From positions 1 to 28,647 of the IMG/VR virus record IMGVR_UViG_3300032277_000060: DNA of 28,647 bases; one strand, 5' to 3'. The first letter of the stretch is position 1. The number at the start of each line of letters is the position of its first letter. The notes beneath the pieces were generated by a model. It made no database searches, was not told where the DNA came from, and saw only the letters and a program-made list of their open reading frames with translations. Of this stretch, positions 1 through 28,647 are shown piece after piece. Both the position numbers and the translations under genes were made by a program. Source of the stretch: a virus. Its lineage: Duplodnaviria > Caudoviricetes.

Positions 1-175
1 CCACTGTCAATTCTGCTTCACCTTTGTCAATACTTCCAGCACTAAGATTCACAAACAAACATGGAAATAAGTCTGCATTCATCTTCTTTACATCCATTTC
101 ATCAATTGGCCCGATTACAGTGCTGTGAATCTGTGTGTTTTTCGCTCCATACGTTTCAAATGCTTCCAGTAATTT
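1..175. repeat. Terminal direct repeat (copy 1), marking a circular assembly
   Basis: Matches 28473-28647 at 172/175 nt (differences 128 a/g, 140 t/c, 143 c/a). Confidence 0.97.
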
Positions 176-208
176 ATATACTGTGGTTTCACTTTGATTT
201 GCTTCCAT
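1..208 (-). CDS. 5' part of a 158-aa putative tail terminator/completion protein that wraps across the contig join and continues at 28472-28204
   Basis: ATG at 208, 1 nt after the upstream stop. MEANQSETTVYKLLEAFETYGAKNTQIHSTVIGPIDEMDVKKMNADLFP runs in frame into the 28204..28569 ORF. Function inferred from size and position. Confidence 0.75.
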   Translation of the reverse strand, partial: MEANQSETTVYKLLEAFETYGAKNTQIHSTVIGPIDEMDVKKMNADLFPCLFVNLSAGSIDKGEAELTV

Positions 209-209
209 A

Positions 210-913
210 TTACTTGATTATGTCTTTATTATTCTTAGATATAGATAAGTCTAATTCGTAACACAAGAAAGTAAATGCTTGTTCAATTTTAAGCTCTGTA
301 ACGGCTTCAATTTTTAATATGTCTCCACCAGCCAGATGATATATTGAAGCGAACCAACCCCATTTATTTGCCATTGATGAACCTACCTCTCCACCGCCTC
401 CAAAGATTGCACTGAATCTTTCATAAAGGTCAGACCTATATTCAAAAAAAAAGCGAGTAAAGAGAAAACTTTGTCCATTTTCAACTCATTGAATATCTTT
501 CTGTTTTCACTTCCAGTGTATGGTGCTATCTGATAGAAGTCTTTTGATTCGTGTGTGACCTTTCTGTATAGTATAGAGAGGATTTGAAGCAAGTTTGCAT
601 CAGAATCAACACAAGCTGTCTCAAGGTCTGCATACTCTCCCACAGTAAGCTCTGAGAGGTTTGGATGTATTCCGTATTTTTCTCCTTTCAATTCTATAAT
701 TGGAAAAAACTCAAATTCTGTCTGACTTGGATCTTCTAATTCCTCCAGTAAAGAGTTTACAGTTTCCATGCTTTCAATAGTCATACTCTTAACTGTTTTC
801 TGTGTTATGTCACAGAGTATTGCTACACGCTTAACCACATCATCTGTCTTGGATAGTTTAATCCATTTCTTAACTGTGATATCTGCAATTGATGTTGGTA
901 CTGTTATCTTCAT
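210..913 (-). CDS. Predicted -1 frameshift-extended tail assembly chaperone (gpGT-like, about 234 aa)
   Basis: Slippery GCT TTT TTT TTG (T9 run, 444-452). The -1 frame is open (FEYRSDLYERFSAIFGGGGEVGSSMANKWGWFASIYHLAGGDILKIEAVTELKIEQAFTFLCYELD...) to TAA at 210-212, filling the gap to the next gene. Confidence 0.7.
383..913 (-). CDS. Putative tail assembly chaperone (gpG-like), 176 aa
   Basis: ORF with an A-rich leader and a slippery site about 20 codons before its stop; first gene of the tail cluster. Confidence 0.65.
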   Translation of the reverse strand: MKITVPTSIADITVKKWIKLSKTDDVVKRVAILCDITQKTVKSMTIESMETVNSLLEELEDPSQTEFEFFPIIELKGEKYGIHPNLSELTVGEYADLETACVDSDANLLQILSILYRKVTHESKDFYQIAPYTGSENRKIFNELKMDKVFSLLAFFLNIGLTFMKDSVQSLEAVER

Positions 914-1046
914 TTTATGGTTTTTAAGGTGGTATTTACGGTTTTACGGTTTTTTTACGGAAATCGTACGGCTTTACGGTAAACGTGCGTAAAACGTGCG
1001 TGTTCACTTCTGGTTATGCTAATTGGTGAGTGTGTTCACTTACTCT
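914..1046. repeat. Intergenic cluster of short CG-containing direct repeats (candidate pac/terminus or protein-binding array)
   Basis: TTTACGG at 935, 943, 954, 973; TACGG at 967; variants TTTATGG at 914 and TTTAAGG at 923; AAACGTGCGT at 981 and 992; GTGTTCACTT at 1000 and 1032. Confidence 0.8.
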
Positions 1047-1050
1047 TGTT

Positions 1051-2208
1051 TTATGATATGTAATATTTGCCTGAGTAGTTTTCCATGAGCTTATTCAAGC
1101 AGACATATCTGAGTGCATCAATAGCATGATCCTTTTGATTTGCTTCTGGTTCATTGATTTGATTTCCATCTCTGTTTGTTTTCCACTTATATGACTGCAT
1201 CTCTTTTATTAAATTCTTGCTTTCTTTTGTGATGTTTATTCTATGTCGTTTCATCACATCAATTCCCAATCTGATGCTGTCTGGCCCTTTTTTCGCGCCC
1301 TTGATTAAAAATCCTTTACGTTCAAACTCTGTGATTGATTTCGGTTCAGCTGAATCTGCAATGATTTCTTCACGATTGATTCCAAGATCTCTCAGCTTTC
1401 TCATTAGGTCTTTATTTGTCAAGCCAGTTTCATACAGATGTTCCTCAACATATATATCCAAACCATCTTTGTACACAGATATGAGTGCGCTTGGATCGTT
1501 TGTGAAACCCCAGTCTAATCCAAATGAAATGAACTTTGCTCTGTCTGGCGTTCTATCTACTTGATTGAAGTGTGGAAAGATAGCAGAGATATTTAAGCCA
1601 CGTTCACCAAGACCAAATACCCTCCAGTAATTTGCATCTGTTAATTTTAGGTATTCAATCTCTTTTATTGTGTTTTCGTCTAAGAATGGATTATCAAGAT
1701 ATGTAGTCTGAAAGAAACTGCAATCATCTCTGGTCATTACCTTATCATATATCCAAGAAAAGACATCAGATGGATTAAAGTCCATTATCATGATTTCTGA
1801 AGTCCTCAAAATTATCTGTGTGAAATCTTCAAAGGTTAATTCATTGCACTCATTCAAAAATGCTATGTGTCTTTTGCGGCCTCTAATTCTTTGTGGTTCT
1901 TTGATTGAAACAAATTCAATGACATTTCCAAAAAGAATATATTGTGAAGATGATTTGTTATGATTCATAGGTGAATACCATCCTTCATTCTCTAATATCT
2001 CAAAGAAGTCTCTCATTACACTTGCCTTGAGAGCTGGCATTGTTTTTCTTATAATCGTAATTACCCAACCAGCATTCTTATTGTTTACACACCACTCAAT
2101 CAATGCCTGACATATAGAATACGTCTTGCCAGATCTCGTTCCACCTTGATGGACTTGGATACGAGTATCACAGTTCTTGCAGTCGTAATATGATTTACTC
2201 TGCTTCAT
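1051..2208 (-). CDS. terL: Terminase large subunit, PBSX/SPP1-like family
   Basis: Walker A QGGTRSGKT, Walker B IAFLNE, coupling motif FNP, nuclease motifs GLDWG and DHAIDALRY. Confidence 0.97.
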   Translation of the reverse strand: MKQSKSYYDCKNCDTRIQVHQGGTRSGKTYSICQALIEWCVNNKNAGWVITIIRKTMPALKASVMRDFFEILENEGWYSPMNHNKSSSQYILFGNVIEFVSIKEPQRIRGRKRHIAFLNECNELTFEDFTQIILRTSEIMIMDFNPSDVFSWIYDKVMTRDDCSFFQTTYLDNPFLDENTIKEIEYLKLTDANYWRVFGLGERGLNISAIFPHFNQVDRTPDRAKFISFGLDWGFTNDPSALISVYKDGLDIYVEEHLYETGLTNKDLMRKLRDLGINREEIIADSAEPKSITEFERKGFLIKGAKKGPDSIRLGIDVMKRHRINITKESKNLIKEMQSYKWKTNRDGNQINEPEANQKDHAIDALRYVCLNKLMENYSGKYYIS

Positions 2209-2542
2209 CCTCGCTTGTGATCCAGCTTGGCTTTTTGTTTGGTTCTGAGATAGTCATTTCTTGAGATTCTACATATCCACGTTTCTTTCCTTTTGTTTTA
2301 AGATAGAATATTGTGCTTGGAACGTTCTCTTGACTGATAAGAGAATGAAGTTTGCTCTCAGCAAAGTCTATTGCTATTTCAGCAATATCATCTGTTTGCT
2401 TCTTGAATACTGGATCATCTTTTAACCATTGATAGTATTGCGTTCTGGATACACTTGCAATCCTACATGCTTGTGTGACCACACCAAGTGATTTCTCAAG
2501 TGCTTCCATCATAGCTTTCTTTTTAATCTCAGTCTTATTCAT
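2195..2542 (-). CDS. terS: Terminase small subunit
   Basis: Overlaps the terL start; N-terminal HTH (VTQACRIASVSRTQYYQW) and IFYLKTKGKKRGY motif. Start moved to MNKTE (2542), which overlaps the end of the upstream gene. Confidence 0.85.
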   Translation of the reverse strand: MNKTEIKKKAMMEALEKSLGVVTQACRIASVSRTQYYQWLKDDPVFKKQTDDIAEIAIDFAESKLHSLISQENVPSTIFYLKTKGKKRGYVESQEMTISEPNKKPSWITSEDEAE

Positions 2543-2906
2543 TTTCACAGCTGTTTTCATATAGCTTTTCAATATCCTCAAAGAATTTCCTTACACAAGA
2601 TGTGCAGTTTGAAAATTTCTTTTTCTTATTTGTACTTCTTATCCAAATATCAATGGCCAGATGTTGCTGTGAAGCAGTCACTTTACCACCTTTTTTCCAA
2701 TTGATTAAATGCTTGTTATATAAATCACGATCCTCTGCACTCATATGTGCTCCAAATGGAAATAATTGATTCAATTTCGCTTTCCTCTCAGAGCATCCAC
2801 AATCCTCTCCAAAGATGGATTCCACAGCTGCTTTCAGTCCAGTGAATTTTGTTACTTTCTCAATCGTGTCTCCAAGTCCTTTGCTTGGCTTTTTCTTTGA
2901 TTTCAT
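2535..2906 (-). CDS. Cys-containing hypothetical protein (GLGDT...DCGC...CTSC)
   Basis: 123-aa ORF coupled to both neighbours; possible metal-binding cysteines. Confidence 0.75.
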   Translation of the reverse strand: MKSKKKPSKGLGDTIEKVTKFTGLKAAVESIFGEDCGCSERKAKLNQLFPFGAHMSAEDRDLYNKHLINWKKGGKVTASQQHLAIDIWIRSTNKKKKFSNCTSCVRKFFEDIEKLYENSCENE

Positions 2907-3390
2907 TTTTAGTACGTTTTAGAGCTTTGAAAAGAGTTGTTTTGCTTATACCAGTATCTTCAGACATAGTTTTGAAAGAATGGCCATGCTCATAATAGAT
3001 TTCTGTTACTGTCTTATCAAAATATGGCATATCTGAAAGAGTAGAGTTGATGAAGTCAATCTTTTCTTCATCTTTAATCTTCTTTTCAATATCAGAATCA
3101 AACCACAGCAGAATATCTTGCTTCGCTTCTCTGTGTCTCTCAGCTGGTTTTCTGTATGTGTAATGATATGGTGATGTGGTGGAGTTGTATTGGTTCATCA
3201 TCATCCTTGCCAACCAATATCTCAACTGCTTCTTCTTAATCAGTTCCTCAATCTTGCTCTGATCACTCTCTAAAATACTTAATATCACAATGTGACATAA
3301 TTCCTCACAATCAATCAAACTTTTTTTGGCAATAGTACATGCCATTTTTTTTATAGCATCGTAATTTTTGGATATGTAGCTTCTAACCAC
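2860..3390 (-). CDS. ECF/sigma-70-like RNA polymerase sigma factor (putative late-gene activator)
   Basis: Region-2-like DCEELCHIVILSIL...YWLARMMMN and region-4-like HTH SFKTMSEDTGISKTTLFKALKR; ECF-sized; upstream of the terminase genes. Confidence 0.7.
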   Translation of the reverse strand: MVRSYISKNYDAIKKMACTIAKKSLIDCEELCHIVILSILESDQSKIEELIKKKQLRYWLARMMMNQYNSTTSPYHYTYRKPAERHREAKQDILLWFDSDIEKKIKDEEKIDFINSTLSDMPYFDKTVTEIYYEHGHSFKTMSEDTGISKTTLFKALKRTKNEIKEKAKQRTWRHD

Positions 3391-3395
3391 AACCC

Positions 3396-3403
3396 CAAAT
3401 ATA
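3396..3403 (-). promoter_or_regulatory. Bacteroidota-type -7 promoter box TATATTTG
   Basis: Matches TAnnTTTG; lies in the only gap of this gene run, 5 nt before the GTG start. Confidence 0.6.
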
Positions 3404-3422
3404 AGAAAACAATATTTGTCTC

Positions 3423-3836
3423 CTAAATTTCTTGTAATATGGCTATTGCTCTCGCTTCAAATGAGGCCGCCATATCCCTTAACTCTTGCACTGAGTACTT
3501 GCGTATCTGATTAGACATGAAAACGACTGTATCAGCCTTCCCTGAGCCATACAGAGCATCTATCTTCTTGCCGAACTGATAAGAATGCCCTCCATTACTC
3601 ATATTGCATCCTTTACACTGAGCAGCTGCATTGATTAATCCGTTTTCTGGTTCATACAACCATCTTACTGATAACTTACTTCTGGTTTGAAAGTGACCAC
3701 AATCAACTTCATTCCACATCTTGCGCTTGTCACAAGTAATACAATTAATCATTCCATACTTATCTGCACATGATAACCTCACAAATCTGCTGAATGCCTT
3801 ATCACATGCATTTTTGGCTTTGCTTCTTTCAGTCAT
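3423..3836 (-). CDS. ninG: NinG/Rap-like recombination endonuclease
   Basis: FSRFVR, CITC, DCGHFQTR and QCKGCN motifs. Confidence 0.88.
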   Translation of the reverse strand: MTERSKAKNACDKAFSRFVRLSCADKYGMINCITCDKRKMWNEVDCGHFQTRSKLSVRWLYEPENGLINAAAQCKGCNMSNGGHSYQFGKKIDALYGSGKADTVVFMSNQIRKYSVQELRDMAASFEARAIAILQEI

Positions 3837-4303
3837 ATGAATACATCATCTGTGATATTAATTGAACAGTGCTCTCCAGACATTATTGCTTCAGATATGG
3901 CTTTGTAGATCCTAAAATAAGCAAATGTACTCTTGCCTATAAAACCAGATTCTTTTGTGTTGTTGTTCTCTTGTGTATCTCCAACCAATAAACATCCAGA
4001 AGTGTCTTCATTCGTGTTTCCACAGTGAATCAAAATATCTGTAAAATTTGGCACATCCAAGAGTTCAATCATACCATTGTGAATGTCTGCAAATCTATAT
4101 TGGTATTTGTCATGCAACCTTCCATGTGTTTTTAATCCAAGAGTGTATTCACCAGCTGGAATGCATGTCTCATGTTTTACTTTTACTTCTCTTGGTTCAT
4201 CTTCAAGAGTGTAGCACATAAATTCTGGATCTGATGTGATATCATACAATAGTCCATTTGTTGAATTTGTGCTGCTGTTTGTTCTTATTAGTTTAAGTTT
4301 CAT
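3833..4303 (-). CDS. DUF5675-like protein (possible L,D-transpeptidase-fold lysin)
   Basis: YTLED, TCIPAGEY, ILIHCGN and DTSGCLLVG motifs. Confidence 0.8.
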   Translation of the reverse strand: MKLKLIRTNSSTNSTNGLLYDITSDPEFMCYTLEDEPREVKVKHETCIPAGEYTLGLKTHGRLHDKYQYRFADIHNGMIELLDVPNFTDILIHCGNTNEDTSGCLLVGDTQENNNTKESGFIGKSTFAYFRIYKAISEAIMSGEHCSINITDDVFI

Positions 4304-4361
4304 TCTGTTGTGTTAATTTTCTTGTGTCAAAATATCAAATTCGTTTTCTTCTTCATCCATT

Positions 4362-5003
4362 TTATAAAATACTTAGTTGATTTGTATTGCTTTGTTTGAT
4401 AATTCCACACGCTGTTTCAAGTATTGTTCTGCCAGCTTCGTAGTCAACTAAGTTTCGAGCTATTTTTTGGTGATCTTGTTTTCCTTTATATTGTCTAAAG
4501 TTATAATCGTGAAATTTTCCTAAGGCGGTTACTTTATCTATTGTCCTTCCCATATCTGGACTTTTGCGAGAGCTTAAATTGTTAGGTAAATTAAAGTTTG
4601 TCCAATATAAATGGCGATGCCTTTTTTTTGCTGGTATTAATGGCTCGTAATAAGGAATTACATTCTCAACTACATATTTACCAGTATAAAATGCATTTAA
4701 AAATATTATTTCTTGATAAAGTTTCATATCTGGAAATTTCATTTTTCGAGTTGTTTTCATAGAAATTTGAATCCTACTATGTGTAGGGCAAGGAGGAGAG
4801 GACCAAATAAAGTCAAACTCTTTGTAGTGATCCAATAAATATTGGTGAGCATCCGCTACAATCACTTTGTCATTAGGGAATCGTTCTTGATATAGTCGCG
4901 CGAGCTCCTCATCCCACTCAACAGCTGTGACCTCAATATCTGTTACTTCGTCCCACTTATAGCGGTTGCCTCCTAAACAAGCATATAAATTTAATATCTT
5001 CAT
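4362..5003 (-). CDS. Short DNA (cytosine-5) methyltransferase
   Basis: Motif I LNLYACLGG, catalytic SPPC (IV), VENV (VI), R (VIII) and C-terminal RNLV (X). Confidence 0.88.
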   Translation of the reverse strand: MKILNLYACLGGNRYKWDEVTDIEVTAVEWDEELARLYQERFPNDKVIVADAHQYLLDHYKEFDFIWSSPPCPTHSRIQISMKTTRKMKFPDMKLYQEIIFLNAFYTGKYVVENVIPYYEPLIPAKKRHRHLYWTNFNLPNNLSSRKSPDMGRTIDKVTALGKFHDYNFRQYKGKQDHQKIARNLVDYEAGRTILETACGIIKQSNTNQLSIL

Positions 5004-5593
5004 TCTGGTGTATTTGGATGGTGAATATGTTTCCAGCGACCTCTGAAATCTGTATCTGATTTTAAATCAAGATCCTTCACTAATTGCTTCATGATGTTTT
5101 TCTGTTCTTCAGACAATGGTTCTGGTTCTATCTTTTTAGTCTCATGGTATTTATTCTCCATCATGATTGATCTTTCATCTGCATATTTTAGAAATGCCTC
5201 TCTCAGCTCTGGCAATTTTAGACGTTCAAACATATTGCCGAAATAACCAGCTTTGAATCTATCCATGACAATTTTCCATTCCTCTAATTTATACGCTGGA
5301 AATTCATTCAGTAAAACAGATACTGCATGTTGTATTTCTTCTTGCGTTCTGAGAGTTTTGTTCATCTCCAGATAATCAAGCATGTCTTTGGTGATGGCAT
5401 ATAAAGCTGCAAACGTTGTCACTTCATCACATTTCATTGCAGTCCGGACATTAGTGCCTTGATGCCATGCCTCAACCGGATTAAGAGTTGCGAGTTTGTT
5501 CAAGATGATCAAGCAGCTTTGATTTGTCGAATCCTTGAACAGCTGCATTCTGTTTTCTGTTGTTTTTAATTGCGAAGATTCCCTGATATCCAT
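5000..5593 (-). CDS. Hypothetical replication-associated protein (helicase-loader position)
   Basis: ORF overlapping the 3' end of the initiator gene; start could be 5548. Function inferred from position only. Confidence 0.6.
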   Translation of the reverse strand: MDIRESSQLKTTENRMQLFKDSTNQSCLIILNKLATLNPVEAWHQGTNVRTAMKCDEVTTFAALYAITKDMLDYLEMNKTLRTQEEIQHAVSVLLNEFPAYKLEEWKIVMDRFKAGYFGNMFERLKLPELREAFLKYADERSIMMENKYHETKKIEPEPLSEEQKNIMKQLVKDLDLKSDTDFRGRWKHIHHPNTPE

Positions 5594-6224
5594 TTGCTAT
5601 TGAGTTTTGAATCATTTTTATTGCTGTATTTACATCTCCACCGCTTTCATCTTGCAATTTCTTGAGAGCAGCTTGTTCTCCAATCTTTGTGTACTTTTTT
5701 ATTTTACGATTGGATCGGTCTTGTTTCCATAGTTTCCATATTTTTTTAAATTCCTCATTTTCGTATGGATATACTATATGTGTCTTTATCTGTTTACTAT
5801 CTGTATTAACTATCTGGTATTGGTGTGATGTTTTCTTAACATCGTTCTTCTGTTTTTTATACTTCGATGTCTTGATTTCTGCACTTGCATGTTCAGATTT
5901 CTGGAATTGGTAGAATTGCTGGACTTTTTCAGTAATTGTGTACCATTTTGTTCTATCCCATCTCGCACGATTATGAACAGCTGAAATGATAGCACCTTCT
6001 TTTTCAAGATTAGTTAAGATCCTTCTAATCTGGTTATCTTTCCAAAATGGAAATATTGCCCTGAGAGCTGATGCGCTGTTCCAAGTCCATGTGTGACCAT
6101 CAATCTCATTCTTTTGATTGAGCTTGTTTTTATACACCCAGAATGCAAGGTGGTGGAGCATGATTGCCCCATCTACACCATACATTTGAGCTGCTTCTGA
6201 ATTGAAGCAAAGGTCACGCTTCAC
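5481..6224 (-). CDS. Phage replication initiator / replisome organizer
   Basis: N-terminal winged HTH (YGVDGAIMLHHLAFW...DGHTWTWNS...DRTKWY), low-complexity linker, and a C-terminal DnaD-like helical domain (SIANGYQGIF). Confidence 0.8.
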   Translation of the reverse strand: MKRDLCFNSEAAQMYGVDGAIMLHHLAFWVYKNKLNQKNEIDGHTWTWNSASALRAIFPFWKDNQIRRILTNLEKEGAIISAVHNRARWDRTKWYTITEKVQQFYQFQKSEHASAEIKTSKYKKQKNDVKKTSHQYQIVNTDSKQIKTHIVYPYENEEFKKIWKLWKQDRSNRKIKKYTKIGEQAALKKLQDESGGDVNTAIKMIQNSIANGYQGIFAIKNNRKQNAAVQGFDKSKLLDHLEQTRNS

Positions 6225-6445
6225 TTTATGTTCTCATTATGATACAGAACCTCAGACATTAACTCTTGAGCTGTTGTATCACATTGTTTCAATATTGTTT
6301 GAGAGTGTTTCAATAATGGCATTGGATTCTTTTGCACCCAACTGTTTACTGTGTTCGTTGAAACTTTCAAAGCACTGGCCATTTTCGCTTGAGATCCATA
6401 CATCTTAACTATATAAGATTTGAATCCGTTTTTGTTGTGTTTCAT
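6221..6445 (-). CDS. Small Cro-like HTH protein
   Basis: YGSQAKMASALKVSTNTVNSW helix-turn-helix pattern. Confidence 0.75.
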   Translation of the reverse strand: MKHNKNGFKSYIVKMYGSQAKMASALKVSTNTVNSWVQKNPMPLLKHSQTILKQCDTTAQELMSEVLYHNENIK

Positions 6446-6846
6446 TAGTTTAAATTATCACGTTCTATTAATAAAATACGAGCTAAAATTCCAATCTGTT
6501 CCAAATATTCATCATACGTTTCTTCTTTGCATGATCCAACTATCTGAACAGCTGTCTGAATTGCCCAAGAATTTTCAATATTCTTCTGAGTAGTTTGTGG
6601 TTTTGGTGCTCCATTAAATGCTGTTGGATCATTCTTAGTCACTTTTAGAGTATCTCCAAAGTTTGATGATCTGGTGACCTCATAGAATACCATGTCACCA
6701 ATTTCATAAGGTGGTTCAGCTGTTTTAGCATTGCACTGTCCAGTTTGCTCATCTTCAAACTGTATCTCAAAGGCATACATTGTATCACCTCTCTTAGTTT
6801 GCCACGTTCCGTTTGCTTGTAAAGCAGTAATTTTTGAATTTTTCAT
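6445..6846 (-). CDS. Putative single-stranded DNA-binding (OB-fold-like) protein
   Basis: Beta-rich N-terminal ~70 aa with aromatic residues; lies in the replication module. Confidence 0.5.
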   Translation of the reverse strand: MKNSKITALQANGTWQTKRGDTMYAFEIQFEDEQTGQCNAKTAEPPYEIGDMVFYEVTRSSNFGDTLKVTKNDPTAFNGAPKPQTTQKNIENSWAIQTAVQIVGSCKEETYDEYLEQIGILARILLIERDNLN

Positions 6847-6876
6847 GTTATTTTCATGTTATTTTATGTTATTTTC
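6840..6876. repeat. Tandem 11-bp repeat TTTTCATGTTA (about 3.4 copies) covering a start codon
   Basis: Copies at 6840, 6851, 6862 (1-nt deletion) and a partial copy at 6872. Confidence 0.85.
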
Positions 6877-7329
6877 TTTGATTGTAAAACCAGATTTATC
6901 TTTTCTGGATTTGAAACTTATTTTTTGTGTTTTACTCTTAGATAAAACTGAACCACGTACATGTGTGAGATACCTTTCATTTTCTTGATATGATAATCTA
7001 TCAGAATAGAATTGTTTTGAATCATATCCACCACAAGCTATAAGCACAATTGCATGATATCGGCAAAATTCTCCATGTGGAAAGTCATGCCAGTATGTAA
7101 TGTCTGAAATATCATCAATATGCTCTCTATTGTGCTTGAAATGAATGAAAGATGGAGTGTATCCCCAACCAACATATTGTCCATTGACCAGAGCTGTGAT
7201 TGATTTGTTGTATTTGTGTGCCAATTCATATGCTGAGATCGTGTCAGTCGTTAAGACATTACCTCTTACATCTAAACTTTCTCCAGATAGTACAACTTCA
7301 CCGGTGAGTGGACTGATATGTGTGCTCAT
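6859..7329 (-). CDS. Hypothetical protein, 156 aa
   Basis: ORF with ATGA overlap with the upstream gene. Confidence 0.7.
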   Translation of the reverse strand: MSTHISPLTGEVVLSGESLDVRGNVLTTDTISAYELAHKYNKSITALVNGQYVGWGYTPSFIHFKHNREHIDDISDITYWHDFPHGEFCRYHAIVLIACGGYDSKQFYSDRLSYQENERYLTHVRGSVLSKSKTQKISFKSRKDKSGFTIKENNIK

Positions 7330-7568
7330 TTTAAAACGTATTGATTGAGCAGCTTCTTCAGCATCTCTGTTTTACACTCTATTTCAAACAAAGTAGATTC
7401 TATCTGAACCATTGGATTATCATATGGTGCTCCTTTGCGTTCTCTTTCATCACCAATTGCATTCAATCTGGCTTGGCATTCTAACCATTCAGCTTCATGT
7501 AAGACCATATAACCATCTTTTAAGCGACTTTTATCCACTTGCCTTGTATTGCTATCACTTTTGTTCAT
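7326..7568 (-). CDS. Hypothetical protein, 80 aa
   Basis: Coupled ORF in the early gene run. Confidence 0.7.
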   Translation of the reverse strand: MNKSDSNTRQVDKSRLKDGYMVLHEAEWLECQARLNAIGDERERKGAPYDNPMVQIESTLFEIECKTEMLKKLLNQYVLK

Positions 7569-7746
7569 TATGCTCTGTATTGCGCTTAGAATCGCTCTGA
7601 GCTGGTTCTACATGCCAATTGATAAGATACTGGATGAATTGTTGTGCGCTATTTTTTCTTGATTCTTCATATGCTCCATCTGTATTAATAGATTCAATGT
7701 AGTCCTGAAGATAAAGCGCAGCTGTTTCTGTGTTGATTTTTTTCAT
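7555..7746 (-). CDS. Hypothetical protein, 63 aa
   Basis: Coupled ORF in the early gene run. Confidence 0.7.
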   Translation of the reverse strand: MKKINTETAALYLQDYIESINTDGAYEESRKNSAQQFIQYLINWHVEPAQSDSKRNTEHNEQK

Positions 7747-7850
7747 GATTCCTCACTTATAAATTCGCAATGTTCTAAGCAATCTGGACATATGCCATAT
7801 TCAGTCATGAAGCATTCAGCTCCACAACAATCACTATATAGATTATTCAT
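7743..7850 (-). CDS. 35-aa Cys-rich zinc-finger-like microprotein (absent from the ORF track)
   Basis: MNNLYSDCCGAECFMTEYGICPDCLEHCEFISEES; overlaps both neighbours, with ATGA coupling downstream. Confidence 0.8.
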   Translation of the reverse strand: MNNLYSDCCGAECFMTEYGICPDCLEHCEFISEES

Positions 7851-8274
7851 TGTCAAAAAGGTTTAAAACTTGTTTTGATGTTATATCATCATTTGGATTT
7901 CTTCCTTCTTGTTTTAAAGCCCATTTAAGACCAGCATTCCAAGAATTTAAAAGTTCTTCAGAAGAATCAAATACAATCTTGTTTCTTTCACATGCTTTAA
8001 ATGTAAATTCTAAACTTGATAAAAGATTTTTAATCACATTACTTTGTCTTGATTCTGTTGTAAGCATTGATCCAACTGTTTCAAATAAAACCTTTGATCC
8101 AGTTAATAGTCCAACCATTGCTTCTCTTTTAAAGCTTCTACTTACTCTTTGCCTTGAACCAACTCTTTCTTGCGCAAGTGTTACAATTTTTAAAATATCT
8201 TCATTTAGATATGTTACTGTAAGCTGTGATAATTGTGATACTTTTTCGTGTATCTCTGTGTTGAAATTTGTCAT
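7843..8274 (-). CDS. Hypothetical protein, 143 aa
   Basis: ORF preceded by leader ACTAAAACAG-ATG. Confidence 0.75.
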   Translation of the reverse strand: MTNFNTEIHEKVSQLSQLTVTYLNEDILKIVTLAQERVGSRQRVSRSFKREAMVGLLTGSKVLFETVGSMLTTESRQSNVIKNLLSSLEFTFKACERNKIVFDSSEELLNSWNAGLKWALKQEGRNPNDDITSKQVLNLFDNE

Positions 8275-8284
8275 CTGTTTTAGT

Positions 8285-8536
8285 TTATTTAATGTTTAAT
8301 GCTTTGACTAATGCTGATCCAATAATGCCTTGAGAAGCTGACAGCTCAATCATGACATCATTCATCTCTTGTGCCATCTTAATTGATGACTTCTTTTGAT
8401 TTGCCTCAGCTCTATCTGTTAGCTTGGTAGCTATTTTAGAAAGCTCTCCAGTTTGTGAAGTCATTTCAGTTAGTGTTCTAACCATATTTGAAGCAGTTTG
8501 TTGGAGTTGCTTCAGCTCACTTTTCTTGATTCCCAT
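8285..8536 (-). CDS. Hypothetical helical protein, 83 aa
   Basis: Tightly packed ORF. Confidence 0.7.
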   Translation of the reverse strand: MGIKKSELKQLQQTASNMVRTLTEMTSQTGELSKIATKLTDRAEANQKKSSIKMAQEMNDVMIELSASQGIIGSALVKALNIK

Positions 8537-8539
8537 GTT

Positions 8540-8806
8540 TTATGTTTTAGGGGTGATTAAATTTTTATCTTTCCAGTATTCAAATTCTTGCTGTACTTTA
8601 ATAGAGTAAATTGCTTGTCTGAGAGCATCAACTTCATCATTGTACCTTGCCATTCTTTCCTCATTCGCTTCAATCCACATCTTAGTATTGGAATCCTTGA
8701 TGCATTCTTTCTTGGCATCTTCTAACCTCTTGCCATTGTACTCAATAGAGTATTCTGTTTGCTCTAAGATCCTTGTGAGTATTCTGGTTGTTTCAATTAA
8801 ATCCAT
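8540..8806 (-). CDS. Hypothetical coiled-coil protein, 88 aa
   Basis: ORF with leader CTAAACAGATACAAAA-ATG. Confidence 0.75.
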   Translation of the reverse strand: MDLIETTRILTRILEQTEYSIEYNGKRLEDAKKECIKDSNTKMWIEANEERMARYNDEVDALRQAIYSIKVQQEFEYWKDKNLITPKT

Positions 8807-8826
8807 TTTTGTATCTGTTTAGGTTG

Positions 8827-8834
8827 CTAATATA
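8827..8834 (-). promoter_or_regulatory. Variant -7 promoter box TATATTAG
   Basis: One mismatch to TAnnTTTG; intergenic, 20 nt upstream of the ATG at 8806. Confidence 0.45.
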
Positions 8835-8838
8835 CATA

Positions 8839-9498
8839 CTATATTATTGATTGTAATCTTTTTTTTGTAATATCAACCGCAATTTCTGAAATATCACACC
8901 CAAAATAATTTTTATTAAGTTTTTTTGCCACAGCTAATGTTGTTCCACTTCCACAAAATGGATCGAAAATAACATCATTTTCTGTTGCAGCAATATTGAT
9001 AATATTTTCAAGTACTTTTTCTGGGATTTGATTTGAATATTGTTCTTTTTCTTTACTCACATTTTTCACAAGATTAATATTCCACCAGTCATACAATTTT
9101 GCTCCCTTGCTTCCATTCTCCATCAATTTTTGCACTCGTTTATCATTTGGATTTTTATATGGTTGATATGCTTTCTTGAAATCTGGTTTACAATTGAAGA
9201 ATGCAATGCTTCTGTGCTGTTTTCCCATGTTGCTATTGTACACCCATTGCACCACCTTATCTGGAACACCCATATGAGGAACAATGTACTTGATAATATC
9301 CTCTATGTAATGAATAACAACAAATTTGAATCCTTTGAAGTGTGCAAACATCTCAAGATAATCTGCTTTACTTATTTTGTCGTTGTAGCTGTCATATTTC
9401 CATCCAACATTGTAAGGTGGATCTGTGATAATAAGAGTGGTTTCTTTATCAAAATTATTTATGACCTTTCTAAAATCTATATTTTGAACGTTTTTCAT
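8839..9498 (-). CDS. DNA N6-adenine/N4-cytosine methyltransferase, beta class
   Basis: Catalytic TDPPY precedes the SAM-binding FDPFCGSGTT. Confidence 0.93.
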   Translation of the reverse strand: MKNVQNIDFRKVINNFDKETTLIITDPPYNVGWKYDSYNDKISKADYLEMFAHFKGFKFVVIHYIEDIIKYIVPHMGVPDKVVQWVYNSNMGKQHRSIAFFNCKPDFKKAYQPYKNPNDKRVQKLMENGSKGAKLYDWWNINLVKNVSKEKEQYSNQIPEKVLENIINIAATENDVIFDPFCGSGTTLAVAKKLNKNYFGCDISEIAVDITKKRLQSII

Positions 9499-9629
9499 TG
9501 TATTCCGTAATAATTTTTTTCTTGCTCAGACATCTCTGAAAGTTCACCGATTAATTGAGTGCAATTTCCACATTCATCTATACTGTGTAAATAAACACAA
9601 TTGCCTATTATCTGGATTGATTCATTCAT
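9495..9629 (-). CDS. 44-aa hypothetical protein (absent from the ORF track)
   Basis: MNESIQIIGNCVYLHSIDECGNCTQLIGELSEMSEQEKNYYGIQ; ATGA overlaps at both ends. Confidence 0.7.
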   Translation of the reverse strand: MNESIQIIGNCVYLHSIDECGNCTQLIGELSEMSEQEKNYYGIQ

Positions 9630-9838
9630 GATGCTTGATGATGTGATATTGCATTGAGTGTATCCATCATGCCAGATAGATATGCTTTTGATTCGTTGAG
9701 TTTGTTTTGATAGAACTCAAAGCTAAATTTTCCAGCTCCTTCTTCTTCTGCTTCAATCATTCGATTACGATAATACACAACCTCCTTTTCAGCTTCTTGC
9801 CTCATGTACTTCATTTTTTCTTCTAACGTGCTTTTCAT
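9626..9838 (-). CDS. Hypothetical protein, 70 aa
   Basis: ORF with A-rich leader. Confidence 0.75.
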   Translation of the reverse strand: MKSTLEEKMKYMRQEAEKEVVYYRNRMIEAEEEGAGKFSFEFYQNKLNESKAYLSGMMDTLNAISHHQAS

Positions 9839-9854
9839 TTTGATTTGATTTTAT

Positions 9855-9982
9855 TGGTAGCAGCATGAGAATCGAACTCATATTTTGTTTCACTTGCGGA
9901 CCTTTTCTATTCCATCCGCTGTTCTCACTTAGTGACCTTATTCAGGTGGAGTTTATCGCTTACACAATCACCATGACTGCTA
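9855..9982 (-). ncRNA. tRNA-like structured RNA, 128 nt
   Basis: 5' UAGCAGU pairs with 3' GCUGCUA, followed by CCA; canonical T-arm AUGAG-UUCGAUU-CUCAU; no canonical D or anticodon arm. Confidence 0.7.
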
Positions 9983-9986
9983 TTTT

Positions 9987-10118
9987 TTATTTTGATTTGG
10001 TTTTATAGGTTTCAGTTAAAAATTGAAAAAATGTGATTTCATTATTTTTTACCAGTTTGTTATATTCTTGCAATTGTTCTTCGTATTGCTCTGGAGTTAA
10101 TAAATCTCTAATATTCAT
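9987..10118 (-). CDS. 43-aa hypothetical protein (absent from the ORF track)
   Basis: MNIRDLLTPEQYEEQLQEYNKLVKNNEITFFQFLTETYKTKSK. Confidence 0.6.
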   Translation of the reverse strand: MNIRDLLTPEQYEEQLQEYNKLVKNNEITFFQFLTETYKTKSK

Positions 10119-10123
10119 AGTTG

Positions 10124-10150
10124 AAATATAAAGGGGGAATCTCACCCCCT
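10124..10150 (-). terminator. Intrinsic terminator/attenuator hairpin
   Basis: AGGGGG-TGAGATT-CCCCCT followed by TTATATTT, just after the stop at 10158. Confidence 0.6.
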
Positions 10151-10157
10151 ATTTATT

Positions 10158-10472
10158 TTATAGTTTTACTAAGTCAATTGTTTCATCTAACAACTCTTGA
10201 TTATCATCAAAACAATCAGCTAAATAAATATAGTTAAAACCATTATCTTCATAATCTTCCGATAATAAAACTCCTTTTTTACATAAGCTTCCAACTACAC
10301 CTTTTATAGTTTCAGGCATGTGAAGTTCCCCTTCATTGTCAAATATTAAAAACGTTATGTGATTTATTTTTTGACATCCATCAGGTACAAAATAAACATC
10401 TTGAATTGGTAGAAAAGACCTTAATAATTGCTTTTCTAATTTTGTAAAAATTGTGTTTTTAAAGTTTTTCAT
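10158..10472 (-). CDS. First early gene, hypothetical (about 104 aa)
   Basis: The track start at 10511 overlaps the promoter; ATG 10472 follows an A-rich leader. Confidence 0.7.
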   Translation of the reverse strand: MKNFKNTIFTKLEKQLLRSFLPIQDVYFVPDGCQKINHITFLIFDNEGELHMPETIKGVVGSLCKKGVLLSEDYEDNGFNYIYLADCFDDNQELLDETIDLVKL

Positions 10473-10500
10473 TTTGTTGTTATTTGCGTTATTCATACTC

Positions 10501-10530
10501 CAAAGATACAACTAACTTTTAATAAAACAA
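10501..10530 (-). promoter_or_regulatory. Bacteroidota-type early promoter
   Basis: TTG - 19 nt - TATCTTTG, matching the -33/-7 consensus and spacing. Confidence 0.75.
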
Positions 10531-10594
10531 CACTTTTATTACATTTTATTTAATCTTTCTTTTATTTCTTAGTGTTTACTGGAGAATACAGAGC

Positions 10595-10621
10595 AAAAAA
10601 AAACCCACATTTAGTGAGTTT
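10595..10621 (-). terminator. Intrinsic terminator ending the late transcript
   Basis: ACTCAC-TAAAT-GTGGGT followed by a T8 tract. Confidence 0.75.
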
Positions 10622-10634
10622 CATCATTTATACG

Positions 10635-10642
10635 TATATTTG
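10635..10642 (+). promoter_or_regulatory. Plus-strand -7 promoter box TATATTTG
   Basis: Consensus TAnnTTTG pointing into a non-coding structured region. Confidence 0.5.
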
Positions 10643-10647
10643 ACCAG

Positions 10648-10742
10648 ATTTCAAAGTGTTCCATTGTGCTTTGTTATCTGTTTAGTTGGAGAGCTGCATC
10701 AAAATGAGACGTGAACACCTTATTTTCTGTGGCTCTCTTTCT
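10648..10742 (+). ncRNA. Candidate antisense small RNA (about 95 nt)
   Basis: Upstream promoter box; long hairpin 10689-10737 whose three G-U pairs work only on the plus strand; followed by UUUCU. Confidence 0.45.
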
Positions 10743-10743
10743 A

Positions 10744-11442
10744 TTATATAGGCATCATGACATTATATGCTGTGTGACCTCCAATAACGATTCCACAAGC
10801 TAATTGTTGGAATTTGTATGCCTTAGCATATGACATTCCTATATTATCACGATCAACTCCACATCCAACTTGCATGGCCATTACTCTTTTCTGTCCAGAA
10901 AACCATTGCACATAACATTGAGTGTGAATATGGCCTTGAACAGTGCTCATCATGTCATTCTTTGCCTTTGTTGATGCTGTTCCACCTTCACCATGTATGT
11001 ATTGCACTTCATCGTACACAATGCGCTCTGTCCAGTTCCAATTTGTTCCAAGTACTTCATTGTATGATTTTAGCCATTGTTTAGGTACTCCAGCTTTGAA
11101 TAGCTTTCTGGATATAATTCGGTCATGATTTCCAATGATTACATCTGCAACTGGAAATGCATCTCTCCATTTGTGTATTTCTGCAATAGCATATTCAAGC
11201 TCATCTTTACCTCCAGCAAGATCTGGATTGGAATCATGAAACGAAGCATATTGGTGATCGGCTAAATCACCTATGAAGATAACTTGATTACAATTATGCT
11301 CTGCATAGACCTTCTGGCAAAATTCTAAATATCCTTTTTTTGTATATGGTGCATGTACGTCACCTATCACCAAGATTCTTCTCTCAGCCTTTGTAAGCCG
11401 TTTGTAGGCCTTTAAAATATTTCCTGATAGTCTTGGTCTCAT
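10744..11442 (-). CDS. Calcineurin-like metallophosphoesterase
   Basis: GDVH, GDLAD, GNHD, IHG and GHIH motifs. Confidence 0.93.
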   Translation of the reverse strand: MRPRLSGNILKAYKRLTKAERRILVIGDVHAPYTKKGYLEFCQKVYAEHNCNQVIFIGDLADHQYASFHDSNPDLAGGKDELEYAIAEIHKWRDAFPVADVIIGNHDRIISRKLFKAGVPKQWLKSYNEVLGTNWNWTERIVYDEVQYIHGEGGTASTKAKNDMMSTVQGHIHTQCYVQWFSGQKRVMAMQVGCGVDRDNIGMSYAKAYKFQQLACGIVIGGHTAYNVMMPI

Positions 11443-11531
11443 TTAGGAATATAAGTGTACAGAACAGCTGTATTGAATCCTTCGTGATATGTCTGACTTG
11501 AATACCAGCTGTATTTCTTAGTTGTATTCAT
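11439..11531 (-). CDS. 30-aa microprotein (absent from the ORF track)
   Basis: MNTTKKYSWYSSQTYHEGFNTAVLYTYIPK; fills the gap and has an ATGA overlap with the phosphoesterase. Confidence 0.45.
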   Translation of the reverse strand: MNTTKKYSWYSSQTYHEGFNTAVLYTYIPK

Positions 11532-11739
11532 ATAGTGATAATATTAATGGCAACACTCCAACAAAGCACATCACAACACCTTGCCATGATATACCATGTA
11601 TTAAGACATCATTACACGCTGTCAGCACTATAATTCCACCAATGGAACGTTTCGCGCTCCATCTCCTTAAATTGCCCTTAGTTTTGAAGATCTCAGTAAT
11701 ATCAAGATTCCCTAATATCTGTGTGAGAATTTGCTTCAC
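11518..11739 (-). CDS. Small two-TM membrane protein, holin-like
   Basis: WSAKRSIGG followed by two hydrophobic segments; GTGA coupling. Confidence 0.6.
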   Translation of the reverse strand: MKQILTQILGNLDITEIFKTKGNLRRWSAKRSIGGIIVLTACNDVLIHGISWQGVVMCFVGVLPLILSLYEYN

Positions 11740-11897
11740 TTCTTCTTTCTACGATCTCCAGTGATAGCTGTTATGAGAATGTCCAGATATCCAAATATTT
11801 GATTGTCTGTTTTTGTAGGTGTGAGATTCACAACCACTTTCAAAAATGCCATAAAAGACAATAGCAAAATTGCCCAATTTTCAATAATAAATTCCAT
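11736..11897 (-). CDS. 53-aa holin-like membrane protein (absent from the ORF track)
   Basis: MEFIIENWAILLLSFMAFLKVVVNLTPTKTDNQIFGYLDILITAITGDRRKKK: TM helix, LTPTxxD motif, basic tail. Confidence 0.75.
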   Translation of the reverse strand: MEFIIENWAILLLSFMAFLKVVVNLTPTKTDNQIFGYLDILITAITGDRRKKK

Positions 11898-11910
11898 AAT
11901 ATATATATTT

Positions 11911-12111
11911 TTATTTGATTCCTTTCTCTGCTAATAAAATCTTAATCTCTTGCATACCCACACACAATTCTTTGAGTAGTGCTTTGACCTCTCCTTCTTG
12001 CTTTTCAAGTGAGAATATTCTTGCTTTGATTTTTGTGACATCATTTGTCATTCTAATCCACGTTCCAAGTATTCCAATAAAACAAGATGCTGCAACTGCT
12101 ATTATTTCCAT
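11911..12111 (-). CDS. Single-TM plus coiled-coil protein (holin/antiholin-like)
   Basis: N-terminal hydrophobic helix followed by heptad repeats. Confidence 0.65.
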   Translation of the reverse strand: MEIIAVAASCFIGILGTWIRMTNDVTKIKARIFSLEKQEGEVKALLKELCVGMQEIKILLAEKGIK

Positions 12112-12275
12112 TATTTCTTTTTAGGTTCTAATGCTACAATCCTTGCATCAAGTTCGTTGAGCTTTATAATGATTTTTCCAAGTACATCAGACAACATTTC
12201 TTCTGTTGTAATTTGGTCTTGTTCTTCAATAGACGTAAATTCTACAAACTCTTGTGGTTTCTCCCAATCTTTCAT
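12111..12275 (-). CDS. 54-aa coiled-coil protein, possible fibre chaperone (absent from the ORF track)
   Basis: MKDWEKPQEFVEFTSIEEQDQITTEEMLSDVLGKIIIKLNELDARIVALEPKKK; TAATG overlaps at both ends. Confidence 0.75.
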   Translation of the reverse strand: MKDWEKPQEFVEFTSIEEQDQITTEEMLSDVLGKIIIKLNELDARIVALEPKKK

Positions 12276-12832
12276 TATATTTTCTTTAATAATACTGTTA
12301 AACTTAGTCCCAAAAGATTAGATGTACTATCAACAGTTACTCCCATTCTATCTCCAGCTGCAAAGTTATAAGTAGCTGTGTCAAAAGTAGAGGTGTAAAC
12401 AACACCAATATCATGTGCTGCTTGAGTTACTGTGCCAAGAGGAGTTGATGAACTTACAAGTTGATTGTATGAAGTTGGTTTATGTATGCTTATGTCTGTA
12501 CTTCCACCTGAACCTTGACTTTGTGTAATTACATTTACAACCCTACAATCAATCGGAATTAATACAGTTGTAATATAATTAAAAACATTTGAATCAGTAG
12601 TGGACATTCCAAAACTTACTGCCATTTCACTTGTAGTTGAAACATACCCACCCCCATTAAAGATGAAATGGTCATCACCTCCAGCAATACCACTCAATAA
12701 ATTGGCTTTTGTAATCTGCTTATTTGTGCCATCTGGTGACATCGCAGTGTCAGCCACATCGACAATCATCACAAGATCCAGATCCGCTGCACTTGTCGCT
12801 GTTGCCAGTTGTGTTACTTTTTTTGTTGCCAT
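12275..12832 (-). CDS. Short fibre/spike protein
   Basis: N-terminal KVTQL...D..MIVD...TNKQITKANL anchor-type motif, a GGDD linker and a beta-rich head. Confidence 0.6.
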   Translation of the reverse strand: MATKKVTQLATATSAADLDLVMIVDVADTAMSPDGTNKQITKANLLSGIAGGDDHFIFNGGGYVSTTSEMAVSFGMSTTDSNVFNYITTVLIPIDCRVVNVITQSQGSGGSTDISIHKPTSYNQLVSSSTPLGTVTQAAHDIGVVYTSTFDTATYNFAAGDRMGVTVDSTSNLLGLSLTVLLKKI

Positions 12833-12893
12833 GTTTCTTAATGTATTTCTTTAATTTTTTGATATTAGCTCTGGTGCGCTTGTTCAGTTTCAT
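12750..12893 (-). CDS. Possible 47-aa basic peptide
   Basis: MKLNKRTRANIKKLKKYIKKHG...; ATGA coupled to the adaptor stop; the 3' half overlaps the fibre gene. Confidence 0.4.
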   Translation of the reverse strand: MKLNKRTRANIKKLKKYIKKHGNKKSNTTGNSDKCSGSGSCDDCRCG

Positions 12894-13471
12894 ACTCTTG
12901 GCCCAGTAATTAATCTCAATAATGCTTCTGCTTCTGATTTGTTGTAAGATCTCTCCACATTTAATCCTTGAGTGTAGTTTGCTGAAGATGGTGCAACATC
13001 TGGAAATGTATTGCTTGTATATTCTGGATATGTTGAGGAATTTGCACATAGATAATCAATTAATCTTTCTTTGTACCATGATGCAATATCTCTTGCAGTT
13101 GATATGAGAGGTTTTATATCATCATATGACACAGATCCACCTTGTTCAGAGTTCATTGCCACAACAGCATTATTTACAAATCTCACTCTCAACACTGGTA
13201 TCACCTCCATGAAGCTAAATTGCACCAAACATGGAATAATATATGTGTTCAATAATGTGGCATAAATTTCATTCCCTCCATCGTCAATTGTTCCAGCTGA
13301 AATCAGTGATTTTATCTTGTTATAAAGATCTGTTCCCAGCACTGGCAAAATCCATTTTTCTTGAGCTTGTAAAATAGCTGGAAATAACACATTTGGATCA
13401 ACCGATCCACCCAGTGATGTATCTCTCTTAACTCTCGATGGAGAGACTAAGACAATTGTTGTACTTGCCAT
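12890..13471 (-). CDS. Putative head-tail adaptor
   Basis: Directly follows the portal; helical protein with AQEKWILPVLGTDLY and LIDYLC motifs. Confidence 0.65.
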   Translation of the reverse strand: MASTTIVLVSPSRVKRDTSLGGSVDPNVLFPAILQAQEKWILPVLGTDLYNKIKSLISAGTIDDGGNEIYATLLNTYIIPCLVQFSFMEVIPVLRVRFVNNAVVAMNSEQGGSVSYDDIKPLISTARDIASWYKERLIDYLCANSSTYPEYTSNTFPDVAPSSANYTQGLNVERSYNKSEAEALLRLITGPRV

Positions 13472-13473
13472 GA

Positions 13474-15336
13474 TTAATTATCTTCTTTTGGTTTCACGTA
13501 ATTCACTGGAGTTTTAATATTCTGAGCTGCTTTATTAGATGGTAAAAATCCTCTATTATCCATATCTCTTGGCCTCTCTGCTACCTTTGGATCATTCTTT
13601 TTTGGTGTGACTGCTTTTCTTTCATCTGGATCAAGCGCATTTATTATGGCTTGTCTTTGTTTTGCAGTGATTCTGCTATCATCTTTCTTCAGGAAAGTAA
13701 ATCTGCTCCAATAATGAGCACATGATCCACCGCCTTTGTACATATTGTATTTATCTGATTTACAGCTATTTAACCATATGTCGTATTTAGATGCTCCTTT
13801 TGGCCCCCATCCTTTATTGACTGCTGTTCTACCAGCTTTGTAGATATTTTCCTTAGTATAAAACTTTGCAGCTCCAACCATTTTGACACAAAAATCTCTG
13901 CTTTTGTATTTCATCTGGTTTATCTTCAATGGAGCATATTGATACCTAATTTTAAAGAGTGGATTGTCTTGCTCTTTTGATTGATCACTTGGATTTGGAA
14001 TTACTGAAGCTAAATTCACTCCATTTATCATTCCATCAAGTCTATCTTCATCATCATAATCCACTTCACGCTCATCTATCACTTCATATCCTTCTGGAGC
14101 ATCCTCACCAAGTGCAATGAGAGCTTCAGCAGTCGCTTCTAATTTATCAGCTGATACAGACTTCATTTCTTCTTTTGTTGGCTCTACAACCTCCGTAGTG
14201 TCATCTTCAATATTTATGAAGTTAGCTGGTTTAGATGGAATAAAAAATAAATCAAGATTGATTGCATTTGCAACAAAAACTTCTTCCAATCCCTTCAGCA
14301 AAATATCTTGAAATTCCTCTACAACTGTATTATGGAATAGACTGTATGAATCATTTAATTCATCAGCATTAGAACCCCAAGAATTTCCACCACCTCTGAC
14401 TCCAAATAGCAGTGGTGATGTCACTCTATGACCTGAGAGCACTTTGTTAGTTATCTCAGTGCTTAGGTAGGTGTACATATCATCAGATCCATTGCTTGAA
14501 ATTGGTTCAATCTTTGGAGCTGTATCTGGCCCATCATTAAACGTAATTAATAGCTTTCCAGCATTGTTACTACCTGAGAATTTCTCATATACTTTGCGTT
14601 CTATATCTGCTCTCTCTTGATCTGTTGGAATACCATTAGAAAAACTCAACATCATGCTGGGCATTAGAGAATTTTTAATGTTGTTGAGATGGAAACTTTG
14701 AACCTCGTGATCCAGTTCTATATATCCAGTTGAACCAACGTAATCTGGCAACCCATAATAATGAAAAGATGGAGCATATCTCTTTATCTGTAAAACTGTG
14801 GATGCTGTTGTTCTGTCCTCACTTGAAAAAGACTTCAATACATTTGGTTTTACTCTATCATTTGACCTTGCCCAAGAATTTTTGTAATACCACTCATGTA
14901 TCTTTCCTTCACTGTCTGCAACACCAGCTCTTAACGTATGCACTGGCAAGTGTTTCATCTGAGCAACTGAAGTTCTTGCTTTATTCCAGATTGTATTCAC
15001 ATAACACTGGCCATAAAGTTTGAGATCAATAGCTAATTTCTTGAGCAAATCATCATCACTGCTATTCAATAGAGATTGAAGTCTCAACCACTGCTCTTTA
15101 TTACCATCTGAATCATCTCTTTCAACCGCATCCAATCCTTTGCCGTATATCATAGCTCCAACACCATTCACAATTGCTGAATGTATTGAAGATCCAAGAT
15201 ACAAGCTCTCAAGATAATCACCATAGCAATCATCAGAGCCATATGATATCCAATTCTTTCCTTGTACTTCTTCAAATTGTGGAACGTCATGCACTGGCAT
15301 TCCCATTACTGAGAACTCGCTTTTATTATTCTTCAT
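13474..15336 (-). CDS. Portal protein with a C-terminal MuF-like extension
   Basis: Portal-like ~370 aa (WISYG, HSAIVNG, DLKLYGQCY, FSGSNNAG, HRVTSPLLFG), an acidic linker, then SRDFC...KGGGSCAHYW. Confidence 0.88.
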   Translation of the reverse strand: MKNNKSEFSVMGMPVHDVPQFEEVQGKNWISYGSDDCYGDYLESLYLGSSIHSAIVNGVGAMIYGKGLDAVERDDSDGNKEQWLRLQSLLNSSDDDLLKKLAIDLKLYGQCYVNTIWNKARTSVAQMKHLPVHTLRAGVADSEGKIHEWYYKNSWARSNDRVKPNVLKSFSSEDRTTASTVLQIKRYAPSFHYYGLPDYVGSTGYIELDHEVQSFHLNNIKNSLMPSMMLSFSNGIPTDQERADIERKVYEKFSGSNNAGKLLITFNDGPDTAPKIEPISSNGSDDMYTYLSTEITNKVLSGHRVTSPLLFGVRGGGNSWGSNADELNDSYSLFHNTVVEEFQDILLKGLEEVFVANAINLDLFFIPSKPANFINIEDDTTEVVEPTKEEMKSVSADKLEATAEALIALGEDAPEGYEVIDEREVDYDDEDRLDGMINGVNLASVIPNPSDQSKEQDNPLFKIRYQYAPLKINQMKYKSRDFCVKMVGAAKFYTKENIYKAGRTAVNKGWGPKGASKYDIWLNSCKSDKYNMYKGGGSCAHYWSRFTFLKKDDSRITAKQRQAIINALDPDERKAVTPKKNDPKVAERPRDMDNRGFLPSNKAAQNIKTPVNYVKPKEDN

Positions 15337-18058
15337 ATGCCTTATATGTTACTGTGTCATTATATGATTCAAATCTATTGTATCCATCTTCTGTGGATGT
15401 TCTTTCAAGATGTGCCATGCATTTTCCTAATACTCGATAAAAAGTTCCAAGATAACCTCTAATCTCTACTTGGTAAAATCCTTCTAAAAAATCTGGCTGT
15501 TTTAAATTGATAATTCCAGCTGCTGGAACTTCAGTTGGAAATTCATTGATTATTACTTGGCCATGTAAACTGCGACCATCCCAACCTCCATCTGTTATTA
15601 ATGTATCCAGTGTGAATTGCTTTGAGTTGTTTGTTGATTCATCTGTTAAGGTAGGAACAAAAACCAGAGATTTTGCAAATGGATCCCAAGTTGGATCATT
15701 AGTCCACTGGCTTTCATCAACCCCATTCATAGAAACATAATCAATTGAAATAGTTTGATTTGCTCCAGAACCAAACAATCTATGTATTTGCAAGTCATGA
15801 TCAACAGCAAATGGAGTGACATATTCAAAAGAATATTCTTTGTATGATGTAGTCAGTAATTCTGTTCCTATCACAGCACTCACAGCCGTACCCAAAGAAG
15901 CTGCGATCTCAACATAGATAGCTGCTGTTGCTTTCATATTAATGGTGATGATATAGAGCTTATTTGGCTTAATCAATCCAGTCTGATATACTCCACAATT
16001 GTTTCCAGATGAATCAATCTCAAGATCTACCTGACCAAGTTTCATTACAGATTTTGAATCTGGATCTGCAAATGTTACCCACCTACCATTGGTATCCAGT
16101 TGTTTAATTGAGATGCTGTTCACCACTCCTGAAACACTATCACCATTTTGTGCTCTCACAATGTAAATTCTTGCACTATCCGATTTTGTATAAAAGTATG
16201 AAGTTCCAGTTGTGTTTATTACTTGTGAATCGCTACCAACTTGCAATTTTAAATCTCCAGTAATAGAAGCAACATCAATTTCAATTTTATAATATTTACC
16301 TATTGTTAAAATATCTTGATACACTCCAGTTGATGCTTGTGTTTCAGTTGAATCATAGACTATTGAAAGTGTGCTGTTTGGAAAAGTTACTAATTGTCCA
16401 TCTGGCTGTTGAATAGTCCAATCTTGTCCGACCTCCTTAACTGAGATACTGCTTATAGTTACAAAGTCGGTTGCTGAAGTTACTGGAGTTGCTAAATTGA
16501 AAATCCAATTATCTAATGTTCCTTGCCTTGTGTAGTAAAATGTATGCGTTCCTACACCTTGTTCGGGTAAAACTACGTACGCAGCTCCATTATAATATTT
16601 AACTGAGTTACCTGAAGTTAATGATATTGAATGTATGGTGTAGGTGACTTTATAAGATTTGTCATCTTGTGTTACACTTGTTTGAAAAACTCTACTATCA
16701 ATCCCCAAATCTGAAGATTGAACTATTTTTAGACCATTTTCTACAAATGATGCTGAATCTGGGTCGGATACAATTTCACTCCAATCCTCTCCAAGCTCTT
16801 GAACTACGATGCTGTTAATTACTGCATCTACGGCTTGGCTACTTATTCTATAAAGATATAAAGCAGTAGCAGTTGCTTCTCCGTAAAACGTTTGTACACC
16901 AGTTCCAGTTACTTCTATTGAACCACCACCAAGTATAATTTTAAACTTGTTTGTGTTTGAAGCTACATCAATAGTTACTTTGTAAGATTTACCTATTGTT
17001 AATATACCTGATTGAAGTATCCCAGTAGCACCCGAAACTCCATCCGAAACTATTTGAACTTGATCATTCGCAAAAGTTACCGTGTCCGTTCCAGCTTCAT
17101 TTGCTGTCCAATCCTCTCCGAGTTCTTTAACGGATATTGTGAAGCTTGGTACATCGTATATTTGAGCGCCATCAAAACTTAAAAACACAGAACCGTTATC
17201 TACAAAGTAAATCTCTTTTGTAGTTGTAAAATCATAATCTTGAAACAAATAACTTGCACCATCATAGAAATCACAGTTAGTTGTTCCAGTTGGTGTCGAA
17301 GTTGGTGTTATAACTAATTTATAAGACTTTGAAGAAGTAGTCGCTAAATCAATTTTAGGGCGTATAGAGCTTCCTGAAGTTCCGTCACTTGTAGAACTAT
17401 AAGAAATCCCACTAATTAAAGTGATGCTTCCCCCTCCCGCATTTACGATAGTTCCAATCGTAGGCATTAACTCACTTCCAGTATCCGTAAAGTTTGGATT
17501 TGTGACAAGGTTGGTAGCTTCCTTGACTGAGATATTTTCAAGAAACATATTACAAGCACCTGAATCTCTTTCTATTATTAATTGAGTATTTTCAACAGCT
17601 ACATAAAAAAAAGAATAACTACCATTAGCAGAAGCCGTTTGAAAAGGAGACTCTGCTGTTGGTCTTACTCTTATTGTTCCTAAAGTCCATCCAGTAATAT
17701 CAAAAGTAATTACATATGATTTGCCAATTTCAAACACTGAACTCTGATAAGCAAATTCATATGTTCCATCTGATAGACAATGCAGCTTGTTATTTGCTAT
17801 TGTAAATGATGAAGATAAACTCCAATTTACATTTGGCGTTGGAAAGTTTCCATCAGTCACAAGTTCACCACCTAATGGAACAGCACTAAAATCTCCATTC
17901 GTAATAAGCTCAGAACCTATCTCAGCAAAGTCACCATTCTCAACAAGGTCTGAACCTATATCATTAAATGATCCATTTTGAACCACGTCTTGACCAGCTC
18001 CACTGAAGTCACTTAGATTAATATCCAATACGTTTGTTCCTTTGGTGAGCTGAATCAT
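15326..18058 (-). CDS. Virion structural protein carrying six nested CBM-like (galactose-binding-like) domains
   Basis: Six (E/D/N)LVxNGxF-type openers, six K(S/Y/L)Y strands and six ISVKE-type closers; lies between tail tube and portal. Confidence 0.8.
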   Translation of the reverse strand: MIQLTKGTNVLDINLSDFSGAGQDVVQNGSFNDIGSDLVENGDFAEIGSELITNGDFSAVPLGGELVTDGNFPTPNVNWSLSSSFTIANNKLHCLSDGTYEFAYQSSVFEIGKSYVITFDITGWTLGTIRVRPTAESPFQTASANGSYSFFYVAVENTQLIIERDSGACNMFLENISVKEATNLVTNPNFTDTGSELMPTIGTIVNAGGGSITLISGISYSSTSDGTSGSSIRPKIDLATTSSKSYKLVITPTSTPTGTTNCDFYDGASYLFQDYDFTTTKEIYFVDNGSVFLSFDGAQIYDVPSFTISVKELGEDWTANEAGTDTVTFANDQVQIVSDGVSGATGILQSGILTIGKSYKVTIDVASNTNKFKIILGGGSIEVTGTGVQTFYGEATATALYLYRISSQAVDAVINSIVVQELGEDWSEIVSDPDSASFVENGLKIVQSSDLGIDSRVFQTSVTQDDKSYKVTYTIHSISLTSGNSVKYYNGAAYVVLPEQGVGTHTFYYTRQGTLDNWIFNLATPVTSATDFVTISSISVKEVGQDWTIQQPDGQLVTFPNSTLSIVYDSTETQASTGVYQDILTIGKYYKIEIDVASITGDLKLQVGSDSQVINTTGTSYFYTKSDSARIYIVRAQNGDSVSGVVNSISIKQLDTNGRWVTFADPDSKSVMKLGQVDLEIDSSGNNCGVYQTGLIKPNKLYIITINMKATAAIYVEIAASLGTAVSAVIGTELLTTSYKEYSFEYVTPFAVDHDLQIHRLFGSGANQTISIDYVSMNGVDESQWTNDPTWDPFAKSLVFVPTLTDESTNNSKQFTLDTLITDGGWDGRSLHGQVIINEFPTEVPAAGIINLKQPDFLEGFYQVEIRGYLGTFYRVLGKCMAHLERTSTEDGYNRFESYNDTVTYKAYEE

Positions 18059-18085
18059 TGTGTGCTAAGTTATTAATTTATTAGT

Positions 18086-18122
18086 AAAAAAAAAGAGGAG
18101 AAGCGAATCGCCACCCCTCTTT
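18086..18122 (-). terminator. Intrinsic terminator after the capsid and tail-tube genes
   Basis: AGAGGGGTGGCGATTCGCTTCTCCTC followed by T9. Confidence 0.85.
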
Positions 18123-18141
18123 CAGTTAGTTATTTAAAATA

Positions 18142-18708
18142 CTATGATGGATTCGTCACAGTAAATGCAGCAGTTCCACCATCAACTTGATCGAATGGCC
18201 AGTTAGCAGCAGCAGCATCAGTTGAAGCTGTTATTGCTGGTGGGTATGTATTCTCTCCAGCTGTCACAGTTAGTGTATATCCTTGCATGTCTGCTCTCGC
18301 TTGACCAGTTACAAACGTTCCACCAGTTACAGTACATCCATTTTGAAGTCCAATGCAGTACACATTGTCATTCGCATCTAAGATGTATGCAAATACTCTT
18401 GTTTGAATCAACTTCTGTAATTCATCAGATGTTGATTGCTTCAAAATATTCAAAGTGACTTCCAATGCTGAATCATAAGATGCAGATCCAGCTGGTTCAT
18501 TTGTTATAGTTGTAGTCAGTGAAGCTGTATTTGGCTGCACATCATATCTGTAAACAGTTTGAGCTGTATCAATTCCATCCAATGCACCAGTATCAAAGGT
18601 CATACCACCATATCCAGCCACCTGAAAGTCACTAAAATAAATTGCCTTGATTCCACCAACTGTGTCTTTACAGTTTAATCCAATCGCAGCTGTTAAATTA
18701 CAAGCCAT
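18142..18708 (-). CDS. Putative major tail (tube) protein
   Basis: MACNLT...CKDTVGGIKAIYF and TGQARADMQGYTLTV motifs; lies between the capsid gene and a strong terminator. Confidence 0.7.
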   Translation of the reverse strand: MACNLTAAIGLNCKDTVGGIKAIYFSDFQVAGYGGMTFDTGALDGIDTAQTVYRYDVQPNTASLTTTITNEPAGSASYDSALEVTLNILKQSTSDELQKLIQTRVFAYILDANDNVYCIGLQNGCTVTGGTFVTGQARADMQGYTLTVTAGENTYPPAITASTDAAAANWPFDQVDGGTAAFTVTNPS

Positions 18709-18734
18709 TTTGTTTTAATTTTTTTCAGTTAATA

Positions 18735-19712
18735 TTATGCTTTACCCCAGTAGATGTCAGCACCAACTCCAACTTGTACACCAGCTGCATAACGCATGAT
18801 GAAGCGCACGTTGTCAGATCCATCAATTGGTGACATATCTATTGTACGAACCTCAGTCATGTTTGTGAGGATGTTAGAACCAAATACAAGATTGCTCTCA
18901 TATGTAGCAACAATTTGATTGTCTGGCATTCCTGGACAAGCATAGATTGGATAGCCGTATATGTTAGATGGCTTTGCATTCGCTTGATAGTCATTTGAGA
19001 ATCCTTCAGATCCAAGATGCTGCTGGTATAGGAATGCTGTCTTTGGTGAGACATACAAAGCAAAGTCTGGCTTTGCTAATACTTCAGATGAACAAGCATC
19101 AAGTACTTTTTCCATTTCCACAACAATGATTGCCTTTGTGTATGGTGAGATTGTAGTCACATCATTAACGTTTCCATCAACAACAAATATTCCAGTTGTA
19201 GCTGTTAAGAATCCTTCGAACTCTCCACCAGTAGCATCTGCTCCAGTCCAGATATCATTCTCAACTTGTTGAGCAACTAATCCAGCAATATGTCCAATTA
19301 CATAATCAGAGAATGCAGATGGCATATTAGAGTTGAGACTGTTTCCAGTATCAGCTGCTAACCATGATTGGCGCATTGTCTTTTTGCAAAGGTCAATATT
19401 TACAGCAAGTTCTTTTGTAGTTAGAACGTTCTCTGTAATTGTTACAGATCCAGCATCAGCGAAATCACAAGATGCATCAGCTATTAAAGAAGCACCTTCA
19501 ATTTGGTTTATTACAGCCTTGTAATATACATCATCAATTGTTCTGATCCATCCATTTGCTAAGGTAGCACCACTCTTTAAAGCAGCACTCACGAAAGGCA
19601 ATGCTAACTCTCCAGCATAAGTTGGAGTTGTTAATGTTGGCCCATTAAATTCATGCTTTGTTGCAACGCTTTTTTCCTCTGCATTGAATGAGGTTTTTTT
19701 AATATACTTCAT
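18735..19712 (-). CDS. Major capsid protein
   Basis: 325 aa; follows protease and scaffold; TYAGE...SAAL, ENDIWTG and DGSDNVRFIMRY motifs. Confidence 0.88.
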   Translation of the reverse strand: MKYIKKTSFNAEEKSVATKHEFNGPTLTTPTYAGELALPFVSAALKSGATLANGWIRTIDDVYYKAVINQIEGASLIADASCDFADAGSVTITENVLTTKELAVNIDLCKKTMRQSWLAADTGNSLNSNMPSAFSDYVIGHIAGLVAQQVENDIWTGADATGGEFEGFLTATTGIFVVDGNVNDVTTISPYTKAIIVVEMEKVLDACSSEVLAKPDFALYVSPKTAFLYQQHLGSEGFSNDYQANAKPSNIYGYPIYACPGMPDNQIVATYESNLVFGSNILTNMTEVRTIDMSPIDGSDNVRFIMRYAAGVQVGVGADIYWGKA

Positions 19713-19713
19713 T

Positions 19714-20334
19714 TTAGTTTTTTGCGAAGTTTGAAATTATTGCATGTGCTCTGTCTGCTGTTTTCAAAGATGAAAAAGTTTCTTGATCCATGTCCTTACT
19801 ATTATTTTTTGTTGGTGAGTGATTCACACCAGTATCTGCTGGTTCGTTTTCAATAGCTGAAAGACGTTCCACAATGTTTTCAAATGCTGCATTTATCTCT
19901 GAAGATAATTCACTCATTTCTTCAGATACTTCATCATCACCTCCAACTTTATCACGCTTCAAATCTGCAACTGCATCCTCAAGATTCTTGATACGCTTTT
20001 CCATACCAGCCCAATCTTGCACATCAGCTTCATCACCTTCAGCCATTTCAACCTCCACTTCCACTTCAGCTTCTGCTTCTGGTTCTTCTTCACCAAGTTG
20101 TACAATGCGACCATCAGCAACAACGAGAACTGTTCCATCCTCAAGTGCATATGTGCCATCATCAAGATAGTCTGCATTGCCTTCATCAGACATCACAGAG
20201 ATCTCTACTCCAACAGCCATTGCTTCGGCTTCTGTTACTACTAAGCGACCATCATCCAATCTTGCTTCTGCATAGAATTTGGTTAGGTTTGGGAGGTTTA
20301 ATAATCCTCTGATTTTGTCGATTGTTTTGCTCAT
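19714..20334 (-). CDS. Capsid scaffold protein
   Basis: Very acidic; DGTYALEDG beta repeats and coiled coil; between protease and capsid. Confidence 0.75.
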   Translation of the reverse strand: MSKTIDKIRGLLNLPNLTKFYAEARLDDGRLVVTEAEAMAVGVEISVMSDEGNADYLDDGTYALEDGTVLVVADGRIVQLGEEEPEAEAEVEVEVEMAEGDEADVQDWAGMEKRIKNLEDAVADLKRDKVGGDDEVSEEMSELSSEINAAFENIVERLSAIENEPADTGVNHSPTKNNSKDMDQETFSSLKTADRAHAIISNFAKN

Positions 20335-20368
20335 GATATTACTTGTTCAAATACATATATAATTTTCT

Positions 20369-21142
20369 TCAATCCGTTCCCTTTGTATGATCCTCACAAG
20401 CCATATAGAGCACGATATCATCAACAGTGTGCTCATGGTATCCAATACAGTTATTGAACAGCTCTCCATACAGCTCTGCTTCTTCAATAGTCCTCCAGAG
20501 TGGTTTGCCATCCAGATGAAACACTGCATCCATTTCTTCTAATACAAGTGATTTCAATTGCTCAAGAGTTTCTGTATCTTTTGGGCAATTCGGGCATGGC
20601 ACTCTTTCAAGTCTTTGTGCCTTCACCAATTCATCTGTGAAGTATCCTTCAATAGAAAAACCTCTCACATCTTTCTCAATGATAGCATTCCAGATATTTT
20701 CATCCCAAATCTTCATAGATAACATCCATGTGCCAACTGGCAAATCAAATCCATAGAGAGCTGCTTTGTCTCTTTTCGGATCTTCTATAAGCCAAGATTC
20801 CACAACAGTCAATCCACTGATATCATCTACATGCTCGTATGTGTGTGAGTTTGTTTTTTCCTCTTTCATATAAAGCTGTGATGCTTGTCTCACTGTTTCA
20901 ACTGAGAAATAGACCTCATATTCTTCATCTTCTTCTTCGTTGTATCTGGCAATTCTTTTCTCTGGAATCAATGCTGGGCCGACTAACATTCTTTTGGCTT
21001 CATCTACTTTGGCCATGATATACTTATCTCCACGATTAAAGAAAACAAAATTTTCTTCTATGGCTGGAAATCTCACAAGACTGACAGCTGTGATTCCTGA
21101 CAGCTCCATTTCTTCGTCTATTAATAATTCAATTGTTTTCAT
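20369..21142 (-). CDS. XkdF-like prohead serine protease with a Cys/His C-terminal domain
   Basis: AVSLVRFPAIE, GPALIP, ESW, GTWM and GFSIEG motifs. Confidence 0.85.
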   Translation of the reverse strand: MKTIELLIDEEMELSGITAVSLVRFPAIEENFVFFNRGDKYIMAKVDEAKRMLVGPALIPEKRIARYNEEEDEEYEVYFSVETVRQASQLYMKEEKTNSHTYEHVDDISGLTVVESWLIEDPKRDKAALYGFDLPVGTWMLSMKIWDENIWNAIIEKDVRGFSIEGYFTDELVKAQRLERVPCPNCPKDTETLEQLKSLVLEEMDAVFHLDGKPLWRTIEEAELYGELFNNCIGYHEHTVDDIVLYMACEDHTKGTD

Positions 21143-22986
21143 AAGGTTGCATGATGTAATAAGTTAGCATTGAGTTGTTGTTGTGATGTCATGTCTTGAG
21201 CCACAACGAATGCTTTGATTGGTTTATCTGTTAATGTTTCTAAGTCAGTTGGAGCTGTTTCACTTGGTGCAAATGTATCTGGCACTAATGCTGTTGTTTG
21301 ATTACCTCCAGCAGTTGGTGGTGATACTACATCTGGAGTTCCACCAGAATCAAATCTTGTTTTTGCTATGGATGCAATAGAAGCTGCTCCAGTTAATCCA
21401 GCTGTAACAGCACCCGGTAATCCAGCTGGAAATCCTAATCCAACTGGTGGAGCTGATAATGAAGCAATGATAGCAGATCCAGTACTCATAACAGCCGAAG
21501 CAATTTGCATCTTCTTTGCTCTCTGAAATCTTTTCTTTGCAGTTTTCTTATCATCATCTTCACGCCCCTGATCCAGAGCAGAGAATAAAGAGAACGCTGC
21601 TTGTGTCATTGCCATGACTGAATTGATTGTTTCTTGCCTTAATTCTTGTTTGGTTTTCTCTGCTTCTTTTACAACTTCTTCTTCTTTTACAGCATATTTT
21701 TCTGTGATGGCAAGTAATTCTGCATCTTGTTTTTCTTTGAGTAGCTTTTCAGTTTCGGCATTGCCTTGAGCCATCTCATTAAGTGTAAGATATTTCAATG
21801 CAACAGCATCAATTTCATTCTGCTCTGCTGATTGTGTTGCTTTTCTTAGTGTATCTATTCTTAACAGCTCTGCATCATCAATAGCTTTCTTTTCAGCAGC
21901 CATCTGTTCATTCAACATACCTTCTTCTACAACAAATTTCTTCTTGAGTTTTGCTGATTGAGTATCCAGATTTGTTACGGCTGCAATAAGTTCTGCTTCA
22001 CGTTGATAATCTTCTTCAAGGCTTTCAGTCAAACCCATTTCCTCTTGATGGATTCTTAGTGTTTCTTTTGCATTTGCAACTCTCTGAGCATGTACAGATG
22101 CTTCAGCTTCTTGTGCTTTCTTATTAGCTGCAATCCTATCTGCAAAGCTTTTAGTTATGTCTTTTGAGATCACCTCTTGCTCTGCTATGATAGCAAGTTT
22201 CTTTGCTTCATCAACTATCAAATCTCTCTCTGCTTGTCTGAGTTCCTGACTTGCTTTTGTCAATGCATTTTGAGCAGTGACTGCTTTGGTAGTTTCATCA
22301 ACAAGCTCCTTTGTTGCATCAACCAATTCACCAACCACAAGGACAGTTCCAGCAATTAATGGATTTGCCATTGCAAGATTTTCAACTCCTTTCTTTGCAT
22401 CCTCCATAGCTCCAGCAAAGTCTCTTTTGAATAGCTTTGACACTGCTGAACCAAGAAATCCAAGTCCATCCATTAGATTTTGGACACGATCCATTACAAA
22501 TGTTTTCAAGAATCCACCAAAGTCTTTTATGGCTTGTACTGGATCTGTAAAGATTCCAACCATTATTCCACCTAATGAAGATAATGTATCTGTGAGCTTT
22601 CCCATAACCACTCCAAGTGAAGCAGAAGCAATTTCAAGAAGCTCTGCACCTTTCTTAGTTGAGGTGAAATATGCCACAAGAGAACCAACAGCTACAACCA
22701 GCGCACCAACTCCAGTTGCTACCATAGCACCCTTCATTGTTTTCAATCCCAGTACAAATGTCTTTGCTCCTTTAATTGCTCCTTTGAACATAGTTATAAG
22801 GCCACCAGACATACGATCAAGGCCACCAGTCATTTGTGTGGATGCTTCACCTACATCATCAGCTGCTTCTGCTGTTTCATCAAGTGAATCTTCCAGATTG
22901 TCAGCTGCTTTCGCTGCTTTGTTTAGCTCTGAAGTGAGTTGTGTTACTCCTTCAGTCTTGAGTTTGACTGTGGCTGTCTTAGACAT
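21139..22986 (-). CDS. Tape measure protein
   Basis: Ala/Glu/Lys-rich helical 615 aa with TGVGALVVAVGSL and a C-terminal KAFVVAQD motif. Confidence 0.85.
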   Translation of the reverse strand: MSKTATVKLKTEGVTQLTSELNKAAKAADNLEDSLDETAEAADDVGEASTQMTGGLDRMSGGLITMFKGAIKGAKTFVLGLKTMKGAMVATGVGALVVAVGSLVAYFTSTKKGAELLEIASASLGVVMGKLTDTLSSLGGIMVGIFTDPVQAIKDFGGFLKTFVMDRVQNLMDGLGFLGSAVSKLFKRDFAGAMEDAKKGVENLAMANPLIAGTVLVVGELVDATKELVDETTKAVTAQNALTKASQELRQAERDLIVDEAKKLAIIAEQEVISKDITKSFADRIAANKKAQEAEASVHAQRVANAKETLRIHQEEMGLTESLEEDYQREAELIAAVTNLDTQSAKLKKKFVVEEGMLNEQMAAEKKAIDDAELLRIDTLRKATQSAEQNEIDAVALKYLTLNEMAQGNAETEKLLKEKQDAELLAITEKYAVKEEEVVKEAEKTKQELRQETINSVMAMTQAAFSLFSALDQGREDDDKKTAKKRFQRAKKMQIASAVMSTGSAIIASLSAPPVGLGFPAGLPGAVTAGLTGAASIASIAKTRFDSGGTPDVVSPPTAGGNQTTALVPDTFAPSETAPTDLETLTDKPIKAFVVAQDMTSQQQLNANLLHHATL

Positions 22987-23164
22987 TGAATCTGGCTTTT
23001 ATTCCCATGTACACTTTCTTGAAAAATCCTTTGAATCCAGTTTCTTCATAATACCCATAGAATCTGATTGTCTCTTTTGTGTATGTTTTTGAATCAGACA
23101 TAGTACCCAACTTGATAATTTTAGGAACTGTAATGAACATATTTTTTATATAGTTTTTTCTCAT
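22979..23164 (-). CDS. Small hypothetical protein upstream of the tape measure gene
   Basis: Overlaps both neighbours; alternative start at 23140. Confidence 0.6.
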   Translation of the reverse strand: MRKNYIKNMFITVPKIIKLGTMSDSKTYTKETIRFYGYYEETGFKGFFKKVYMGIKARFNV

Positions 23165-26100
23165 GCTGCTTCTGTTACCAGTTTAGTCTTATTCTCTAAT
23201 ACAAAGAAATCATTTGCTTCAGTCATTAAGCCATTATTGACTATTGATGAACTGCTGCTCATATTCATATATGTCACATTCACATCCATTACCCAAGATG
23301 TGTTCACATCATCCTCTCCAGTTACTGAAATATCCAGCACAAAATCTCTTTTAGATGCACTCACATGAGCTATTGAAACAGTTGGAGCAGCCAATCCAGA
23401 ATCACGATTGCTTTCAACCACTGTATCTGAAATGGTTGATATTACTCCATCAATGTTTTTTAGCACAATGGATTGAGAAACAAAATATGTTCCACCTATT
23501 GGTAATGTTGCTGCTGCATATATTACACCAAGTGCATTGATTTTGAAGTGTGCTGTTGAGTTGATAGGTATTATGATATCACTTATTAGCTTTCCTTCTA
23601 CTCCAGCCACAACAGCTGTGGTGCTATTTGTAACACACATCAACTGAAATGACATAGAAGATGCCATACCTTCATTCAGTGTGTTTTTAACATAAGCAGC
23701 TGTTCCATTCTGTGACCAAGCCATATTGAAATTCTTGGAGCTTTGTCTCAGTAGATGTGTTCCTTGTTGTGATCCAACTGGAATTGGCACTTGAGGAAAG
23801 AATGATCTTGTTGGAATACCTGAAACACCCGAACCACTGGATACTCCATTTTCAAATCCTTCTGTTGGATCTCCATCCTCTCCATCTGATTGCCAATCCC
23901 ACCAACATTCAGGAATAACACCATCAAGTGCATATGTCAATCCTTCTGCTTCACAACATTCAATAGTTGGATTTTGAGATACTCCAGAAGCATCAACCCA
24001 GTTTGTCGTTCCATCTATGTTTGAAGATACATATGTCAATGCACATTGCTCAGATGGAAATAATGTAATAGATCCTATATCAATCAATTTCATTAACTTC
24101 ACTGGAGTTGGTTTGGGATCGACTGGATTGTATCCACTTATCTCAATCACTCTGTAATAGATTCCATCAATAAATATCCTATCATCAAAGGTTAAGAGAT
24201 TCATATCTGCTGGTGTGATAGCTATTTGACACATCACAAGTCTTGCATCCTCTGAATATATCTGTTGTAGGTATTCACTCCAGTAAGATCTGGCCAATCC
24301 AAGCGCATAATTTTGACCAATCAAAGGAGAACCAGCAGCTTGTTTTAGTGTATGCCTCCAATATGTTGATTGTGTTGAATCTGTTATTGGCAAAGTATGA
24401 AATGGAGTGACACATCCATACACTGCTGTTTCTGTTGAGCCTATAAATATGCTTTGACCTCCAGTTGTTTGTGTTCCATTCCAATACAATATTTTTGGTT
24501 TGTGAGCAACTGGAACTTGCGCACCATTACTCTCTCCAAACAAACGTGGATATATTATTGTGTTTGCATCGACTGAGTTCCAATCCGCTGTTGGTAGTTG
24601 CTGAATTGCTGTTGCTCCAAATACTGAGCTGTTTTGATGTGTTCCAACTGCATATGTATCATCTGATCTATATCCATATTGACCTAATGGTGTGCCATAT
24701 TCATTGAATTGAAATTGATTTGGCCAATCATTATCTACTCCATCATTGAGAGTGATATCTTTACTTCTAAGCTCTGTGGCTGGTTTTACAATAAACGGTT
24801 GTGAATGATCTAATTTCTCAGACCAGTCCAATACATCACCTGAAGCTATATAGTCGCTTAATGGCTCTAATATGAGTTGCTGTGGACTTGTAGATGGTAA
24901 TAGAGTGAGATTGTATCTTTGAACTAAGTCTTTCACGAATGCCGCGCATGTGATATCTGGCATATTAGCAATCGTATCAACTGGTTCACCACTTATTGTT
25001 GTGCTCTCATATGATAACCATCTGAAGAATGTTGTTAATGGATTCTTTTTTATGATACAACCCTCCATATAAGTTGTCATAGTCAGTTGCACTTCCATGC
25101 CAGATTCCAAGAATACTGCTTGTGGCATAGTATATGAAAAAGGTTCTGAGTATGTTTGACCTTGTTCCAATGACCAACCCATACTTGATAGAATGGTATC
25201 AGATGAATTTAACTCAACATTAAAAATTCCCCAAGTATTAGCCTGAGATGTATTATCTATCTCAAATGAGAAATCAAACACCGCCCACATATCACTTGGC
25301 ACAATAAAAGAAAAAGATGTTTCATTGAATCTATCATCTGGATCATAAAGATTCACTCCAGAAGTATCATTGAATGGAATGACAAAAGTATCACTTCCAG
25401 CCGCTGCTGTTATGTCTAAGCTCAATCCAGCTTTAAAACCATAATATGGAGTTGTTTTTAATCCATTAGCTCCATTGCCTAAACTCATATATAAATTTGT
25501 CCATACAGAAGTTGCCATGAACGTACTCTCAAGAGAGAATCCAAAAAAGTTTAATATCTCTCTAAAAATATGATCTATCTGCATGAATGGTAACAGATGT
25601 GCTGGTGGTAGATAGTTTGAAGTAAATACACCTTCATCAACTCCAAAATCACCATACAAACGCCCTCCTTGACTGAGTGCCTTATCTACTAATGGAATAC
25701 GAAGCACACCAGATCCAACACCTCCATCTGTAATATCTCCACTCCATGATGCAATGACATTTGCTGGTGTATTGTCATATTCATAGTTTGCTGGATTTGC
25801 AAATACATCTCTAAGCTTAGTATTGCCCATCTGTGTAAATAGATCTCCAGCACCTCCACTTATAGCACATTCATATGTCTGGCCAGTTTTAGAAACACTC
25901 AACAACTGCAATACTCCTTCTATCAAAGCAACACCATCATTCAACAGAGTGCATTGAACTGGATTCTCTGGCCTAAATACATCCGTACTCCATGCTCCTT
26001 GTGAAAGGTCTATCATAAAATAGTTCTCAAAGAAGTCATTGTTTATGTTTGAGAATGGCAAGAGAAACGTTCCAGAATATGGAGCCTCTCTACTCATTAA

Positions 26101-26208
26101 TTTCTCTGGATTAGCAAAGCTGTATGTTAATGGTATAGCTGCATCTTCAGATAATTCCAAAGTATGCCAATCATAAAGATCTCCAACTCTCGCTTGTAGC
26201 TCAATCAT
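23161..26208 (-). CDS. Large tail tip/baseplate hub protein
   Basis: 1015 aa; YSGTFLLP, LDWSEKLD and IFIDGIYYRV motifs; Cys cluster (ECC...CWW) and a beta-rich C-terminal domain. Confidence 0.75.
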   Translation of the reverse strand: MIELQARVGDLYDWHTLELSEDAAIPLTYSFANPEKLMSREAPYSGTFLLPFSNINNDFFENYFMIDLSQGAWSTDVFRPENPVQCTLLNDGVALIEGVLQLLSVSKTGQTYECAISGGAGDLFTQMGNTKLRDVFANPANYEYDNTPANVIASWSGDITDGGVGSGVLRIPLVDKALSQGGRLYGDFGVDEGVFTSNYLPPAHLLPFMQIDHIFREILNFFGFSLESTFMATSVWTNLYMSLGNGANGLKTTPYYGFKAGLSLDITAAAGSDTFVIPFNDTSGVNLYDPDDRFNETSFSFIVPSDMWAVFDFSFEIDNTSQANTWGIFNVELNSSDTILSSMGWSLEQGQTYSEPFSYTMPQAVFLESGMEVQLTMTTYMEGCIIKKNPLTTFFRWLSYESTTISGEPVDTIANMPDITCAAFVKDLVQRYNLTLLPSTSPQQLILEPLSDYIASGDVLDWSEKLDHSQPFIVKPATELRSKDITLNDGVDNDWPNQFQFNEYGTPLGQYGYRSDDTYAVGTHQNSSVFGATAIQQLPTADWNSVDANTIIYPRLFGESNGAQVPVAHKPKILYWNGTQTTGGQSIFIGSTETAVYGCVTPFHTLPITDSTQSTYWRHTLKQAAGSPLIGQNYALGLARSYWSEYLQQIYSEDARLVMCQIAITPADMNLLTFDDRIFIDGIYYRVIEISGYNPVDPKPTPVKLMKLIDIGSITLFPSEQCALTYVSSNIDGTTNWVDASGVSQNPTIECCEAEGLTYALDGVIPECWWDWQSDGEDGDPTEGFENGVSSGSGVSGIPTRSFFPQVPIPVGSQQGTHLLRQSSKNFNMAWSQNGTAAYVKNTLNEGMASSMSFQLMCVTNSTTAVVAGVEGKLISDIIIPINSTAHFKINALGVIYAAATLPIGGTYFVSQSIVLKNIDGVISTISDTVVESNRDSGLAAPTVSIAHVSASKRDFVLDISVTGEDDVNTSWVMDVNVTYMNMSSSSSIVNNGLMTEANDFFVLENKTKLVTEAA

Positions 26209-27608
26209 GATACTCTTTCTTTTGCGTATTCAATATTTATATCATATGCGAATAGCTTATTTCTTAGACTGGTTTTCTCAAGATAGTTTGTATCCTTTAT
26301 CACTATTGGTCTTATGTCTCCATTGCTGTCTATCATTACAACCTTGCGTGATACTATCAATGATTCTATCAAAACATCTCTGCTTTCATCATACCATCCA
26401 GTTGATACTTTCATTCCTCTCTTAGATCTTACATCTCTAAATGTAGTGCCTCCATTCCTTCCATATGCAGCCCAATTAACAGATGTACTTGTATCAAGAT
26501 AGTTTCCTGACTTGCCTACATACTTTGCTTTACTTGTTACGTTGGTTGTATTGGTTTGCGCACCTAATACATCTATGTAGTCATATGCTCCAGCTCTGTT
26601 TTGAAATGCAATAGTGAATGCATCGTATAAACATGATTCTTCTACTTGAGTGTATCTGTATATCCCTGAGAGCTGATTAGATGTGTTTAATGAAGCGGAT
26701 GTATATGCCACCACATCATAGTGTGTCCAAGTGCCATTGATAGCTGTTGCAAGTCCAGCATTGACAGTTTGAAGTTTTAAGTTCATTGGCCCAGTTCCAA
26801 CAAATGATATCATGCTATCTGATCCAGCTGCTCCAGATGCCACTCCACCAGACGTTGATGTGTTTACATCATAGATACCAACTTCAGATGCTCCATTCAT
26901 TACTCTGATTTTATAGTAGTTTAGACTGCGATTAAGATCATATCCAGTTGCAGTTCCAGTTGGAGTTGCTAATGTTCTGAATGATGTCATTGTTACATTG
27001 TCTTTGAATAGACTTGATGAAGCATTCAATCCAGATGGCCAAGTTCCAGTTCCATTCAAAGGTATCTCACTGAGCATTGGAGTATCATATGATGGAGCTG
27101 CTTCTGAAAATTCGCTTATGAACTTATCATTTATTTCCACTTTATTCCAATTTGCAAAATCAGAAGTTTGTCCAGCCCATCTTATTGCAAATACTTTGTT
27201 ATCTGAATCTTGCACTGTGTATGAAACATCTCCATCAGCTGTTGCTGATTTTATGTATCCAACATCAATCAAAAACTTTCTTGCTGTAAATGCTCCCTTT
27301 GCACATAGCTGAGTTAAGACTTTTTTACCAAGAAGATGAATTGAGAAACTGGAATTATCTAATGGTATTTGTATCTCTGTTGTCTTTACATAACTATCTA
27401 ATACTTGAGAAATATTGAATGTGGCTGCTTCATTATTATTTGGCTGTAATGCTAAGACTGTCAATACTACTCCAGCATCATCTTTTACCTTTAATGCAAA
27501 TCTGTATTTGTATCCACTGAATCCTACATCAGAGACTGTGAAGATAGTTGGTTGTAGTGTGCTTGTGAGAGCTGTTTCAGATGGTTGTTGTTCTACGATG
27601 TATGCCAT
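26205..27608 (-). CDS. Tail structural protein (distal-tail-like)
   Basis: Beta-rich, with a C-terminal FQNRAGAYDY...VSTGW...LIVSRKV segment; precedes the hub gene. Confidence 0.65.
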   Translation of the reverse strand: MAYIVEQQPSETALTSTLQPTIFTVSDVGFSGYKYRFALKVKDDAGVVLTVLALQPNNNEAATFNISQVLDSYVKTTEIQIPLDNSSFSIHLLGKKVLTQLCAKGAFTARKFLIDVGYIKSATADGDVSYTVQDSDNKVFAIRWAGQTSDFANWNKVEINDKFISEFSEAAPSYDTPMLSEIPLNGTGTWPSGLNASSSLFKDNVTMTSFRTLATPTGTATGYDLNRSLNYYKIRVMNGASEVGIYDVNTSTSGGVASGAAGSDSMISFVGTGPMNLKLQTVNAGLATAINGTWTHYDVVAYTSASLNTSNQLSGIYRYTQVEESCLYDAFTIAFQNRAGAYDYIDVLGAQTNTTNVTSKAKYVGKSGNYLDTSTSVNWAAYGRNGGTTFRDVRSKRGMKVSTGWYDESRDVLIESLIVSRKVVMIDSNGDIRPIVIKDTNYLEKTSLRNKLFAYDINIEYAKERVS

Positions 27609-27637
27609 TTTTATATATGTTCGTTTCTGTTATTTTA

Positions 27638-28207
27638 TTACAATATCTTAGCTATGATATTTGCTACATCTTGACCAACAGCAGAAGCAATTGGATCTGA
27701 GTATTTCTTTAGAATGTTATTACCAGTTTTAGATATAAAGTATGATGGTTTTAATCCTCTTTGAAATATTGCTCTCTGTACTAAGAATCCAAATGATCTA
27801 TCTGTTATGAATTGTCCTTTTGCATTACGGCCTTGATATCCTTTTACTTTTAACCATCCCATAATTGCTTTCAGTGGTGGTTTCTTATTTGTGAAGCTGA
27901 ATGTTCTGGTATTTGAGTTCATTAGTTTGAAAGTCTCCCGACTATATTTCTTATTCACTCCATCAACACCAGAATCTACATATTGCCAATAATCCACATC
28001 TGGAGTGAGTTCAATTGTCCATTCATCTTTGTCTTGGTTCAGCTCCCATTCTAACTTCATTGAGTTAGCCAGTGCTCCAGTTGCTCTGTGTCCTTGCCTC
28101 CTTAGCATCTGAAGTGCATTCTTTTTCCATCTCATCGCTACATCATGCATGATCTTTGTAGTGAGTGGTGCATCATACTTCACACTGTCAATCATCATTG
28201 TGATCAT
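27638..28207 (-). CDS. Putative tail completion/neck protein (HK97 gp10-like)
   Basis: Basic protein with ATGALANS, YWQYVDSG, PPLKAI and RGLKPSYF; start moved to the ATGA-coupled ATG at 28207. Confidence 0.6.
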   Translation of the reverse strand: MITMMIDSVKYDAPLTTKIMHDVAMRWKKNALQMLRRQGHRATGALANSMKLEWELNQDKDEWTIELTPDVDYWQYVDSGVDGVNKKYSRETFKLMNSNTRTFSFTNKKPPLKAIMGWLKVKGYQGRNAKGQFITDRSFGFLVQRAIFQRGLKPSYFISKTGNNILKKYSDPIASAVGQDVANIIAKIL

Positions 28208-28647
28208 GTCATAGGTATTAAGCACACATCATTTGTGTTATCTACTGAAAAGTTCAGATCAGCAGTCCAGCCAATTAGTTGATTTTCAAATCTCACATTG
28301 AATGGTAATACTGCAACTGGTAGCTCCATTGTTGCTCTCGGAATAAATTTGCTGTCATCATATGCATGATTGTGGCCTAATGCAATCACATCTTTGATCA
28401 TATAGAACATATTGCTGATAATCCATGCACGATCCTTCAAATCACTTGGTTGCATTGTGGCAATGATTACCTCCACTGTCAATTCTGCTTCACCTTTGTC
28501 AATACTTCCAGCACTAAGATTCACAAACAAACATGGAAATAAGTCTGCATTCATCTTCTTTACATCCATTTCATCAATTGGCCCGATTACAGTGCTGTGG
28601 ATCTGTGTGTTCTTAGCTCCATACGTTTCAAATGCTTCCAGTAATTT
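28204..28647 (-). CDS. 3' part of the 158-aa wrapped tail terminator-like gene
   Basis: Frame is open to the window end and continues at nt 176-208. Confidence 0.75.
   Translation of the reverse strand, partial: KLLEAFETYGAKNTQIHSTVIGPIDEMDVKKMNADLFPCLFVNLSAGSIDKGEAELTVEVIIATMQPSDLKDRAWIISNMFYMIKDVIALGHNHAYDDSKFIPRATMELPVAVLPFNVRFENQLIGWTADLNFSVDNTNDVCLIPMT
28473..28647. repeat. Terminal direct repeat (copy 2)
   Basis: 172/175 identical to nt 1-175. Confidence 0.97.

Follow-up and report, generated by a model that had tools for sequence, protein, structure and literature searches.

How does a single phage protein accommodate six CBM-like domains whose starts and bodies do not alternate along the chain? 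The question is raised by an ORF of 910 codons (15326..18058, minus strand) in IMG/VR virus record IMGVR_UViG_3300032277_000060 (Duplodnaviria; Caudoviricetes), of which positions 1 to 28,647, the window, were analyzed. The ORF lies directly upstream of the portal gene (13474..15336, minus strand; PF04860, PHROG 33693). Its own upstream neighbor (18142..18708, minus strand) encodes a putative tail tube protein of 188 residues, which matches a PHROG of unknown function (19091) and is syntenic in relatives. The 910-residue protein has no Pfam or PHROG match. With a profile built on the bodies, this gene scores exactly six matches and the rest of the window scores none; the record is estimated to be 98% complete, and the module is confined to the one gene.

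Domain Organization of the 910-Residue Protein

The initial annotation had described six domains enclosed in one another like brackets. All six starts (residues 22, 35, 48, 63, 181, and, in degenerate form, 194) and all six body ends (residues 180, 312, 421, 542, 653, and 779) lie where it placed them, and parsing the sequence yields the balanced order 1[2[3[4,5[6]]]] within a small host protein (all features on the minus strand). The N-terminal part of the host (residues 1–21, 17996..18058) aligns to residues 1–19 of P0124, an insert-free orthologue. Start 1 (residues 22–34, 17957..17995), start 2 (residues 35–47, 17918..17956), and start 3 (residues 48–62, 17873..17917) follow, spanned by a 39-bp DNA repeat whose copies are 73–78% alike. 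Their predicted partners are, respectively, the outermost body 1 (residues 654–779, 15722..16099), recognized by fold matches; body 2 (residues 543–653, 16100..16432), recognized by the body profile and by DNA and domain comparison; and body 3 (residues 422–542, 16433..16795), recognized by the body profile and sharing 93% identity with one in P0046, which belongs to another host lineage. The pairing of start 1 comes from the sequence and the bracket parse, and that of start 2 from the parse and linker co-variation. For start 3, the parse is joined by an orthologue model in which the counterpart of this start is matched to the outer body.

By the same parse, domain 3 is host to two sibling inserts, domains 4 and 5. 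Domain 4 (residues 63–180, 17519..17872) is an uninterrupted leaf, modeled as a complete CBM16/CBM4-like jelly roll; both the domain and its start are absent in five-domain orthologues such as P0006. Start 5 (residues 181–193, 17480..17518) is predicted to partner body 5 (residues 313–421, 16796..17122) on its pLDDT in the full-length model and on the equivalent pairing in the orthologue model. Body 5, detected by the body profile, is 94% identical to a body in the terminator-hosted protein P0033. Enclosed in this pair is domain 6 (residues 194–312, 17123..17479), the innermost leaf, which has the degenerate start and low confidence in the full-length model. The β-rich C-terminal part of the host (residues 780–910, 15329..15721) belongs to an unnamed phage family and is 64% identical to P0124 over 111 residues. 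Within the gene, the bodies are at most 38% identical to one another.

The Host Protein and Its Insert-Free Relatives

Insert-free orthologues of 136–139 residues occupy the same locus, as judged by synteny, and close relatives there hold four to eight domains; across relatives the domain number is 0, 4, 5, 6, or 8. The proposed insertion of a cassette into a small host protein is supported, although the host is shorter than the ∼150 residues first estimated. Its C-terminal part has 264 relatives, all without names. Searches with the insert-free protein returned weak, scattered matches in Pfam and PHROGs; host profiles matched nothing below E 0.5 among PDB sequences, and the ESM Atlas gave unnamed viral clusters only. 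The host family matched neither Dit or Tal nor any family bearing a name in PHROGs, in Pfam, or among PDB sequences. A Dit/Tal baseplate protein would also not be expected at this size and next to the portal. The host is likely a part of the virion; that it is a head-closure protein is our guess.

Probable Exchange of Domains between Genes

A stretch of 395 nt (17106–17500) covering the domain 6 leaf is identical to a tail-terminator gene in L005, L093, and L094. Since the leaf is shared with the tail-terminator gene of another phage and is bounded by conserved junction motifs, cassette exchange is indicated. The DNA is mosaic more generally: near-identical domains occur in unrelated host genes, with breakpoints at junction motifs. 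The module is found inside tail-terminator proteins (PHROG 347, E 2e-13), in LamG-bearing tail proteins, and in many other unrelated genes, with up to three to four per locus. The insert-free syntenic orthologues and the tail terminators both identify it as an optional CBM-type insert in morphogenesis-module genes. We hold with good confidence that cassettes are exchanged by recombination; the changes in domain number and sharing likely retune how the particle sticks to surfaces.

Fold and Possible Role in Glycan Binding

The predicted models have a galactose-binding-like jelly-roll fold of ∼120–150 residues. The model of domain 4 superimposes on the whole of CBM16-1 (Z 14.7, rmsd 2.3, 121 residues aligned), and the fold match of a three-level orthologue model reaches Z 13.6. 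A complete CBM16 match requires start plus body; in several rows, body 1 alone matches CBM4/22/29 chains only from about residue 10–19 on. By profile alignment (E 0.0054), the N-terminal start motif is shared with 4d0q, and whole-chain fold matches open at the start motif. Solved modules of the CBM16, CBM4, CBM22, and CBM70 types (2zew, 1gu3, 4xun, 4d0q, 8xmz) resemble the predicted fold (Z 13–15, rmsd 2.0–2.6), but sequence identity to them is 8–18%, and the phage domains are discontinuous. Neither the 910-residue protein nor domain 4 alone passes the Pfam CBM_4_9 (PF02018) cut-off; the homologue P0120 does (32.1 versus 25.9 bits), and the cassette query of the ESM Atlas recovered a CBM_4_9 cluster (13% of members) alongside unnamed viral clusters. 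CBM4/16/22-type modules have a structural calcium site built from the start loop and an Asp of the last strand. An Asp or Glu is present in the last strand of 281 of 405 uninterrupted phage bodies versus 90 of 612 interrupted ones.

From the predicted fold, glycan-binding adhesion would be a reasonably probable role. CBMs on neck and tail proteins bind the host in lactococcal phages, according to one study (PMC6669499). We consider it somewhat unlikely, while giving it real weight, that the domains are nested and exchanged but bind no glycan, and instead provide spacing, shielding, or a surface for binding proteins, or form a mobile module that is nearly neutral and is accepted by tolerant virion loops. 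Such uses would suit bodies that have a mean identity of ∼26% and no strongly conserved aromatic cleft residues (strong conservation is limited to two tyrosines and the Trp that follows the start, with other aromatic positions at 20–45%), and the fold also matches the non-lectin meprin β domain (Z 12.5). They would equally suit a cassette that is wholly absent from some relatives at the same locus and enters so many unrelated genes. However, the top fold matches are CBMs, and switching of specificity would yield variable surfaces just as well. Selection is suggested by reading frames that are intact, and balance that is kept, across hundreds of proteins. Glycan binding is the role that we prefer.

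Pairing of Starts and Bodies

With linker classes that were drawn up after the data had been viewed, junction linkers co-vary most under last-in-first-out pairing (MI 1.04; 231 pairs, 65 proteins), compared with 0.64 for first-in-first-out and 0.08 for random pairing. A class-free analysis separates the pairings less (0.42/0.38 versus 0.32/0.35, null 0.14/0.16). AlphaFold2 was applied to the three-level orthologue cassette and gave a confident model (pLDDT 88.8, pTM 0.81) with all three starts placed at 86–90, each paired with the body expected from bracket logic. Solved single domains align over residues 25–28 to 146 for the leaf, 13–15 to 251–253 for the middle domain (six rows, rmsd 2.3–3.0), and 1–2 to 370 for the outer domain (two rows, rmsd 3.0–3.1). 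Among the 50 rows, no single domain aligns at low rmsd over 1–146 or 14–370. First-in-first-out pairing was rejected on its lower linker MI and on the exclusively bracket-ordered ranges of this model.

Two details of the initial annotation were not supported. The start, thought to be a full strand, is mostly a loop-like segment in the model (DSSP), and the pTM of 0.81, reached with three domains nested, points to a stack that is fairly rigid when folded and not to an extensible arm; its length varies evolutionarily.

The full-length AlphaFold2 model of the 910-residue protein is poorer (37 rows, pLDDT 61.8, pTM 0.43). Residues 1–62, with starts 1–3, score below 50 and are unplaced; bodies 5, 3, and 1 fold reasonably regardless. 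Start 5 has a pLDDT of 63–75, and body 6 is disordered. In two fold searches with this model, matches to domains 4 and 1 took up the rows, and none cleanly covered start 5 together with body 5; a search of predicted viral structures retrieved tail and unnamed proteins at low TM-scores. In a split-chain test, residues 20–62 scored 0.49 against residues 422–782 (best of three controls, 0.00), which we rate as weak support. Among 157 solved complexes, 116 attained the mark, as did 2 of 215 mismatches, but both of these mismatches and just 18 of the 157 complexes did so at 0.60 or under. At least 97% of contacts are common to the runs, and the pLDDT of the partner is 76–78 versus 29 with an unrelated chain. 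Likeness to solved CBMs may be the source of the score. The contacts themselves were not obtained, so the test cannot show the pairing order.

Could the starts complete bodies in a swapped manner, out of bracket order within the chain or between the chains of an oligomer, being nearly interchangeable? We judge this improbable. The starts 1–3 are repeats of one another, the split-chain test is silent on order, and a class of homologues with unclosed starts would require partners from elsewhere; exchange of secondary-structure elements is also described for the Si3 domains discussed below (PMC11515920). Yet the three-level model shows bracket-order ranges only, and the linkers, a few residues long, co-vary in bracket order. 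Last-in-first-out pairing is predicted for three levels in the orthologue and extrapolated to the five levels that the sequence parse gives for the 910-residue protein.

Balance of Starts and Bodies across Homologues

Strictly defined starts equal body ends in number in 48 of 88 non-redundant homologues (permutation mean 16.2, maximum 31 in 20,000 permutations), and in 65 when degenerate starts are allowed (mean 18.4, maximum 33); as the homologues are related to each other, the permutation nulls overstate significance. Over the 88, the two numbers correlate with a Spearman coefficient of 0.86. A second protein set is balanced in 85 of 111 cases (null mean 29.6, maximum 46), as are 63 of 78 distinct closed ORFs at the loci. 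Twenty non-redundant proteins have the same architecture word, degenerate starts sit at leaves in 21 of 21 cases, and some homologue bodies are interrupted at second and third sites by balanced blocks.

The equality of starts and bodies claimed at the outset is thus a strong tendency (65 of 88 against ∼18 by chance) and not a rule. After a check by eye, the counts differ by one in 4 of the 81 homologues that are not truncated. A conserved class of nine stored proteins, removed from the set of 88 by the completeness filter, ends with unclosed starts; the same class is closed by a stop in four loci. These cases led us to reject strict balance. Start and body numbers nevertheless track each other across architectures, where unrelated numbers would have told against nesting.

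Ordinary tandem bodies that fold alone, with the 13-residue starts as a separate low-complexity repeat or linker, are a very improbable reading. It draws on the full-length model, in which bodies fold while residues 1–62 are unplaced, and on the surplus or missing starts of some homologues. Against it stand the tracking counts, the need for start and body in a complete CBM16 match, the high confidence of three starts in the three-level model, and a last-strand Asp that is usually kept only by uninterrupted bodies; a purely tandem layout, found in 0 of 88 homologues, was rejected. A short-read assembly artefact through repeated modules, for which one might cite P0031, L078, and L107 (unbalanced fusions of one host's N terminus to another's C terminus) and an internal duplication in P0173, has a negligible probability as the source of the layout or the gene-to-gene sharing, because the bodies differ too much for an assembler to collapse them, a second contig (L001) has the gene letter for letter, and the layout is common to many full-length homologues, including the 20 that share its architecture word.

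We regard the nested architecture as very probable. The nested, branched CBM-like stack first proposed is supported by homologue counts, linker co-variation, the three-level orthologue model, and insert-free orthologues; the outer three pairings are unplaced in the 910-residue protein itself.

Discussion

We propose that a small phage protein carries six CBM4/CBM16-like jelly rolls, each inserted between the start motif and the first tryptophan of its parent. Crossovers would fall in either of two DNA anchors that are conserved, one at the start motif and one at the end-strand/tryptophan junction, and would swap whole leaves or sub-trees, such that brackets stay balanced; selection would purge most unbalanced products. 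The arm would be displayed on the virion and bind glycan, and reshuffling of the cassette would give a variable surface arm that aids attachment of the particle to glycans. The balance of evidence tips slightly toward this explanation as a whole. More tentatively, it may reflect a widespread phage grammar, in which a single CBM-like module, having three or more loops open to insertion, builds self-branching trees, and two DNA anchors move sub-trees between unrelated phages and structural genes, diversifying reach and glycan specificity without a dedicated enzyme.

The closest precedent is the Si3 insertion of the cyanobacterial RNA polymerase β′ subunit, described as recursively inserted SBHM/HABAS domains (PMC13114784, PMC11515920, PMC10895346). 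It too consists of homologous small β domains nested with branching nodes in an elongated arm within a host protein, and it reaches six levels, compared with five plus the host, branched at level 3, in the phage cassette. The fold and gene differ: Si3 is a sandwich-barrel hybrid in a polymerase, whereas the cassette is predicted to have the CBM-like jelly-roll fold and lies in a morphogenesis gene of a phage, on which grounds Si3/HABAS proper was rejected as its identity. Si3 is described from one enzyme, with 8–10 domains in six cluster representatives and solved structures. The cassette, known from predicted structure, varies in depth from 0 to 8 in close phages, occupies several unrelated genes, and probably exchanges domains between phages.

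Other proteins have domains within domains, including the “Russian doll” domains of the T4 gp18 tail sheath, flagellin D0–D3, and the split PH domain of myosin X. These mostly involve non-homologous domains or one level, in a fixed architecture. CBM-decorated siphophage proteins (evolved Dit, neck passage structure, major tail protein extensions) share optional, variously combined CBM-type modules, but the host here is an unnamed protein beside the portal, and no report of CBM-in-CBM nesting was found in the accessible text on those proteins (PMC6669499). A literature search, with most subscription papers outside its range, turned up no account of nesting among CBMs or among the domains of phage proteins. 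Within that range, the initial suggestion of an undescribed architecture applies to CBM-like and phage proteins; the principle was known from Si3. The observation is real, and the predicted nesting is a variant of a rare, already described architecture.

A 2026 survey of 2.7 million domains presents the cyanobacterial RNA polymerase, with six levels, as its prime case of deep nesting. The phage family reaches comparable depth with a different fold and leaves the process visible, from zero to eight domains at one locus and with single domains common base for base to unrelated genes. Such versions offer a testable series for the origin, folding, and balance of nested proteins, and a domain able to receive its own copies at a set loop might serve protein design as a scaffold. 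Annotated phage genomes searched with the 910-residue family gave no match and hence no cultured representative; bacterial and archaeal genomes gave one, on a 1.3-kb contig of a Bacteroidetes MAG. The nested architecture escapes Pfam and PHROGs although 1,618 protein clusters match the module profile with E values of 1e-30 or better, so that probable adhesion modules of phages go unannotated as a large class.

Locus and Domain Order of the Nested Protein

The 910-aa protein is encoded on the minus strand (15326–18058) by an ORF flanked by a 188-aa gene on one side and the portal gene on the other. The surrounding morphogenesis block is siphophage-like and also contains terminase, protease, and tape-measure-like genes. 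The virus record comprises 28,647 bases (estimated completeness 98%), and within it the CBM-like module is confined to this gene. The protein gave no match in Pfam or PHROG. A sequence check of the ORF confirmed six starts (N-terminal domain motifs) and six body ends where the initial annotation had placed them; their order is SSSSESSEEEEE (S, start; E, body end), in which start 6 is degenerate. A second variable structural gene (12275–12832, minus strand) encodes 185 aa, of which the N-terminal 45–60 are conserved and the C-terminal part varies among close relatives. The 28.6-kb record also carries two DNA methyltransferase genes, of C5 and N6/N4 types (4362–5003 and 8839–9498, minus strand).

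Starts and Bodies Are Balanced in Most Homologues

The nested architecture is well supported and very probably real. A search found 140 relatives, of which 120 were stored (including the 910-aa protein itself and one near copy) and used to build a start matrix and a body profile; removal of 16 as redundant (70% identity), 13 that looked partial, and three without a start or end left 88. Starts equaled ends in 48 of the 88 with strict starts (permutation mean 16.2, maximum 31) and in 65 when degenerate starts were allowed (mean 18.4, maximum 33; 20,000 permutations each), although such nulls overstate significance because the sequences are related. All 65 balanced homologues form valid bracket words, and a purely tandem layout occurs in none of the 88. 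Judged by eye, the 23 exceptions comprise 12 balanced proteins with missed starts, seven truncated proteins, and four that are off by one (P0031, P0033, P0043, and P0074). A profile search added 124 new proteins, skewed toward three-level cassettes by the query; by automatic count, 85 of the 111 complete-looking ones were balanced (null mean 29.6, maximum 46) and 26 were exceptions. Among fetched loci, which overlap with the protein sets, 63/78 distinct closed ORFs were balanced.

Strict balance does not hold for nine stored proteins (P0034–P0036, P0038, P0048, P0065, P0071, P0104, and P0210) and four loci (L103:1056–5417, L097:5299–7983, L159:2068–3819, and L162:226–1977), which share a conserved end that leaves starts unclosed, a class that the completeness filter had removed from the 88. 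Their terminus consists of two stacked starts, a short body stub, and a common tail, with domains left unclosed. In the four loci a stop and then the next gene follow, and no continuation of the reading frame with the missing bodies was seen. P0034 is a single 1531-aa protein; its counterpart in L097 is two overlapping frames (3380–5359 and 5299–7983), reflecting either a frameshift or an assembly error.

Pairing Probably Follows Bracket Order

Pairing was probed through the mutual information between the three residues that follow a start and those preceding the tryptophan of a body. For 231 pairs from 65 proteins, last-in-first-out (bracket-order) pairing gave 1.04, first-in-first-out 0.64, and random pairing 0.08 (maximum 0.20 of 2,000); restricting the set to a single protein for each architecture (16 proteins, 61 pairs) gave 0.85, 0.52, and 0.23 (maximum 0.52), the linker classes in both cases having been chosen after the data were viewed. 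A class-free version gave 0.42/0.38, 0.32/0.35, and 0.14/0.16, respectively. Linker co-variation is thus best under last-in-first-out pairing. Degenerate starts fall at leaves (uninterrupted domains) in 21 of 21 cases. CBM-type domains have a calcium site, and an Asp or Glu occupies the last strand in 281/405 uninterrupted bodies versus 90/612 interrupted ones, which fits loss of this site once the loop carries an insert.

Bodies of some homologues are split at a second site, in an early hairpin, and those of others at a third, after the K-S-Y strand (L040:5523–8111, L060:432–3182, L067:1–2679, and L013:5491–9945). The splitting blocks are themselves balanced, which allows the trees to branch at several different loops; nesting in P0027 is up to seven deep.

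Predicted Structure

AlphaFold2 modeling of the full-length protein (37 rows) gave a mediocre result (pLDDT 61.8, pTM 0.43), with aa1–62 and most of aa200–315 under pLDDT 50. In this model, residues 63–181 matched the whole of CBM16-1 (Z 14.7, rmsd 2.3, 121 aligned); for aa654–780 alone, CBM4, CBM22, and CBM29 chains were matched only from about residue 10–19 in several rows. We also folded a natural three-level cassette from an orthologue (L015:3937–5046; 370 aa, 52 rows), the counterpart of domains 3, 5, and 6, which gave pLDDT 88.8 and pTM 0.81 with the three starts at 86–90. A fold search returned 50 rows of solved chains, in which ranges denote first and last residues only. Single solved domains covered the leaf at 25–28..146 (CBM16, Z 13.6), the middle domain at 13–15..251–253 (six rows, 110–118 aligned, rmsd 2.3–3.0; for example 8xmz, Z 13.3, and 2zez, Z 12.6), and the outer domain at 1–2..370 (two rows, both meprin beta, 127–128 aligned, rmsd 3.0–3.1, Z 12.5 and 11.9). 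Among the 50 rows, no low-rmsd single-domain row covered 1..146 or 14..370. The aligned ranges are those predicted by bracket order. The initial annotation had proposed an extensible arm; the high pTM suggests instead a fairly rigid, not stretchable, three-level stack.

For the outer levels of the 910-aa protein itself, folding aa20–62 with aa422–782 as split chains scored 0.49, rated as weak support; the highest of three controls scored 0.00. The mark was passed by 116/157 solved complexes and 2/215 mismatches; scores of 0.60 or under include only 18 of the 157 complexes but both passing mismatches. Contact agreement between runs was at least 97% (the output gave no contact list), and partner pLDDT was 76–78 versus 29 with an unrelated chain. 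The pass may stem from likeness to solved CBMs.

Host Protein and Probable Cassette Exchange

Insert-free orthologues of the host protein, flanked by the same two neighbors, do exist. They align to aa1–19 and aa800–910 and measure 136–139 aa, rather than the ~150 aa first proposed. At this locus, relatives carry zero domains (L079–L083, capsid 80–82% identical), four (L008, capsid 98%), five (L087 and L088), six (L002 and L003, capsid 99% but nested protein only 62%), or eight (L084). The host family extends to another 264 relatives, all without names, and matched no known family or structure. In a distant branch the cassette occupies another N-terminal position (L066:5962–7863 and L060:432–3182, compared with 15326–18058 here), which suggests separate insertions into one host family. 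Other phages carry the module as well, in tail terminators (PHROG 347, PF11367) and in tail proteins that bear LamG. Searched against 1.84 billion 50% clusters, a three-level profile matched 18,508 at E 0.001 and 1,618 at 1e-30; annotated phage records gave no match. Several loci (L038, L061, L064, L072, L097, L103, and L162) have two to four successive genes that carry the module, many of them ending in a LamG-type C-terminal part.

The six bodies share at most 38% identity with one another, and several have counterparts in other host genes that are 93–100% identical. Blocks of 85–100% DNA identity with relatives have edges mostly at start motifs and end-strand/tryptophan junctions. In the clearest case, a 395-nt block (17106–17500, aa187–318) that begins within start 5 and extends to the body 5 tryptophan has an identical copy inside a tail-terminator gene of L005, L093, and L094, which by length and position represent two contigs; the orthologue L002 has a different leaf between the same two anchors. 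Paired crossovers in matched anchors would swap a leaf or sub-tree and keep the brackets balanced, and crossovers in mismatched anchors would yield the off-by-one forms, which are rare. In a few unbalanced proteins, the N terminus of one host type is joined to the C terminus of another (L078:5857–7290, L107:3959–5356, and P0031); these could be recombinants between genes or, instead, assembly errors.

Comparison with Known Nested Domains and Possible Function

In Si3, an insertion within cyanobacterial RNA polymerase, homologous domains are recursively inserted, with eight domains, six levels, and branching nodes, as outlined in PMC13114784, PMC11515920, and PMC10895346, the last reporting a crystal structure. 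The principle is therefore already known, and the phage cassette is a variant of a rare architecture. Distinctively, its depth varies among close relatives, several loops take insertions, and whole domains are probably exchanged between unrelated genes. A literature search covering few subscription papers returned no paper on recursive insertion for phage proteins or for CBM-like ones.

Among the bodies, aromatic residues of a putative cleft show no strong conservation. From fold, position, and analogy with lactococcal phages, whose necks and tails are described as decorated with CBMs (PMC6669499), our best guess is that the protein forms a virion-displayed adhesion arm, the length and specificity of which would vary by cassette exchange.
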